IMG/VR virus record: IMGVR_UViG_3300018080_000001
Coordinates: 106,100 to 170,099 of that record
DNA from: a virus
Reading direction: 5' to 3' (one strand)
DNA: 64,000 nucleotides
Part shown: one piece after another, positions 1 to 64,000 of the stretch
How the letters are laid out: each line of letters starts with the position of its first letter
How positions within the stretch are numbered: position 1 is the first letter of the stretch
Program-made: the position numbers and the translations under genes
Notes under the pieces: generated by a model
Told to the model about the DNA's origin: nothing
Databases searched by the model: none
What the model saw: only the letters and a program-made list of their open reading frames with translations

Positions 1-1476
1 ACCATCCTGCGTCCCGACACCATTAGTTTCACATTCTACTTCAATTTCTCCATATGTACACTGAGAAGGCGTAGCATTTTGACCAAAAAATCTAATGTGG
101 CATATATCACCTACACCATGAGCACTACCATTAGTCACAAATAAATAAGCATCCCCAGAACCATTATATACTGTAGTTGTAGGAGCAGATAATGAACCAT
201 TATAACCAATAGAAAAACCTAACACAGAATTACAAGAAATACCTAAATAATCATTAAATATTCTGTATAAACCTAATCCCGTATCATCAAAGAATTTTAT
301 CGCAGGATCACTCTCAGTGCCGGGCGGTGCATAGTAATAACCGTCAGTATCTATATACGCCACATTAGCTTCATCAGAATCCCGCCAGACCTGAATATTA
401 GTTGAACCGTCATTAGTAGATCCTTTTACAATTAATTTACCAATCGCCGGTGTCCCGTCAAAATCTGTAGTTCCTATACCAACATTTTCTCCTGATATAG
501 ACATCCGTGTAGCAAGAGATCCACCAGAACTAGTCTTAAAATCTAGTCTACTTTCTTCACTGGCCGCTGTATGATTAATACAATAATTAGAGATACCTGA
601 ATATACATAAGAAGTCGGTGTACTATTCATTCCGATAAAAGCTATACTAGAAATATCTGTCGCAGAACCATGTGCATTTGTTGTTAATAAATTTAAATAA
701 GCTTGACCGCTAGCATTATATACATTCGTCACAGGAGAACTCGTACCTGTATCATAATTAACAACTAAACCAGTAACTTGATTAACCGTAACTCCTACAG
801 CATCTCCAAACGTGGTAGCGTTATATAACCCATTATTAGAATCACTCTCCCAGGCTATCGATGGTGCAGCAGAGTTACCGTCCGCGTATTTACCTATTCC
901 TTTTACTAAAGTATCACCACTGCTATCAATAATTAACTTATCAACTGCATTCTGTTTTATACTCAATGCTGTATCAGAGTTATCATCCTTATCGTACTCT
1001 AAAACTAAATTAGTAGCAGTACCTCCATTTTCTAATGTAATACCTTCAGCCTCAACAAGCATAGTTGTCAAAGCTTCAATATTCATAGACGTAGTAGACT
1101 GTATTTCAATTGTTGTCGTCGCTTTAAGTTCAGCCGTAGCAGTAGATTTTAAACTTAAAGCAGCTCCAGTTCCCGTTGATTTGAGGGTAAGTGCTGCACC
1201 ATCGACACTCCCCACAACACCGGCATCGTCCCCATTACCAGAAGTATTAGAAATAAGAAGATTTCCGTTCGTTCCATTTACCCAAAAATCATTGCCACCC
1301 ATCGCAAAATTAACATCCGTGGCAGGACTTATATTAATATCCCCGGAAGAAACTGTAGAAATATCTAAATCTCCACTTGCAGAAGGAGAAATATTCCCCG
1401 CATATAGAGTATTTGCATCAGCAACACGTGTATACTTTCCACTATTTAAAGTAATAGGATGTCCACTCGCTGACAT
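1..1476 (-). CDS. Tail fibre/virion fibre-like protein (C-terminus runs off window)
   Basis: Read manually: ATG at 1476, MSASGHPITLNSGKYTRVADANTLY, paralogous to the N-terminus of 1489..2928; Gly/Ser/Thr-rich with the fibre motif NVGIGTT; appears open to the window edge. Confidence 0.7.
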   Translation of the reverse strand, partial: MSASGHPITLNSGKYTRVADANTLYAGNISPSASGDLDISTVSSGDINISPATDVNFAMGGNDFWVNGTNGNLLISNTSGNGDDAGVVGSVDGAALTLKSTGTGAALSLKSTATAELKATTTIEIQSTTSMNIEALTTMLVEAEGITLENGGTATNLVLEYDKDDNSDTALSIKQNAVDKLIIDSSGDTLVKGIGKYADGNSAAPSIAWESDSNNGLYNATTFGDAVGVTVNQVTGLVVNYDTGTSSPVTNVYNASGQAYLNLLTTNAHGSATDISSIAFIGMNSTPTSYVYSGISNYCINHTAASEESRLDFKTSSGGSLATRMSISGENVGIGTTDFDGTPAIGKLIVKGSTNDGSTNIQVWRDSDEANVAYIDTDGYYYAPPGTESDPAIKFFDDTGLGLYRIFNDYLGISCNSVLGFSIGYNGSLSAPTTTVYNGSGDAYLFVTNGSAHGVGDICHIRFFGQNATPSQCTYGEIEVECETNGVGTQDG

Positions 1477-1488
1477 ATTAAATCCTTC

Positions 1489-2928
1489 CTACAAACTAAC
1501 AGGTTCACCTAAAACAATTACGATTGTACGACTAGAACCTGATCCTGTATCCAACGAATATCCTACTCTCTGGGATTCCCCCGACGTAGGAGCTGTACTC
1601 GTAACTTCACCATCTGTACCAGACATATAAACAACTTGTCCGACAGTCCAAGCTCCAACATCCGACGTAAGAACAGTGGATTTACCAGAACTTTTAATAC
1701 TTACAGAAGCACCGCCAGCTACTCCAGTTTGAGCTACGCCAACAACAAAATTCTGATTTGCCGTGTCTTTATTAGCCTTAACAATTTTTCCGGTGGCTGA
1801 TCCATCATCGGCAGACACAATATCGTATTGGGTAATAGCTTCATCCGCTGTATCCGACCACACGCCAACATCAGTTATCTCGCCCTTAAGCTCGTTAAGA
1901 CCACCTATAATAGAAGTCGCAGTAAAACCACTTAAAGAAGTGTCCCCCGCTTCATTCAACGTTATAGTAGCCGCACGAGCACCTAAAGTAAGATCAGCAG
2001 CCGCTCCAGAAACAGTAAAATTGGACGCACTGGTAGCGTCCAAAGCAATGTCAATTCCGTCAACATCAACAGAATTAGCATTACCATTAATTGTTACCCC
2101 GCCAACACCATTCAAAGTAATTACACCTGCTAATGTAGCGGTTAAAGTTAAATTCGTATTCACCGTAGTCCACGTAGAAGCAGCAGCCGCATTCAAAGCA
2201 ATACCCGCTGATGTATCTAAATTAATAGTAGAAGCATCAATATCAACAGAAAGATCATTTGCGCCACCTCTCAAAAATTTAGCATGATCTGTACCATTCA
2301 GCACCTGAAAACCGTCTGCTCCCGTACCGGGAATAGCAGATAAATCAACTGTAAAAGAGTAATCACCAGTAAGATTCCAAATAGTATCATAAGCATCTAC
2401 AGTAATCGTAGCCCCGTTATTATAACCGTCGTCCAAATCCCAGGTAGATGCCGCCGCAGTAGACCAAGAAGCCCCATTCCACCATTGCAAATCATTAGAT
2501 CCATCTATTCTTATGGCTCCAGTTTCACCCACAGAACTACTAGGAAGAACCAGCACACCCGTACCAGTTACCCTTTCAAAACGCACATCAATTGCAACCA
2601 ACACAGATAGATCACACTTTAAAGAGGCAGAATCGCTACTACCGCCACCAATAGATATAGAGTCTCCAGAATTATCACCAAGAGTGACATTACCATTAAA
2701 AGTAGCACCACCCGTAACAGTTTCCGCACCGTCAACAGCTAAATCGCCTAAAACTCTAGTTATTCTTCCTACAGTACCTAACTTTAGCTCTCCGGTACCA
2801 TTGGCAAGAACCAATAAATCTAAATCCGTGGTATTAGGTTGAACAACACCAACATATAAAGTGTCTGTTTCAGCAACCCTAGTATACTTTCCACTATTTA
2901 ACGTAATTGGATTTCCACTTGCAGACAT
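1489..2928 (-). CDS. Virion fibre/decoration-like protein with C-terminal capsid-cement-like domain
   Basis: 479 aa, G/T/S/D-rich beta-structured; C-terminal 'GQVVYMSGTDGEVTSTAP...QRVG' module shared with 3268 and 8317. Confidence 0.6.
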   Translation of the reverse strand: MSASGNPITLNSGKYTRVAETDTLYVGVVQPNTTDLDLLVLANGTGELKLGTVGRITRVLGDLAVDGAETVTGGATFNGNVTLGDNSGDSISIGGGSSDSASLKCDLSVLVAIDVRFERVTGTGVLVLPSSSVGETGAIRIDGSNDLQWWNGASWSTAAASTWDLDDGYNNGATITVDAYDTIWNLTGDYSFTVDLSAIPGTGADGFQVLNGTDHAKFLRGGANDLSVDIDASTINLDTSAGIALNAAAASTWTTVNTNLTLTATLAGVITLNGVGGVTINGNANSVDVDGIDIALDATSASNFTVSGAAADLTLGARAATITLNEAGDTSLSGFTATSIIGGLNELKGEITDVGVWSDTADEAITQYDIVSADDGSATGKIVKANKDTANQNFVVGVAQTGVAGGASVSIKSSGKSTVLTSDVGAWTVGQVVYMSGTDGEVTSTAPTSGESQRVGYSLDTGSGSSRTIVIVLGEPVSL

Positions 2929-3258
2929 TTAAACCCCCCTAACTTTTTTATCTAGATTTTTTATATTTTTCTTTTTGCCTAAAATTCTGCCTTTAACACG
3001 AGAAGACTTTTCTTCCATAAATAATTTATTCCTAGCAACCCAAGGTTCCCCATTAATAAAAATAGGAGGTGGCACATAGTTTTCTAAAGCTTTTTTCATT
3101 CTTAGATCTTCAACCTCTAAAATCTCTCCCGGCTCTATAATAAATTCTTCTTTTTTTCCGTCTTCCGTAGGCAATCTAATCTTTATCTTAGAACCTGTAC
3201 CATCCCAGTCTTTAGCAAATACCGACATTTTATCAGAGACTTTAAACTTCGTACCCAT
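2929..3258 (-). CDS. Hypothetical protein
   Basis: 109 aa ORF, tightly packed in the operon. Confidence 0.6.
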   Translation of the reverse strand: MGTKFKVSDKMSVFAKDWDGTGSKIKIRLPTEDGKKEEFIIEPGEILEVEDLRMKKALENYVPPPIFINGEPWVARNKLFMEEKSSRVKGRILGKKKNIKNLDKKVRGV

Positions 3259-3267
3259 TGATAAACC

Positions 3268-3966
3268 TCAATTAAATAAAGGTTCTCCGAAAGAGAACGC
3301 AAAAGTTGTGGCATTCTTTACATATCCAACAGATTGAGATATAGTTCCCGCCGCTGTAACGGGTGTTGCAGTTATTGCACCGTCAACACCTAAAAAATAT
3401 TGCGTTCCTGGGGTTAAAGCTGCAAAACCGCCAATTATAACATCCTTGGAAATATAACAAGTAGTGCCCGTAGGTTTATTATATACTACAGATAAAGCAG
3501 GTCCAAAATTAGCCCCCGCAGCATTAGATGCAAATTTAACAGTATCTGCAACAGTATCTATCTGAACCACATCACCGACAGCAACACCCAACGGACAATT
3601 ATATAAGCCCATGCCACTGCCAACAAGAAGATTATAACTCACTCCAGTATCATCAGTATACCACAAAGAAAAACCCGGACCTCCTGTGTTGTCTACCCAT
3701 ACCGTAGGATCTCCTGGAGTACCCGGATTAGCGGCTTTACCCAATGGATCAAAAGACACACCACCAAGACCAATACAAGGATCGTTGTCTATACCAAGTT
3801 TTGCCTCAATGTTTTCGATTGCTTCATATCCACTGTTTTGGTGATCTACGATCACCTCATCAACGCCATCAAGAAGACGAGGAAGAAAACTATCTAAAGA
3901 AGTAGGATAAACACTGCCGCCATAAACTGTAGTCATATTCTCACCATTCCATACATAGGCATACAA
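3268..3966 (-). CDS. Virion structural protein (decoration/fibre-like)
   Basis: YPTSLD...AIENIEAKLG N-terminal motif typical of phage structural proteins; C-terminal 'LTPGTQYFL..G.IT.TP...QSVG' module. Confidence 0.6.
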   Translation of the reverse strand: MYAYVWNGENMTTVYGGSVYPTSLDSFLPRLLDGVDEVIVDHQNSGYEAIENIEAKLGIDNDPCIGLGGVSFDPLGKAANPGTPGDPTVWVDNTGGPGFSLWYTDDTGVSYNLLVGSGMGLYNCPLGVAVGDVVQIDTVADTVKFASNAAGANFGPALSVVYNKPTGTTCYISKDVIIGGFAALTPGTQYFLGVDGAITATPVTAAGTISQSVGYVKNATTFAFSFGEPLFN

Positions 3967-4103
3967 GTACCTAGTAGAATTCTAATTTAAGTCTAACATG
4001 TAATCTCGTAGGGAATTTTAAATATAGTACTATATAGTAAGGAATATAAGCTCAGTACGGCATTAACTATAACATAAAAAAATAAAAAATATATCTCAGT
4101 ATA

Positions 4104-4131
4104 TTGACAGCTTAAAAAAGTGTATTATATT
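4104..4131 (+). promoter_or_regulatory. sigma70-type promoter
   Basis: TTGACA-16-TATATT, followed by AAGGAG RBS and ATG 4155. Confidence 0.7.
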
Positions 4132-4154
4132 TTATATAACACAAGGAGAAAACA

Positions 4155-4337
4155 ATGAAAATCAGAAAAACAGAAACATTGAAAAAAGAAAAATACACCT
4201 TCAAAATATATAGAGAAGGCCAATACTGGTATGCAGATATTCACAGAAAAAACGAAGAAACCTGCACTAGAAAATGGGGATGTACCACAACAAAAAAGAA
4301 AATTTTAGAGTATATTAATCACTTTTGCAAAAAATAA
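4155..4337 (+). CDS. Small hypothetical protein
   Basis: 60 aa with its own promoter and strong RBS. Confidence 0.7.
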   Translation: MKIRKTETLKKEKYTFKIYREGQYWYADIHRKNEETCTRKWGCTTTKKKILEYINHFCKK

Positions 4338-4355
4338 AAAACATATCTCAGTATA

Positions 4356-4384
4356 TTGACAGCTTAAAAATTAAGTACTATGTT
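4356..4384 (+). promoter_or_regulatory. sigma70-type promoter (repeat of 4104 element)
   Basis: TTGACA-17-TATGTT; upstream 'atatctcagtatattgacagcttaaaaa' identical to the first copy. Confidence 0.7.
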
Positions 4385-4407
4385 TTATTTAACAAAGGAG
4401 AAAAACA

Positions 4408-4734
4408 ATGAAAAAAATAACCAGCATAGATGAAGTCCGCATCGCAAACCAAGACGTGGCAAACGCTGTTCTTATTAGAATCACAACAAAACGAGGATCT
4501 GTTCCAGGAATGCCTTGGTTTGGATCTAGACTACATACTATTACTACGCTTGGAGATTGTCATACTAGAGTAATAGAAGGTTTTCTTCTGGAAGCTGTAG
4601 CTGATTTGGTTAGTGAAAATAAGATCAAAGATGTTTCTGCCACTGCATTTATAGAAAACTACAAATTTAATTGGGAACTATCTTGGGTAGACTGCACTGA
4701 TGGTCAAAAACACCTCTTAGTATCGCCAGAATAA
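4408..4734 (+). CDS. Mu gp46 / gp25-like baseplate wedge family protein
   Basis: 108 aa with 'AVLIRITTKRGSVPGMPWFGSRLH', resembling the GPW/gp25/gp46 signature. Confidence 0.55.
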   Translation: MKKITSIDEVRIANQDVANAVLIRITTKRGSVPGMPWFGSRLHTITTLGDCHTRVIEGFLLEAVADLVSENKIKDVSATAFIENYKFNWELSWVDCTDGQKHLLVSPE

Positions 4735-4740
4735 AAAGCG

Positions 4741-5118
4741 CTACTCCAACCTCTCGTACTCATACCTATCTCGTAAATTAGTCCATATAAATTGACCTTT
4801 AGACGGTGCAGCAAAAAACTGATCAAACACTTCGGGCTCAACATTATAATAACCGTATAAAGATTCTGGCCTGTTTCCTTTGGCTAAAAATCTTACATAC
4901 AAAATTTGGTTATCATCGTCATACCCAAATTCTTTTACATTAGAACTTTCAACAGGATACATCGTTGGAAACTGATCACCAGTTTCCTCCTCTACAACCT
5001 GCTCCGCATCCTCTACAAACTGCTCTTCTTCATACAAAGGTGTTTCATATTCCTGTTGAGCCATTTTATAACCTACTGTTGAAGCAATACGCTCCAATGC
5101 TGAATCAGATAAACTCAT
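4741..5118 (-). CDS. KTSC domain protein
   Basis: VESSNVKEFGYD...LYVRF...YGYYNVEPEVFDQFFAAPSKGQF is the KTSC pattern. Confidence 0.85.
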   Translation of the reverse strand: MSLSDSALERIASTVGYKMAQQEYETPLYEEEQFVEDAEQVVEEETGDQFPTMYPVESSNVKEFGYDDDNQILYVRFLAKGNRPESLYGYYNVEPEVFDQFFAAPSKGQFIWTNLRDRYEYERLE

Positions 5119-5119
5119 G

Positions 5120-6514
5120 TTATTGCTGTATAATAGCCTCTACAAAACCTTTTATACCCTCACATACTAAAGCCTTAATCTTTTCTTGATTAAAAGACTC
5201 TACATTATCCCACTCCGTTTCATGCGGAGGAACTCCAGTAGAAGGATCACCCTCTACTTTTTTATAAACGATACTATATGCATTAACATCATTGCCCCCA
5301 ACAACAGTTAATTCTACTTCAGCTTCATACGCTTCTTCCTCCACCATGATAGCATCAATAACATCCTCAAAATGCATAGAAGATAGCCTATCACCTTCTA
5401 TAGCCTCGGAAATAAACTCCATATAAACTTCAGACGTTGTATTACCTGCTGGGGGAATCGCTTCCAAAGCCATATCCACACAGTTTCTAATAAAACCGTC
5501 TCCCACCTCCACCTCTATTTTACCCACGAACTCCGCGCCTTCCGGCATTTCATCGGGCATAGCGTACTGCGCCTTTCTCCCCGCCGCTATTGCACCCCCC
5601 AAACTCTCCGTTACCTTATTAAACTTATCAGGATCTGATTCTTTCAAATCCATTAATTTGTCAAGAACCTCTACAATTTGTAAAGACTCCTCATACTTTA
5701 TTCTTTGGTCTTCAGAATACTGAGCTAAATTATTTTTCAAAAGATCTGCTGAACTTTGCACAGCATTCCAGTCCCCGTCATAAACCGCACTCTGAATTTG
5801 CTCCAAGCCCCTAGCAATTTCTTGTATTTCTTGAGACCTTGACTGCGGACTATATTTAAATTTTTCAATCTCGTCTAAAGTAAATTCCATGTCAGCAACA
5901 GTAGAATCAAGCCTAGAAATATAATCAAGAAGTTGATTAACACGATCTTGCTCCTTATCCACAGAACTCATAGACCTGTCAAAAAAAGAAAAAGCAGTCT
6001 CCAGATCCATAGGAGACATACGACCTTGTTCCGTATATAAACCGGGAATATTAGATTTATAAAATATAACTTTTCCATCTTTATCTAAAGCAACACCAAC
6101 GGACTCTAAAACTTCTTTCAATCTTTCAATATCCTCTAATTCATCATACTCCTCTAAAGTCCACGCTTCCTCTATATCTTCATCCCCCAACGGTATGATC
6201 TCTTCTTCAGCTTCGAAATCAGGATATTCTTCTTCCGACTCGGCATATTCTTCAGGAACAAAAAGTCCGCCGTCCTCTTTCTGAACAAAACGTTGTGCGG
6301 CTTTACTCAATTTACTGGAAATATTAGATTCTTCTGCACTTTTTACTTTTCCCGTCCTAACACCTATACCTCTTTCAGCAAGAGCCACAGTAAAAGGATA
6401 AACGTCCTCTTCATCTAAACTTTTTACCAGCATATTATATGAATCTTGACGAAGAATTCCTTCTTCTTCCATCATCAATTCCGCACGTCCTATAGCATCT
6501 TGTAATGTAATCAT
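5120..6514 (-). CDS. Acidic hypothetical protein, possible internal head protein
   Basis: 464 aa, very Glu/Asp-rich, in the structural operon. Confidence 0.55.
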   Translation of the reverse strand: MITLQDAIGRAELMMEEEGILRQDSYNMLVKSLDEEDVYPFTVALAERGIGVRTGKVKSAEESNISSKLSKAAQRFVQKEDGGLFVPEEYAESEEEYPDFEAEEEIIPLGDEDIEEAWTLEEYDELEDIERLKEVLESVGVALDKDGKVIFYKSNIPGLYTEQGRMSPMDLETAFSFFDRSMSSVDKEQDRVNQLLDYISRLDSTVADMEFTLDEIEKFKYSPQSRSQEIQEIARGLEQIQSAVYDGDWNAVQSSADLLKNNLAQYSEDQRIKYEESLQIVEVLDKLMDLKESDPDKFNKVTESLGGAIAAGRKAQYAMPDEMPEGAEFVGKIEVEVGDGFIRNCVDMALEAIPPAGNTTSEVYMEFISEAIEGDRLSSMHFEDVIDAIMVEEEAYEAEVELTVVGGNDVNAYSIVYKKVEGDPSTGVPPHETEWDNVESFNQEKIKALVCEGIKGFVEAIIQQ

Positions 6515-7083
6515 CGATTTCTCCGTCCAACCCTAGTATTAGAAGCACTAGCCTTCATTGCAGATTTTATAGTATCTTCTATAGCTTTAAGCTGTTTTTT
6601 ATTCTTTTTTTCTTCTTCTACTTTTACACCTTCAAAAGCCACACGTAAAGATTCTTGAGAATTTTCTAATTTCTTAACAGAAACTTGTACTTCTTCTACC
6701 TTCTCCGTAGTCCCCTCTACAGTACCTGTTAGACTATAATACTGTTTAAACGCAGCACCGATAACACCAATTATAGCTATGATAACTACTATTTTTATTG
6801 TTTTCCAACCATCTAAAGTTTTTCTAATACCTTCAATATTTGCACTCTGAATTTCAATATCCTTAGTTATTTTATCCAAAGAACTTTCTTTTACACACAT
6901 ATGCTCCCCCGCTTTCTTACGAGCGCTCAAAGCTATTTTTTTAGTCTCATCTAAACCTTTTTGCAAAGAATCTATTTTTACATCGACATACTTTTCATTA
7001 GCCTTAGTATCCAATTCATTCTTTACCCAGCTCCAACTTGGGGGTGGAGGGGCAGAAGATGTATCCCTTGATTTCGCTGCCAT
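6511..7083 (-). CDS. Single-TM coiled-coil membrane protein
   Basis: Hydrophobic segment IVVIIAIIGVIGAAF flanked by coiled coils. Confidence 0.6.
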   Translation of the reverse strand: MAAKSRDTSSAPPPPSWSWVKNELDTKANEKYVDVKIDSLQKGLDETKKIALSARKKAGEHMCVKESSLDKITKDIEIQSANIEGIRKTLDGWKTIKIVVIIAIIGVIGAAFKQYYSLTGTVEGTTEKVEEVQVSVKKLENSQESLRVAFEGVKVEEEKKNKKQLKAIEDTIKSAMKASASNTRVGRRNR

Positions 7084-7114
7084 AGTTCACCTCGCATCTT
7101 CCCCCGTCCTTTCT

Positions 7115-7759
7115 TCATGACGATACAGAATATATATCTTCAAGAGAAATCCCATTAATTTCATCTATATTTGCATTAGGTACAGCATTTATATCGTCTT
7201 TAAATATTAAGTCATAATTAATCTCTAATTCAGGTCTATAAGAAGCTGTTGAATAATTAGCGTTATAACAATCCTTGTACTCATCACTGGCAGAATCACC
7301 ACCATCCACAATTAAACCAATGTAATCAGAAGAACTGTACCCGCCACGATCAAACCAATCCTTAACAGCTAACTTCATATCAGGAGATGTATACTCAGTA
7401 CCCACAACCCAATTTGTTGATATAGACCAATTTTGGGAATTACCAATATCTGTGTAACCAAAAGCTAAATTTGTAGTAGACAAATTCGGAGCAGACCCAT
7501 CATGCACATGAACACCGCTTGTATAAGCGCCAGAACCTTGTGCTGCACAAGTTAATCTTATATAAGAAGAATTAACCGTTATATTATGCCGTGAAATATC
7601 AATATTTGGTTGCCACCTACAAGCTAAACGAAAATCTCGATCTATTGTATCTATCTTAGGATACCCAAAAGTCAAAGGTTGCGCCGTACTTCTATTACCA
7701 CTATCATACATATCGTGACCCTGGTCCAGGGTAGTGGTATTCTGCTTATACTGGTCCAT
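7115..7759 (-). CDS. Beta-sandwich (DNRLRE/CBM-like) virion protein
   Basis: Ends with ...RPELEINY pattern; structural context. Confidence 0.45.
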   Translation of the reverse strand: MDQYKQNTTTLDQGHDMYDSGNRSTAQPLTFGYPKIDTIDRDFRLACRWQPNIDISRHNITVNSSYIRLTCAAQGSGAYTSGVHVHDGSAPNLSTTNLAFGYTDIGNSQNWSISTNWVVGTEYTSPDMKLAVKDWFDRGGYSSSDYIGLIVDGGDSASDEYKDCYNANYSTASYRPELEINYDLIFKDDINAVPNANIDEINGISLEDIYSVSS

Positions 7760-8315
7760 TTATTTTTTCCTGTTTTCTTAACTTACTAGAACATATAGGG
7801 ATTTTACCTGTACATACAGGCTTTACTATATAAATAGCGGGTTCCGATTTATTTACACTGGCTATTCTCCGCGCCACCTTTGAATACTCTTTTTGCCAAC
7901 AGCGGCCTTTGTCTTTTTCGCACAACACGATAACATCATAATCCACATTATGTGCGTCTTCTAAAGCATCGGCAATAGTGTCATATGTTAAATATGTAAC
8001 CCGATTTTCTGCATTTAGATCATTATTTATATAAGTTTCTACAATTTGCTTTCTAAAATTTATATCCTGAATACCCCAGGTCTCTCCCTGTGGCGACGAA
8101 TAAAATGCGGACTTAGTAAAAGCAACAACCATATTTTCACATAAATTAAATGCCTGCTCTAAAATATATTCATGACCACAATGAAATCTGTCCCAATTAC
8201 CGAATATCGCACCTGTATCGTATTTATACATATTTCTCCGTTTTCCTAGCTCCCCCCGAACTATCTTTACTTCATCTTTAACAACTTTTTTATCTTTTTT
8301 ATCTTTTTTAACCAT
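7746..8315 (-). CDS. HxGH-class nucleotidyltransferase (cytidylyl/phosphopantetheine adenylyltransferase-like)
   Basis: FGNWDRFHCGH motif and C-terminal ICSSKLR (ISSTxIR-like). Confidence 0.75.
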   Translation of the reverse strand: MVKKDKKDKKVVKDEVKIVRGELGKRRNMYKYDTGAIFGNWDRFHCGHEYILEQAFNLCENMVVAFTKSAFYSSPQGETWGIQDINFRKQIVETYINNDLNAENRVTYLTYDTIADALEDAHNVDYDVIVLCEKDKGRCWQKEYSKVARRIASVNKSEPAIYIVKPVCTGKIPICSSKLRKQEKINGPV

Positions 8316-8316
8316 A

Positions 8317-11300
8317 TTAATTTATTTTTATCTCCGTCCAAGATGCGGGATCAAAATAAATAGCGTTCGACGCAGTCGCCCAGCCTACACGCTGAGAATA
8401 ATCCCCTGTTGTTGTAGGATTAGTCTGCGTTAATTGACCGGCTGTAGTACTCACATATATTATACCTCCGGGTGTCCAGCTCCAAGTGTCATTCCTAATA
8501 GTACCACTTAATAAAACAGGTTTAGATCCTGTACCTGTAGCAAGAGCTAATGCTATACACGGCATAAAGGCATCCACATTGGCATCTGCCATATCAAAAT
8601 TTCCGTCACTGGCAATCGACAAAGGAGCACCAACACCTGCTGTATTTGTATCCACTGTAGCCGTAACCCAATCCCCCGTATAATCCAAATTAGAAGCAGG
8701 CACCAAAACTAATTGTCTTTTATTAGTACTACGCCACGTAAGATTGCCCGCCAAAAAATGCTCTGAATTATTATCCCCCTTGGGACAAAGTCCGTGAGCG
8801 CTTATAGTAGCATTTAAATCAGTATTATCTTGAGGATCATCAAAATCGTCTAATCTAACAGCATCCGACCCACCTTTTCGGTGTGAAGAACCGTGTACTG
8901 TGGGAGTTCTAGTATCACTGGAATCGTCCAGTGTAGCATCCGATATTTTGGCATTAAGATTAGCCAAAGTATCTGCACTATGCGCAGCGCCGCCCATAGC
9001 ATGTGCTGTGGGCGTTCTAGACGCTGAAGAATCATCCAACGTGGCATCAGAAATCTTAGCGTTCAGATTGGCTAGAGTGTCCGCAGAATGAAGAGCACCC
9101 GCTAAACCGTGCGCTGTAGGAGTACGGGATGCAGAAGAATCATCCAACGTGGCGTCCGACACCTTGGCATTCAGATTAGCAAGGGTGTCAGCACTATGCT
9201 CCACACCCGCTAAATTGTGTGTAAAATCGGATATTGTATTTTTTAGTTGTGTACCCGTATGATTAGCCCGTGCTCTATCCGTTGCATGATAGTGTAAAGC
9301 CGTATCACCGGTATCAGTTAAATCTGTATGCTGAGCATTAGTAAAATGATAATAATCATTTAAAGCCCCACCCTGGATACCAGTCAACGTGTTATGACCG
9401 CCAAAAGGTGATGTAGAAACTGATAGATATGGATCAAACGGAGATTGTATGTCTGTAAAACTAACCCCATTATACTGTACTATAATCTTGAATATAAGAG
9501 TACCCACGGAAACATTATCAAATTCCGGAGGTAATGTTGTGGGCAATTTAGCTATCTGAGCATCCGATAAATTCGAATAAACCGCTTGTCCATATAAAAC
9601 AGACAAAAACGGCGTGGTATCAAAAACTAAAAAACCCCAGTGAACACCATAATTTCCAGCGCCTACAGCTGTCAACACCCCACTGTTATCATAGTTTTGA
9701 TTATCTATCTGTGTCTGACTACTGACCCGATTCCACCCACCAGCGCCATTTTGGTATACATAGGTAAAAGTATCCGCGCCTGAAGTATCAAAAGACGGAT
9801 GAGAAATTCTTCGAGAACCATAGAAAAAAAACCCAGCAGTAACACTTAAATTACGAGTTCCGGTTTCTGTGGTCTTTGTCCCAGTTTTTACATGTTCATA
9901 GCCTTTTGTAGTAACAGATTTCTCATAATAGTTATGCTGCATGTCTACAGCTTGATTCCTGAAATCTCTTATGTATAAAGTATTTCCATTTCGTACAATA
10001 ATATAAATGAATATCTCAGAAAATCCATTAACTGGAGTTGTGGAATTTGTTATAATAGGATTTCCCGAATTCTCATCTATATACACATAATTTATAACAT
10101 TACCCGGAGTTGCTTCAGTAAGAGCAATAGAAGCCGCTGCGGGTACAGCATAAACCTTAAGCTCAGAAGACTCGGTAGCACCAACCCGTAACATAGCTTC
10201 ACCCGCAGCTACACCCACAGTCCCATCACCATTATCAGTAATCGCAAACCCATTTACTGTAGTTGAGCACCAATCAGCATTAAATAAACACGCCAAATCA
10301 GTACACGTAATAACCCCAGCATTCCCTTTTGTTATATAAGTCGCAGTAAAAGGATGATCAGGATCAGCAAGACCAGAAAGATTTCCATGATCTTGGACAC
10401 TACCCTCAACAGGATTTGCCCGACTAACACGCCAATCAACAAAGTCCTCACCCGTACCCGTAGATACAAATCTGGTTTTCACAGCATTAGTATAGGCGCT
10501 GCTAGTTTCACTGATAATAGAAGCGATAGCCAAAAATTCCTCAAAGGGTAAACCTGTTAAAATAAGTGAAGAAATTTCAGTATTAGCACCCGTACGAGCG
10601 GACGCTACATCCGCGTATTCAACCTGTCCAACCACCGCAATAAAAGGCTGATTAGGATCATTAGTACCAAATACATGTATTAGAATAAATTTTCCCTCAC
10701 CACCTTCTGTTAACTGCCAATTACCGCCAGTAAACTGATTCCAAGCCATCCTACCCGTACCCGTTGTAGTCAAAGGAAAAGCAGTTTGCGGATCTATACG
10801 ACGCCAAACACCAGAACCTGATCGATAAAAAACCGGCCAATTTGCAGTAGAAACACGCGCGGATAACGTGTGTATAATATCCTCGTCTATTATTTGACCG
10901 CGTGTCAAACCCAACTGCGCGTGAGCATCTAAACTGCCATCACCGTCCACAACCATAGAAATAGGAGCTAGACCAAAATGATATACGGTACCAATAGCTG
11001 TATGCCATAAAAACTGATCGGCACCGTCCATTTTAGGACCATGCCTTTCTTCAGCAAAATACAAAGCCTTTTTATTATCCGCATCCCAATAAATAATAGA
11101 AACTATTGCATTTTGTAAATAAGTAGAAAAAGAAAGAGACGCTTCCTCTTTCAACGTGTAGTCCTCATAATATAAAAAATGTGATCCTTCGATATCCGAG
11201 ATAATAAGAGTGTCCGTATAATCTATATTACGTTTCTGCCCAGATGTATAGTAGGAAAAAGAAGATCCCGTAGGTTGAATAGTAAAGGCGCGAGTACCGT

Positions 11301-11595
11301 CGTCAAAAGCTATAGATGAATCCGTAGTATTAATAAAACCATTGGGCTCCGTACTGTCTACAAATTGATCTATTATAAGAACAGGAATGCTTTTTATTTC
11401 ACTACCATTTTCATCGGTAATAGTTATATACTCATTATCCACAGCATTTTGAATAGACGAAGATGCGGCCACTTCCTCTGCGGTAAATTCCACTAATAAA
11501 TCGTAATTAACAGTAGGGTGCGTAAAAGTTCTTGCACCCAAGTCATCCAAAACAACTGGACTCTGTAATCCGGTAGTTGTCAAATATATAGGCAT
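8317..11595 (-). CDS. Long tail fibre-like structural protein
   Basis: 1092 aa, G/T/D-rich, with HxH fibre motifs, three 36-aa repeats and a C-terminal cement-like module. Confidence 0.65.
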   Translation of the reverse strand: MPIYLTTTGLQSPVVLDDLGARTFTHPTVNYDLLVEFTAEEVAASSSIQNAVDNEYITITDENGSEIKSIPVLIIDQFVDSTEPNGFINTTDSSIAFDDGTRAFTIQPTGSSFSYYTSGQKRNIDYTDTLIISDIEGSHFLYYEDYTLKEEASLSFSTYLQNAIVSIIYWDADNKKALYFAEERHGPKMDGADQFLWHTAIGTVYHFGLAPISMVVDGDGSLDAHAQLGLTRGQIIDEDIIHTLSARVSTANWPVFYRSGSGVWRRIDPQTAFPLTTTGTGRMAWNQFTGGNWQLTEGGEGKFILIHVFGTNDPNQPFIAVVGQVEYADVASARTGANTEISSLILTGLPFEEFLAIASIISETSSAYTNAVKTRFVSTGTGEDFVDWRVSRANPVEGSVQDHGNLSGLADPDHPFTATYITKGNAGVITCTDLACLFNADWCSTTVNGFAITDNGDGTVGVAAGEAMLRVGATESSELKVYAVPAAASIALTEATPGNVINYVYIDENSGNPIITNSTTPVNGFSEIFIYIIVRNGNTLYIRDFRNQAVDMQHNYYEKSVTTKGYEHVKTGTKTTETGTRNLSVTAGFFFYGSRRISHPSFDTSGADTFTYVYQNGAGGWNRVSSQTQIDNQNYDNSGVLTAVGAGNYGVHWGFLVFDTTPFLSVLYGQAVYSNLSDAQIAKLPTTLPPEFDNVSVGTLIFKIIVQYNGVSFTDIQSPFDPYLSVSTSPFGGHNTLTGIQGGALNDYYHFTNAQHTDLTDTGDTALHYHATDRARANHTGTQLKNTISDFTHNLAGVEHSADTLANLNAKVSDATLDDSSASRTPTAHGLAGALHSADTLANLNAKISDATLDDSSASRTPTAHAMGGAAHSADTLANLNAKISDATLDDSSDTRTPTVHGSSHRKGGSDAVRLDDFDDPQDNTDLNATISAHGLCPKGDNNSEHFLAGNLTWRSTNKRQLVLVPASNLDYTGDWVTATVDTNTAGVGAPLSIASDGNFDMADANVDAFMPCIALALATGTGSKPVLLSGTIRNDTWSWTPGGIIYVSTTAGQLTQTNPTTTGDYSQRVGWATASNAIYFDPASWTEIKIN
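8890..9210 (-). repeat. Three 108-bp coding repeats (HSADTLANLNAKISDATLDDSSASRTPTAH...)
   Basis: Seen in translation; atcatccaacgtggc recurs at 9031 and 9139. Confidence 0.85.
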
Positions 11596-11599
11596 TATC

Positions 11600-12253
11600 C
11601 TATCTCCTTACCACTAGTACATTAATAATCGGACGATCTATTAATGTGCCATTACAATACATTTGAATCTCATCACCCGCATCAATATTTACTGACGGCG
11701 CAACATAACCCTGATCAGCGTTCACAATTGACAAAGAAACTATAGGTGTTAAAACACCGTTTTTACGCACTTCAGCCACCCATGTTTCGTTTCCACTAGT
11801 AGACACAGTAACAAAACCTATAGTAAGCGCAACAGGTACATAATAACCAGATATATTAGTAGGCACATTCCCAGGACCTCTTAAGTACGAATTAGTTACA
11901 AGACTATCTCTACCCGCAGAAATAAGAGCACTACCATAAGCCGAACTACCCACAGCAGCTATGTACTTCAAATCCATTACACCATCACGACTTAAGAGTA
12001 TTCCGTCCAAATAAACATCGATATCGGAGCTATCTATTAAACCAAGCAAAGAATTTACAAATAAATCATCCAATTGGATATATTTCATATCCAAAGTCTC
12101 GCTACCTTTAGGTGCTACGGTAACACTGGCAAATCCAGTTTTACCTATAACGGAAATAGACTTATTATCATCCTTATTAGTAATCGTAATAAATCGGGCA
12201 TCAGGCATTTCACACCCCCTGACAAAATTATTAGAAGTGAAGATCTCCCCCAC
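11600..12253 (-). CDS. Virion protein sharing the N-terminal domain of the 24-33 kb paralogs
   Basis: ITITN...IQLD...VYLDG..LS...MDLKY matches the paralog N-termini. Confidence 0.55.
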   Translation of the reverse strand: MGEIFTSNNFVRGCEMPDARFITITNKDDNKSISVIGKTGFASVTVAPKGSETLDMKYIQLDDLFVNSLLGLIDSSDIDVYLDGILLSRDGVMDLKYIAAVGSSAYGSALISAGRDSLVTNSYLRGPGNVPTNISGYYVPVALTIGFVTVSTSGNETWVAEVRKNGVLTPIVSLSIVNADQGYVAPSVNIDAGDEIQMYCNGTLIDRPIINVLVVRR

Positions 12254-12309
12254 ATCATAACAAAATATATTATCACTATAATGTAGAGAATTCTTAAAGA
12301 CTTTAAATA

Positions 12310-12480
12310 TTATTTATTATAATTATCGGAATAAAGTTTACATTTAGAATAGTATTCACCGCACACTTCTTTATCACAAGTACTGTCGTGCTCACCAAAA
12401 CAGGAAGGCTTACTCGATACTTTTTTATCCGACAACTTAGTAAAAACTATTTTCTCTATCTTTTTCCTACGCTTAGCCAT
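12310..12480 (-). CDS. Small Cys-rich hypothetical protein
   Basis: Read manually: MAKRRKKIEK...PSCFGEHDSTCDKEVCGEYYSKC, 56 aa, abuts the terminase stop. Confidence 0.5.
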   Translation of the reverse strand: MAKRRKKIEKIVFTKLSDKKVSSKPSCFGEHDSTCDKEVCGEYYSKCKLYSDNYNK

Positions 12481-14664
12481 TTACCAAGGTCTCTTACCGG
12501 GCAATAACCTACCTGTATAAGATCCAGCCTGAGAAACTTGTCGCTTTCTCATCTCGCGCAGCTTCATAGTATCCGACGTTCTATCTACTACAGAATCTTG
12601 TACCAGTTTATTAGCGCCCACTACACAATGTGCAGTGTCATCGGAATCAATACCGCGCTTCTTACCTTTATTTGGGTTAAAAACTTTCTTCAAGTCCGGA
12701 GATCTGTTCAAACGCATAAGCTCCACAACCGCCACACCCGCTCCACTCATTTCAACTTGTGTCTTCCCAAACATTAAATTTCCATGTGCATCTATATCAA
12801 GATTGTCTTTTTCATCGGGTGGCAGCATCACAACACGACCGTTATAAGCTAAACGTACAAAAGACACAAAATCCTCGACCTTCAAACTCTCTTTATGAGA
12901 CATAATACCTAAATCTCTTATCTGTTGTATGGAACTATCAGAACTCCAACGATCAAAACAGACTGAAGCAATATTAATACGATCTTTTAAATTTTGGATA
13001 ATATCTATAATACATTGAAACCAAATATCGCGCTCAACAGTGGGTACAATGCGCATAGCGAAATCCACCACCGTCGTTAACATCTCTCCAGGGTGTATTC
13101 TTGAGACAATAGGCTTAACCGGCTGATTTACAAAACGCTTCCCCATTCCTCTAGCTGAAGGACTATCGGGATGAACACCGTACCTATCCTGTATATGCAT
13201 CATGCCGCCTGATGGCTCTATACGCCCTCTGGCTGGCTCCGCAATCGCCGCATTGCCCTCTTCATATATCTCAGCATCAACCCACTCAGGATGAGCACAG
13301 ACAAGCGCAAAACTATCCCAAGAGACACCCGCATCACCAAACAAATAATGAGGGGTCTTAGGCACTAAATCGCAAAATTCTAAGGCAGAAGCCACATACA
13401 ACTTTTCCGTTTTATCACTACGGTATTCTTCAACAAACGTAGCAATCGGCCTACGATTAAAATCAATTGAAGACCAAAATCTTAAGGGATCATCAATCAA
13501 CGGTGTTTCTGCATTTGGAGGATTAGCCCCAAAATCTCTCTCCGCACCTATTGGATCTTCCGCGTATTTATCATCAAAAGCAGACCTTGGCTGCTCTGGA
13601 TTAAACTCCCATGTAGGGCAGTGCACCCAATAAGTTTTCTTCAACTCCCTGGCCTGTGCTCTTTTGCAATGAAGCATCGCAGGATCTTCTTGAGATAGGG
13701 GGGAAGTAACATTAAACATCATACCAAAAGGTAACGTTGTAATATCATGAACCAGATTATAGTTTCTTACCGTCATCAAAGAGTTGTCCAAAACTCGATA
13801 TAACTCTTTAGCAGATCGTGCGCTTTCCGTATCCTGTAAACGAGACCACTCATCAATAGAAGAAAATATCCTAGTTTTACCCGCTACACCACTACTATCG
13901 GAAGCAATCCTATTGTAACGAACTTGTAAATAACCATCACTTATAATATGATCTAACTGACGGTACTTCCAAGGATCTACGCTGCCTGTCTGCTTTCTTT
14001 CCTTTTTCTTAACCCAATTTATATACTTTTTTATCCAAGGGCTGTTCTTGCGCATCTCTCTATATTTTGCGTATATAGTATCTTGCGCCTGAGTTGCAGT
14101 AGATGCGGCAAAAGTCACTTCAAACCATTCTGATCTCTCCTGACCTAGAAATGTTTGGAGAGCTCCTTTGTTTCTTATACCCTGGGTTATAGCTAAATGC
14201 TCTATATAACCCCCAACATGACCGCCTGAATACGATTTTCCCGCACGCATTCCTATAATCCAAATACCGTCATTTACATAACGAATAACCCCGTCTTTAA
14301 GAAATTCCCGCATCGTATTGCCGCACTTAGGACAAACAAAATCTTTATAATCGGTATTCCAAACTAATAATGTCTCGGACTCTAATTCTAATCTAGATTT
14401 ACCCCAACAACTTATATCTTCAGGATCTTGAGAATTACATAACTTGCATCTCAAATTAAACATATCTCGAAGATGCTGGTATTGCCCCCAAAACTTATAA
14501 GTAGACGGAACATTCCAGTACTCCGTACGAGTAATCCATTCAATTATGTTTGGAGCCGGTTGACTAAGATATTCTAAATCTTTATCGACAGAAGCTGACC
14601 CAGAAGAAACGCAGCTATCTATTTTATCGTCTAAATCAGATAAAAAATCATCCAAGTCTTTCAT
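12481..14664 (-). CDS. terL: Terminase large subunit
   Basis: Walker A GMRAGKS, Walker B FSSIDE, coupling motif VTSP, nuclease acidic motifs LFGDAG..DSFAL, CFDRW, DSDD. Confidence 0.85.
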   Translation of the reverse strand: MKDLDDFLSDLDDKIDSCVSSGSASVDKDLEYLSQPAPNIIEWITRTEYWNVPSTYKFWGQYQHLRDMFNLRCKLCNSQDPEDISCWGKSRLELESETLLVWNTDYKDFVCPKCGNTMREFLKDGVIRYVNDGIWIIGMRAGKSYSGGHVGGYIEHLAITQGIRNKGALQTFLGQERSEWFEVTFAASTATQAQDTIYAKYREMRKNSPWIKKYINWVKKKERKQTGSVDPWKYRQLDHIISDGYLQVRYNRIASDSSGVAGKTRIFSSIDEWSRLQDTESARSAKELYRVLDNSLMTVRNYNLVHDITTLPFGMMFNVTSPLSQEDPAMLHCKRAQARELKKTYWVHCPTWEFNPEQPRSAFDDKYAEDPIGAERDFGANPPNAETPLIDDPLRFWSSIDFNRRPIATFVEEYRSDKTEKLYVASALEFCDLVPKTPHYLFGDAGVSWDSFALVCAHPEWVDAEIYEEGNAAIAEPARGRIEPSGGMMHIQDRYGVHPDSPSARGMGKRFVNQPVKPIVSRIHPGEMLTTVVDFAMRIVPTVERDIWFQCIIDIIQNLKDRINIASVCFDRWSSDSSIQQIRDLGIMSHKESLKVEDFVSFVRLAYNGRVVMLPPDEKDNLDIDAHGNLMFGKTQVEMSGAGVAVVELMRLNRSPDLKKVFNPNKGKKRGIDSDDTAHCVVGANKLVQDSVVDRTSDTMKLREMRKRQVSQAGSYTGRLLPGKRPW

Positions 14665-14915
14665 TAACTTTTCTTTAAAGACCTAGAACTAGTACTTAAA
14701 CCACAATCATATAGACATTTCAAGAATTCTTTGAAAGTCATATTAATATTATAGGATCTACCACATTTTAAATGAACTACACAAAAAGGTTCTCCCGAAA
14801 TAGATAGCTTGGTATGGTCTTCAACAGACGATATATCCTCCGGTTCTATTAGAACTTGTTCATACGTGTCTACAGAACCAGAATGTAAATAAAGCAATGA
14901 AATTTTACTTTTCAT
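14664..14915 (-). CDS. Hypothetical protein
   Basis: 83 aa ORF in operon. Confidence 0.55.
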   Translation of the reverse strand: MKSKISLLYLHSGSVDTYEQVLIEPEDISSVEDHTKLSISGEPFCVVHLKCGRSYNINMTFKEFLKCLYDCGLSTSSRSLKKS

Positions 14916-14916
14916 A

Positions 14917-15201
14917 TTATAACAATCTTTCCAAATAAAAATTATTTACTAAAATTTTATTTATTGTATTTGTTATCTTAAGATCAGGAATATTTTCCGG
15001 AATTTTATATTTATCTCCATCAATATATAGTACTAAACCTTTAGGGCGAAGATTAAAAACTTTCGGAATTTCTACTACTGCAACTTTTATATTCTCACCT
15101 TCAACATAATCAGAATCAACCATTACAACACGAGCAATAGGTTTTCCAATCTCATCACGAGCCATATGATCTTTAGAAAAATATTTTGGTTTATCTACCA
15201 C
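14917..15201 (-). CDS. Hypothetical protein
   Basis: 94 aa ORF in operon. Confidence 0.55.
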   Translation of the reverse strand: MVDKPKYFSKDHMARDEIGKPIARVVMVDSDYVEGENIKVAVVEIPKVFNLRPKGLVLYIDGDKYKIPENIPDLKITNTINKILVNNFYLERLL

Positions 15202-15395
15202 TAAATCCAGCCCTTCTTTTCAGCAAACCAACTGGATGCTATTAAATCACCTTCAGTTCCTTCCTTATATACTTCAGAATCATCATCAATTTGGGATAAA
15301 GGAATCCATAGAGCCTCATCAAATTCATCGCACTCAACTAAAATGGCTTTATCTGTTTCTCTGACACAGACACATTTTTCTATTGTGTGTTTCAT
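15201..15395 (-). CDS. Small phage protein (ETDKAILV...WIPLSQI type)
   Basis: Motif common in phage small beta proteins. Confidence 0.65.
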   Translation of the reverse strand: MKHTIEKCVCVRETDKAILVECDEFDEALWIPLSQIDDDSEVYKEGTEGDLIASSWFAEKKGWI

Positions 15396-15661
15396 CTTTC
15401 TTTATTCTCGCCTATAACAACAGGACCCACAGGTTCAAATAAAATTGACGTTTCTCCAATATAAGCACATTTAAAAGTATAATCATTTATGACATACTTT
15501 TCACCCACGGTAAAAATACTCCAATGTTTCGGTACAGGAGATCCATCAGGTCTTAATAAAACATTTTTAACAAAGGTATCGGGATTATATTCATTTATTT
15601 TATCAGCAATTTTCTTCGTGTCTGAAGATAGTACTTCAAATTTATTTGTTTCGGGATTCAT
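15392..15661 (-). CDS. Hypothetical protein
   Basis: 89 aa, overlapping stop/start. Confidence 0.6.
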   Translation of the reverse strand: MNPETNKFEVLSSDTKKIADKINEYNPDTFVKNVLLRPDGSPVPKHWSIFTVGEKYVINDYTFKCAYIGETSILFEPVGPVVIGENKER

Positions 15662-15673
15662 TTTTTATCCTAT

Positions 15674-15904
15674 CTAGTTGCCTCGCGTGCGTTTATATAA
15701 TCCTCGCGGAAACGGAATCTGTTCACAACAAGTCTTAGGTCTTAAATCTCTAGAACGAAAATTACCAGTTTTTTCGTTTTCGTTTTTAGATAATTCAAAT
15801 TCAAAACCCTTTTCATAACACGGAGCATTAAAACACTTGTAATTACCTTTTTTATTAATAGTTTCCTCTGCTGTCATTTTTCCACACAATGGACATTTCT
15901 TCAT
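15674..15904 (-). CDS. Zinc-ribbon protein
   Basis: CPLC...CFNAPC. Confidence 0.6.
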   Translation of the reverse strand: MKKCPLCGKMTAEETINKKGNYKCFNAPCYEKGFEFELSKNENEKTGNFRSRDLRPKTCCEQIPFPRGLYKRTRGN

Positions 15905-15905
15905 T

Positions 15906-16700
15906 TTATTTTATCCCAAAATCCTTTATTATACTATTTATAATATCGCGCACAGCAGATTTCATATTGGTCTTAACCTTCGACCTTATTAAAGAAATTA
16001 CCTCGTCTGGAACAGATGAATTAGCCGGTAATATCTGCCTAAGCATTGTGTTTGCCTCTTCAGTGGCATCAATTAAACTATTTAAAAAAGACATTGTTGT
16101 ATGCTCAACCGCGCTTTTAATTGCGGATTCAGTTATTTTACTACTATTTTTTAATTTTAATAAATCTTGTCTAGTAGATATAGCGGATTGAGCTAAATCA
16201 AATGCCAATTTCATTTCTTGTATGCTCGGTTTTTTATTAGGATTTTTTTCCAACTCCTTTTTGGTTCGATCATTATATTCCATAAGACGCTGCTCTAAAT
16301 CACGAATCATGTCTCGAAGTTGATTAAATTTATCTAACTCTGTTATATAACCATCTGTTACAACGGCATCTGCCATAGCCTGCGTTGTTTCATCAAACGC
16401 GGCAGAACCACGCTCAACAGAAGTTGTTATACTGCGAGAAACCTCTAGCATCATTAAGTCCACTGTAGGAATATGTTGTTTAAAATGATTAGATAAATTT
16501 TGATGATTAAATTTCGGAAGCTGTTTTTCTCTAATAACTCCATTATTATAAACTTCTATCGAGTTATTTAACCAAGCCAAAACTTTAGTTTGAGACATTT
16601 TATCTTTTAATACTTTATTATGTACTTGTACCCAAAGATCTTTGTCTCGCTTAATTAATTTGCATAACTTGCATTTGTAATGTAACTTTGCTTTAGTCAT
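15906..16700 (-). CDS. DNA-binding coiled-coil protein, candidate terminase small subunit
   Basis: N-terminal CxxC...HxxxH plus helical C-terminus; 1.2 kb upstream of terL on the same strand. Confidence 0.4.
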   Translation of the reverse strand: MTKAKLHYKCKLCKLIKRDKDLWVQVHNKVLKDKMSQTKVLAWLNNSIEVYNNGVIREKQLPKFNHQNLSNHFKQHIPTVDLMMLEVSRSITTSVERGSAAFDETTQAMADAVVTDGYITELDKFNQLRDMIRDLEQRLMEYNDRTKKELEKNPNKKPSIQEMKLAFDLAQSAISTRQDLLKLKNSSKITESAIKSAVEHTTMSFLNSLIDATEEANTMLRQILPANSSVPDEVISLIRSKVKTNMKSAVRDIINSIIKDFGIK

Positions 16701-16748
16701 TATTCAGCACAACAAAAAGATATAATATTGTAATTCTCCAAAATCACG

Positions 16749-17156
16749 CTACCCTCCGGCTACTGTATCATACCCATAAATCTCACAACTCGTAGGATCT
16801 TCTTCCCCGCAATCGGGTAAATTCTTAACACGATTTAATTGCTCTTCGGAAATTTCCTCGCGGTGCATCGCCAAATAATGTATGCACAAAAAATTTGTTA
16901 TTTCCCCACCGGGAAGTAGATAATCAACATTTGAACTAGCCGCGCCACAAGAACAAGTATGAAAGCCTCTTGTAGAAAGCCCAGCAATAAATTTACCTGT
17001 ATTTACTCCAACACGGCCTATGCCACTATCCGCGCAACCTTCGCACACAGCAGATCTAAAACAAGCAGTCATTTTTTTAGTAAGATTATCTATCACGGGC
17101 TTCTTACCCGGTTTATTTTTAGGCTCAATAAAAAGTAAAAATCTGTTATCGATCAT
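16749..17156 (-). CDS. Cys/His-rich hypothetical protein
   Basis: RGFHTCSCG...CIHYL. Confidence 0.6.
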   Translation of the reverse strand: MIDNRFLLFIEPKNKPGKKPVIDNLTKKMTACFRSAVCEGCADSGIGRVGVNTGKFIAGLSTRGFHTCSCGAASSNVDYLLPGGEITNFLCIHYLAMHREEISEEQLNRVKNLPDCGEEDPTSCEIYGYDTVAGG

Positions 17157-17160
17157 CCCA

Positions 17161-17571
17161 TCACCCTATATTATATTTGAATCGTTGCCCGTCACTCTCA
17201 GGACTACCACAAAAATAAGTGTACCAGAAAAAACCTGCGTCAATTAGACCCACTAGCGGAAATATAATAAAAAATATTTTCCACTCAGTTGGAACTAAGT
17301 AAACTACAAGTGACATAAGAAAGAACCAAAATAAACCAGCAAAAAATGGTGCTATGTGTCTTGGCTTTGGGGAAGCAAACTCAGAAGCCTCTCCAGAAAT
17401 GTAACGAGAAAAATAAAATCTAGAACGATACCGGTGCGGGTAGGGGTAAACACCCAAAGGTTTTCTTCCCTCAACGATCCAACCAACCAAAAGGTGGCTT
17501 AACTCATGCATAAGATTTTGCATAAACCAGGCTACGGGGATAGTCAAGAAAACATACCAAGAAAATTCCAT
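17161..17571 (-). CDS. Membrane HExxH metalloprotease-like protein (M50/DUF3267-like)
   Basis: TM segments, HELSH, IAP, C-terminal SDG; start taken at MEFSW with GGAG RBS. Confidence 0.55.
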   Translation of the reverse strand: MEFSWYVFLTIPVAWFMQNLMHELSHLLVGWIVEGRKPLGVYPYPHRYRSRFYFSRYISGEASEFASPKPRHIAPFFAGLFWFFLMSLVVYLVPTEWKIFFIIFPLVGLIDAGFFWYTYFCGSPESDGQRFKYNIG

Positions 17572-17639
17572 TTCGCAGCTCCTCACAAAATAAGATACTT
17601 TTACAAAAAATAAGATTTTGATAATCGATAGCAATAAGC

Positions 17640-17985
17640 GGATTAAAAATTTATTTTCAAATTTTTAAATATAAAAACTATATTTTTAGTTATAAACTAT
17701 AATAGACCCTTCCCCTCTTTCCTTCCTTCTCCCCCATACCCCCTCTTCTATCCTATTACCCTAACCCTTTAGAACTTAGAAATACATGTTTGTATTTCTA
17801 AGTTCATATTGTTATTAGACTACTTGTCACCTATGGTGACATGTACTCCAAGTTCTATGTTCAATCTCTGCTACTATATTTATATTATAACTATGTTCAA
17901 ATGGACGTATAGCTATAATATAAATATAGATAGCAAGATTTTCCCTACGGTAAAATCTACTATTCAGCGCACGCGCGCGTGATCT
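17640..17985. other. Non-coding island with AT-rich tract, polypyrimidine tract and four inverted repeats (candidate origin/packaging site)
   Basis: Perfect 15-bp IR 17772-17805; further IRs at about 17821-17845, 17869-17936 and 17937-17959. Confidence 0.5.
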
Positions 17986-18280
17986 AATCTAAAAGAGAAT
18001 TTCCAGATAGAAAAATACTTCTGAGATTTCCTAATTCAAAAATTATAGCTTCAAGTTTATTGTATGCTTGGTTTCTACATTTACCAGCTAAAATTATTTC
18101 CATAGTTTCATAAGATAATCTTTCTAGCTTATCTATAGACTTAAGCTCTACACTTTCCTGGATTTCTTCTAAATGTTTTTTTAACTTTACATCGTGTTTT
18201 ATACTTATTAATGGTGTTTTTTCTACATTTTCCATGTTATTATTTTCTATTAATTCTATTTTTTTATCTACGTTTTTCAT
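17984..18280 (-). CDS. Hypothetical protein
   Basis: ORF track; start probably MKNVDKK. Confidence 0.5.
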   Translation of the reverse strand: MKNVDKKIELIENNNMENVEKTPLISIKHDVKLKKHLEEIQESVELKSIDKLERLSYETMEIILAGKCRNQAYNKLEAIIFELGNLRSIFLSGNSLLD

Positions 18281-18285
18281 AGAAT

Positions 18286-18489
18286 CTAATCCTCTTGATC
18301 TACTATTTTTTCCAGTAATTTTATTAAATCTTCGCACGCTTCTTTCTTGAAATGAACAACTACAATGCCTCCATTTACATTATTTTTTGTACAATAATTA
18401 TACTGAATTTTTAATTTTTCTAAAATTAAAAACAAGTCTAAATTATCTACTTTTGATAAACCTAATTTTATAGGTTTTATATTACTCAT
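18286..18489 (-). CDS. Hypothetical protein
   Basis: 67 aa, overlapping stop/start. Confidence 0.5.
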   Translation of the reverse strand: MSNIKPIKLGLSKVDNLDLFLILEKLKIQYNYCTKNNVNGGIVVVHFKKEACEDLIKLLEKIVDQED

Positions 18490-18674
18490 GGCGCTTCTTC
18501 CGTCATAAATTGCATGGAACTCTTGGTTAAAACCAGATCAGAAATTTTTAGTCTTTCATCAGGATTCAAGCACGTAGCACACGTAAGTTTTTTTCTAAAC
18601 TTTATAACTATATCAACTTTTCCGCAATGCTTACACACACCCTTTTTACCCAGACTTCTACTGTTATTTGTCAT
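18486..18674 (-). CDS. Small zinc-finger protein
   Basis: CKHC...CATC; translationally coupled to the kinase gene. Confidence 0.55.
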   Translation of the reverse strand: MTNNSRSLGKKGVCKHCGKVDIVIKFRKKLTCATCLNPDERLKISDLVLTKSSMQFMTEEAP

Positions 18675-19975
18675 TATTCATTACCCGCTGTTTTCAGTAT
18701 TGGTAGAGTTATATAAAAAGTAGTTCCTTTATCATCTGTTTTATATAATTCTAATTTTCCGCCCAATGCTTTTATTTTATTTTTAGCTAAAAATAAACCA
18801 AGCCCACTACTTCCTTGCTTTTCTTCATCTGTATTAAATTTTGTAAAAAGTTTATTCTTTATTTCCTCCTTTATACCCGGTCCATCATCTTCAATAGCAA
18901 TTGTTATAGATCCTCCACCATTTACTACCATTAATATTATTTCAACTTTTGAAGATCCGGCCTCAAAAGCATTATTAATTAAATTATCTATCGATATTCT
19001 TAAATTTTCCATTTTACCTTTTATATAAACATTAGGTAATTGTTTTATTATAATATTCTTATTTATATCGTTAGAATACAACTCGTCTATAAGATCTTTA
19101 ATACAAAATTTATCATCACCATCTTTTATATTACATAAATAATCTTCCGCTATTTTAGATATTTTATCTACATCTATTATAGTATCATTCAGCGCATCAG
19201 ATGCATCTATACTGTTGATTTCACTACTTTCTTTTATAAATTGAAGATTAAAATTAACCGGTAATATTAAATTTTTTATTTCATGCAGTAAAGTACCTAC
19301 TGCAATAACACTGGAATCAACTTTATCCTCTTTTAATAATATATCTACTTGATCAAGAGCATCTTCCGTCTTTTCTTGTTTAACTTCTAGTGTTCTATAT
19401 GAACGAGTTAATCTTGCTTGATGTAAATAAAAAACAAAATTAAATACAAATAAGAAAAACTGAATTACAGTAATATCTAGTATTAAAGAAAATATAAAAG
19501 GTATTAATATAATTTTAATAACACTTATAATAGAAATACCTATAAATCTAGCCCATTGATTACACATTATTATATAAAGAACCATCAAACTACACGAAAC
19601 TGTCGGTACAGACGACAGTGATGCCATTATAGTAACCGACGAAGCATAAAGAGGTATATCTATTAATTGCGATATTACTGCTACGTGCTTATTTTTATGT
19701 TTCCAATAATAATGATAACCTGTAGAAGAGATTAAACCCGCGATACTAGAGAATATAAGAGGAAACCAACAAATAAAATAATAATAATTTTCATATAAAT
19801 TTATACCAATATTGGTAAAAGAAAATAAAAACACAACGGGTATAACATAAGCCGGACCACATTGAAGCATAGAACCTTCTAAATTAATTGAATTATAATA
19901 TGAGAACCAGAGCTTTTTTATCCCTTGAACAAACTTACTAAATTTTGACAATATTCTATTGCTATTGAACCGCAT
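18674..19975 (-). CDS. Multi-TM sensor histidine kinase (ComP-analogous)
   Basis: About 6 TM helices; H box LLHEIKN, N box NLINNAFEA, G1 DDGPGI, G2 GSSGLGL; true start may be Met at 19870. Confidence 0.9.
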   Translation of the reverse strand: MRFNSNRILSKFSKFVQGIKKLWFSYYNSINLEGSMLQCGPAYVIPVVFLFSFTNIGINLYENYYYFICWFPLIFSSIAGLISSTGYHYYWKHKNKHVAVISQLIDIPLYASSVTIMASLSSVPTVSCSLMVLYIIMCNQWARFIGISIISVIKIILIPFIFSLILDITVIQFFLFVFNFVFYLHQARLTRSYRTLEVKQEKTEDALDQVDILLKEDKVDSSVIAVGTLLHEIKNLILPVNFNLQFIKESSEINSIDASDALNDTIIDVDKISKIAEDYLCNIKDGDDKFCIKDLIDELYSNDINKNIIIKQLPNVYIKGKMENLRISIDNLINNAFEAGSSKVEIILMVVNGGGSITIAIEDDGPGIKEEIKNKLFTKFNTDEEKQGSSGLGLFLAKNKIKALGGKLELYKTDDKGTTFYITLPILKTAGNE

Positions 19976-20670
19976 ATTTCTGCCTTACATTCTAAATCGT
20001 CTAACGCTCTATTAAATAAATTACTTTTATCTTTATTACTTAAACTTATATAACGTTCGTCTAGCGAATTTTTATCATGTATGATTTGTAAAATGATTCC
20101 ATAAGTCATACCTAAATTATACCAATTTTCTAAATTATCAGATCCTCCGGATATAGCAGCTAAATTAAAATATAGAGCGAACTGCTCTCCCGCAACTCTT
20201 TTAGCCACTTCATAATAAGTATCATAATCCCATAAAGTTGTAACTAATTCTAATCTTTGACCCACAAACATTTTGGATAACGAAGTAAACATTATGTTCG
20301 CAATTTTATCTGAGATAGAGTAAGATCTCATTACAGCCAGACTAAACATATGCGATTGAGTATTGATTTGCAAAGACATTGGTATATCCATATAAGATGA
20401 ATCACCATCCTGCATATCGTCGGTCAAGTTTACAGCGGCAAAGAACAACTCAGCCAAAGAACCCGCGACAAGGGCTTGGCTTTCTAAAGCTCCAATCTTC
20501 TTACTCACATCATATACTAACCCCCCGGGGTGTGCCTGTACAGAAGAACGGTCAAGAGCCTTCTGTATGTTCTCCCGAGAAGGCGCGTCAATAACAGGGA
20601 ATTGTTCTTGCGAGAGCTTGTAGAGCCATCTACGAGTCTCCCAGCTTATATAAGGGTTGGAAGCAGACAT
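19918..20670 (-). CDS. ComQ-like peptide prenyltransferase (isoprenyl diphosphate synthase fold)
   Basis: FARM ELFFAAVNLTDDMQDGD without the following RRG, GQ motif, degenerate second motif GIILQIIHDKNS. Confidence 0.75.
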   Translation of the reverse strand: MSASNPYISWETRRWLYKLSQEQFPVIDAPSRENIQKALDRSSVQAHPGGLVYDVSKKIGALESQALVAGSLAELFFAAVNLTDDMQDGDSSYMDIPMSLQINTQSHMFSLAVMRSYSISDKIANIMFTSLSKMFVGQRLELVTTLWDYDTYYEVAKRVAGEQFALYFNLAAISGGSDNLENWYNLGMTYGIILQIIHDKNSLDERYISLSNKDKSNLFNRALDDLECKAEICGSIAIEYCQNLVSLFKG

Positions 20671-20687
20671 GATTTATAAAATCAAAA

Positions 20688-20951
20688 CTAGGGAAAGTAT
20701 ACAGCTGCGCCAGACACATTACTATTTAGGACGTTAGTATCGTCCATAAATTTCTTTACCGCGTCTTTCACAGTTTTTGCTTTGGCGGGGTCTCCAGCGG
20801 CCAGATCATCAATAGCTTCTTCCAGCTTCTTCTCAAATGCCGGATTAAAACTTTGTGCTCCTGGGTTTCCGGTAATAGCTCCGATCTCATACAATGCTTC
20901 TAGCATTGCAGGGAAAGAGCTAGCCATGTTAATAAGTACGGGGGTTGCCAT
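20688..20951 (-). CDS. ComX-like pheromone precursor
   Basis: 87 aa with strong GGAG RBS; LINMASSFPAMLEAL resembles the ComX leader; aromatic C-terminus AAVYFP. Confidence 0.55.
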   Translation of the reverse strand: MATPVLINMASSFPAMLEALYEIGAITGNPGAQSFNPAFEKKLEEAIDDLAAGDPAKAKTVKDAVKKFMDDTNVLNSNVSGAAVYFP

Positions 20952-21044
20952 TTTCTCTTCTCCTTGTTATTCATACATTCACTGCGAATGCATACAACAG
21001 TCTCTAATATACTATAGGATCTTTGGAAAATATAAAAAATCTAT

Positions 21045-21407
21045 TTATAACGGCGTAATTGTACTGGCTGTGGAAGGAACCACTCCATTATTATAGTCAT
21101 CCAATAACTGATTATAATTTTCAATTATTTCATTTATTTTTGTTTTTAACGCAGGAATTGTAGGAACTTCGTTATCATCCAACCAATTAGCCAAGCCTTC
21201 TATTATTATACGTGTAAATTTATCTGCCAACCATTCTTGACCAGGCGTTACCGTATCACCTGGTTCTGGCGGTGTTGGCGGGGTTCCGATATCTGGAGGA
21301 TACTCAATTTTTAACCCTGTAGGATCTCCTAAAGCAAGTTTTATATCTTCTTTACTGGCATCTGCAACATCTTGTATTGCACTGCTTAAATCTCCGTAGG
21401 TAGTCAT
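21045..21407 (-). CDS. Hypothetical protein
   Basis: 120 aa with GGAG RBS. Confidence 0.6.
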   Translation of the reverse strand: MTTYGDLSSAIQDVADASKEDIKLALGDPTGLKIEYPPDIGTPPTPPEPGDTVTPGQEWLADKFTRIIIEGLANWLDDNEVPTIPALKTKINEIIENYNQLLDDYNNGVVPSTASTITPL

Positions 21408-21418
21408 ATGAATGTCTC

Positions 21419-21667
21419 CTAATTCATATTTTTATTAGTTAGTTTTACCACTGATCCGTTATAAATATCGTTATATATCTTATTAATTTTTTTATTACGT
21501 GCTGTTATTTCTTTATTTAACTTTTTTACTTCTTCATTTAATATTACTAATTGATCTGTAAATACAGTTATATCTTTTTTTATTTTGTTGAATTGATCTT
21601 GCACAATGGCCTTAACAATTTCCGTAACAAACTTTCTTACAATATTTTTAGTTAACATTTTCCACAA
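21419..21667 (-). CDS. Coiled-coil hypothetical protein
   Basis: ORF track. Confidence 0.5.
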   Translation of the reverse strand: MWKMLTKNIVRKFVTEIVKAIVQDQFNKIKKDITVFTDQLVILNEEVKKLNKEITARNKKINKIYNDIYNGSVVKLTNKNMN

Positions 21668-22188
21668 TACCTTGTAACTCGTGAGCCATCTTTTTTATTT
21701 TATCATCGTTATTAAGATTATTGCGCGTATAAATATCTAGGGCTTTTTTTATTCTTAGTTCTAAATGATTTACACGGCCAGATAAACTTACATTGGATTT
21801 CTTCAAATTATTTAGTTCCAATTCTTTATAAAAGTCACTCATTCGTTAGACCTCTTTCTTTTCTTTCCCATAAATTCTCTATACTCTGTTTTTACACTAG
21901 AACCATAAATAGCTCCGACAATAAAAAATAAAATAGGAATTACCCAATCCGATAATTCTTCCATTCATGCCCCCTTTTGTTTATACTATCTATTCTTTTT
22001 CCACTCATCTAGAGACATCTGTCTAAGCTCTCTTTCTATCAGTCTTTTCCATCTAGTATTATCATATTTTTCTTTTAGCTGTTCTAAAGTCAATTCCTCT
22101 AAACACATTATTTTCCTGTTGGCATTAATACGATTTAATGCATGTGCTTCTGCTTCTTCTTTGGTTGCAGACATAAAAGTATCTCCTT

Positions 22189-22560
22189 CTACCGTTCAAG
22201 TATTTTCTCGTCTTCAATTATAAAACCGACCTTTTCAAAAAATTCTTTGAATTTATCAAAATTTGGTTTTTTTATCCAACTGAAATAATCCAAATATATA
22301 ATATTATTTTTCGGTTCTGTATGCATTATAACATGATTTTCTCCGGTAATAATTGCAACACTAAAACCTACACTTTCGGGAAAAAATTCATGTTTAACAA
22401 CAGCAAATATAGAACATTCTGCATAGTGACAAGAACTTAGTAAAAGGTTATATAGTGCATTATTATCAAATAATGATATCCGATTAAAATATATTCCCGC
22501 ATTTTCTGTGAATATATTAGTATCTTTACTTAATTTAAGCATTAAATGTTTATGGCTCAT
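22189..22560 (-). CDS. S-adenosylmethionine decarboxylase (SpeD)-like protein with degenerate active site
   Basis: HEFFPESVGFSVAIITGENHVIMHTEP...LDYFSW aligns to HxFxPxGxSxxxxxxESHxxxHTWPE...DxFTC. Confidence 0.65.
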   Translation of the reverse strand: MSHKHLMLKLSKDTNIFTENAGIYFNRISLFDNNALYNLLLSSCHYAECSIFAVVKHEFFPESVGFSVAIITGENHVIMHTEPKNNIIYLDYFSWIKKPNFDKFKEFFEKVGFIIEDEKILER

Positions 22561-22874
22561 AACTTTATACCCTTGCTAATAATTTGTGTACAATTTTCTT
22601 CAAAATCTTCCCCCATCAAATCAGATTGATTGGGTTCATAACCACTTTCCAATAAAATACTAATAGCTCTGTCCAAATCCTCGCCACGTTTTTGTTGATC
22701 CTCATTCATCTTACTAAAAACTAAGGACTCTTCTTTAGTCATACCACTGGTTATCCATTCCTCATCACATTTTTTTCTATAATTAAGAAGTATCCTTAAA
22801 GCATAGCCCAAAGGAGTTGCATCTATAAACCATTCTCTACTATCTACTGCATTTCTTACTGGGGGAAAGCTCAT
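22557..22874 (-). CDS. Hypothetical protein
   Basis: ORF track. Confidence 0.55.
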   Translation of the reverse strand: MSFPPVRNAVDSREWFIDATPLGYALRILLNYRKKCDEEWITSGMTKEESLVFSKMNEDQQKRGEDLDRAISILLESGYEPNQSDLMGEDFEENCTQIISKGIKL

Positions 22875-23182
22875 CGTACCACCTTTTCCGGATCATCAAT
22901 AGTCATTGTATACCCACAACATTTCGGCCAGCCTTCATTAAAACATGTTTCATAATTTACTTTAATACTCTGACCGCATTCCCTGCACCAGACTTTATCC
23001 GCTTTATTTACTTTTAGAGCATCCTTTATAATGGAATTTGTTTCTTTATTCACGTATTTGTCTGGATTTACATAGTTTTCTGGTATCCTATAAGCATCTA
23101 GCAGCTTATTTGTCATTTCTTTAATAGCTTTAATAATTTCTTTTGCCGATTGTCCAGCATGTTGATCTTTTATATCGGACAT
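22871..23182 (-). CDS. Zinc-ribbon protein
   Basis: WCREC...GWPKCCG. Confidence 0.55.
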   Translation of the reverse strand: MSDIKDQHAGQSAKEIIKAIKEMTNKLLDAYRIPENYVNPDKYVNKETNSIIKDALKVNKADKVWCRECGQSIKVNYETCFNEGWPKCCGYTMTIDDPEKVVR

Positions 23183-23760
23183 TTTTCATTTCTCCTATTA
23201 TTTAATATACCGTTGATAACTTTTACAGTGTCTTGTGCATCCCTAAACTCACTAGATTCTAATTCATTTCTCAAAATTTCTACAATTTTTTCCGCATTAT
23301 TTGCACGCTCTCTTTCCTTAATGATAGTGGAACTTAGGTTTTCTTTCATTTCTAAAATAGCTTGAGCTGCCAAATTCCATCGTGGATCGGATAAAGAAAC
23401 AGGTACTTTTTCCGGAGAGCCGGAAATAGCTTGCATAATAATTCTCATATGCAATTCGAATCTTCTTACTTTTGCTTCTAAAAAATTATATCTTTCTCGC
23501 CAAATCTCTAGTAAACCCTCTTCATCCATATACTTATTTTTTCTTGTTACTATATAAGGAGCATACGTGCTAATTAATTTTTTAAGTTCATCTAACTTAA
23601 CGCAATTATTACATTTTTCTTCTTCTGTGTTAATTGATGCCAAGACATCTTTATAAGATGCTTTTAATTTTTCAAAAGAATCAACTATTTCCTCGGTCAC
23701 AGATTCTCTACTATATAAAAACCTTTGAACTGTTATAACATCATTATCAGCGTTCTTCAT
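23170..23760 (-). CDS. Coiled-coil hypothetical protein
   Basis: ORF track. Confidence 0.55.
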   Translation of the reverse strand: MKNADNDVITVQRFLYSRESVTEEIVDSFEKLKASYKDVLASINTEEEKCNNCVKLDELKKLISTYAPYIVTRKNKYMDEEGLLEIWRERYNFLEAKVRRFELHMRIIMQAISGSPEKVPVSLSDPRWNLAAQAILEMKENLSSTIIKERERANNAEKIVEILRNELESSEFRDAQDTVKVINGILNNRRNEKCPI

Positions 23761-24049
23761 ACAAAATTCCTTTTATATCCGTACCATAGAAGTACATTCT
23801 TTTTAATTTTTTATCCAAAAAACCTACGGGTTTAGACTTATCATTTGCAACAAATATATCATTATCTATTACTTTTATTAATTTTACATTGTCTCTATTT
23901 TCTATAATATTTAACAAAATGTTTATTACGCCCCAATCTTCTGACACGTCTTTCCAGATATTGGATAACTTTCTAAGTGTTTTAAACCACTCTTCCGACA
24001 AACTTCCTTCAAAAAGACCATCTTCTACGATACTTTTATCAATACCCAT
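23747..24049 (-). CDS. Hypothetical protein
   Basis: ORF track, GGAGG RBS. Confidence 0.55.
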   Translation of the reverse strand: MGIDKSIVEDGLFEGSLSEEWFKTLRKLSNIWKDVSEDWGVINILLNIIENRDNVKLIKVIDNDIFVANDKSKPVGFLDKKLKRMYFYGTDIKGILYEER

Positions 24050-24149
24050 TATTTTCCTCCCACATCTTATAAAATTGCCCCGAATGTCTGATTATAAAAT
24101 ACGGAAGAGAAAAATTATATATTTATATCGTATTAAGTTATTATTTTAT

Positions 24150-25733
24150 TTATTCTGCTAATATCCAAGAATCTTCGCTGTCATTTACATTATTTCCCGC
24201 AGAGGGTAAAGAATGTGTCGCAGCGCTTCTATTAAAATATATATCTGCGGTAGTACCCGAAATACTTGTGCTACCAGCATTAAAAATAAGACGACACGAT
24301 CCGTTTAAATAAAGAGCATAACGTGTTGCAGAAGATAATTCGTCAATAGTTTCTATTATAGCTCTAGAAAAATCTTCTAATTTCAAAATATCTCTGGGTG
24401 CCGTGTCTATGAATATATTAGACCCTTCAAATAAACCCCCATCATCGATAGCAATACAATCTATAGTACTATATGTAGGTTCAACATCAAATCTACAATA
24501 ACTAGCTGAACATTGAGCCCTATGATCAATAACAAGATGATCCATGGCAGCGAGAAGCAATGTAGATCTCTCGGTAACTACTGTTACACCGGTTCTCGTA
24601 CAAAAACAATTTAGATTAATTCCAGAATTAATAGAGTGTTTTCCGGGCTCTATGTATATATCCGTATCGGGAGCAGCGGGTGCACCGATCAAACTATTAC
24701 ACATTTGAAGGGACGATATATAACCAATGCTATACGCAGTATCATCAAAACCATCACTGTCTAAAAGAGGAACTGAATTAACACTTCCGCCACTTTGTAT
24801 CCAAATATTGTCATCAGTTGGAACCTTAAAACGACAAAGTGTTAAGATCGACATGGCATCACCCTTCCAAATAAAAGGTTTTGCTTCTGTAGAAGTAAAT
24901 ACGGTGTTTGCAATACCAAATTGTGAATTTGACCAATAAATGCTACCATCTACATCAAATGTTATAGACTGATTAATATTTATATTAGCAGCAGGATCAA
25001 TAATATTAAAAGAATCTGTTGCAGCTATACCCGCGAAATTATAAGGTATTTTAATAGCATTAGAAGAATTTTTGTAAATAGGAAAAGTATATCCACTCCC
25101 CGCACCACTAGTCATCTTAATAAATCTCCCAAACCATTGGTCATTAGTCCAAGACGCACCACTAACTGTAATATCTAATCCTGCTAATACACCACGATTA
25201 GTTAGAGTACCAATGGTATGAGGCCCGGAAAGAACTACGGGATCTCCAGTACATTCAAACGTTAATTGTCCATTTCTGTCAAGTTTTTTGTTAACATAAT
25301 TAGGAAAAGAAGTATATGTACCGGCCGTGTAACGAATATGTACACGATGTTTTATTAAATAAGGTATATCATTATATGCTTTATCTATAGTTACATACGG
25401 AATACTTTCACTACCATCTCCTGATACATCGCTACCGTTAGATCCATCAACATAAATATCCATATTTGCAGTTGTCTCATCCTTACCTATAAGACCATCA
25501 TTATCCACATCTCTATACTTTAAAGTTAGTACTTTTTCCGAAGAAAGAACTTCAGAATCTAAAGAACAAGAAACTTTTCCGGCATTTATATAATCTGCTA
25601 CAACATCTAATACTGCGGTGTCAAATTGAATTTCATGTAAGTCTACGCTCTTTTGTCCGTGTGCGATTATATTGAAATTCGGAAAAGACAAAAAACTAGA
25701 TGTGCTATTGATTAATGTTATTGTTTTAGACAT
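24150..25733 (-). CDS. Beta-helix fibre/spike paralog 5
   Basis: Shared N-domain; IYVDGSNGSD.SGDGS..PYxTI pectin-lyase-fold cap motif. Confidence 0.7.
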   Translation of the reverse strand: MSKTITLINSTSSFLSFPNFNIIAHGQKSVDLHEIQFDTAVLDVVADYINAGKVSCSLDSEVLSSEKVLTLKYRDVDNDGLIGKDETTANMDIYVDGSNGSDVSGDGSESIPYVTIDKAYNDIPYLIKHRVHIRYTAGTYTSFPNYVNKKLDRNGQLTFECTGDPVVLSGPHTIGTLTNRGVLAGLDITVSGASWTNDQWFGRFIKMTSGAGSGYTFPIYKNSSNAIKIPYNFAGIAATDSFNIIDPAANININQSITFDVDGSIYWSNSQFGIANTVFTSTEAKPFIWKGDAMSILTLCRFKVPTDDNIWIQSGGSVNSVPLLDSDGFDDTAYSIGYISSLQMCNSLIGAPAAPDTDIYIEPGKHSINSGINLNCFCTRTGVTVVTERSTLLLAAMDHLVIDHRAQCSASYCRFDVEPTYSTIDCIAIDDGGLFEGSNIFIDTAPRDILKLEDFSRAIIETIDELSSATRYALYLNGSCRLIFNAGSTSISGTTADIYFNRSAATHSLPSAGNNVNDSEDSWILAE

Positions 25734-25744
25734 GTTTCTTTATT

Positions 25745-27361
25745 CTATTTCATTGCAATAATGTCCCCACCTGTAGTAGTATAGCTATTACCGCTTGCAG
25801 GCCATGTCGCTTGTGTAGATCCGTCCCATGTAAATTGAATAGCTCCCGTCGCCCCTAAGATATTTACTACAACAGGACCTCCTTTTGCATAAAATATACA
25901 AGCTTCTTCGGCTTTAATAGCATATGCACCCGCTGTATTATTTCCCATCAAATAAGATACTGTTAATCTTCCTCTAGCCTGTATAGCTTGATTACATGCC
26001 GCAAAATAACAGGAATAAATTTTTGTGTGACCGGCAGCTAAAAATCCAATAGTAGAAAATCCAATCTGTTCTATTAATGTAGCAGATATAGCATTCATAG
26101 CATTCGAATATTCAAATGTAAGCCCACCGCAAATAGAGAAAGTTACTGCGTTATCATAAGATTTTATACCTTCAATACGACCTCGTACTACAACACCTGA
26201 TATTTCAGAATTATGCATAACAACATTAGTATTATCAGAAGTAGGAACCGCTCCATTGGAAGGTAAAATATTAGTACATACAGATCCAATATCATCTATT
26301 TGTGGATTGTCAAAAGTGGGTTCGTACAGTACCGATTGCCAATTTAACTGACTATTAAAAAGTTCTAAAAATACATATTTATCACTGTCAACTATACTAC
26401 AAAAAGGTAAATGCGCAGAAATACTTTTAAATGTAAATGATCTATCTCCACCAGTTGCTGAAGTCGCCACAAATTTAATAGCTCCTGCAAAAAATTCTAA
26501 ACCCCAAGGGGTTTCATGCGTATTCATATACAATTCGTCGTCTAATATACTGTCTCCTTCTACAATTACACGATAAGAACATGTGATTGTAACAGGACAG
26601 TCAACAATATTAAAAGTATCTCCAGGAGCATAACCATAATATTCTGTAAATGTTCTAATAGTATCAGAGTCGTTTTTCCAAACAGGTTGAACTTTCCCCG
26701 CCCAATTTCCGGTTAGCACATGAATGAACTTTCCATAATATTGATCGGAACTCCATCCAGGAGTACCCGTAACTTGTAAATCTTTTCCGAAATAAGAACC
26801 AAATAGATCAGGAGTAGAAGCTACATTCGTAGCGGTCCCTATAGCAAAAGGGCCTGCTACTATGGGATAACTTAATCCTGTAGCATCGAAAATTATTTTT
26901 CCATCTTCTATATATCTATGTTTAAAAAATGCTGGAAAACCTGTATAATTTCCTGCTACTTTGAATCTAACATGTATTTTATATTTTATAGTGAAAGGTA
27001 AACTTTCAAGAAATGCTAGTGTTTTATATGGATCGCTACTACTACCATTACCCGCATAATCGTCTCCATTATCACAATCAACATAAATATTAGATGCTGC
27101 TGCGGTTTCATCTTTACCAAAAGAGGCAGAAGAATCTGTTTCTCTATATTTCAGAGATAAAACTTCGGTATAAGTTAATTTTTGGTTATCTAAATAACAA
27201 TCAACTTTTCCTGAATAAATATAATTAGAAATTACTGTTAAGATACCTTCATCAAATTGTATCTCTTTCAGGTCTATATTGTAAGAACTATATTTTTCTA
27301 TATAAAAATTAGGAAAGGATAATGTATTGCTAGATTTGTTTGTTAATGTTACAGTTTTCAT
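25745..27361 (-). CDS. Beta-helix fibre/spike paralog 4
   Basis: As above; first ~30 aa identical to 31843..33402. Confidence 0.7.
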   Translation of the reverse strand: MKTVTLTNKSSNTLSFPNFYIEKYSSYNIDLKEIQFDEGILTVISNYIYSGKVDCYLDNQKLTYTEVLSLKYRETDSSASFGKDETAAASNIYVDCDNGDDYAGNGSSSDPYKTLAFLESLPFTIKYKIHVRFKVAGNYTGFPAFFKHRYIEDGKIIFDATGLSYPIVAGPFAIGTATNVASTPDLFGSYFGKDLQVTGTPGWSSDQYYGKFIHVLTGNWAGKVQPVWKNDSDTIRTFTEYYGYAPGDTFNIVDCPVTITCSYRVIVEGDSILDDELYMNTHETPWGLEFFAGAIKFVATSATGGDRSFTFKSISAHLPFCSIVDSDKYVFLELFNSQLNWQSVLYEPTFDNPQIDDIGSVCTNILPSNGAVPTSDNTNVVMHNSEISGVVVRGRIEGIKSYDNAVTFSICGGLTFEYSNAMNAISATLIEQIGFSTIGFLAAGHTKIYSCYFAACNQAIQARGRLTVSYLMGNNTAGAYAIKAEEACIFYAKGGPVVVNILGATGAIQFTWDGSTQATWPASGNSYTTTGGDIIAMK

Positions 27362-27443
27362 ATAGTATACCCCTTTCTTTTTCCCTTTTACAGGAGAATA
27401 CTATAAAGGTTATACTAGTATATTCTGTATAGAAATTTTTAAA

Positions 27444-27818
27444 TTATTTCTCTATACGTTTAGTTTTATATTTATTATTATAGTTTTCTAGAGCTTTAAA
27501 CATTTTTTTATTACCTGGAGATTCTTTATATAAGTCTCCACCACTCTTTCTAAAAATTAAGGTTTCGCTTTCATTATTAATAGATATAATATATAATATA
27601 TCTTTTATTATTTTATATCTAAGTACTAACTGAGTTATGAATCCAATAGTGCAAATTGCAAAAACATAAACACAAGAAACTATAGAAATACTTAACTGAA
27701 TAGAATCTATATCTTTTCCAAAATATAGGACTAAAACTAATATAGTTGTTACTAATAATCCGGGAATTATCCATCCAAGATATGACCACTTCCATAGTGA
27801 TAAATAAGAATATTTCAT
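27444..27818 (-). CDS. Chimeric membrane protein (N-term of 29400 gene plus C-term of 33486 gene)
   Basis: Translation matches both parents; junction at about 27541. Confidence 0.7.
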   Translation of the reverse strand: MKYSYLSLWKWSYLGWIIPGLLVTTILVLVLYFGKDIDSIQLSISIVSCVYVFAICTIGFITQLVLRYKIIKDILYIISINNESETLIFRKSGGDLYKESPGNKKMFKALENYNNKYKTKRIEK

Positions 27819-27826
27819 TTCTTATC

Positions 27827-29407
27827 CTATGTATTTACTACAAATGAACCTGCGCTATCTGTAGCAGAAAGACCTGCTGCTGGATATGCAACAGTAGTTC
27901 CTCCTGTGACAAATCGAATATCTCCAAGAGTACCGCTTAGTGCTGATGCGTTGATTCTAATAATAGATAAAGCATCTATTTCTAGACCATACTTAGTAAT
28001 ATTTGCAGTTTCTCCATCAATATTTACACAATCAAAATTAGCACGTCTAACAAAAAAAGCACTATCTACAGTATCTCTAAAGTATACATAAGTGAAATGC
28101 CCGCAACCACCAATTGAATATATTCCACTAGAGAAACATCTACCAACATATGTATTATTTATAGTCACACTGGAATTATCATATATTTCTATTCCAGAAC
28201 AAGTTACTCCGTAAGTTTCCATATTTGAGTTATAGCCTGTAAATATAGTTCCTAGAACAGTAACATCAGCAAGATTACACTTACCGTAGTATATATCAAA
28301 AGCTCTCTTGTAAGATCCTGGAGCACCATCTGTATCAGTAATAATCGTACCAGGAAAATAATCCGTATTGGGTAATCTAAAATCTACATTCTTAATTTCA
28401 CTTGGAAATGATAAAGCTGCACCCCCAATAAATACATTTCCTTCAACCGTAGTCTTAGCAGCTTTTAATTTTACTCCATTAGTATGAAGGAAATTGTCAT
28501 TTCCAGAGATCTTTAGTCTATTATCTGATCCTGTTACTTCAAGATAAATACCGGTTACACCGAATCTGACTCCATTTGTATACAATGTACCTATGTCAAA
28601 CCTATTCTCTACATGTAAATCTATCCCGTGATTGACAGAAATTTTTACAGGTAAATCTACAATTTCAAATGTTTCAGACGTACTTGGTATAGAAAGCGAT
28701 TCTCCTATAGTAATTCTGTCTGCATCATTTGAATGAATAGCATAGCATTTACCAGAATTAGATCCAGAAGTCGCTCTAAGAAATTTTCCTACAAATTGAT
28801 CTGTTGTCCATCCTGCTCCAGCTACAGTTATATCATGAGCTACAGGAACACCCGCAGCAGTAATATTAGTAGTTCCTGTAATCGTGAAAGGTCCTGCAAC
28901 TGTAGTAGTATCTCCTTGTCCTTGAATTGTTAATTGACCAATTCCATGTATTTCATGAGTAATATCATAAGGAAACTCAGTATAAGTACCTTCGGTAAGT
29001 AGAACATTTATCTTATGTCCTATTTTCCTTGGTATTTTGGAAAGAGCATACGTAATAGTTTCATAAGGTTTACTGTCTGATCCGTCTCCTGCATAATTAT
29101 TTCCTGTAATTTGATTAACATAAATATCCAAATCTGTATCAGTAGTATCTTTCCCAATAGATCCATCTGATACTACATCTCTATATTTTAAACTAGTTAC
29201 ATCATCCGCAGATAATTGTACAGAATCCAAATAACAATAAGCTTTACTTGTAGAAACATAAGTAGATAAAATATCCAATATAGTACTATTAAATTGAATT
29301 TCGTTCAAATCTATTGTTTTTTGTTCCCCAACAGATAAAGTAAGATTAGCTTGTGGAAAAGACAATACATTTTGTGATATATTTGTTACAGTAATTATTT
29401 TAGACAT
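27827..29407 (-). CDS. Beta-helix fibre/spike paralog 3
   Basis: Closest to 30056..31636. Confidence 0.7.
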   Translation of the reverse strand: MSKIITVTNISQNVLSFPQANLTLSVGEQKTIDLNEIQFNSTILDILSTYVSTSKAYCYLDSVQLSADDVTSLKYRDVVSDGSIGKDTTDTDLDIYVNQITGNNYAGDGSDSKPYETITYALSKIPRKIGHKINVLLTEGTYTEFPYDITHEIHGIGQLTIQGQGDTTTVAGPFTITGTTNITAAGVPVAHDITVAGAGWTTDQFVGKFLRATSGSNSGKCYAIHSNDADRITIGESLSIPSTSETFEIVDLPVKISVNHGIDLHVENRFDIGTLYTNGVRFGVTGIYLEVTGSDNRLKISGNDNFLHTNGVKLKAAKTTVEGNVFIGGAALSFPSEIKNVDFRLPNTDYFPGTIITDTDGAPGSYKRAFDIYYGKCNLADVTVLGTIFTGYNSNMETYGVTCSGIEIYDNSSVTINNTYVGRCFSSGIYSIGGCGHFTYVYFRDTVDSAFFVRRANFDCVNIDGETANITKYGLEIDALSIIRINASALSGTLGDIRFVTGGTTVAYPAAGLSATDSAGSFVVNT

Positions 29408-30047
29408 TTTTTTCCCTTTCCTTCATTATTCGATGCTGTTTCTCAACATCCCACTTAGGATATGCGAAACTTAAAACAGCATGTTCCAATTCATGAAGTA
29501 ATAAGTTAAGCGTTTTATCTATATTTCCACCCCACTCTACTTCGCACCATCTTCCTTTTTGTATTCCGTAATGTCTAAATACTTTCCCAAATCTTTCAGT
29601 TTTTATTGTACCTGGTTTTTTGAACGTAACAAAAACGTGGGGTGAAAAATATTTTGTATTAGCTCTTGGAGCAACTTTTTTAAGTTTTTCAATATTATTA
29701 TTGATATTAGTTTTTATTCCTGGTACAGGGATCATAACTTTCCACAATCTTTCTAGATCCTCTATACCTTTACTCTTTCTAAAAATTAAGATTTCGCTTT
29801 CATTATTAATAGATATAGTATATAATATATCTTTTATTATTTTATATCTAAGTACTAATTGAGTTATGAATCCAATAGTGCAAATTGCAAAAATAGAACT
29901 ACAAGAAACTGTAGAAATAATTAACTGCGTAGCATCCAGATTTTTTCCAAAGCATAGGACTAAAACTAATATAGTTGTTACTAATAATCCTGGAATTATC
30001 CAACCAAGATATGCCCACTTCCACAAAGGAAAACAAGGATATTTCAT
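29400..30047 (-). CDS. Two-TM protein with HExxH (zincin-like) domain
   Basis: Two TM helices, LLHELEH. Confidence 0.6.
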   Translation of the reverse strand: MKYPCFPLWKWAYLGWIIPGLLVTTILVLVLCFGKNLDATQLIISTVSCSSIFAICTIGFITQLVLRYKIIKDILYTISINNESEILIFRKSKGIEDLERLWKVMIPVPGIKTNINNNIEKLKKVAPRANTKYFSPHVFVTFKKPGTIKTERFGKVFRHYGIQKGRWCEVEWGGNIDKTLNLLLHELEHAVLSFAYPKWDVEKQHRIMKEREKNV

Positions 30048-30055
30048 TTCTTCTC

Positions 30056-31636
30056 CTACTTATTTACTACAAAAGAACCTGCACTATCTGTAACAGAAAG
30101 ACCTGCTGCGGGGTATGCAACAGTAGTTCCAGAAATATCCCAATGTATATCTCCTAAAAGACCACCTAATGTTGTATCTCTTATTTGTACACTACTTATT
30201 ACTCCTATATGCATACCATATTTCGTTATATTAGCTGCTATACCCCCAATATCTGAAAAACGACATTTGCTTCTTATAGCATAAAAAGCACTTTTAACAG
30301 CATCTTGAATAAAAATATTTTGACAATGAAGAGAAGTACTTTTTACATAAATTACATCATCAAAACATCTTCCAAAATAACTTTCTGACAAATCTACGTT
30401 AGAATTATAACTTTCTAACCCTGAAGCTGTACAATGATATACATTTAGATATGATCCATTCAATGCACAAAAGCCTCCTATAACTGAAACATAATCTATC
30501 TCACAAGAACCTCGTGAAACTTCAAATGATCGTTTCCATGAACCAGGGGCCAAATCTGTTTCGGTGAAAATGGTACTTGTTATATAATTTACATATATCA
30601 TATTAGTTACTCTCATATCTGTATTTTTTATTTCATTTGGATATATTAAATTTCCTATATTTATTGTAGCTGTCCCTTCAACTGCATTCCAAACAGAATT
30701 AAATTTTACAGCGTTAAAATAGGAATTATTTTGATTTCCTGAAAATTTAAAACCATAGTAAGTAGATCCATCAATTTTAAAATAAATCCCAGTGACTCCA
30801 AAGCTTAAACCGTAAAAGGAAGGAAAACTTTCATCTCCTCTCGTTTCTACGTGGAAATCAACTCCATGATTTAATTCTAGTTTAACAGGAAGATCAACTA
30901 TTTCAAATGTATCTGTAGGCGCAAGAGGCATAGAAGTTAATCCAAGAGTTATTTTATCTGCATCATTAGATTGAATTGAATAATAACGACCAGAATTAGC
31001 TCCAGAAGTTGGTCTTAAGAAATAACCAACAAATTGATCTGTTGTCCAACTAGCTCCCGCTACATTAATATTATGAGCTACTGTAGTACCATCAGCTACA
31101 ATATTTGTCCAAGAAGTTGTTGTATAAGGGCCATATATAACCGTAGGGTCGCCTTGTCCTTGAATAGTTAACTGACCTCCTTTATGAATCTCATGAGTAA
31201 GATCATAAGGAAATTCAGAATATGTTCCTGCTGCGATTAAAACATTTACTTTATGCTCTATCTTTTTAGGAACTCTTGAAAAAGCATAAGTTATTGTTGC
31301 ATATGGACTATCTGCCGATCCATCTCCTGAATAATTATCTCCAGTAGTAGGATTAACATAAATATCCAAATCTTCTATTGTAGTATCTTTTCCAATAGAT
31401 CCGTCTGATACTACATCCCTGTATTTCAAACTCTCCACATCATCTGCGGATAATTGCTGAGAATCCAAATAACAAGATGCTTTTCCTTCTTCAACATAAT
31501 TGGATATTACAGTTAATAAAATTTCTTCAAACTGTATTTCATTTAATTCTAGACTATAGGAATCACGATGGGATATATTAAATCCAGGAAAAGAAAGAAT
31601 TGAATTTGTATTGTTTGTTATTATAATACTCTTCAT
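30056..31636 (-). CDS. Beta-helix fibre/spike paralog 2
   Basis: IYVNPTTGDNYSGDGSADSPYATI. Confidence 0.7.
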   Translation of the reverse strand: MKSIIITNNTNSILSFPGFNISHRDSYSLELNEIQFEEILLTVISNYVEEGKASCYLDSQQLSADDVESLKYRDVVSDGSIGKDTTIEDLDIYVNPTTGDNYSGDGSADSPYATITYAFSRVPKKIEHKVNVLIAAGTYSEFPYDLTHEIHKGGQLTIQGQGDPTVIYGPYTTTSWTNIVADGTTVAHNINVAGASWTTDQFVGYFLRPTSGANSGRYYSIQSNDADKITLGLTSMPLAPTDTFEIVDLPVKLELNHGVDFHVETRGDESFPSFYGLSFGVTGIYFKIDGSTYYGFKFSGNQNNSYFNAVKFNSVWNAVEGTATINIGNLIYPNEIKNTDMRVTNMIYVNYITSTIFTETDLAPGSWKRSFEVSRGSCEIDYVSVIGGFCALNGSYLNVYHCTASGLESYNSNVDLSESYFGRCFDDVIYVKSTSLHCQNIFIQDAVKSAFYAIRSKCRFSDIGGIAANITKYGMHIGVISSVQIRDTTLGGLLGDIHWDISGTTVAYPAAGLSVTDSAGSFVVNK

Positions 31637-31842
31637 TATTTATAACTCCTTATTTTTTTCTATTTAATTAATCTAATTCTAATTTATCTATGCGCTCTTC
31701 CATTTCTTTTAACGTCTTCTTATCTATTTTTTCGTCTAAAGCCAAACCATAAAAATGTAATCCGTATTTCTGTATAAGAATTTTTTCATTTACTTTCAAA
31801 AATTCTTTCATTTTTTTTGAAATAGCCATAAAAATCTCCTTT

Positions 31843-33402
31843 TTAGTATCCGACTATTTGAGAACCGAGTGTATCGTTTACTTCGGCGTTGGCCGCTGGA
31901 TACGCTGTGTCTATTGCGCCACCGCTTAGCCATTTTATCGCCGTTGCCGCACCTCCAGCACCCACAAGAGTGCATGAGGAATTCTCGATAACCGCCCTGC
32001 TTCCCTGGCCCATCGCAATTGCATTCGTCACGTTAGCCGCAGTACCTTCCAGACCTTTAATCGTGACGCCACAAACACCAGGCCACAATTTAACACCGTA
32101 CTGTGCACTTTCTACAAACACAGCATCAACATTGGCGGAACCTACCATCGGCAATCTAACCGCTTGATTGTTGGTTTTTGCCTCAATATAAATTCCCGCT
32201 ACTCGTACACAACCAACAGACGCGTACGCATCAACACCATAGCCATTAGTCGCGTTAGCAATTGCACAATAACCAACCAGGCAATTCGAATACGCAACAT
32301 CAATACCTTTGTCGAACACAAAAAGTCTTGTAATGTCGCTGCTTCCGTAAACTGTTAGATAATCAGTGCCCGTCCCCTTTTTCATAATACAATTAGTATT
32401 ATAGTTACTAACAAGACCTGAATCATCTACAACATCCGTCGGTGAAGGATAATAGTACAACCCCATATCTGTAGTAGTGTCATGAAATTGTACAGTACCT
32501 GAAATAATAGATCCTGTCATATTAATACAACAATCCTGCACAACCAAGCGTTTACTAGAAAAATCTATATCCAGCCCGAACAATCCGTGGTTAGCAAAAT
32601 AAGTATTGCCTCCACCGCCAATTAAATTTTTAAATTGATCGGAAACAATGGTCACACCAGGCTCTACAACCTTAAAAGTTTCTCCCGCAGAAAGAGCGAT
32701 ATACGTATACTCAATTCTTAAAGAGGTAGTTGTATTCGAAACAATCGCGGCGACTTCACCTACTCTTGCACCACTCGTAAATTTAACATATTTTCCACGA
32801 TAGGCATTAGAAGTCAAACCACCACCAACAACAGGAATATCAGCCACGTTATTAGTCTGTATTACTGTTGGTCCTGCTACATCAATTGTCATTTCAGTGG
32901 ATGCATCGACTAAAGCGAGCGAACCATCAAAAGAGAGGAACCCAGCATCAATAAAAGAATGATCTATATTGGATGGCCATGCACTGTAAGTACCAGCGGC
33001 AATATGAATATGTACAACGTGTTTAATTTTAGTAGGAACATCCGCATATGCTCTGGTAATCGTACTATAAGGAGAACTGGAACTACCATCGCCTAAAACA
33101 TCAGCTCCCGTAGTAGCGTTAACATATATATCCATATCCGCAACAGTTTCATCTTTACCAATAGATCCGTCATTATATACATCTCTGTATTTTAACGTTA
33201 ATATTTCACTGGGAGAAAGCTCTACAGAATCTAAGTAACAAGATAGTTTAACATCAGTAACATAACCATAAATTATATTTAATAATTCCTCATCAAATTG
33301 AATTTCATTTAATTCTATATTGTAAGAACTATATTTTTCTATATAAAAATTAGGAAAGGATAATGTATTGCTAGATTTGTTTGTTAATGTTACAGTTTTC
33401 AT
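31843..33402 (-). CDS. Beta-helix fibre/spike paralog 1
   Basis: IYVNATTGAD..GDGSSSSPYSTI. Confidence 0.7.
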   Translation of the reverse strand: MKTVTLTNKSSNTLSFPNFYIEKYSSYNIELNEIQFDEELLNIIYGYVTDVKLSCYLDSVELSPSEILTLKYRDVYNDGSIGKDETVADMDIYVNATTGADVLGDGSSSSPYSTITRAYADVPTKIKHVVHIHIAAGTYSAWPSNIDHSFIDAGFLSFDGSLALVDASTEMTIDVAGPTVIQTNNVADIPVVGGGLTSNAYRGKYVKFTSGARVGEVAAIVSNTTTSLRIEYTYIALSAGETFKVVEPGVTIVSDQFKNLIGGGGNTYFANHGLFGLDIDFSSKRLVVQDCCINMTGSIISGTVQFHDTTTDMGLYYYPSPTDVVDDSGLVSNYNTNCIMKKGTGTDYLTVYGSSDITRLFVFDKGIDVAYSNCLVGYCAIANATNGYGVDAYASVGCVRVAGIYIEAKTNNQAVRLPMVGSANVDAVFVESAQYGVKLWPGVCGVTIKGLEGTAANVTNAIAMGQGSRAVIENSSCTLVGAGGAATAIKWLSGGAIDTAYPAANAEVNDTLGSQIVGY

Positions 33403-33485
33403 ATAGTATACCCCTTTCTTTTTCCCTTTTTAAGGGAAAGTCTCTAAAAGAGTATACTATTATATTCTGTATAGATATTTTTAAA

Positions 33486-33734
33486 TTATTTTTTTATATG
33501 TTTAGTTTTATATTTATTATTATATTTTTTTAAGGCTTTAAACATTTTTTCATTGCCCGGGGATTCTTTATACAAGTCTCCGCATCTTTTATGTAGAAAA
33601 ATTGTATAGGGCTTATCCCCAGTTTCCGCGCATCCATAGAGTCTCCAGCAAATAGATTTTGGATCTATCGTAAACATACAAGAAGAGCACTTTTTTGGTG
33701 TGCGAGCTTTAATAATTTTAGCAGATATTAACAA
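33486..33734 (-). CDS. Small Cys/His protein
   Basis: KARTPKKCSSC...HKRC. Confidence 0.55.
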   Translation of the reverse strand: MLISAKIIKARTPKKCSSCMFTIDPKSICWRLYGCAETGDKPYTIFLHKRCGDLYKESPGNEKMFKALKKYNNKYKTKHIKK

Positions 33735-34236
33735 AATTAATCCAAAATAAACTTTAGCATAGTTAACGAAGATATATCATTTTCCGATATTAGAGATTCC
33801 TCTACGATAATTCTACAATCCCTAAGCTCCTGTACGGCCCCACAAGCTGTTTTCATTACTTCAGGTACTCTGTCCTCAACATAAGCTTCCATCAGCTCTG
33901 GCGTGTCGCACACTCGTTGACAAGCATTAACAGTATCAAAGTAACCTTGAGCAAACATAGCAGCCCAAACCATTTTTTCTCCATCAGTCATTTTCATTTT
34001 ATACCTCGTTTAATTCTTTTTTCGATATTAAAGATTTAACAACAAGATCTTCTATACTTCCGTCTTCTACGAAGAGAACTCCGTATATATAGTTTTTTGA
34101 ATTATTTATATTTATATGATATAAATCTACCAATTCCTTTTTTAAAATCTCTTTAGTGCCATAAGACGCTAATATAATTATATTAGTACTACTTATATTT
34201 TGCTGCTGAATTTCTTCTATAGCTTCTCTAATTTTT

Positions 34237-34491
34237 TTATAAATCATTTTCTGTTTTAGCGCAGTCAAAAGTTCTTTCTACATTTTCCTTAACCCAGAAT
34301 AGAGCATCACAATGCTCACAATAAACTTCTTGTGGTCCGTCTTCTCCCCAATAAGTTACCAAGTTATTTAATTCAAAATCAGAATAATGATTATGCGGAT
34401 CATAATTTAATTTATTGCAATGTGGACAGCGAATACTTTGGTCTTCCCTGCGTTTTTTTCCTATATCATCCAAATATTTGTCAATATCCAT
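34237..34491 (-). CDS. Zinc-ribbon protein
   Basis: CPHC...CEHC; start probably MDIDKY. Confidence 0.55.
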   Translation of the reverse strand: MDIDKYLDDIGKKRREDQSIRCPHCNKLNYDPHNHYSDFELNNLVTYWGEDGPQEVYCEHCDALFWVKENVERTFDCAKTENDL

Positions 34492-34492
34492 A

Positions 34493-34870
34493 TTATTCTC
34501 CAAACAATCTGTAGTACTCTTTTTTATATGTTCCATATACCAAATCATATATAGAATCTTCAACATCTTCAGCTTCATCCCATCTAGCATATAGAGATTC
34601 GGTTAAATCACATTGTTTATCTAATATAGTAATAGGACAAAATGTACCTAGTCTATTACAACTAGGGGAGTACAAACCACATAAACCGCAACTACTCCCA
34701 AATCCACGTTTAGTATCTCTTAACACATGCCATTTTGCTGCGGACAACAACGAAGCTATTAATAACTTATAAGTATCTGGTACTTTGTCTAAAAAATCTT
34801 GGACTTGACCAAGATTTTTTAAATTTTCAGCAATAGCAATCCAAGCTCTCCAACTATTCGTATTCTTCAT
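34493..34870 (-). CDS. Cys-rich hypothetical protein
   Basis: CGLC...C...CP. Confidence 0.55.
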   Translation of the reverse strand: MKNTNSWRAWIAIAENLKNLGQVQDFLDKVPDTYKLLIASLLSAAKWHVLRDTKRGFGSSCGLCGLYSPSCNRLGTFCPITILDKQCDLTESLYARWDEAEDVEDSIYDLVYGTYKKEYYRLFGE

Positions 34871-35127
34871 CTCTCCCTCTATATATCAGTTTTTAATTCT
34901 TCTATTTCTAGCACATCCGATAAATCAGAAAAATTTTCTATATCAGGATCATAAATACAAAGAAAACCACCTATATAACAACACAGCATTTCTATTTCTT
35001 CAGATAAATTACTATTTCCGGCATTATACTTTTGAATCAGAGAATTTAATTCTCTGACCATACCTCTGCGCATATTATCAAAATTAATTTTCATCATATC
35101 CTCACCCTATACGTGTTAAATAAAATA

Positions 35128-35318
35128 TGGTGCTGGCTGGTCCTGCTCCAGCTAAATAAAATGTGTCCTCCTAGTGCGGTGTTCTCCTACCACCACACAG
35201 GGCCAAGAGACGGGCCGCTGAGGAGAAGTCAAGCGGCGTTTGAGGTCTAGTAAACCTCACGATCTCAGACCGTTTCTAGGACGCTTAGCAGTGTATCTAA
35301 GCTCCACATCGCAGCACC
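35128..35318 (-). ncRNA. 191-nt structured RNA with tRNA-like acceptor and T arms
   Basis: GGTGCTG/CAGCACC-A 7-bp stem, GCTGG-AGCAGGA-CCAGC arm, nested helices whose G-U pairs favour the minus strand. Confidence 0.65.
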
Positions 35319-35320
35319 CG

Positions 35321-35403
35321 TGCGAGAAGTGGGATTCGAACCCACAAGGGATTTCTCCCGTTGGATTTTAAGTCCAATCCGTAGACCGTTCCGGCATTCT
35401 CGC
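35321..35403 (-). tRNA. tRNA-Leu(TAA)
   Basis: GCGAGAA acceptor, TTGGA-CT-TAA-AA-TCCAA anticodon arm, long variable arm, GTGGG-TTCGAAT-CCCAC; CCA not encoded. Confidence 0.92.
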
Positions 35404-35417
35404 CTTATTGCACAAAT

Positions 35418-36113
35418 TTATTTTAAAATACTTTTCCATCCAACAATTGGCATTCTTTTATCAATAGAAACTTTATTATTATAAAATAAAAAAATTTTAC
35501 CAATTTTATTTGGTAAACCTCGCAAATCATTTATTTTATTATTATGGCAGTATAAACTTCCATGAATTTCTTCGTCAAAAAAATTAAGTTTCTCTATTTT
35601 ATTATTATTACAATATATACTCCATCCGATATATGTAGGTCTTCCATTAAGTGACGTCAAATTATTATAAGAACAATCCAAACATCCCGACAAATATGAA
35701 GTAATGCCTTTTAATGACTCTAAATTGTTATTAGAACAGAAAAAACTAACTCCAACACGTTTCGGACTATTTTTTAAAGAAACCAAATTATTGTTAGAAC
35801 AATTAAAACTAGTACCTACTGTTTCTGGTGAATATCGTAATGATTGGATGTTATTAAAATTACATTTAAAACTACCGCCCACGTATATAGGAGATCCATA
35901 CAAACTGATTAATTTGTTCCGAGAACAATCAAAATCACCTTCTACGCGATAAAATAGAGGAAGATTTGAAAAATTAAAGTTTTTTAAATTAACAGAACCT
36001 TTAATTATCCAACCTTTTTCCGACCAAATTACTTCATTATTTTTAAGCAAACCCTCAAAAAACTTTATTACTTTTTCCTCATTAGGAGATTTCCCGTATT
36101 TATTTAAATTCAT
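35418..36113 (-). CDS. Leucine-rich repeat protein
   Basis: 22-aa repeats FxCxxNxLxSLxGxPxxVG. Confidence 0.85.
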   Translation of the reverse strand: MNLNKYGKSPNEEKVIKFFEGLLKNNEVIWSEKGWIIKGSVNLKNFNFSNLPLFYRVEGDFDCSRNKLISLYGSPIYVGGSFKCNFNNIQSLRYSPETVGTSFNCSNNNLVSLKNSPKRVGVSFFCSNNNLESLKGITSYLSGCLDCSYNNLTSLNGRPTYIGWSIYCNNNKIEKLNFFDEEIHGSLYCHNNKINDLRGLPNKIGKIFLFYNNKVSIDKRMPIVGWKSILK

Positions 36114-36145
36114 CGTATAACCCTTTTTTACAATATCTAAATTTC

Positions 36146-36718
36146 TTATTTTATCTCAATATAAAAAGCTACAATATCATCCGGCAATTTTCTCAGATCA
36201 ATACCGTAGGCTCCTGACTCATATTTTACAAGGCATTCATTCGAAATTAGCACTTCTTGCTTTACTTCCGGTATTGATTCAGGGTCTCTACCCACAAAAA
36301 ACTCTTTCACTGCCCAAGGAACATCTACATCCGCTTCCTTACAAGCCTTGTGCACAGCTCGCATTTTTTCCCATTCTTCGTCTGTTTTTCTGTAAGCAAC
36401 TATAGAAATATTACTTTTCTTCTTTTCTTTATCAATTTCACGAAGTTCAGATTTCATCGCAACACGCAACTGAAGATCCGTAGACATATCAATCTTAACA
36501 TTTTTGTAGTATCTATTGACCATGTGTATGAACTTATCCGTTTTCATTACCTTTCTAGTATCATCTTTGTATTTAATTATTACATGGTCTTTATTAGATT
36601 TGTTAGAATAAGGACCCCATACTTTATGAATAGGTCTTAGATTTACAGTTTTCTTTGCAAATTTCTTCTTTGACACTTTCTTTTTCATGATTTTCTTTTT
36701 CATTATTTTCTTTTTCAT
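36146..36718 (-). CDS. Hypothetical protein, Lys-rich N-terminus
   Basis: ORF track. Confidence 0.55.
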   Translation of the reverse strand: MKKKIMKKKIMKKKVSKKKFAKKTVNLRPIHKVWGPYSNKSNKDHVIIKYKDDTRKVMKTDKFIHMVNRYYKNVKIDMSTDLQLRVAMKSELREIDKEKKKSNISIVAYRKTDEEWEKMRAVHKACKEADVDVPWAVKEFFVGRDPESIPEVKQEVLISNECLVKYESGAYGIDLRKLPDDIVAFYIEIK

Positions 36719-36755
36719 TACTAAATTCTCCTTTTAAATTTATATACAAATTACT

Positions 36756-37202
36756 TTAAGAAAAAATACTATCTAAACGTATTTCAAAATTTATAGGTTT
36801 AATTTTATTTCCAATTAATGTTACTACGTTTGGAGGAAGATAAATTTCCAAATTAGAAGAAAAAGTATCCTTTTCTCCATAAAAATCACTACAATGTTTA
36901 ATAGCTTTAAAAGTATCCCATATTTCGCGGTGTTTATTTTCTGGATCTGCATAATATACGGATAGCAAATATTCATAGGGTTCAAAATACAAATCCAAAA
37001 TTAAATTATTTAATTCAACGGACAAAGATTCAAAATCAGAATATGGTGCAGAAATATTAAAATTAATACAATCTTCTGACATTTCTACAAAAACTTCTTC
37101 AAAAGAAAACTTTCGTTTAACGGCCGTACAAACTAATTCATCAAATTTATATGGCCATTTAAAACCGTTTATTCCAGTAAACCCTATAATATTCTTTGTC
37201 AT
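36756..37202 (-). CDS. Hypothetical protein
   Basis: ORF track. Confidence 0.55.
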   Translation of the reverse strand: MTKNIIGFTGINGFKWPYKFDELVCTAVKRKFSFEEVFVEMSEDCINFNISAPYSDFESLSVELNNLILDLYFEPYEYLLSVYYADPENKHREIWDTFKAIKHCSDFYGEKDTFSSNLEIYLPPNVVTLIGNKIKPINFEIRLDSIFS

Positions 37203-37534
37203 ATATTATTTCCTTTCACTTCTTTCGGAGATCCTCCGAGAGAATCTAACTGGTTATAAGAACAATCAAAATAAGAATTTATATTTTCTGGCGCTCCTTC
37301 AAGAAATACAAGTTGATTATGATCACATCTATAACTTCCGCCTACTTTTTTTGGACCATTTTCTAACAATTACAATTTGTTTATATGACAATAAAAATTA
37401 CCCCCAACTTCTTTAAGTTTAGGAAGATCTGTTAAACCCATATCTATCAAATATAAATTTTCCTTAATCACCCAACCTTCTTTTGTCCAAATAGCATTTG
37501 CTTTCTCTAATGCTTTTTCAATATTTTTATTCAT
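37199..37534 (-). pseudogene. LRR paralog interrupted by an in-frame TAA
   Basis: Read manually: ...WTKEGWVIK...VGGNFYCHINKL*LLENGPKKVGGSYRCDHNQL...; stop at 37370-37372. Confidence 0.75.
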
Positions 37535-37786
37535 TTTAAAAATCCTTTCATCTTTTCATTGCTTCAAGTGCTTTTTTAGCAATACATACATTACATAATA
37601 AACCGTCCTTTCTATCTTCACAGTACACCATACATTTGGAACTTGCTATTTTGCGCAAAGCATCTGTAGCCATTTTCATGTTTGTAGTTTCTTCTAATTC
37701 TTTTTCTTCACGTATTGCACAACAATCAACACAACAACAACTTGTTTTATCGTGTTTAGACATTTACTACCTCATAATTTCACAGC

Positions 37787-38311
37787 CTAAAAGCTTCTTT
37801 CATTCAATTCTTTGGCCAACGCTTCTCTAGCTCGGGCCAAATCCTTTTCCGTGTGAATACTTCCACCGGTATTCATATCCAAATACCACTGAATAACATC
37901 TGATCTCTTCTCCAAATCATTTACATGGAAACTAAAACGAGCAGTTAGGATATCTAAGCTGCCTGTAAAATCTTTGTATAAACAATCAAAAGCCGGAACT
38001 TCATTATGTAAAAACCCTAAAGCCGCTGATAATCTTTGTTTACCATCCACAATTTCGATAGGAGTATCAAAACCTTTAAACCAAGAAGAACAGTTCCAAA
38101 ATATTTCTCTTCCTGACATGCCATTTTTTAATATATACTCTACATAAGCACTTTTCTGTTCTGTTGTCCAAACATAGTTCCGCTGATAATCAGGATCTAT
38201 GTCCAACCCAAGCTCTTCAGCTTGGTCCTTTAACCAGGTTTCTAAATGAACCCATGACATATCAATACGATATTTACTGCGCGTAAATGATCTAATTTCT
38301 TGAAAATTCAT
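37787..38311 (-). CDS. DUF262 (ParB/sulfiredoxin-like, GmrS-type) protein
   Basis: PDYQRNYVW, IVDGKQRL, MNTGG. Confidence 0.8.
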   Translation of the reverse strand: MNFQEIRSFTRSKYRIDMSWVHLETWLKDQAEELGLDIDPDYQRNYVWTTEQKSAYVEYILKNGMSGREIFWNCSSWFKGFDTPIEIVDGKQRLSAALGFLHNEVPAFDCLYKDFTGSLDILTARFSFHVNDLEKRSDVIQWYLDMNTGGSIHTEKDLARAREALAKELNERSF

Positions 38312-38368
38312 AATATAATCGCCTAATCTTAAAATTCTTTCATTTTTTTTGGTTACAATCTAATTTTT

Positions 38369-38845
38369 TCACAATATACATATATGACATGCGCTGGAAT
38401 CTTGGTTACAACATAATTTTTTCACAACATCCATATCTGACATGCGCTGAAACCAAGGAAGACCATATTCTTTCACTGCATCACGTTGTTCCACTGCTAT
38501 ATGAGAATCAACAGCTCCTTTAATTTTCCACCAAAGATCACAAGGAACTGGCAATAAAAGTCCAATACGGGTTCTTACCGTGCAATCGTATTCTTTCGGA
38601 AGTCCTTTAAATTTAGGGGTATCTAAAAACTCACTGGTCCCAGGATAATATACTCCCAGATTTATAGTGATACGACCTTCGTCTCCTTCATTCCATCTAC
38701 TAGATTGAACATTTACTACTTCTATTCGTTCCTCGAATTCTCGATAAAAAGTTCTAGCCTTCTTCTTGAACCCTTGTTCCTTAAGAAAAGGGACGAGTCC
38801 TTCTCGTATAGTCTCATCAATTATTTTTGAAATAGTGCCCATCAC
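38369..38845 (-). CDS. DUF4304-like protein
   Basis: PFLKEQGFKKKARTFYR...VNVQSSRWN...TINLGV. Confidence 0.6.
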   Translation of the reverse strand: MMGTISKIIDETIREGLVPFLKEQGFKKKARTFYREFEERIEVVNVQSSRWNEGDEGRITINLGVYYPGTSEFLDTPKFKGLPKEYDCTVRTRIGLLLPVPCDLWWKIKGAVDSHIAVEQRDAVKEYGLPWFQRMSDMDVVKKLCCNQDSSACHICIL

Positions 38846-39294
38846 AATACCTTTCTTTCTCCATTTCTTTAATTAACGCAATTCATTTTTCTAATTTCTT
38901 GAAAATTCATTAGTACACCTCATTGATACAAAAAATAAATTACAATGGCTCCAGTACACAATGCTGCAATAATTTTAAGTAGTAAAGGGTATTCAAGTCT
39001 CGGACGAATGAGTTTAATAAAAAATTCTGGAAATACAAATCCCACAAAACCCATACAACCTAGAACAAAAATTATTTCCACGAATGTCATTGTTATTCTA
39101 CTCCTTTTATATGACCTTGTTCCTGAAATTTCGGACCACATATACTAACACCTGCCATGACTTTTATTTTGTGGGCTTTACAATAACACCACGAACTGTG
39201 CAGATCATATTCGCATTCGGGACAGTCCGTACCTCCACAATAAGGCTTACTATCATTTTGTTTATAAAAAGGTTTTATTTTAGAACACATTTTA

Positions 39295-39651
39295 TTACTC
39301 TTCACCATGTTCAATAGGATTCAACCAATCCAAAATAAACTCTGCTGCTTTATATACATCTTCTTCATTAAATGAAATTTTTTTCTTATATGTTTCTTCA
39401 TCAATACCATCCATACAAGAATTTTCCATTTTATAAACTACAATACCATCTGCATTTTTACAATTCGAGAAATAAGCTACGCGACCTTTAGCGCATGGTT
39501 GGACACTAGAAGAATAGAGTTGTACGCAGAATCCGTTTTCTCTCCCATTGTGATAAGTAACAACACAACCATTCAATGCGTAGTCGTTAAACTTCATTTC
39601 CAAAATACACAGAACAGCTTCTGCTTGCTTCCAAGTTCTGATGAGACCCAT
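39295..39651 (-). CDS. Hypothetical protein
   Basis: ORF track. Confidence 0.55.
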   Translation of the reverse strand: MGLIRTWKQAEAVLCILEMKFNDYALNGCVVTYHNGRENGFCVQLYSSSVQPCAKGRVAYFSNCKNADGIVVYKMENSCMDGIDEETYKKKISFNEEDVYKAAEFILDWLNPIEHGEE

Positions 39652-39675
39652 GATATTACCCCTTTCTGTTCATAT

Positions 39676-40001
39676 AAAACTAAACACTACATGGTGGATG
39701 ACATCGCTGTACCTTCCCAGGCGCTTTGGTGTGACCCGTTGTCGGCTACACTGGCTTTTCCACCTTTCGGTTTCGTCCTCCTAGAACTTAACGTTCATCA
39801 TCGGAGTAACACCATACCGCTTCCGAGTCCTGTAAATCTTGCCCTTTTGGATACCTTACTGGACTTATTAGCTTACGCTTTGGCCAACCCTACTCAATTC
39901 GGGATGCTCGGTATCGAAGGCTCAACAGTCATCGCGTCCACTTTCCCACGTTTTCGGCAGACGTTCTTCAGCCTGTCATCCACCATGTAGTATTTAGTTT
40001 T
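39676..40001 (-). ncRNA. About 326-nt GC-rich RNA closed by a 28-bp stem
   Basis: IR 39676-39703 / 39974-40001 (27/28 match); boxA-like sequence and promoter upstream. Confidence 0.65.
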
Positions 40002-40009
40002 CAAAGAAC
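39997..40009 (-). promoter_or_regulatory. boxA-like antitermination signal GTTCTTTGAAAAC
   Basis: Matches the rRNA-leader boxA form. Confidence 0.6.
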
Positions 40010-40027
40010 TTTATTAATTTCTAATAT

Positions 40028-40057
40028 ATAATATAGTCTTTAAAACTTATCTGTCAA
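40028..40057 (-). promoter_or_regulatory. sigma70-type promoter for the ncRNA
   Basis: TTGACA-16-TATATT (or 18-TATTAT). Confidence 0.7.
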
Positions 40058-40071
40058 TATATCTAACTAAA

Positions 40072-40329
40072 TTATTCTTCTTTTTCTTCTAGATAAAACC
40101 ATCTGGCAACAAAACAAGAATACAATTCCAAATAGGGACTTTTAAGACAGTACAAAATTCTAGTAACTTCTTCCCATTCGTCAACACCAAGAAAATCTAC
40201 TAAGCCAACTTGAGCTTCAAGTTTTATTAGTTCATCAATAGTAGATACCTCGACTATCATTTCTCTAATAATAATTAAGTCCTCGTTAAATTCAGTTGGA
40301 GTTTTCTCTGCATCGATTAACTTGATCAT
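40072..40329 (-). CDS. Hypothetical early protein
   Basis: Own promoter and GGAGGG RBS. Confidence 0.6.
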   Translation of the reverse strand: MIKLIDAEKTPTEFNEDLIIIREMIVEVSTIDELIKLEAQVGLVDFLGVDEWEEVTRILYCLKSPYLELYSCFVARWFYLEEKEE

Positions 40330-40355
40330 TGATATTTCCCTCCGTGCTTAAGGAA

Positions 40356-40384
40356 AACATAACACGCCAATTTTATGCTGTCAA
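40356..40384 (-). promoter_or_regulatory. sigma70-type promoter
   Basis: TTGACA-17-TATGTT; near-copy at 47435-47463. Confidence 0.7.
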
Positions 40385-40858
40385 TATATTGAAGTAACTT
40401 TTTAGAATTTTTTTATGAAATACTACAATACACAGAACATACATCATCGCAATGCGAACAATAATTACAGTCATCAACTTTTTCGTATCTTGATTTAAAC
40501 TCTGGGCAGCTTTTATTTATAGAATGTGTTTCAAATTTACTTAAGATACATAGACCTACAAAAACATTATACGGGTTAGACGAAAAATAAAAACAATCAT
40601 AACAAGTTTCTTCAGAATATTTTACCTTATTATTTTCCATTGTTATAGTACTTATATTTTCTTGCCCTAACTTCTAATATATCTGAGATACCCAAACCGG
40701 CCGGAAAAAAGGATGGTACACAGTACCATACTGATCCATATTGACTAAAAAATTTCTCTACCGATGCTTCAATACCAAGTAAATTACCAAGCCATGTCGG
40801 TTCGTAATATACAACGGCATGAAATTTCTCATGTTTCTCTTCAGAACTAATATCGATT

Positions 40859-41338
40859 TTAACTATCTTTTTTAGCATCGGTATCCCATGCCACTTGAAC
40901 ATCTTCCAACGGTTTTTCCATTTTATACCGCATGTGCTTATCCTGTGGATATAAGCCTAAGGCATAACCATGTTTGCACACCCAACATTCACAGGTTTTC
41001 ATATCCCAGTGTTGCGACATAATTTGTTCTACAATGTCTTCCGGTACCTCTATTACAGGATTCATGCCCTCTCGTTTTTCTTTTTCTTCTTCTGTAAGCT
41101 TAACCAAAGCTTTTCTAACAATAAGTTGTACATATTCAAGATCTCTATTATCGAATTGTATTACAGATACCAATTGCAATATTTTATCTAGAGTTGAGTT
41201 AAGTTCAGTTATCCTCTGTCTGTATTCTTCTCCTTTTTCTAGGGCTTCATTCCTACGTTGTCTCAGATGATATAATTCTTCTCTCATTTTTTGATAAGAG
41301 CATACAAATTCTTCAACATCCAAATTAAGCCCTGTCAT
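40859..41338 (-). CDS. Hypothetical protein
   Basis: ORF track. Confidence 0.55.
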   Translation of the reverse strand: MTGLNLDVEEFVCSYQKMREELYHLRQRRNEALEKGEEYRQRITELNSTLDKILQLVSVIQFDNRDLEYVQLIVRKALVKLTEEEKEKREGMNPVIEVPEDIVEQIMSQHWDMKTCECWVCKHGYALGLYPQDKHMRYKMEKPLEDVQVAWDTDAKKDS

Positions 41339-41743
41339 CTGATTCTTCTTTCTTTAGTGCATTAGGAATAGGAATTCCTTGATATTTAAATTCACAATAC
41401 TCTTTAATAATCCTTTTAACAGTTTGATCATCGGACTCGTGACCTTCTCTCACATGGCACATTAAATTTTGTACTAGTTTTGCTAATTTTAGGTCTTTTA
41501 AAATTACTTCTAAATCATTTATGAAATCCATAATAGCTAACTCCCCGCATCCTCGTCTTCTCCTATGACTTTAGCATCCACAATTTGACCGTCTTCTATC
41601 TTTGCTAATATCCTTGGAGGCTTTGACAATTTAACCGCGAGTTCTGCTATCTTACTAGATAATTCAAAACACTGTTTTTTCCAATGATTTGCTAGTTCTT
41701 TATTCATTTCACAATGTGGGCACGATTTATAATCAGACATATT

Positions 41744-42427
41744 TTATATCTCCAAATTAAGAATATCTTTTAACAAATTTTGTTTCTTTTCGTTACTTAA
41801 AAAATTATCTAAAAAACACTTAATAAATTTTGACTTTTTAGCAGACAAGCCCGCATTATCTTCACCAAACTTAAAAATATCCCGTAAATACTGAATAACT
41901 TCTAACGCATCTTTTTCATCTATAATAGTTTCTGTTTTAGATTCTTTATCAAAAGAAATTTCAGAAAAATCATTATAGTATAAAGAATCAAATAATAATT
42001 GTTTATCCAGATTAAAATGCCTGGACAGCCTATCAATTATATAAGGAGCTGGATTTTTTACTTTTCCATTTTCCAATTGACTTAGATATGGATTGGAAAT
42101 ATTTAGTTTTTTAGCCGCTGCTCTCAGCGTAAGATTCGCTTCTTTTCTAGCTTTCTTTATTATATCTGAAAAAGATGACTCACTTTTATTTTTATTTGAC
42201 ATAGTATTTAATCTCCTTAAATAATACAAAACTGCTTCTTCCGGTTTTCTTATAGAACTTGGAATTATTGTCCAATTATTTTTATTTTCTTTTCCATTGT
42301 GTTTCTGTATCCCTAAATTTTTTGCGTTACCAGGACATGTGTATATTACACGATAATGTTGACCCTTATAATAAGCATCACACCCGAGCTTATTATTCCA
42401 TTCGTTTGTTATTATGCTAATTGTCAT
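41744..42427 (-). CDS. XRE-family HTH transcriptional regulator
   Basis: IKKARKEANLTLRAAAKKLNISNPYLSQLENG. Confidence 0.8.
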   Translation of the reverse strand: MTISIITNEWNNKLGCDAYYKGQHYRVIYTCPGNAKNLGIQKHNGKENKNNWTIIPSSIRKPEEAVLYYLRRLNTMSNKNKSESSFSDIIKKARKEANLTLRAAAKKLNISNPYLSQLENGKVKNPAPYIIDRLSRHFNLDKQLLFDSLYYNDFSEISFDKESKTETIIDEKDALEVIQYLRDIFKFGEDNAGLSAKKSKFIKCFLDNFLSNEKKQNLLKDILNLEI

Positions 42428-42431
42428 GTCT

Positions 42432-42800
42432 TTAAATTACTTTATGCAGTATTTCATTACAAACAAGATAAAATTCGGGACTCTGAATATATTTATTTAG
42501 TATTGGAGTTATTTTATTACCTATTTCATCCAACATCTTTTCTTCAGTTTCCTCAGAGATATCAGGCCAATCCTTGGCAGCTTCACCGACTTCCGCACAA
42601 GCACGGATACTGAGCATATCGGTAATATCTGGCAAAATACTTCGTGCAAAGTATTCTGTTGTAAATGTAGTAACAATCCTAGCTGTTTTTATAATAATAT
42701 CTTCGCCATAACGTTCTCGTGCCTCTTTGATTGCATCTTCACGAGTAGGACAGTTACCCGTATACGTTCCATCATTCTTTCGACAATAGCAGTATGCCAT
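42432..42800 (-). CDS. Hypothetical protein
   Basis: ORF track. Confidence 0.6.
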   Translation of the reverse strand: MAYCYCRKNDGTYTGNCPTREDAIKEARERYGEDIIIKTARIVTTFTTEYFARSILPDITDMLSIRACAEVGEAAKDWPDISEETEEKMLDEIGNKITPILNKYIQSPEFYLVCNEILHKVI

Positions 42801-42803
42801 GCT

Positions 42804-43760
42804 TCACCTCCAATCATAAAAAAGTTTGTTTATCCGCGTTGACCATTTTATGGAGTTGGTTCCTTTATCTGCAAGATATTGTAATTCTTCTTTCATTTCA
42901 TTTTCTAACTCTTCTGTCTCTCTCCAACGATCTACATCTCCATAATCTTCTAATAAATTTTCCACCCAAGAATCCAGTACAGAGACTAATGTCCTTGGTT
43001 CTAAAGCATCAAGCTCCCATGATACGGGTCCATGTTCCTTTATATATTTGGCAGCCCTACTATCAGACTCTTTAGCAGGATTTGGTGGTGGATTAAAACT
43101 TTCTATTTGATCTTTTGTCAAAGCTAATCTGTGGAATAAAATATCGGTATTCTGTTCCGACCTATCACGCCCAAACATAGATAATCTATTTTGTACGTCT
43201 TCATCCATATTCAATCCGCTAGGATCATGGTCCCCAAAATAGAAAATATGGTAATCCCGTCCAGAACTTTTTATCTCTCTAATTTGTTTCCCTGTAATAT
43301 ATAGTTGTGATTGAGAAGAATATCCTTTATTCGAGGTAAAAGGTATATGCCATTTAGAACATGCAGGCTCCAGAACACCCTCTAAAGCTTGCTTTTCGCA
43401 CATAACATCCAAGTGTATGGGTTGGCTTTGCCATCGGTCTATGCGGAACTGTTGGGCTGCTGATTCTATGATCTCATCCGGTGCACTCCAGTGTGGTTCT
43501 ACTATAGTTTTTCTCCCCCTGTCCACTATCATGTCCCAATCAATAAAACCAACAAGTCTAGCGTCATTAATAATATTTTTAATCCTGGTATAACTTTTAA
43601 CAGTGTTTTCTATTAGGTCAGAAGCCACTAGTTGATAATATAATTGACGAACTGTTAAGTCATAACCTTCCTGTGCATAATCTTCTAGAATAGAAATACA
43701 GTGATCAATTATTTCTAATGATTCCCTACGAAACTTTTTTGATATAAACTTTTCTTTCAT
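42804..43760 (-). CDS. Topoisomerase VI-A/Spo11-like winged-helix plus TOPRIM protein
   Basis: TVRQLYY, CEKQAL, KGYSS, GDHDPSG, WELDAL; start taken at MKEKF. Confidence 0.75.
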   Translation of the reverse strand: MKEKFISKKFRRESLEIIDHCISILEDYAQEGYDLTVRQLYYQLVASDLIENTVKSYTRIKNIINDARLVGFIDWDMIVDRGRKTIVEPHWSAPDEIIESAAQQFRIDRWQSQPIHLDVMCEKQALEGVLEPACSKWHIPFTSNKGYSSQSQLYITGKQIREIKSSGRDYHIFYFGDHDPSGLNMDEDVQNRLSMFGRDRSEQNTDILFHRLALTKDQIESFNPPPNPAKESDSRAAKYIKEHGPVSWELDALEPRTLVSVLDSWVENLLEDYGDVDRWRETEELENEMKEELQYLADKGTNSIKWSTRINKLFYDWR

Positions 43761-44491
43761 TTTATTTACCTCTAATATACTGTGCACTTATTTTTTTGTT
43801 CCCATTCATTATATTTAAGATGTAATTCAAATGATAAATCTTTAGGACTAATAAAGATAGTGTTCCAGTGGTCAGTCCAAGTATCAATCCACAAAGAGCT
43901 TAAATTTTGTTCTTCTTTTAAAAATGTTATAATACATTTCTCTTCCTTATCCTTTTTTGACATAATTGCTAGAACATCGGTCATTAAAATTATGACGAAT
44001 GCTGATATTAATAGCAAACTAACAATAAATAGTATTTTCTTCATTTATATATCTCTTTCTCACTTTTCTTTATCTTGTTTAAGATCTTCTAAGGATTTCC
44101 ATATAAAACAATTCTCGTCTTTGCACTGCACTAAACCAAGATTTTTAGGCAGGTTATCTACTTCTTGTATAATTTTTTTACAACAACTGTATACTTTGTA
44201 TTTGCAGTTATCAGATAATATATTAAATGTTACCAATTTGTAAAACATTATTAAAACCTCGCAATTATTTTATATCTCTAATTTTATCAGCCATTTCCTT
44301 CAAAGCATCCGCCAATGAATCGCACCCAACAGGAGATGTGGCAAGTATCTTTTGATCAGTAGAATCATACCATTCACCCTTTATCTTATCTACAAGGTAT
44401 ATAGATCTACCAAGCTCTGTATTCCTACAAATCAAATATCGGTCCTCAGTTATTGGTATTGTTATTTCTGTTTTTTCTTTGATGCTCATAC

Positions 44492-44950
44492 TTAGTCCTT
44501 ATTACTATGATATTCTAATGCAAAATGATCTGTGAAGATGTGGGAATACATACCGTCTCTAATATCTTTAGTATCTCTGTAAGACATAAATATATATTTT
44601 ATAAAACCCATGGTAACAACGCTTCCTTCTTTAAAAGCTAAAATACTTTTATGTTTTACTAAGTCTAAAAATTGTTTCTGTAACAGCTCACAATGTGGCC
44701 CATTAGCTCCTTGTATTAAAATTGGCTTGCCGTAAGATTCTTCACGCACGGATAAAGCTTCGAGTAACATAGTTTGTGTGATATTTGTTTTTACGAAACA
44801 ATCCTCAATAGCATCGTGTAGAGCATCGGTTATAAAACCATCAAGCAATACACGGTTAAAAAGTTTTCTTGCGCCGTCCGGCATTAGGTCGTAGTTGCTT
44901 TCAATTCTATTTATATAACTATCAATTGTTTCTTGTAAATCATCTTTCAT
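44492..44950 (-). CDS. Hypothetical protein
   Basis: ORF track. Confidence 0.55.
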   Translation of the reverse strand: MKDDLQETIDSYINRIESNYDLMPDGARKLFNRVLLDGFITDALHDAIEDCFVKTNITQTMLLEALSVREESYGKPILIQGANGPHCELLQKQFLDLVKHKSILAFKEGSVVTMGFIKYIFMSYRDTKDIRDGMYSHIFTDHFALEYHSNKD

Positions 44951-45339
44951 TTTACAACGTCCTTTACTTTTTCTTCAACCTCATTAACAACGCCTTTAGG
45001 ATACCAAGAGTCAATATGAAGTCTAAGCTTATCCATAAGTAAATTAGCGTTATCAACCGCCTTTTCTGTAGTATCACTATTAATTGTTCTATAGACAATA
45101 ACATTTTTATAGATATCCCAGGCACTGCGAGGAACTGTAGAAATCAAAAGAACGGCAAAGCACAAGAACATAAGTTTTTTAAGCTTTTTAAATACTGAAA
45201 TTAAAAGAGGCTGTTCTTTTTCAGAATCATGAATAGCTATAAATAAAATAACTAGAGCGAAAAAAACAAATATAAGAGAAACCATAGATAAATTCCAAAT
45301 AGTACTCGCGATGGGTTCTAATATTAGTAAAAATTCCAT
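44947..45339 (-). CDS. Two-TM membrane protein
   Basis: Hydrophobic segments; GGAG RBS. Confidence 0.6.
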   Translation of the reverse strand: MEFLLILEPIASTIWNLSMVSLIFVFFALVILFIAIHDSEKEQPLLISVFKKLKKLMFLCFAVLLISTVPRSAWDIYKNVIVYRTINSDTTEKAVDNANLLMDKLRLHIDSWYPKGVVNEVEEKVKDVVK

Positions 45340-45673
45340 TTTAGTGCTCCTTATTTAAATAGATCTTTTTTATCTTTTTCTCTTACACTGTCCAAAATCG
45401 AAAGCTCTTCTTTCACATATATTCTAGAAGTTTCATAACGAAACATACCTTCTTTATCGGTTTCCATTCTTCCCACGTCTCCATTATCAAGATGCCAAAA
45501 ACCATGAGCAAATCCATGTTCATCATTTATAGTCAGATCTGGATCTCTTATTTTATTATTGAATTCAAGCCTTTTCCTTTGGTCCTTTTTTCTACCTTCA
45601 TCGAGAATTTTACTCATATTTTCTAATGTCCAACCGTCTTTCATTGTACATCTCCCTATTTATAAATTACGTT

Positions 45674-46168
45674 TTATAACAAACCTCTGTCTTGAGCTTC
45701 TGACTGCATTACATAATAAATTTCCGGCAGATAATTTTCATTGGCATCAGGATTATCCATCAACGCTTGTAATTCGTTATCCATTTGCCAGGAAGCTTCG
45801 GAATCCGGATTAAGTACATTAGAAATACACAGACAAGCAGATACGTCGCTTCTCCTACGTTCTTCAGTTTTTCTTTCTAGGAACTTGATAGTATTAAGCA
45901 AATGCCTGTCTTCCATGTCATACACTGATATTTTTTCACCGTCTTTAGTAGACCACATAAAATTTTCGCACCACCAAGTAAAGTCGGGTTCTTGTACCCC
46001 AGTATCTTCGACTTCACCTACAACTCTACCCCAATGATTTTTTGCCGTAGCTATTATTTTTCTTTGATATAGTTTTCTTAGCTCAGATTCTAATTTATAG
46101 TATTCTCTAACTTTCATTATTGATTTACCACTTTTCGTTTTATAATATATTCGAGCTAACATTACCAA
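45674..46168 (-). CDS. Hypothetical protein
   Basis: WSTKDG...MEDRHLLNTI motif common in phage proteins. Confidence 0.6.
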   Translation of the reverse strand: MVMLARIYYKTKSGKSIMKVREYYKLESELRKLYQRKIIATAKNHWGRVVGEVEDTGVQEPDFTWWCENFMWSTKDGEKISVYDMEDRHLLNTIKFLERKTEERRRSDVSACLCISNVLNPDSEASWQMDNELQALMDNPDANENYLPEIYYVMQSEAQDRGLL

Positions 46169-46482
46169 TCACCCCCGCCAACCCATACATCAATACCAAT
46201 AAGAGCTATTAATTCCTGTTGTGATTTTTCTTGCCTGTTATGCGAATCTCCCAAAAGCAAATCAAATCCATCACCACCACCGGTATAATAATTAGCATCA
46301 GGAAAATGTTCTTGTATATCTTTGAGCAACGTGCTCATTTGTTTGCATACTTTATCAAATCTTTTTTCTATTGATGGCATTCGTTCTAACAATATTTGTC
46401 GAGAATCGCAGTATTCTCCAGATTCTAACATTGCTAAAATATCTTCCTCGTATAAAGGTTTATTTTTCATGTTAATCACCAA
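46162..46482 (-). CDS. Hypothetical protein
   Basis: FPDANYY...GGGDW. Confidence 0.6.
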   Translation of the reverse strand: MVINMKNKPLYEEDILAMLESGEYCDSRQILLERMPSIEKRFDKVCKQMSTLLKDIQEHFPDANYYTGGGDGFDLLLGDSHNRQEKSQQELIALIGIDVWVGGGDW

Positions 46483-47065
46483 TTCTCTAAATCCTGTATA
46501 GAAATACCAAGTTTATCCAAATATATTTACTGTTTCCGTTTTACTTTTTCTCTTCATGCTAGCCATTACCGAATAATTTATTCATCAAATCATGCCATTT
46601 TTGAGGGGCTCATTATCTACTCAACTATTTCATATGTAATATCACCCCATTTGCCGGACTCAATCATTACATCATACATGCTGTCATTATTGGAATCCAA
46701 CTTAGCCATCTCTTCCAAAGTTTTGGCACCATCAAGATACCATTCCGTCTTTGGATCTTCAACCTCGTACGTTACAACAACTTTGTAAATTATCTTAGCC
46801 ATGTTTATTTCCCTCCTCTATTTATTTTCTACCGCCCCCTAAAATCTTTTTTATCCATCTTCCTTATAGCATCTTCCAATTTACAACACGGACATACGGC
46901 AAAAATTACTGTAGGACATGTATCTTCTTTCGATATTAATCGCTCTTTCCAATCAAACACGTGTCCCTCAACACTATAGAAATTACCGGTAGAAATATCA
47001 TCAGATTGAATCTCATTATAATCGCACACAGAACAATAGAAAGTTTGTTGTGCCATAATTTTTCC

Positions 47066-47410
47066 TTACTTAAATACGTCCTCCGTATAATACTTACTCT
47101 TTTCACTTCCGATGCGTATCCAAAAATGACAATCCTCTTTTATACCCTTAATTTTGAAAAGATCCTTAGCATACACGCAACTATTAACTATATTCAAGTC
47201 CGTACTATCTAAAACACAAGAGTCTGGTGTCTCTCCATAATTCAAATCACAATGACAACCGAATTTTACATTTTTTTCTTTTTCCTCCAACCATTTGGAG
47301 ATCTTATCAAAAGCCGATATCCAACCTAGTTGAAAGTTACTAGGATCAGAACCAGGTTCATCTTGATTCTCTTTCAAATAATTTTTGATTTCTTCTACTG
47401 TGATTTTCAT
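47066..47410 (-). CDS. Hypothetical early protein
   Basis: Start MKITVEE after GGAGG; promoter at 47435-47463. Confidence 0.6.
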   Translation of the reverse strand: MKITVEEIKNYLKENQDEPGSDPSNFQLGWISAFDKISKWLEEKEKNVKFGCHCDLNYGETPDSCVLDSTDLNIVNSCVYAKDLFKIKGIKEDCHFWIRIGSEKSKYYTEDVFK

Positions 47411-47434
47411 TGTTTTCCTCCCTGTGTTAAGGAA

Positions 47435-47463
47435 AACATAACTCATGTTTTTAGGGCTGTCAA
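47435..47463 (-). promoter_or_regulatory. sigma70-type promoter
   Basis: TTGACA-17-TATGTT. Confidence 0.7.
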
Positions 47464-47523
47464 TATATTGAAGTAAGTTTTTTTAACTTTTTTAAATCAG
47501 TGTACGAAATAAGTTTATTTATG

Positions 47524-47709
47524 CTATTCATAATACACAGGTCCCTTTATATCTCGAACAGAAAAATAAACATTACGTTTTATAGCAGCTAAACCAACAC
47601 GCATATTAGGGTCTAAGCATAAAACTATATCATATCCAGTAATATTCGAAGCAACATGTAAATTATAATCAAATATACTATCATCCGTTTTTTTACCCAA
47701 AATCTTCAT
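47524..47709 (-). CDS. MKxLGK-family microprotein
   Basis: MKILGKK; start reassigned downstream of the tRNA-like element. Confidence 0.6.
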   Translation of the reverse strand: MKILGKKTDDSIFDYNLHVASNITGYDIVLCLDPNMRVGLAAIKRNVYFSVRDIKGPVYYE

Positions 47710-47716
47710 GTTTACT

Positions 47717-47796
47717 TGGGGGAGATGGCAGGATTCGAACCTGCATGTTCCCCTTTGGGTGAGTTTTCCACGGTGGCCACCTACTCTACATCTCCC
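47717..47796 (-). ncRNA. tRNA-like RNA with His-type acceptor end and no canonical anticodon arm
   Basis: G-GGAGATG/CATCTCC-C-CCA, perfect T arm GCAGG-TTCGAAT-CCTGC, D-stem GAGT/ACTC; anticodon arm reduced to CCC-AAA-GGG. Confidence 0.7.
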
Positions 47797-47998
47797 ATAA
47801 ATTATGAACAAAGCTTATTTTATCATATACTTCTTTCTGTACTTTAAAAATAGCCTTGAACTGAATAAAAAGTCCTAATCTATTAGCAATACCTCTATCT
47901 ACTTTATTTCTATCCGTTATAGAAATACGATAATTAGGATTATTAGCATAAAGATTAGGACTTTCCAGATATTTACAGTACTTCCCTAACTTCCGCAT
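47786..47998 (-). CDS. MKxLGK-family microprotein
   Basis: MRKLGKY. Confidence 0.55.
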   Translation of the reverse strand: MRKLGKYCKYLESPNLYANNPNYRISITDRNKVDRGIANRLGLFIQFKAIFKVQKEVYDKISFVHNLWEM

Positions 47999-48000
47999 TA

Positions 48001-48312
48001 TTAGTCGGCAACTTGTTGCCAACCACGGGGGAGAAACTCTTGCTGCCGTACAACCTTGTAGTTTCCCACGGGAAGGTCAATAGGCGCGTGCTCATCGTGC
48101 AGCAGCTTAGACTGCTTAAGGCACTCAATATACATCGAAGCTCCCGCCATCATGATAGCGGCCTGTGCACCCGCAGAAAGCCTATGCGTATGACCAGTGA
48201 CTTCACCCCTGGCAACGATGTTGGTAGTCTGCTTTTGAGCATCCTCCGGAATGTCTGCAATCTCCATGATAAGAATGTCGCCCTGCCTACGTTGAATCAG
48301 ATTCTTTTCCAT
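48001..48312 (-). CDS. RQGD/GExTGHxH protein (usual neighbour of DUF6745 genes)
   Basis: RQGDILI...GEVTGHTH...HDEH.PI.LP.G.Y.V.RQ.E. Confidence 0.75.
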   Translation of the reverse strand: MEKNLIQRRQGDILIMEIADIPEDAQKQTTNIVARGEVTGHTHRLSAGAQAAIMMAGASMYIECLKQSKLLHDEHAPIDLPVGNYKVVRQQEFLPRGWQQVAD

Positions 48313-48356
48313 TTTGCATTTCTCCTTTTTTGTTTTTTGTAAATGCCAATTATAAA

Positions 48357-51300
48357 TTACTTTACATACTTTTTCAATTTTCTTGCATCTTGAGCCACGA
48401 AAAAAGTTACTGCGCCAATAGTTATATAAGCTTCGTTAATAGTTTCTATTTTATAACGCAACTTAAGTATTTTATACGAAGAAACTGGTAACTCAATCTG
48501 AGAATATGAATAAATAGTATCTCCCAATATTAATAGATTACTATCACAAACTATGAAATCTTTCGATATTTTTTTTCCTAAATACTTCATACCTTATAAT
48601 TTATACCTAGTATATAAAAAATATTTCATTAAATTAGTATTATATGGAACGCTTGATAACTTCATGAACAGGTCTTCTAACAAAAATACGAACTGCTATT
48701 TATACTCTTTGATATACGCGCATTCTAAGCTCATATATACATAGATAGACGAACGTTGTATAATATCATAACTAAAATCTTGTTGTTTTCCTATGAGTTT
48801 CATTCACAGCCCCTTAATTGAATGCCAAATCAAAATTCTAATAGTATTATTTACCAAGGTAACAACTGAAGTATTGATCATATCCGATACTGAATAACTA
48901 ATGGGACTACAAACTGAGTACCAGTCTAAGTCCCAAGCAAGCTCTCTAACTGAATATTCGACCGATCTTCCTAATGTTTTCATTTTATAGCATCTACGAT
49001 TACACGTAAAAATAAATTAGAAACAAGATTTCTAACTAAATCTCTAATAAAGTACCAAACTAAATTGTCAACTGAATTCCAAACTGAATTGTTAGTTAAG
49101 TCCCAAACTAAATACCAAACTAACTTTTTAACAGGTTTTCCCAATGTTTTCATTATAATAGATCTTCATATATAAAATTTTCAACAGACATCCGCATTTC
49201 TCCCGTTATATAAAATTCTAAGGAATGACCGAAAATACAAAACCTTTCTGCTATAAAAACCCATACACTATAAGTACTTATGATACTTAGTACTTTTTTG
49301 TATATAAGACCAGTTTCGGGGTGGACCCTATCATTTTCTTTCCCTAAATCAATACTGATAGTTTTTCCCAAAATCTTCATTATCTTAGTTACAATGTAAG
49401 AGCAATTCTAATATAGTGATCAAGAAAATCTCCGACCTTATAAAATGCGGCGTATTTAATAAAATACCACAAGTCGTTATCTATATTATTAAATAATTTA
49501 CTGTCAAAAAGATCTCGTCCATTATATAGATAATTTTCCAAAGTTTTAGTGCTGGATTTACCTAAATATTTCATTTCCTCACCTTATATTTATAAATAGG
49601 AATAGAGTTTTTTATATTTCTTTTTACTATTACTTTCAAAAAAGGGATGTCTATAGAACTTCTAATCAGCATACTCGGAGTAGTATCGTGTATAATTTTA
49701 TTAATCATAGTATTTAAATAATCAAAAATGTCGATATTCACAACTTTACTAACAGCATCTCTAGCCATTACACACCGGTTAAAACCAAACATAAAACTTA
49801 CATTTTTATCTATATTTTTCATGATACAAACTCATAATAAGGAACCATGTGGATTATATTTCTCTGTACTACTTTTTTATAAATAGGAATCTCTATTGAA
49901 GGCACAATTATATGCCAAATAAAAGGATCTAACTTAACAGTGTGTATATAAATAGAAAGATTCTCTTCTATGAATACATAGAGCAAATAACTAACAATTT
50001 CTCGCATTTTTGTATTAACAAATGGAAAATTATAATCCTCAACCAATTCTTCTACCGGTTTACCTATTGAGTTCATTTTATAACCCTAACTAAAAACCTA
50101 ACTGAATCCCAAACTGAATCCCAAACTGAATCCCAAACTGAATCGATAACTGAATTCCTAACTGAATCAATAACTGAATCCCAAACTGAATTCCTAACTG
50201 AATTCCTAACTGAAGTACTAACTTGTTTTCCTATATTTTTCATTTCATTTACATCCTGTTTTTATAATATCCCCACATATTACCCGGTTTAAAAATTTTG
50301 TATCGTGGTATGACTCAAGCATACTTGTAATAACACGCTCTAGCACTATATTAGAAACAAAATCATAAACAGTAATGTTGAAAAGATAGGGATAAGCAAG
50401 CGGACCTATTCTAAATGCTATGGCATCAAGACTTGCAAAATATTCTGTATGTTCTGGATTACCTAATATTTTCATTTTATACCCCTAACTGAATGCCAAA
50501 CTGAATCACTAACTGAATTTCTAACTGAATTTCTAACTGAATTTCTAACTGAATACCAAACTGAATACCAAACTGAATTCCTAACTGGATATATAACTAA
50601 ATAACTAACAGGTTTACCTAATGATTTCATTTTATACCCCTAACTGAATGCCAAACTGAAAACCTAACTGAAGCAATAACTAAATCCCTAACTGAAGCAT
50701 AAACTGAATCCCAAACTGAGTACCAAACTGAATTACCAACTGAATGCCAAACTGAAGCCCTAACTGAACCCCAAACTGAATTTCTAACTGAATTTCTAAC
50801 TGAATTTCTAACTGGTTTTCCTAATGTTTTCATTTTATACCCCTAACTGAAACCCAAATTGAATCCCAAACTGGATTACTAACTAAATATCTTACTGAGT
50901 AACTTACTGAATACCCAACTAGATCCTTAACTAAACCCCAAACTAAATCACTAACGGAATCAGTAACTGAATCAATAACTGAATCAATAACTGAATCAAT
51001 AACTGAATTTCTAACTAAAATATAGACTGAATTATCAACTGGTTTTCCTAATGTTTTCATTTTATAGACCTAATTGAATTACGGAGTAAGACTCTAGCTA
51101 AATCCCAAACTGAAGTATTGACTGAATTATTAACTGAAACCCAAACTGAATACCTAACTGAACTACTAACTGAACTACTAACTAAATATCTTACTGAGTA
51201 CCTTACTGAATACCCAACTAGATATCTAACTGGTTTTCCTAATGTTTTCATTTTATAGACCTAACTGAATTACTAACTGAATTCTTAACTGAATCAAAAA

Positions 51301-51669
51301 CGGAATCACTAACTGAATCCCAAACTGAATCCCAAACTGAATTCCAAACTGAATTATTAATTGAATCACTAACTGAATCACAAACTGAATCCCAAACTGG
51401 ATTACTAACTGAAGCTTTAACAGATTCTCCTAATATTTTCATTTTATAACCCAAACTGAATTATTAACTGAATCACTAACTGAATAACTAACTGAATACA
51501 CAACTAAATCCCAAACTGAATACATAACTGAATCCTCAACTGAATCACTAACTGAATCCCAAACTAGCTTATTAACTAACTTAGTACTTAAATCATTAAC
51601 AAAATGATAAGTTGAAAGATCAATTGAATCCTTAACTAAATTTCTAACGGGTTTTCCTAATATTTTCAC
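48357..51669 (-). other. Array 1 of about 16 MKxLGK microprotein genes
   Basis: ORFs 48357-48590, 48702-48803 (truncated), 48804-48983, 48980-49153, 49153-49380, 49389-49574, 49571-49822, 49819-50076, 50073-50243, 50245-50475, 50472-50630, 50627-50833, 50830-51060, 51057-51251, 51248-51442, 51439-51669; mostly ATGA overlaps. Confidence 0.8.
50080..51650 (-). repeat. 12-bp coding tandem repeats (TCA GTT NNN NAT; Ser-Val-x-x)
   Basis: aactgaatccca / aactgaatttct units repeated many times. Confidence 0.9.
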
Positions 51670-51860
51670 TAGAAACCTATAGTAAGGAAGAGAAAATTTT
51701 AATCATAAAAGCTGTACCAATACCGAGTATAGAAACTGTTAGAAAAATAAAAATAAAAAAATCTATTTTATCTTTAGTTGTAGTTACCAATTTTCTCGAT
51801 TTTAGTAGCGGCGGTATTGGTACAACTCCAAATATCATTTTGGACCTCATTTCTCACGTC

Positions 51861-52793
51861 TTAGGTCTCCTGATCGGGATTATAATCTTCAGGTTTCTCA
51901 AAACCAAAGGACTTGGCTACACCTTCAGCCGCTGTCTTGGTCTCAGGAGGAACTCCCAAAGCATACTTTTGATCCGGATGTGTGGAATCAGTAACAATAA
52001 CGAATAGCGATTCGTCATCATTTCCATCAATACCCGTGATACTAACAAGCTTGCCACGATTATCTTCTTGAATGAGCTTGGCTCCAGCATCCTCAAGAAA
52101 CTTCGCAAACCCGTATTTCTCAATCATCGCTCTACGAATCTCTTGGTTCTCTTCACCAAAAATATTCGTCTTGTCCAGCTTCTCCGGCTCCTCAACAATC
52201 CAACCGGGAATTCTAGTACCGTGCCAAGCGTATACGGAATATCCGTCCCTATACTTCACTGCCGGACCATCTTCACAATGCAAGCGGCCTTCATCATCAC
52301 GCTTCAGTACTTCCGGCCTATCACAAATAATACAAGCATACTCGAACGGCCACCACCAATGTGCACTCTTGGCCACTTCCATCTGTCCCTCCAGCGGTGC
52401 AATGATGTCCGGGAGGTAAGGATTGAAGAAATCATAGAATGACAACCAACCTGCGCTGTGTTGCCCGTAACAGCAATTATTGAGCTGCTCTCTGATTTCC
52501 TCATTGGTCACGTCTGGAAGTGGTGGATCTCCTTCTTCGGGAATGCCACCGGCTTTTACCCATTGTGCGGCCAATGTAACGCCAGCCAACGGGCTATCTA
52601 CCCAGGCAAGGGTATGGATGGCTTCAGGGTCAAGGTTAGCTGCTTTGTAAGCTTTACGGATGCCCTCTTCAGCTCTTGGACGATCTGCCGGTTCAGTAGA
52701 CAAACCGATCTTTATCCACTGATCCCTAACGACAGGAATCCTTGCTTCCATCTCTGGGGTCAACTCTTCAATTCTCCTAGTTTCTTCGCTCAT
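51861..52793 (-). CDS. DUF6745-like protein
   Basis: WIKIGLSTEPADRPRAE, WVDSP, YGQHSAGW, RDDEGRLHCEDGPAVKYRDGYSVYAWHG, NQEIRRAMIE. Confidence 0.8.
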   Translation of the reverse strand: MSEETRRIEELTPEMEARIPVVRDQWIKIGLSTEPADRPRAEEGIRKAYKAANLDPEAIHTLAWVDSPLAGVTLAAQWVKAGGIPEEGDPPLPDVTNEEIREQLNNCCYGQHSAGWLSFYDFFNPYLPDIIAPLEGQMEVAKSAHWWWPFEYACIICDRPEVLKRDDEGRLHCEDGPAVKYRDGYSVYAWHGTRIPGWIVEEPEKLDKTNIFGEENQEIRRAMIEKYGFAKFLEDAGAKLIQEDNRGKLVSITGIDGNDDESLFVIVTDSTHPDQKYALGVPPETKTAAEGVAKSFGFEKPEDYNPDQET

Positions 52794-52840
52794 TTTTCTA
52801 GTTTTCCTTTCTCAAAAGTTAAAAAATTGTTAACTGAAAA

Positions 52841-53029
52841 TTACTTTTTCAAATTTTGTAAAATATTGTTATAAGTAAAATCAAAAATTATACTATCTGC
52901 TATTTCTTTATTAAATTTCTTAATTGGAATGAGTAATGTTCCTTTAGTGGAATCCCATATTCTCTCACGAACTTCTCCACTAATATCATATTGTATACGT
53001 CTCAAAACATTCTTTCCTAAAGTCTTCAT
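52841..53029 (-). CDS. MKxLGK-family microprotein
   Basis: MKTLGKNV. Confidence 0.6.
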   Translation of the reverse strand: MKTLGKNVLRRIQYDISGEVRERIWDSTKGTLLIPIKKFNKEIADSIIFDFTYNNILQNLKK

Positions 53030-53252
53030 TTTAATTAACCGCACAAGCTCTGTTAAATAAAAAATTACTTTTTATATTTTTATTATTTAACGAGGAAATA
53101 AAATCATTAAACGAAATATTATTTTTTATAAAATTTATATAGCCCCAAAATATGAAATGTCCGAAAAGAACAAAGATTGTATCGGCTAAAAAACAATTAC
53201 AAAAGGGTTCGATACTTTTTCCAATATCTCAAAGAAACATAACTTATTAGTT

Positions 53253-53987
53253 TTAAATATCTTTAATCCTTTGTTTAGCAATTATAAAATATTCTTTGTC
53301 TTTTTCAATACCTATAAAATTACGTTTAAGTTTTTTACAGGCTACACCTGTACTGCCACTTCCCATTGTGAAATCTAAAACTGTTTCGCCTTCCAAAGTA
53401 TATGTTTCTATTAGGTATTCGAGTAAATCAACTGGCTTTTGTGTTGGATGTAACGATTTACCTTTATCCGCAGAACAGCTACGAAAATACAGCGTTTCAT
53501 TAGGATATGACATATTTACAGGAATTTCTCTTTTTGATTCCGCAGTCATTTTGCCGTAATTATCAGCTTGTTTCCTTTTAGTTCTTGGGGGCCTTATATT
53601 TTTAGGGTCTTTTTTTGTTAGTTGCGGTTGGTATAGACATTGTTTTTTGTAAAATACTGAAATTATTTCATTTCTTCTCATTGGTTGCTTTTTTGCATTT
53701 AGATGATTAGTGGCCTTATCTTTTTGCCAGATCCAGTCATACTTGAACATTCTTAAATTACTCACCCTTAACATGCTAGAAAAAGGTTCAACACCAAATA
53801 GGCATATAGCACCGCTGTCCTTGATGATACGCTTTAATTCCTTCCACATAGGCTCAAATTCAATAACTATGTCCCATTTACATTGTGTTATATTGTAGGG
53901 AGGGTCAGTAATAACACAATCTATCGATTTATCAGGTATTTCCTTCATTCGTTCTAAACAATCTCCAAACATCAATTTTCTTTTCAT
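53253..53987 (-). CDS. DNA N6-adenine/N4-cytosine methyltransferase (beta class)
   Basis: DPPY, HPTQKP, VLDFTMGSGSTG. Confidence 0.92.
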   Translation of the reverse strand: MKRKLMFGDCLERMKEIPDKSIDCVITDPPYNITQCKWDIVIEFEPMWKELKRIIKDSGAICLFGVEPFSSMLRVSNLRMFKYDWIWQKDKATNHLNAKKQPMRRNEIISVFYKKQCLYQPQLTKKDPKNIRPPRTKRKQADNYGKMTAESKREIPVNMSYPNETLYFRSCSADKGKSLHPTQKPVDLLEYLIETYTLEGETVLDFTMGSGSTGVACKKLKRNFIGIEKDKEYFIIAKQRIKDI

Positions 53988-54142
53988 ATCCTATCCTTGT
54001 AGCTATTTAATTATATTAAGCCTCGACTTTTACTTGTTGTCAAGATATAGTTATCTATTATTTTCTGTTGTTACTTTATATATAGTAACGCTATTATCGT
54101 ATGATAAATCAAATTTCTTATAAAAGTTATATCCTGTGTCTT

Positions 54143-54427
54143 TCATGATTTAAACTCATATAAAGGTTTGTAATAAATTATATTAAATATAGATTCTTCT
54201 CTAAAAAAATGGTGAACTACAGATGCCTGGATAGGATCTCGCATATTAAAACTAACAACGTCACTAACTGAGTCTTCAATTTTATAAATATTCTTTAGAC
54301 ATGGAGCCCTATACCGAATACCCGCGTAAAAACTTGTATCAGCACCAAAAATAACATTAATATTTCGGTTTTTACCACGGACTAACCGATCAATATCCGG
54401 CCACGTGCTATAACCTGTGGGTTTCAT
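54143..54427 (-). CDS. MKxLGK-family microprotein (diverged)
   Basis: MKPTGYS; C-terminus similar to 56461 and 49819. Confidence 0.55.
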   Translation of the reverse strand: MKPTGYSTWPDIDRLVRGKNRNINVIFGADTSFYAGIRYRAPCLKNIYKIEDSVSDVVSFNMRDPIQASVVHHFFREESIFNIIYYKPLYEFKS

Positions 54428-54501
54428 ATATAATATAAATCCGTATACACTAAGTTTTTCAAAGTTTATGATATCTATAAATTTATATACAAGTAATATA
54501 T

Positions 54502-55212
54502 CTAAACAGTAAGATTATTATATAATCTATTTTCACCATATTTCTCTATCATTGCTTTACGAACTTTATCCTGCTCTTCTTTCAAAATTGCTTCTATCGT
54601 AAACTTTTCTGGTTCTTCATACACCCATCTTGGCAAAGGAACTCCGTGCCAAAAATATAGTTTATAACCATCTAGATAAGCAATAGCCGGTCCGTCTTCA
54701 CAATGAAGCCTGGCTAGACTATCCCTTTCACAAATAATGGGACGCTCACACAAAATACAAGCTGTCTCAAAGGGTTGCCACCAATGAGCATTACTTAACA
54801 CATCAAAAATAGCTTGTAATGAATTGACTTCACTGTCAGAAAGAGTATCCTGAAAAAAAAGACAAAATGATGAGTATTCACTACCATAGATATTATTTAC
54901 ACTGTAAATAGAATCTGCATAAGGTTTTATCTCATCAAAAGTAACTTCGGGAAGCCTTGTGTCGCCATAAGCGTAAGGCATTTGTCCTTTTTCCCACTGT
55001 GCCGCCAACTTTACAAGCTGCGTAGGTGATTTAACCCATTCGATAACTTCAGGAGGATCTATATTAACTGCCTTGTAGGCCCCAATTACACCGTTTTCAG
55101 CTTTTTCTTTATCAATAGGTTTAGCATTAAAAAGAGATGCATCTGTTAAAAAATTAGGCGTCAGAGATGATTTTAAAAAAATTTCTTCTAGTTTTACTTG
55201 ATCTTCATACAT
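54502..55212 (-). CDS. Second DUF6745-like protein (C-terminally shorter)
   Basis: WVKSP, AHWWQPF, RLHCEDGPAIAYLDGYKLYFWHGV. Confidence 0.8.
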   Translation of the reverse strand: MYEDQVKLEEIFLKSSLTPNFLTDASLFNAKPIDKEKAENGVIGAYKAVNIDPPEVIEWVKSPTQLVKLAAQWEKGQMPYAYGDTRLPEVTFDEIKPYADSIYSVNNIYGSEYSSFCLFFQDTLSDSEVNSLQAIFDVLSNAHWWQPFETACILCERPIICERDSLARLHCEDGPAIAYLDGYKLYFWHGVPLPRWVYEEPEKFTIEAILKEEQDKVRKAMIEKYGENRLYNNLTV

Positions 55213-55249
55213 TTACATTTCTCCTTTCAAATTTTATCGACACAAATAT

Positions 55250-55278
55250 ATTATAAAACCTAACAACAAGGCTGTCAA
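55250..55278 (-). promoter_or_regulatory. Consensus sigma70 promoter
   Basis: TTGACA-17-TATAAT upstream of the 55212 start. Confidence 0.8.
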
Positions 55279-55338
55279 TATCTTGAGATAATTTTTTTAA
55301 TTTTTATGTGATATAATGTAGCGTAGCATACAAAAATC

Positions 55339-55887
55339 TTATGTATCTTCGTTATCCAATATTTCCTTCATACGCTCTATACCTATATAATTCTGGACCT
55401 TTCCAATGTCTTCTTCCATTTTATGACATTGTTTTTTCAAAATTTCATAAGACTTTTCTAGTTCTAAAATAGTTTCTGTCTTCTCTTCAAGTCTTGTTTT
55501 ATGAAGCTTTACAGAGTCCTTCCACTTTTTTTCGACTACTTGGTACTCAGCTTCTAATTCTTTTAATTCTCTTCCTAATTTTTTGTTAGCTTCCATCAAA
55601 TCATTTTTGATTCTATCTGACGTTTCCAAAACAGCACGAATTCTTACAAGTTCACTTTTATCGTCTTTATCCAATTCCATAATGAAATAAGTACTTGTGT
55701 TGTGAACTGGTTTGCATACGTCTACAGTATCATTTGTATAACCACCATTATTAACAGGATTAGGATTAACTTCTTTACAATAAACAGTAGAACCTATCGT
55801 TTCTTGATAAATTTCCCGCAAACTATAACCAATTTTAGAAAGACGCTCTACTGCACTTTGTTCATTAACTATTTTTGTAATGATCAT
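55339..55887 (-). CDS. Coiled-coil hypothetical protein
   Basis: ORF track. Confidence 0.6.
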   Translation of the reverse strand: MIITKIVNEQSAVERLSKIGYSLREIYQETIGSTVYCKEVNPNPVNNGGYTNDTVDVCKPVHNTSTYFIMELDKDDKSELVRIRAVLETSDRIKNDLMEANKKLGRELKELEAEYQVVEKKWKDSVKLHKTRLEEKTETILELEKSYEILKKQCHKMEEDIGKVQNYIGIERMKEILDNEDT

Positions 55888-56249
55888 TGTTTTTTTCCTC
55901 CTCTATAGTCATAAATTACCAAGTCCGCCTTCTGTGCTTCGCGTTTCATGCTCGCTGTTCCTCGTCCTCCGGGAAATAAAGCAACGGCATCAGCATACTC
56001 GGCCATAACTTTATTCCTAATGGGTCCTGCTGCTCTACCATGAATATGCCATTCAGCCCTAATTATTTTAAGAGCTATGTCCCGATTCCATGCCCACATT
56101 TCACCACCAGCATCAGCGCCTGGTGCTCCACCACTGATAATCTCCTCAACATCGGGAATAGCATCCAATTTTTCGTAGTCTTCTTGTGTCAGAGTATAAT
56201 CTCTTCCACCGGCAATAATTAATTTTATACCCAATTTGTTTACCTCCAA
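55884..56249 (-). CDS. SLOG family (YspA/DUF2493) protein
   Basis: IIAGGRDY, ISGGAPGAD, AAGPIRN..MA, FPGGRGT. Confidence 0.85.
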   Translation of the reverse strand: MEVNKLGIKLIIAGGRDYTLTQEDYEKLDAIPDVEEIISGGAPGADAGGEMWAWNRDIALKIIRAEWHIHGRAAGPIRNKVMAEYADAVALFPGGRGTASMKREAQKADLVIYDYRGGKKQ

Positions 56250-57510
56250 TCTATAAATGATTCTGTTCTATCCTGCGACATATCACATATTAAATCTCTG
56301 AGAGAGATTTCAACAAGATGGTAAACTTTATGAACAAGATCTTTCTCAATATAACGAAAAATCATATGCCCCATATCTGTTATATCATATCCGAGCCAAT
56401 CAATAATCGATCCATAAGGGGAATATACAAATAGACTCACTTTGCTTTTTCCAAGATATTTCATTTCTTAAACTCATACGAATGTATATAATAAATAATA
56501 TTATTTTTAGATTTTTTCTCAAAAAAAGGAGAGTGCAAGGAAGAATCAATACTAGCACTTATAAATATATCAACTAAGCCTATAAGTTCTTCCTTAATTT
56601 TAGATAATTTTCCTAAATCTTGAACTTTTGACCAAAAAATAATATAAGATCCAAAATCTGTAAAAGAATTATCGATATTTTTTTTAACACTATATGAATT
56701 AGCATCAAAATTCCACCAAACATCATTATAGCCTAAAGATTTCATTTCTTAATCTCATAGATAGGAATGTGCGTAAGTATATTTAATTGCCTCATCGTTA
56801 TCTTACACACAGGATAATTAATAGAATCCCGTATAACATTACCGGTAAAAGAATCTATGCGATGGTCATCTTTCAAAAAATAAGAAGTCAAAATATAATA
56901 AGACACACTCTGCCCCATTAATATATTTTTTCTAATATAATAATAAATATCCATATGTATATGCCCAAATTTATTGCATATACCCAAATTGCCCATCTTT
57001 TTACCGTATAAGAATTCTGACGACACTAAAGATTTCATGCGGTATTCCTCTTAATATCGTATCTGATAAATTTATTAAAAGTATATACTACATCAGAAAC
57101 GTCTACTGATTCTTTAAAAAGCACTTTACCTGTTATAATATTAGAAACATAGTCCGGAACTTCTATGGACAATATTATAGGAAAAACTGTATAACCACCT
57201 GAACGAAATACCGCGTCAAAACTTGAAATATATTTTGTATGACCAGTTTTTCCTAAACTTTTCATCACTTAACCTCATGAATAGGAAGAAGATAAATTAA
57301 ATCATTTTTTCTTATTTCTATATGGTAAACAGGATTATCAACAGAAGCACTTATTAACTTAAGACAAGCTCTTATGTTGCCTATATATAAATGCAAAGTA
57401 TAATTTCTTAAACTCGCATTCATAAATTTCGCCTTACTAGAAAAATAAGGATAAAAAGTACTATCATTTATTCTAGTGATACTCGAAGTACATTTTCCCA
57501 CGGCTTTCAT
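56240..57510 (-). other. Array 2: five diverged MKxLGK microprotein genes
   Basis: 56240-56464, 56461-56745, 56742-57038, 57035-57268, 57265-57510. Confidence 0.7.
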
Positions 57511-57519
57511 ACATATAAA

Positions 57520-58158
57520 TTACTTGGCTGGAAAATAATCTTTTATAGTATTTTTCAAGATCTTATATAACTGATCTGATATATTAAATCGCTTTTTGTT
57601 ATATTCTAGGCTTTTGTCTATATCCCCGTCCTTCATTCTCTCTACAGCAGCTCGCCAATCACACAACATCTCCATCAAATCCACGAGATTCATTTCATCA
57701 ATTCCCGTAGTAAAATGTTCCGGATGATGTCTATTGCCGAGATAATGATGGACAAGGGCAACATTCATAAACTCTAAATTCTTATTATACTCTTCACCCC
57801 CGTACTCACTATTAGCCAGCTTCTTTGTGTACTCCGCGAATACAGATACTTCAGGTTGCGATAGTTTACTTTTATCGTGTCTAAGAGAACGGTGTAGTAT
57901 ATCGGTAATTAATATACTTAGTAAATTCTGTACACGATTTATATGTTCCCAAGTTTCTGCGTTTGTTGCTTTCTCTTCTATAGTTAGTTCCTTATCCGAT
58001 TCATCTTTAAATTCTTTTTTCTCTGCTTCATTCATATCGCTCTCCTCATAAATTTCGCCAAAGAAACCTTCGTAACACGGAGCATTATAACAAATAAGTT
58101 TCTTAGTGTATAAATCTTTTTCCGCTGTCATCTTTTTACATCGGGGACAATATTCCAT
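57520..58158 (-). CDS. HD-superfamily (DUF5662-like) protein with N-terminal zinc ribbon
   Basis: HINRV, HDKSK, HHY..NRHHPEHF, EMLCDW. Confidence 0.75.
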   Translation of the reverse strand: MEYCPRCKKMTAEKDLYTKKLICYNAPCYEGFFGEIYEESDMNEAEKKEFKDESDKELTIEEKATNAETWEHINRVQNLLSILITDILHRSLRHDKSKLSQPEVSVFAEYTKKLANSEYGGEEYNKNLEFMNVALVHHYLGNRHHPEHFTTGIDEMNLVDLMEMLCDWRAAVERMKDGDIDKSLEYNKKRFNISDQLYKILKNTIKDYFPAK

Positions 58159-58160
58159 TT

Positions 58161-59686
58161 TTATTCCTTTATACTTTTTAAAATTAAATTAGTGTGCATT
58201 TTAATTAAATGAACGTGCACGCCCATTGTTCTGGGTGATGCCTTTACACTAATTTTCAGCATACCGCTGTAATGTATATTATTATCCAAAAAATAAAAAT
58301 ATAATTTATGAAATTTATCTTTCATTTTCTCGTCTATATGTTTTCCCACGGGTATCATTTGATATAATTTCTAGTTTCTATTAATTCACATACAAAATTA
58401 GACATTTCAAATATACGTAAAAATTATTTCTACTAATAAGCTCTCTATAAGACCACGCTGCACTAACAAGCTAAATTCTTTCACCCATCGGTTTCATTAT
58501 TAATATTTCTCCGGACTACAGATTGAATAAGAATATCAAGCATAAAATCTAAGCTGTCAAAAGCTATACCATTGGGAGATTCTGTACAAAGTAAAAAAGA
58601 ATTAATCGTTTTCTTCAAATCCTGTCGCACGTGATAACTTGTAGGGTATAGAACCCTATCCCTGTATAATAATTTTCCTAAATATTTCATCCTAAATAAC
58701 CAATTTATAAAAAGTCAGATCTAATAAAGATTCTAATACTTTCGATATCATGTTTCATATATTCTATAGCCTTACGCACAGGATTCCATGCCCAATCATT
58801 AACAGTAAAAAGTAAATTATATTTAACAGAATTAGAAACATTTGCATAAGACATCATTTTTATATTGTCGTTAATATTTTTACCCTTGTGTTTCATTTCT
58901 TATACTCCGCAAAACAACAGTCCTAACCCATAAATCTAATATAGAATCTAACGAATTCATACTTGCACTCAAAACATAGTCATGATTTAAAATTCTTTGT
59001 GAAACATAAAGTCTTAATTTTTGATTAGCACACGAATTCACTACGTATGAAATCTTAATATTAAGATGGTCACTAGCACAAGTATTGTTGTTAATTATAT
59101 TTTTTCCGGAATTCTTCATTATAAACCCGCGACTAAACATTCCTCCACAGAAGATATAACAATTTCTACAGGTAATTCAATAGAAAGTAACATTGCATGA
59201 TATACATAGTCACGAACAGAATAAATAGAAAACTTTACGTTAATACCTACGTTGGTCCATATAAAAGAGTTTTCTTCTTCTATTACATCAGATCTATAGT
59301 TTCCTAAGTACTTCATTAAAATTTCCTCGTCTCTTGTGTATAGTTAGTTATTTGTTGTATAAAAAAAGAATAAACATTAGATATAAAAGTATTATTAGCA
59401 TTTAAAACTTCAAAAATATAAATACATAGGCGAGGATTACAAAAAGAATTATAGGCATGAACAAAAGACATGAGTTCAAAACTTTCTATCAGTTTAGATC
59501 TGACATTTTTACCCTGTAGTTTCATGCTAGACCTGCTCTTAAATTAAGAAGTAACGGATTGCTAATATTGACATCAAAAGTATACTCAAGCCAAATCCAA
59601 CCCAGAGTAAGATACATGTTATTAAGTAAATCTACGTAATTCTGTTGTCTACAAAGTACTTCAATATTATTTCCTATGTATTTCAT
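58161..59686 (-). other. Array 3: seven diverged MKxxG(K/N) microprotein genes
   Basis: 58161-58358, 58481-58690, 58705-58896, 58880-59119, 59119-59316, 59316-59525, 59522-59686. Confidence 0.65.
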
Positions 59687-60069
59687 TTAATACTGTGAAA
59701 AATATCTTCAACAGATTTTTTTGTGTTTTCTAATAACTCGTTCTTCTTTTTAAAATACGATGCAACATTATATCTGTTATTCCATAAGAATGCTTCATAT
59801 GTATAAAGACTATTACACATGCATCCAACTACATGATCCTCCGCAAAATGTATAACACCGACAGAACAGCTTCCAACATCTATACAAGCATCAGGATCAT
59901 CTTTGGCTCTTTTTTCAAGATCCTCTAATTCTCCGTCATCAAAATTAAATCCGCCATCTGACGAAAAATAAGTACGGCCACAAACACACGTCCAACGGCA
60001 TGATCCGTGACTACAAAACGCATCAACAAATTCATCACTGGGTTTTTTATCAGAATAGATAGGTAACAT
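59683..60069 (-). CDS. Cys-rich hypothetical protein
   Basis: CVCGRTYF...GCMC. Confidence 0.6.
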   Translation of the reverse strand: MLPIYSDKKPSDEFVDAFCSHGSCRWTCVCGRTYFSSDGGFNFDDGELEDLEKRAKDDPDACIDVGSCSVGVIHFAEDHVVGCMCNSLYTYEAFLWNNRYNVASYFKKKNELLENTKKSVEDIFHSIK

Positions 60070-60102
60070 CGTTTGACCTTTCTTTACACGTTATATACGC
60101 AT

Positions 60103-60285
60103 TTAATTTAGCATAGAATTTTTTATCACAAAATCTACATTAAAAAAATATACTTCGGTAATCAAGCAATCTACTTCACCCCAGACTTCAAATTCACACA
60201 GTACATCGTTATGAAATAGATTACTTACACGGCCTATATACTCATATGCCACTGCTTTTACTACGTTATTTCCCAGGGTTTTCAT
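60103..60285 (-). CDS. MKxLGK-family microprotein
   Basis: MKTLGNNV. Confidence 0.55.
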   Translation of the reverse strand: MKTLGNNVVKAVAYEYIGRVSNLFHNDVLCEFEVWGEVDCLITEVYFFNVDFVIKNSMLN

Positions 60286-60316
60286 CCTGATTTCATTATA
60301 TTCTTATCTATATTAT

Positions 60317-61036
60317 TTAATCTATCCGCAACAAACTTTCCAATTCATCAATTTCTTCTCGTGTCATACCTCCCGGATTTTCTTTACTCTTCTCTCCTTT
60401 TGCAGACTCTTTAAATAGTTCTAAAATCCTAATCCTATAATCATCACCCCTGTCCGTCCAATCATTAAATAATTTTATTGCCTCAGCCGGTCTCATAAAA
60501 TAACCTTTTCTCGTATACTTGCAACAGCGGAGAAGAGAACTAATAGGGCAATGTATATTCTTTAAACGTAAAATCTTTTTCCTTTCATCTGCTTCAAATT
60601 GCTCATCTACCAAAACTTCCGTAGAAGATATAATCGCAGCCCTAGCAATAGTAAAATCAAAATTATCTAGTATCTCTTCCACAGAACCAAGAGTAACTAC
60701 ACTCCCTTCAGTAACAGGTTTAATAATCTGAGGAATTGGAAGATAGTCTAACTGATCTTTTTTATCTTCTTTAGGTTGTAAGGTTATAGATACTTTATTT
60801 TCATGTCGTTTTTCAAAACCCATAGACGTTAAAGCTTTAAAAACTTTTTCTGAAGCTCCTTCAGTCCTGGGGAATATATCTACGTCACCAGCAAGGACTA
60901 GTCTTTGCATAGGAAGCGGAGATGCACAATATCTTGCGTAACCTCCACAAATAACAGCATTTGATTCCTGACAAATTTTGAAAAAATCTTTTATTTCGTA
61001 AAAACCTCTTTTTAATTCTATTGTTTTATAACTCAT
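60317..61036 (-). CDS. Pol-beta-type nucleotidyltransferase (CCA-adding/poly(A) polymerase head-like)
   Basis: ICGGYAR, GDVDIF, FDFTI; start probably MSYKT. Confidence 0.75.
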   Translation of the reverse strand: MSYKTIELKRGFYEIKDFFKICQESNAVICGGYARYCASPLPMQRLVLAGDVDIFPRTEGASEKVFKALTSMGFEKRHENKVSITLQPKEDKKDQLDYLPIPQIIKPVTEGSVVTLGSVEEILDNFDFTIARAAIISSTEVLVDEQFEADERKKILRLKNIHCPISSLLRCCKYTRKGYFMRPAEAIKLFNDWTDRGDDYRIRILELFKESAKGEKSKENPGGMTREEIDELESLLRID

Positions 61037-61070
61037 TTTAATACCTATCTTTATTTGCTTAAACAAAATA

Positions 61071-61138
61071 GGGCTACCGGATTTATCGAAGATCCTACAC
61101 TGGTGATGAGGTGTATCAGCAAAATGCTGAGATAGCCC
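61071..61138 (-). ncRNA. 68-nt cloverleaf-like element
   Basis: GGGCTATC/GGTAGCCC closing stem with three hairpins, one carrying TTCGAT. Confidence 0.4.
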
Positions 61139-61384
61139 TTGTGATCGTGAATCCTACTCATACCCAATTGGAATAAAGATATTTGTTTTTATAGGATAGA
61201 ACTTCTAGAGACACTGAAGTTTTCACTGAACAAAAAACCCAATCACCAGGAATATAATGGTGAAATTTTAGACACGAGACAGTGCTAGACTGCCTGTTGT
61301 ATGGTATGTTGTTCATTCAGCACTCCAAAAATCCTAAGACACCATTGTCCCACAATCACATAGATAAATTACTTTTGGTTATTA

Positions 61385-62899
61385 TTAGGTTTTTGTTCTA
61401 AACGAAGAAATATCTTCATATATAAAATAGTATAGCATATTTAATGTATGATCCGGTATGATATTCATATCTATGAAGTTTTTAATAGACCAATATATTC
61501 TTGCTCCAATTCCCTCTTGAACCTGCGAATAAAAGACATCTTGATAGGCTAGCCAATCAGTATACTTACGCAAACACATCGGAGATTTATGATGCTTTTC
61601 AGCTCTAACTGATTTTCCTAATGTTTTCATAATAAACTCCATCTTAACCAGACTTCAATTGGCAATTTCACATGCACATAAACAGCGCCTTTAACAGAAT
61701 TATCGTTTTCAATTCTAAAAGGTTGAAAAGTCATTTGTACATATACATAAAATTTAGGAACGGTTCCGACTTTATTAAAATTAGGTAAAGCCCAAGATTC
61801 CTTCAAACGTGCCTGAAATGCAAATATAGAAATAGCTTTGTTGCCTATGATTTTCATTCTAATTTTTCCTTTATTGAAACTCTAACTAGAACTCTAAGTA
61901 AATCCATAATTAAAAACCTGATTGAACCACTAACTGAACCCCAAAATGAGCCCCAAAGTGAAATTGAAGTACTAAGTGAATAACTAACTGAATAATTAAA
62001 TAGTCTCTCGACTAAATCTCCAACTAACTTTACAACTAAATTGCTAACTGGTTTTCCTAATGTTTTCATTTTATAGACCTAATTGAAATCCAAACTGAAG
62101 TTCTAACTGAATTCCTAACTGAATTACTAACTAAAACCCAAACTGAATTCCTAACTAAATTACTAACTAAATGCCTAATTGAATTACCAACTAAAGACCT
62201 AATTGAATTACCAACTAAAGACCTAATTGAAGTACTATCGGAAATAATAATGTAAGCATTAATAGAATCATCAACTAAACCCGCAACACTCTTACCTATA
62301 GCTTTCATTGTTCTATACTTTCTTTAACTAAAGCCCAAACTGAATTCCTAACTAAATCAATAACTGAATAACTAACTGAATATCTAACTGAATATCTAAC
62401 TGAATATCTAACTGAATCCCAAACTGAATCACTAACTGAATATCCAACACTTTTACCTATAATTTTCATTGTTCTGTAATTTCTTTAATTGAATGGATAA
62501 TTAAATTCCAAACTGCATTACTAAGTGAATTCCATACTGAACCTCTAACTGAATTACTACGTAAATACTCAACTGAAACCCCGACTGAATACCTAGCTGA
62601 AGCACTAACCGCGTACCCAACTAAAACCTTAACACTCGTACCTGTAGCTTTCATTGTTCTATGCTTTCTTTAATTGAATTATAAAATAAAGCCCTAACTG
62701 AATTCCAAACTGAATTCCTAACTGAATTCCAAACTGAATTCCAAACTGAATACAAAACTGAATTATTAACTGAATTCCAAACTGAATCACTAACTAAAGG
62801 CCTAACTAAAGGCCTAACTGAATTCCTAACTGAATACAAAACTGAATCCCAAACTGGATTACTAACTGAAGCTTTAACAGATTCTCCTAATATTTTCAT
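61385..62899 (-). other. Array 4: seven MKxLGK microprotein genes
   Basis: 61385-61630, 61627-61857, 61854-62069, 62066-62308, 62305-62469, 62466-62654, 62651-62899; ATGA overlaps. Confidence 0.8.
61870..62870 (-). repeat. 12-bp Ser-Val-x-x coding repeats
   Basis: aactgaattcca / aactgaatatct units. Confidence 0.9.
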
Positions 62900-63022
62900 T
62901 TTATACTCCTAATATACGCAGTCTAATTTATAACACTTCAATAAACGAAGTATTTTATACTCTGTATACTCTCAGTCTAATTTACTGTATTGATTTTATA
63001 TAAAAGAAAGGACTAAAACTTA

Positions 63023-63583
63023 TTAGGTACCAGTTGGGAAAATCTCTCCGGTGATATGCGCGTCCATAAGATGTCCGGCACCAGCTGTAGTATCTGCCGT
63101 AGTGCATTTTACATACAAAGTAGAATCTGCACCAATCGGGTCTAGAAGACCCGTGACAGATACACCGAAAGTATCATTTAAGTCTTTCATGTTGGTTACG
63201 GTGGTAGCCGTGAGAATCTGTGTACCACCGGCTGAAGTTCCTACTGTAATTTGTGCATCGCCTGTAGCACCGGCACCGCCCACAGCCTCAAGGTGAAACT
63301 CAATATACGTGGGTTTAAACTGATTGCCAGAGCTACCGCCAATGGCCGTGGACTGCTCGTCATTCAGAGTGTCAATAGCCACGGCGGACACCAAAACAAT
63401 CTCCTCCTTGGCCAACTCTGCGGTAGCAGACGCCACATCTGCATGGTCTGAACCACTACCTGTTCTGTGTGTATCCCCCAGTACTACATTGGCGTGGTCT
63501 GTACCATCGCTAGACCTGTGTGTGGTAAGCGCTACGGCCTCCGTACTGTCCACTACTTTTGTTGGACTAAACCTGATTGCCAT
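63023..63583 (-). CDS. Virion decoration-like beta-sandwich protein
   Basis: ITVGTSAGGTQIL motif; higher GC; GGAG RBS. Confidence 0.6.
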   Translation of the reverse strand: MAIRFSPTKVVDSTEAVALTTHRSSDGTDHANVVLGDTHRTGSGSDHADVASATAELAKEEIVLVSAVAIDTLNDEQSTAIGGSSGNQFKPTYIEFHLEAVGGAGATGDAQITVGTSAGGTQILTATTVTNMKDLNDTFGVSVTGLLDPIGADSTLYVKCTTADTTAGAGHLMDAHITGEIFPTGT

Positions 63584-63632
63584 TCTGTTCTCTCCTTGTT
63601 AAACCCTCTCCCCAGAGGTTTTTGTTCTTTTA

Positions 63633-64000
63633 CTAGGTACCTGACACCACAATCTCACCGACGATATAAAAATCGGCAAGATGTCCGGCACCCGCTGTGG
63701 TATCTGCCGTGGTGCATTTTACATACAAAGTGGAATCCGCTGTAATTTGATCAGTCAAACCGGAAATAACAATCTCAAAGTGATCATTGAGATCCTTAAA
63801 CCCTGTAAGAGGTGTAGCCGGAAGAATCTGTGTACCACCGGCAGATGTTCCTACTGTAATCTGCGCATCACCCGTTGCAGCAACTCCACCCACGGCTTCC
63901 AGATGTCCAACGATCTTGGACGGCACGTACTCATTTGCAGCACTTCCACCAATAGCTGTAGATTGCTCGTCATTCAGGGTATCGATAGCAACGGCAGCGA
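63633..64000 (-). CDS. Tandem paralog of 63023..63583 (N-terminus beyond window)
   Basis: Near-identical GDAQITVGTSAGGTQIL...STLYVKCTTADTTAGAGHL; upstream reads AVAIDTLNDEQSTAIGG in frame. Confidence 0.75.
   Translation of the reverse strand, partial: AAVAIDTLNDEQSTAIGGSAANEYVPSKIVGHLEAVGGVAATGDAQITVGTSAGGTQILPATPLTGFKDLNDHFEIVISGLTDQITADSTLYVKCTTADTTAGAGHLADFYIVGEIVVSGT

What the first reader, a model, noticed from the sequence alone, without database searches (positions are those of the whole stretch)
35128..35318. 191-nt tRNA-ended RNA with a kissing-loop core, co-transcribed 2 nt after tRNA-Leu
Seen: acceptor-like stem GGTGCTG/CAGCACC-A and a 5-bp/7-nt T-like arm. The D/anticodon region is replaced by nested helices: ATGTG/CACAT, GCTTAG/CTAAGC, TCCTAG/CTAGGA, TGAGGTT/GACCTCA, GCCGCT/AGCGGC and GTGTGGTG/CACCGCAC. 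Two loops are complementary over 7 nt (TTCTCCT and AGGAGAA, also anti-SD/SD-like). Inference: a tRNA-processed ncRNA with tmRNA-like topology but no G3-U70 alanine pair and no evident tag ORF.
Basis: partly seen in the sequence, partly recalled or inferred. Interest (0 to 1): 0.78.

Follow-up and report, generated by a model that had tools for sequence, protein, structure and literature searches.

The report
Phage tRNA-framed RNA with kissing loops
A 170-kb uncultured sediment phage carries, directly behind its leucine tRNA gene, a probable 191-base folded RNA that has the outer frame of a tRNA but no anticodon and two loops that can pair with each other; I found no relative of it, so its fold is unconfirmed and its job is unknown.

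Summary
The element is real and lies on the minus strand (35318→35128), 2 nt after tRNA-Leu(UAA), in a complete 170-kb phage genome. Folding z is −3.5. A perfect 7+5-bp tRNA frame so close to the tRNA end arises in 2 of 20,000 shuffles, and the 7-nt loop-loop complement in about 0.2–0.6%. The middle junction has two competing registers.

It is not a tRNA, tmRNA, Y RNA, theta ribozyme or rRNA mimic: no anticodon, T-loop consensus, D-loop GG, G3·U70, tag frame, Ro60 gene or Rfam hit.

No homologue turned up in the pattern scans, BLAST searches, or covariance-model searches of related phages.

Best reading: a stable RNA cut out of a polycistronic transcript by host tRNA-processing nucleases, carrying a kissing-loop-locked domain, like T4 rnaC/rnaD. 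Related phages, including the closest fully held one, carry tRNA-framed RNAs with other inserts, and this scan has reported that design on other DNA many times. This copy differs in having lost the canonical tRNA elbow. Function is inferred only.

The parts
35128..35318 (-). 191-nt tRNA-framed structured RNA (whole element)
35312..35318 (-). acceptor-like stem, 5' strand (U at position 3, so no G3-U70)
   Evidence: pair probabilities 0.98-1.0
35128..35135 (-). acceptor-like stem, 3' strand, plus discriminator A; no CCA encoded after it
35136..35152 (-). 5-bp stem and 7-nt loop in T-arm position; G53-C61 and C56 kept, loop otherwise non-canonical
   Evidence: no similarity to real T arms, p 0.84
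35283..35302 (-). hairpin P3 (6 bp, 8-nt loop)
   Evidence: p 0.97-0.98
   Evidence: most pairs p 0.9-1.0
35214..35237 (-). hairpin P7; its loop holds the pyrimidine-rich kissing segment (35227-35221)
35174..35198 (-). hairpin P8; its 9-nt loop holds the purine-rich kissing segment (35188-35182)
35161..35174 (-). 3' strands of nested helices P4/P2 (two competing registers; contains an AGGAGG word without a start codon at a usual distance)
35321..35403 (-). tRNA-Leu(UAA), class II, CCA not encoded; folds independently of the element in the joint precursor
35117..35165 (-). two 13-nt AU-rich direct repeats (35153-35165 inside, 35117-35129 at and after the 3' end; 12 of 13 identical), possible endonuclease sites; significance marginal

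Best explanation
A phage-encoded stable non-coding RNA that uses a tRNA-like 7+5-bp minihelix as a maturation and protection frame around a folded 'cargo' domain of about 150 nt. Shown by sequence: it lies in one co-oriented gene row (231-aa ORF, 14 nt, tRNA-Leu, 2 nt, element, 30 nt, 72-aa ORF) with no promoter or terminator match of its own. Inferred: it is cut out of a long transcript; a host RNase P cut before its first G would also free the 3' end of tRNA-Leu; AU-rich cutting and exonuclease trimming stop at the closing stem; CCA may or may not be added. Inferred: the P7 and P8 loops form a 7-bp kiss that locks the core (or joins copies). It does not decode mRNA. Its most likely job is a compact decoy or scaffold that binds a host RNA-binding factor during infection (for example a tRNA-directed defence nuclease or a translation factor); the partner is unknown.
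For: Frame, folding and kiss statistics. tRNA and element fold separately in the joint precursor. Same layout as T4, where rnaD starts 1 nt after tRNA-Arg and rnaC follows; both are expressed late and have unknown function (PMC9697503). Related phages carry tRNA-framed RNAs with other inserts: a 117-nt one in the closest fully held relative G001 (L126:2801-2917; not called by Rfam) and a 157-nt one in G009 with an 8-nt U-rich linker before a non-canonical T loop, as here. Bacterial RNase P tolerates extensive truncation of tRNA structure and cuts non-tRNA substrates (PMC4919922).
Against: No homologue, hence no covariation. No expression data. The canonical elbow (T-loop consensus, D-loop GG) and an unpaired 3' RCCA are missing, so RNase P, RNase Z and CCA-enzyme action are uncertain. 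The central junction is ambiguous in the folding ensemble. No partner gene nearby: neighbours are orphans or of unknown function.
Confidence: 0.6

Rival explanations
1. A structured RNA with a simple terminal stem; the tRNA likeness is superficial (the 'T arm' is just a stacked hairpin), and release is by RNase E/III-type cuts only.
For: T-like loop no closer to real T arms than shuffles (p 0.84) and D-arm likeness not significant (p 0.18-0.38); AU-rich repeats flank the 3' module.
Against: Exact 7-bp / 5-bp / 7-nt / N73 geometry starting 2 nt after a tRNA: 2/20,000 shuffles; G53-C61 and C56 kept.
Confidence: 0.15
2. A decaying relic (of a tRNA-shell RNA or a tmRNA) that no longer works.
For: Elbow, alanine identity and tag are absent; four related phages keep full tmRNAs and this one has none; no homologue found.
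Against: All twelve frame pairs and the cores of five hairpins are intact at 54% GC in a 36% GC genome, with no sign of drift; no similarity to those tmRNAs.
Confidence: 0.08
3. A sponge or switch: the purine-rich loop and nearby AGGAGG/GGA words bind the 16S tail or CsrA/RsmA, and the kiss masks them.
For: GGA words in two hairpin loops and one junction (seen in the sequence); earlier scan notes describe start-less SD modules in other phages (unchecked).
Against: Six GGA words is not above chance (p 0.10); the loop complement is explained by the kiss alone; host unknown.
Confidence: 0.1
4. A self-cleaving or self-excising RNA that makes the tRNA-Leu 3' end (theta-like role), possibly inserted into the tRNA's CCA end: four bases are duplicated at both borders, and removing the element would restore an encoded CCA.
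For: Position right at the tRNA 3' end, as for theta ribozymes (PMC10879173); 14 of 15 look-alike phage tRNA-Leu loci encode CCA and this one does not; the element's last six bases equal the expected mature tRNA end.
Against: No ribozyme or intron family in Rfam; HDV-like order not met with the strong helices; the border match is only 4-6 nt and largely follows from the acceptor sequence; no element-less form in the source run's contigs (weak).
Confidence: 0.05
5. Chance GC-rich spacer.
For: Single observation; statistics were chosen after seeing the sequence.
Against: Three separate signals: z -3.5, frame p about 1e-4 to 6e-4, kiss p about 0.002-0.006.
Confidence: 0.02

Closest known systems
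Phage T4 rnaC (species 1 RNA) and rnaD (species 2 RNA)
   Same: Stable-RNA-sized (119-139 nt against 191), packed directly behind a tRNA gene; rnaC has a T arm but no anticodon; function unknown (PMC9697503).
   Different: No sequence similarity (47/300 and 225/300 shuffles score as well); rnaC has a canonical T loop and a variable-arm-like hairpin; this RNA has a perfect 7-bp acceptor, a non-canonical T loop and a five-hairpin core.
tmRNA (Rfam RF00023)
   Same: Acceptor stem and T-like arm closing a large structured interior; A discriminator; acceptor strands close to the E. coli type (from memory).
   Different: Half the length; U3-A70; no SmpB-binding D loop; no pseudoknot before a resume codon; no tag frame; no model hit.
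tRNA, class II Leu (RF00005) and irregular/allo-tRNAs (PMC5389517)
   Same: 7/5 acceptor branch, N73, next helix starting at position 10.
   Different: No D arm with GG, no anticodon arm, no T-loop consensus; not called by ARAGORN or Rfam.
YrlA / bacterial Y RNA (PMC4201824)
   Same: tRNA mimic of bacteria and phages that can be cut by RNase P and receive CCA.
   Different: Y RNAs close their ends with the Ro60-binding stem and lie within about 4 kb of a Ro60 gene; this genome has no TROVE gene and the RNA lacks the GNCGAAN motif.
GOLLD and ROOL RNAs (PMC12286853)
   Same: Phage RNAs near tRNA genes, held together by kissing loops, unknown function.
   Different: Several times larger, no tRNA-like closing frame, no Rfam hit here.
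Theta (HDV-like) ribozymes (PMC10879173)
   Same: Start at the 3' end of a phage tRNA.
   Different: Minimal nested double pseudoknot with a catalytic C; not met here.

Membership tests
tRNA (RF00005) | 7-bp acceptor plus 5-bp T stem with 7-nt loop and discriminator | tested here: met
tRNA (RF00005) | T-loop consensus (U54, U55, C56, R57, A58) | tested here: not met
   loop keeps only C56 and R57; p 0.84 against real T arms
tRNA (RF00005) | D arm with G18-G19 and an anticodon arm | tested here: not met
   forcing a D-like stem costs 5 kcal/mol; likeness p 0.18-0.38; no ARAGORN or Rfam call
Intron-containing tRNA | removal of an intron leaves a cloverleaf; intron matches group I/II | tested here: not met
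   no intron family hit; relaxed ARAGORN with introns makes no call on this element
tmRNA (RF00023) | G3-U70 alanine identity | tested here: not met
   U3-A70
tmRNA (RF00023) | tag reading frame ending in a protease signal | tested here: not met
   only a 5-codon frame bounded by an in-frame stop; ending seen in 5% of shuffles
tmRNA (RF00023) | covariance-model match | tested here: not met
T4 rnaC/rnaD | directly behind a tRNA in one transcription unit | tested here: met
   2-nt spacer, no promoter or terminator match between; co-transcription itself not shown
T4 rnaC/rnaD | sequence or structure homology | tested here: not met
T4 rnaC/rnaD | accumulates as a stable RNA in infected cells | not testable with these tools
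   no RNA run available
YrlA / Y RNA | Ro60 (TROVE) gene nearby and Ro60-binding motif | tested here: not met
   motif absent from the sequence
Theta / HDV-like ribozyme | nested double pseudoknot with P1.1 and catalytic C in J4/2 | tested here: not met
   the perfect P1 partner is followed by AU, not GG; a loose descriptor gave only mismatched solutions that break the strong helices (no shuffled control run)
Theta / HDV-like ribozyme | self-cleavage in vitro | not testable with these tools
   bench test
Scan's uncatalogued 'tRNA shell with insert' family (AI notes) | Leu-type top half with canonical D-loop GG and T loop | tested here: not met
   relatives' shells (L126, L254) do keep these features
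Any conserved RNA family | covariation of stems and of the loop-loop pair | tested here: inconclusive
   no homologue found in any search
rRNA mimic (16S h11-h12) | profile match to an rRNA domain | tested here: not met
   no nhmmer hit with profiles of 24-79 rRNAs per domain

The most novel reading that the evidence does not exclude
The element is the first member of a new class of RNA that sits in the CCA end of a phage tRNA and, through its kissing-loop core, cuts itself free or controls maturation of that tRNA (or assembles into a multimer through the loop-loop pair), using a tRNA frame without the canonical elbow.
Probability: 0.07. Interest if true: 0.85.

Novelty: new variant of a known kind. 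Interest (0 to 1): 0.42.

Why it matters
T4 rnaC/rnaD are expressed but still have no known function, and tRNA-framed RNAs appear to be common in large phages. This one is small enough to make in vitro and has a perfect frame without the elbow. It is therefore a clean test of what host tRNA enzymes need, and of whether such kisses are intra- or intermolecular. Without homologues or expression it remains one orphan candidate and does not yet answer the functional question.

Tried and rejected
Homologue searches, all negative:
- blastn in phages, plasmids and E. coli genomes.
- Exact and gapped patterns in viral contigs, metagenome contigs (61, 98/100) and GTDB genomes (87); every hit inspected was chance.
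- One-sequence covariance model R1 on 61 virus records through the loose first look, and with filters off on about 650 kb of tRNA and accessory regions, mostly of related phages. The best hits were ordinary tRNAs or coding DNA. A one-sequence model is insensitive, so this does not prove absence.
- Own descriptor scans over the fetched loci, up to about 4 Mb.
- Neighbour-gene anchoring failed: the downstream 72-aa protein is an orphan, and protein scans found no close relatives. Several related contigs had no DNA available.

Expression: no RNA holder listed; no evidence either way.

Readings rejected:
- 16S mimic. The 3' hairpin resembles helix 12, and a gappy alignment to E. coli 16S 92-316 gave p about 0.05, but profile tests were blank.
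- tmRNA relic. A shared hairpin word and an Ala-Ala-stop were not significant.
- Leu-type D arm hidden under P3: p 0.18-0.38.
- Retron or other RT partner, SmpB, CCA enzyme and TROVE: none in the genome.

Literature searches found no description of this RNA.

Full report
Setting. The window is the last 64 kb of a single-contig virus record of 170,099 bases with direct terminal repeats and 36% GC, found in one sediment metagenome. Nearly all genes lie on the minus strand. It encodes a large terminase, PolA, RecA and DnaX homologues, so it is a large tailed phage. The nearest named record is Virus Rctr197k at 36% terminase identity; uncultured relatives reach 64%. The host is unknown; sigma-70-type promoters and tmRNAs in relatives point to a bacterium.

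Observation. The element reads on the minus strand from 35318 to 35128. It follows tRNA-Leu(UAA) (35403-35321) after two bases and ends 30 bases before a 72-aa ORF. A 231-aa ORF ends 14 bases before the tRNA. No promoter or terminator match separates these parts. The acceptor-like stem, the T-like arm and four hairpins have pair probabilities of mostly 0.94-1.0; a fifth hairpin (46-60) was missed.

Chance. MFE z is -3.5 with 0/200 shuffles. The element is 54% GC between flanks of 24-29%. A perfect 7-bp acceptor closed directly after a perfect 5-bp/7-nt hairpin, starting within six bases of the tRNA end, appeared in 2 of 20,000 shuffles and 36 of 56,568 genome bins. A loop-loop complement of this length appeared in 0.2-0.6% of folded shuffles. 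With an energy filter the frame descriptor hits only this place in the genome; weaker frames occur elsewhere at chance rate. These tests were chosen after seeing the sequence, but they are three separate signals. The source run's contig agrees with the window (not independent).

What it is not. Rfam gives no family at gathering score or at E up to 10. It is not a tRNA: the T-position loop keeps only C56, R57 and the closing G-C, there is no D-loop GG or anticodon arm, and a D-arm-like word under hairpin P3 is not significant. It is not a tmRNA: U3-A70, no model hit, no similarity to the four full tmRNAs in related phages, and the only Ala-Ala-stop frame is five codons with a 5% chance rate. 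The genome has no Ro60, SmpB, CCA-enzyme or reverse transcriptase gene. The HDV-like order of theta ribozymes (PMC10879173) is not met. A resemblance of the 3' hairpin to 16S helix 12 did not survive profile tests.

Homologues. None was found by BLAST, pattern scans of three large collections, a one-sequence covariance model on related phage records or descriptor scans. The scan's own index holds only this same stretch. These searches are weak for diverged relatives, so absence is not shown. The practical result is that covariation could not be tested.

Class context. Related phages do carry RNAs of the same general design. The closest fully held relative (G001, syntenic core, no tRNA gene called by Rfam) has a 117-nt RNA with acceptor stem, D-loop GG and canonical T loop but two long arms with a 6-nt complement. 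G009 has a row of three tRNA-framed RNAs before its tmRNA; one is 157 nt with an 8-nt U-rich linker and a non-canonical T loop. None is similar in sequence to this element. In T4, rnaD starts one base after tRNA-Arg and rnaC follows; both are expressed late with unknown function (PMC9697503). Earlier notes of this scan describe many tRNA-framed phage RNAs with swappable, often kissing inserts. These notes are unchecked and are used here only as leads.

Mechanism. Shown: layout, helices, independent folding of tRNA and element in the precursor. Inferred: the element is cut from a polycistronic transcript. An RNase P cut before its first G would leave tRNA-Leu with a two-base trailer to be trimmed and given CCA. 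Bacterial RNase P accepts truncated and non-tRNA substrates (PMC4919922), but the missing elbow and missing unpaired RCCA make this uncertain. The closing 12-bp minihelix would protect the RNA from exonucleases. The 7-bp kiss would compact the core or link copies, as kissing loops do in GOLLD and ROOL (PMC12286853). With no anticodon or tag it cannot decode; a decoy or scaffold role toward a host RNA-binding factor is the most likely job, with no partner identified. I put 0.6 on this overall reading.

Unexplained. (1) This tRNA-Leu lacks an encoded CCA whereas 14 of 15 look-alike loci have it. The element's last six bases equal the expected mature tRNA end, with four bases repeated at both borders; this could mark insertion into the CCA end but may be chance. 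(2) A 13-nt AU-rich repeat flanks the 3' module. (3) A tandem 4-nt repeat allows a second 3' register that would give a 5-bp microhelix with an ACCA overhang (seen in the sequence, not tested).

Verdict. A real, so far orphan, tRNA-framed structured RNA: a new variant of a known but unexplained kind of phage RNA. Its special feature is a perfect frame without a canonical elbow. Interest is moderate because fold conservation, expression and function are all untested.

Noticed in passing
window 39681-40058 (-): Second unannotated structured RNA of about 300 nt behind a TTGACA promoter and a boxA-like word, closed by a long stem; no Rfam hit. A colinear likeness to E. coli 23S domain I (p about 0.07-0.09) was not confirmed by profiles. 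It shares one 10-nt word with the 191-nt RNA, found only at these two places in the genome (not significant by alignment).
   Followed up: partly
window 47717-47796 (-): tRNA-shaped RNA with His-like G-1:C73, canonical T loop and encoded CCA, but an enlarged D loop and only a 3-bp hairpin where the anticodon arm should be; overlaps a small ORF.
   Followed up: partly
L126:2801-2917 (+), relative G001: 117-nt tRNA-framed RNA not called by Rfam, with canonical D and T loops and two long arms carrying a 6-nt complement.
   Followed up: partly
L254:5808-6200 (+), relative G009: Three tRNA-framed RNAs (100, 95 and 157 nt) in a row directly before a tmRNA gene.
   Followed up: partly
L100:1576-1720 (+), relative G007: 145-nt strongly folded RNA with a long closing stem and T run right after tRNA-Met; no Rfam hit.
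   Followed up: no
L265-L268 (relatives G005, G007, G009, G010): Four of 23 related virus records carry a full tmRNA gene.
   Followed up: partly
window 24150-33402 (-): Five similar-sized genes of 519-538 aa with alike N-termini in a row, one with a tail-protein match.
   Followed up: no
L160 (2.3-kb IMG/VR record): Dense array of short perfect hairpins seen as a chance pattern hit; unrelated to this finding.
   Followed up: no

What the first reader, a model, noticed from the sequence alone, without database searches (positions are those of the whole stretch)
39676..40057. Unknown ~270-nt RNA expressed with rRNA-style signals (promoter, boxA, 28-bp processing stem)
Seen on the minus strand: a TTGACA promoter, then GTTCTTTGAAAAC, then a 28-bp near-perfect inverted repeat enclosing about 270 nt of markedly GC-rich sequence with internal hairpins (CC-GAAA-GG, GAAC-GTTAA-GTTC inside CTCC/GGAG, GTGTAGCC...GGTCACAC). 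Established: boxA plus a long closing helix is how rRNAs are antiterminated and excised by RNase III. I could not match the core to RNase P, tmRNA, SRP, 6S or intron motifs. Inference: an abundant, processed and possibly new large structured phage RNA.
Basis: partly seen in the sequence, partly recalled or inferred. Interest (0 to 1): 0.82.

Follow-up and report, generated by a model that had tools for sequence, protein, structure and literature searches.

The report
Phage RNA built like an rRNA precursor
This gene-free gap of an uncultivated 170-kb phage encodes a roughly 300-base non-coding RNA of an uncatalogued family, also carried by an unrelated phage and flanked by the signals bacteria use to transcribe and cut out ribosomal RNA; its job is unknown.

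Summary
On the minus strand there is a strong sigma-70-type promoter, one of about 12 near-identical phage promoters. It is followed by an exact rrn-type boxA and a 36-bp helix between the two flanks that encloses 270 nt with stops in all three sense frames.

I checked the boxA against real genomes. The same 18-mer lies 90-220 nt upstream of 16S or 23S rRNA in bacteria of many phyla. There, as here, it pairs with a complement downstream of the rRNA.

The 270-nt core alone folds no better than shuffled sequence, and it matches no Rfam family and no rRNA. It is nevertheless conserved. A 98-kb, 64%-GC phage (G422) that shares only about 7 weakly similar ORFs with this 36%-GC phage carries the same RNA. 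Its terminal blocks are 93-100% identical, its middle arm is variable, it has its own boxA variant, and its flank helix has a quite different sequence (13 compensatory pairs in 21).

The most likely reading is a real, selected non-coding RNA made and excised like an rRNA precursor. Transcription, Nus-factor binding, RNase III cleavage, abundance and function are all untested. Only two members are known.

The scan had already noted the G422 copy (e1-5355224). Other phages put the same boxA-plus-helix cassette around small protein genes, so the cassette itself is not specific to this RNA.

The parts
40028..40057 (-). Sigma-70-type promoter: -35 TTGACA at 40057-40052; -10 TATATT or TATTAT ending at 40030 or 40028
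   Evidence: 11 of 12, the best match in the region; one of about 12 copies of a conserved TATATTGACAG promoter family in the 170-kb genome.
39992..40009 (-). rrn-type boxA, GTTCTTTGAAAACTAAAT (core 13-mer at 40009-39997)
   Evidence: exact and unique in the window; the same 18-mer lies in rrn leaders and spacers of many phyla, 90-220 nt before 16S or 23S in 8 of 12 sampled loci. It matches 10 of 11 positions of the published consensus GYTCTTTAANA (PMC5725501).
39974..40009 (-). 5' (leader) strand of the long helix; it includes boxA
   Evidence: 36 pairs with the trailer strand; the helix is kept in the second phage by 13 compensatory pairs among 21 positions.
39933..39975 (-). Conserved 5' block of the core (CAGGCTGAAGAACGTCTGCCGAAAACGTGGGAAAGTGGACGCG)
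   Evidence: 40 of 43 positions identical to phage G422.
39833..39932 (-). Variable middle arm
   Evidence: 41 of 105 aligned columns identical, about chance level. Its GC follows each phage's own composition (45% against 60%).
39700..39832 (-). Conserved 3' domain. It contains hairpins GAAC-GUUAA-GUUC, ACC-GAAA-GGU and GCCU-GGGA-AGGU, and ends in an invariant 27-mer
   Evidence: the last 27 of 27 and 35 of 44 positions are identical. Two hairpins are kept by compensatory changes (GAAC/GUUC to CGGG/CCCG; ACC/GGU to GCC/GGC). Model R1 built on this domain finds the G422 copy at E 8.6e-40.
39668..39703 (-). 3' (trailer) strand of the long helix, including the anti-boxA part TTTAGTTTT....GAAC
   Evidence: The same boxA:anti-boxA pairing is seen in real rrn operons.
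39649..39665 (-). Shine-Dalgarno AAAGGGG (39665-39659) and ATG (39651-39649) of the next gene, 3 nt after the foot of the helix
   Evidence: Read directly. In G422 the SD AAGGAG likewise follows the trailer strand at once. No terminator lies between the RNA and the gene.
39295..39651 (-). First co-transcribed gene, 118 aa, unknown function (phrog_6319). It is not conserved alongside the RNA
   Evidence: No similarity to the gene that follows the RNA in G422.

Best explanation
The gap encodes a genuine, selected non-coding RNA of an uncatalogued family, about 270 nt of core inside a 36-bp helix. The phage makes it the way its host makes ribosomal RNA.

Shown: a host-type early promoter sits upstream. 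About 10-20 nt into the predicted transcript lies an exact rrn-type boxA. That boxA and the next 25 nt pair with the sequence just after the core, forming a leader-trailer helix like those that flank 16S and 23S rRNA. Core and architecture are conserved in an unrelated phage, with the helix kept by compensatory changes.

Inferred: boxA loads NusB/NusE and the other Nus factors onto RNA polymerase. This makes transcription of the untranslated stretch resistant to Rho and holds the 5' strand near the polymerase until the 3' strand emerges, so the long helix closes. RNase III then cuts the helix. That releases a roughly 300-nt structured RNA and gives the downstream early mRNA a new 5' end; its ribosome-binding site lies 3 nt from the foot of the helix.

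The near-invariant 5' and 3' blocks next to the helix probably form the functional core. Because they are conserved between phages of 36% and 64% GC, they would most likely contact something universally conserved in bacteria. What that is remains unknown.
For: Signals:
- Promoter.
- boxA is exact and unique in the window. The same 18-mer sits in rrn leaders and spacers across phyla.
- In real rrn operons boxA pairs with a trailer complement as it does here.
- The flank helix has 36 bp here and 34 bp in G422.

Conservation:
- nhmmer aligns core positions 2-269 to a metagenome contig at E 1.4e-14. That contig is identical over the aligned region to part of IMG/VR phage G422.
- Identity by block: 40 of 43, 35 of 44 and 27 of 27, with a variable arm at 41 of 105.
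- G000 and G422 share only 7 ORF matches at 28-46% amino-acid identity. Their terminases differ and the flanking genes are unrelated.
- In the helix, 21 of 21 positions pair in both phages, 13 with both sides changed. Shifted controls break 11-15 of them.
- Two inner hairpins are kept by compensatory changes.

Non-coding: stops in all three sense frames.

Parallels in G422:
- Its boxA variant GTTCTTTGACAATT equals the spacer boxA of a Bacteriovorax rrn operon, which lies after the spacer tRNA.
- In G422 the boxA is preceded by a tRNA-like minihelix.

Background on boxA/Nus and leader-trailer helices: PMC10250234, PMC5725501.
Against: - The core alone folds no better than shuffles (z +0.13).
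- Apart from the helix and two hairpins, no inner secondary structure can be tested. Only two distinct sequences are known, and the conserved blocks barely vary.
- The boxA-plus-helix cassette is not specific to RNA genes. In four other viral contigs it encloses small ORFs.
- There is no terminator after the RNA, so it is part of an mRNA leader.
- There are no expression data: transcription, Nus binding, RNase III cleavage and stability are all inferred.
- The family looks rare. One other member turned up in exact-motif scans of IMG/VR and JGI metagenomes. None turned up in 47 other viral records searched with a covariance model.
Confidence: 0.62

Rival explanations
1. The element is purely a cis-acting leader. 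boxA gives processive antitermination for the early operon, and the long helix is an RNase III site that controls translation or stability of the downstream gene, as in the lambda PL-nutL-N leader. The enclosed 270 nt would then have no function of its own as a free RNA.
For: - The same promoter-boxA-helix-RBS layout encloses small ORFs in L262, L226, L200/L261 and L218, so the cassette works independently of its cargo.
- In both phages the next gene's SD lies 0-3 nt from the foot of the helix.
- No terminator follows the RNA.
- The core has no thermodynamic signal.
Against: - A mere spacer would not keep blocks at 40 of 43 and 27 of 27 identity between phages whose proteins are at most 46% identical and whose flanking genes are unrelated.
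- The downstream genes differ, so no conserved cis target exists apart from the polymerase or the ribosome themselves.

The two readings are compatible: the core could act in cis on the transcribing polymerase, as put RNA does.
Confidence: 0.22
2. The core is a decayed remnant of a small gene that once sat inside the helix, as in the other phages.
For: - Other phages carry ORFs in the same position.
- A 163-aa ORF is open on the opposite strand.
Against: - There are stops in all three sense frames.
- Near-identity of the terminal blocks across unrelated phages does not fit decay.
- The antisense ORF has no Pfam or PHROG family. It is expected by chance opposite a purine-rich strand (62% purine).
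Confidence: 0.03
3. It is a DNA-level mobile element (MITE-like) or another DNA signal bounded by terminal inverted repeats.
For: - It has 28-36-nt inverted repeats.
- Its sporadic occurrence in two unrelated phages implies horizontal movement.
Against: - It is single-copy in both genomes.
- There is no target-site duplication.
- The repeat arms differ completely in sequence between the two phages while staying complementary. That is the signature of selection on an RNA helix, not on a transposase binding site.
- The arm contains a strand-specific boxA downstream of a promoter.
Confidence: 0.03
4. It is a diverged member of a known RNA family (RNase P, tmRNA, SRP, 6S, group I/II intron, GOLLD/ROOL, or an rRNA fragment).
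For: The closing helix formed by the two ends and the GNRA hairpins (3 seen against 0.73 expected, P about 0.04) are generic features of such RNAs.
Against: - No Rfam 15 family matches at gathering score or at E<=10 for either copy.
- RNase P type A searched alone found nothing at this locus.
- ARAGORN finds no tmRNA.
- blastn with 7-nt words against 80 genome loci that hold the boxA 18-mer (rrn operons in 8 of 12 sampled) matched only the boxA region, and nhmmer with the core found nothing there.
Confidence: 0.05

Closest known systems
Bacterial rrn operon leader/spacer: boxA (NusB/NusE site, rrn antitermination complex) plus the leader-trailer helix cut by RNase III
   Same: - The 18-nt boxA is identical.
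- boxA pairs with a trailer complement at the foot of a helix of more than 30 bp that encloses an untranslated RNA.
- It sits close to the promoter.
- In G422 a tRNA-like element precedes boxA, as the spacer tRNA does before 23S.
   Different: - The cargo is a 270-nt RNA with no similarity to 16S, 23S or 5S.
- It lies in a phage early operon and is followed directly by a protein gene.
- No boxB or boxC could be recognised.
Phage lambda PL leader: nutL (boxA + boxB) followed by an RNase III-sensitive hairpin upstream of gene N (from my own knowledge of the literature)
   Same: The order is the same: early promoter, boxA, large RNase III-type helix, then the ribosome-binding site of the first early gene. 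It also uses host Nus factors.
   Different: - There is no boxB hairpin after boxA.
- No N-like protein was recognised among the flanking genes.
- The helix closes around a conserved 270-nt core rather than being a simple hairpin.
Large phage/prophage RNAs of unknown function, GOLLD (RF02032) and ROOL (RF03087)
   Same: These are phage-borne, large, conserved non-coding RNAs with no known function and a sporadic distribution across unrelated phages.
   Different: - There is no covariance-model match.
- This RNA is less than half their size.
- To my knowledge, neither has been described with rrn-type boxA and leader-trailer signals.
boxA-regulated non-rRNA targets of the Nus complex (suhB 5' UTR; PMC5725501)
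   Same: boxA is used outside rRNA, in the 5' leader of a protein-coding transcript.
   Different: There the boxA represses translation of an adjacent gene and has no leader-trailer helix or structured cargo.

Membership tests
rrn-type boxA (Nus factor loading site) | Sequence matches the boxA found in rRNA operons | tested here: met
   The exact 18-mer occurs in at least 120 genome loci. In 8 of 12 sampled loci it lies 90-220 nt upstream of 16S or 23S. It matches 10 of 11 positions of GYTCTTTAANA (PMC5725501).
rrn-type boxA (Nus factor loading site) | Lies in the transcribed leader just downstream of a promoter, on the sense strand | tested here: met
   The -10 hexamer ends at 40030 or 40028 and boxA starts at 40009. 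The transcription start is inferred, not mapped.
rrn-type boxA (Nus factor loading site) | Binds NusB/NusE and confers antitermination | not testable with these tools
   Needs binding or read-through assays.
rRNA leader-trailer (processing) helix | Long helix formed by sequences flanking the RNA, including boxA paired to a trailer complement | tested here: met
   36 pairs here and 34 in G422. The same boxA:anti-boxA pairing occurs in 6 real rrn operons.
rRNA leader-trailer (processing) helix | Helix maintained by compensatory evolution | tested here: met
   21 of 21 positions pair in both phages, 13 with both sides changed. Shifted controls break 11-15. This rests on only two sequences.
rRNA leader-trailer (processing) helix | Cleaved by RNase III | not testable with these tools
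   Needs an in vitro or rnc-mutant assay.
Ribosomal RNA (16S/23S/5S) or a fragment of one | Sequence and structure similarity of the enclosed RNA to rRNA | tested here: not met
   No SSU, LSU or 5S match at E<=10. blastn and nhmmer against the genome loci that hold the boxA 18-mer (rrn operons in 8 of 12 sampled) hit only boxA.
Any Rfam 15 family (RNase P, tmRNA, SRP, 6S, introns, GOLLD, ROOL, riboswitches) | Covariance-model score at or near the gathering threshold | tested here: not met
   Nothing above 16 bits for this copy or the G422 copy. RNase P type A searched alone gave nothing at the locus.
Lambda-type nut site | boxB hairpin next to boxA, and an N-type antiterminator protein | tested here: not met
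   boxA runs straight into the long helix. Neighbouring proteins have no antiterminator family.
MITE / transposable element | Multiple copies, conserved terminal repeats, target-site duplication | tested here: not met
   Single copy. The arms differ in sequence between the two phages. The flanks TTTG and ATAT are not duplicated.

The most novel reading that the evidence does not exclude
Phages carry a portable RNA gene that hijacks the host's ribosomal-RNA production line. boxA recruits the Nus/rrn antitermination complex to chaperone its folding, and RNase III excises it. The mature RNA then acts in trans on a universally conserved host machine, such as ribosome assembly, translation or the Nus/RNA polymerase complex itself. 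That would explain why its core is nearly identical in phages of very different hosts.
Probability: 0.25. Interest if true: 0.85.

Novelty: new variant of a known kind. Interest (0 to 1): 0.68.

Why it matters
boxA and the leader-trailer helix are regarded as dedicated to ribosomal RNA, apart from lambdoid nut sites and a few Nus-regulated mRNAs. In the papers I could search I found no description of a phage non-coding RNA made with these signals, and none of this RNA's conserved motifs.

If the RNA is really excised and stable, it would be a new class of phage effector RNA. It would also be a natural example of the rRNA transcription, folding and processing machinery being reused for a foreign cargo.

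The near-identity of its core between phages of 36% and 64% GC points to a target common to distant bacteria. That makes the function testable by pull-down or by expression in model hosts.

The cassette (promoter, boxA, long helix) also appears around small phage genes. This suggests a general and under-described way in which phages organise early transcripts.

Tried and rejected
Searches for relatives that found nothing:
- blastn of the RNA against 50,697 cultured-phage records, for both copies.
- blastn against 16 large IMG/VR relatives picked by terminase.
- Model R1 against 47 further viral records.
- The downstream 118-aa gene has a single homolog, on a contig whose DNA is not held, with only 248 nt upstream of the gene.
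- The closest terminase relatives in Logan and ENA had no DNA available.
- Related-locus scans with the neighbouring single proteins.
- Exact-motif scans with three guessed core motifs. The fourth guess found the homolog.
- L321 from the 5'-block scan is a chance hit in coding-like DNA.
- 400 Bacillota genomes by blastn gave only chance-level short hits. The second such call drew the same genomes and added nothing.
- 151 Bdellovibrionota genomes with R1 gave one 23-bit hit, which on reading looks like coding DNA.

Other tests that gave nothing:
- No complementarity or identity of 13 nt or more between the core and the rest of the phage genome.
- Codon-position GC of the core was uninformative.
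- Weak Rfam hits to archaeal C/D-box sRNAs (E 1.6-9) were judged chance.
- RNAalifold on two sequences gave unstable inner structures. I list candidate long-range pairs in the full report but do not claim them.
- The boxA hits of 'family 1' in IMG/VR turned out to be group II introns.
- Host identification failed. The boxA 18-mer is shared by Bdellovibrionota, Desulfobacterota, Acidobacteriota, Bacillota, Mycoplasmatota, Elusimicrobiota and others.

Full report
WHAT IS THERE

The window is the last 64 kb of a 170,099-bp IMG/VR phage record with direct terminal repeats and 36% GC. Genes around the finding are small, tightly packed and all on the minus strand. Between the stop of an 85-aa ORF (40072) and the start of a 118-aa ORF (39651) lie 420 nt without a credible ORF. 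The sense strand has stops in all three frames. A 163-aa ORF on the opposite strand has no Pfam or PHROG family. Such an ORF is expected opposite a strand that is 62% purine.

The gap opens with TTGACA-N16/18-TATATT/TATTAT, the best sigma-70 match in 6.5 kb at 11 of 12. It is one of about 12 promoters in this genome that share TATATTGACAG. The exact 13-mer GTTCTTTGAAAAC starts about 20 nt after the -10 hexamer. From within that motif, 28 contiguous base pairs form with the sequence 270 nt downstream. Adding GUUC/GAAC outside and GCUG/CAGC inside gives 36 pairs. This is the strongest inverted repeat in the window. No terminator follows. The next gene's Shine-Dalgarno sequence starts 3 nt after the helix.

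IS THE boxA REAL?

I did not rely on memory of the consensus. The 18-mer GTTCTTTGAAAACTAAAT was found in at least 120 loci of the species-genome collection, across many phyla. In 8 of 12 loci scanned with Rfam it lies 90-220 nt upstream of 16S or 23S rRNA. Three of the other four hits sit at contig ends, and the fourth lies beside a group II intron.

In six of these operons the boxA pairs with a complement downstream of the rRNA, of the form ...ATTTAGTTTTGAAAGAAC.... So in real rrn operons boxA forms the foot of the leader-trailer helix. The phage element copies this: AAAACTAAAT pairs with GTTTAGTTTT, and GTTC with GAAC.

The roles of boxA, the Nus complex and the leader-trailer helix in rRNA synthesis are described in PMC10250234 and PMC5725501. 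The phage motif matches the consensus in the latter (GYTCTTTAANA) at 10 of 11 positions.

IS THE ENCLOSED RNA MORE THAN A SPACER?

At first the evidence was weak.
- The whole element folds far better than shuffles (z -5.7), but the 270-nt core alone does not (z +0.13).
- Its GC of 51% is in the top 0.8% of windows, yet 18 other islands exist and several are coding.
- No Rfam family matched at gathering score or at E<=10.
- No rRNA similarity was found.
- There were no hits in cultured phages, in 16 terminase relatives or in 400 Bacillota genomes.

A scan of IMG/VR for the boxA 17-mer gave 77 stretches, none of them next to rRNA. Four of those contigs (L262, L226, L200/L261, L218) have the same layout: promoter, boxA, a helix of 27-36 bp, then the RBS of the next gene. 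In them the helix encloses small ORFs of 40-200 aa. So the cassette is not in itself a mark of an RNA gene.

The decisive result came from an exact-motif scan of JGI metagenomes with an 18-mer from the 3' end of the core. One of the 15 hits (L313) aligns to core positions 2-269 with nhmmer at E 1.4e-14. Its sequence is identical, over the stretch compared, to part of a complete 98,187-bp IMG/VR phage, G422, with 64% GC, at 28174-28534.

G422 is not a relative of this phage.
- Only 7 ORF matches at 28-46% amino-acid identity.
- No terminase of this phage's type.
- Unrelated genes on both sides of the RNA.

Yet the RNA is conserved, by block:
- 5' block: 40 of 43 identical.
- 3' middle block: 35 of 44 identical.
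- Terminal 27-mer: 27 of 27 identical.
- Middle arm: 41 of 105 identical, about chance, and it follows each phage's own GC.

The architecture is also the same in G422: a boxA (GGTTCTTTGACAATTCG), a 34-bp helix that includes boxA paired to an anti-boxA, the core, then SD and ATG directly after the trailer strand. The G422 boxA variant is itself an rrn signal. GTTCTTTGACAATT occurs in the 16S-23S spacer of a Bacteriovorax operon, after the spacer tRNA and before 23S.

The two helices differ in sequence. Anchored at their inner ends, 21 of 21 positions pair in both phages and 13 have changed on both sides. Sliding one strand by 1-3 nt breaks 11-15 of them. Two inner hairpins are also kept by compensatory changes: GAAC/GUUC becomes CGGG/CCCG, and ACC/GGU becomes GCC/GGC.

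Neither copy matches an Rfam family. A covariance model of the 3' domain (R1) recovers G422 at E 8.6e-40 but nothing in 47 other viral records, including the 16 terminase relatives. The element is therefore a rare, horizontally distributed module under strong selection at the RNA level.

WHAT I COULD NOT SETTLE

With two distinct sequences, and blocks that barely vary, the inner fold cannot be determined. RNAalifold gives unstable answers. The few variable positions inside the blocks fit several candidate pairings:
- UCUGCC (5' block) with GGYGGR (3' block).
- YGGU with GCCR.
- UACY with RGUG.

The last two compete for the same column. These are leads, not findings.

The host is unknown, because the boxA 18-mer is shared by many phyla. 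Nothing here shows transcription, Nus binding, cleavage, stability or circularity.

MECHANISM

The best-supported account is that the phage makes this RNA as the cell makes rRNA.
- boxA loads the Nus factors. This protects a long untranslated transcript from Rho and helps the distant strands of the helix find each other.
- RNase III cuts the helix, freeing the RNA and trimming the leader of the downstream mRNA.

The main rival is that the element acts only in cis, as lambda's nutL/RNase III leader does for gene N, or as a put-like RNA acting on the polymerase. The ORF-bearing cassettes, and the RBS placed at the foot of the helix in both phages, favour a cis role for the cassette. The strong conservation of the core between phages with unrelated downstream genes says the core has a function of its own. 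The two readings are not exclusive.

PRIOR NOTES OF THIS SCAN

After I had found G422 myself, a look-up by sequence showed that the G422 copy had been reported before (e1-5355224) as a new structured RNA shared by unrelated phages and carrying rRNA-type signals. Other notes describe boxA-plus-helix cassettes around phage genes (e1-397537, e1-5644575, e1-149563). These are unchecked AI notes. My conclusions rest on the calls cited above.

In the paper library I found no description of this RNA or of a phage non-coding RNA made with boxA and a leader-trailer helix.

VERDICT

It is unproven for abundance, processing and function.

Noticed in passing
L262:4550-4990 (IMGVR_UViG_3300021468_000003); L226:4330-4830 (3300029822_000107); L200:520-1340 and L261 (3300044699_000006); L218 (3300037067_000391): Other viral contigs have the same cassette: promoter, the same boxA 17-mer, a long-range helix of 27-36 bp, then the RBS of the next gene. 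There the helix encloses small protein genes of 65 aa, 58+40 aa, about 200 aa and 130 aa.
   Followed up: partly
L226:5149-5216 and 5523-5595: Two type II hammerhead ribozymes (45 and 43 bits, above the gathering score) sit between consecutive small early genes, just downstream of the boxA-helix cassette. This suggests ribozyme-punctuated early mRNA.
   Followed up: no
L322:6286-6327 (G422:28129-28170): Directly upstream of the G422 boxA lies a tRNA-like minihelix: a 6-7-bp acceptor-like stem plus a perfect T arm, CCGGGUUCGAAUCCCGG. Its best Rfam match is the tRNA-like mascRNA at 21 bits, below threshold. ARAGORN calls no tRNA, and the MFE fold differs. It may be an RNase P/Z processing signal that mimics the spacer tRNA of rrn operons.
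   Followed up: partly
L194, L222, L260 (prophages of isolate genomes) and L098 (Bacillus): The boxA-like 17-mer also occurs inside a group II intron, between the D1-D4 and D5-D6 Rfam matches. About a dozen IMG/VR hits share the same flanking sequence; Rfam confirmed the intron in the three scanned.
   Followed up: partly
window 4104, 4356 (+); 9675, 40057, 40384, 47463, 55278 (-); further copies in the first 106 kb of the genome: About 12 promoters share the extended motif TCAnTATATTGACAG-N17-TAnnnT, most followed by GTTATGTTTTCCTTAA and an SD. This is probably the phage's early promoter class for host RNA polymerase.
   Followed up: partly
window 47720-47795 (-): A tRNA-like element scores 35.7 bits on the Rfam tRNA model, with a long D region and a truncated anticodon arm. 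ARAGORN does not call it.
   Followed up: no
window 35128-35318 (-), just after tRNA-Leu(TAA) at 35320-35403: A GC-rich island (54%) follows the only tRNA gene directly and lies downstream in the same transcription direction as the RNA studied here. Another first-reader note describes it as a tRNA-ended RNA.
   Followed up: no
window 37787-38311 (-) and 38369-38845 (-): The operon downstream of the RNA encodes a protein like the N-terminal domain of GmrSD (PF03235, E 2e-13) and a DUF4304 protein (E 9e-24).
   Followed up: no
L258:1044-1160 (IMGVR_UViG_3300035208_001839): The boxA 17-mer follows the last tRNA of a phage tRNA array by 10 nt and precedes an SD-ATG gene by about 15 nt.
   Followed up: no
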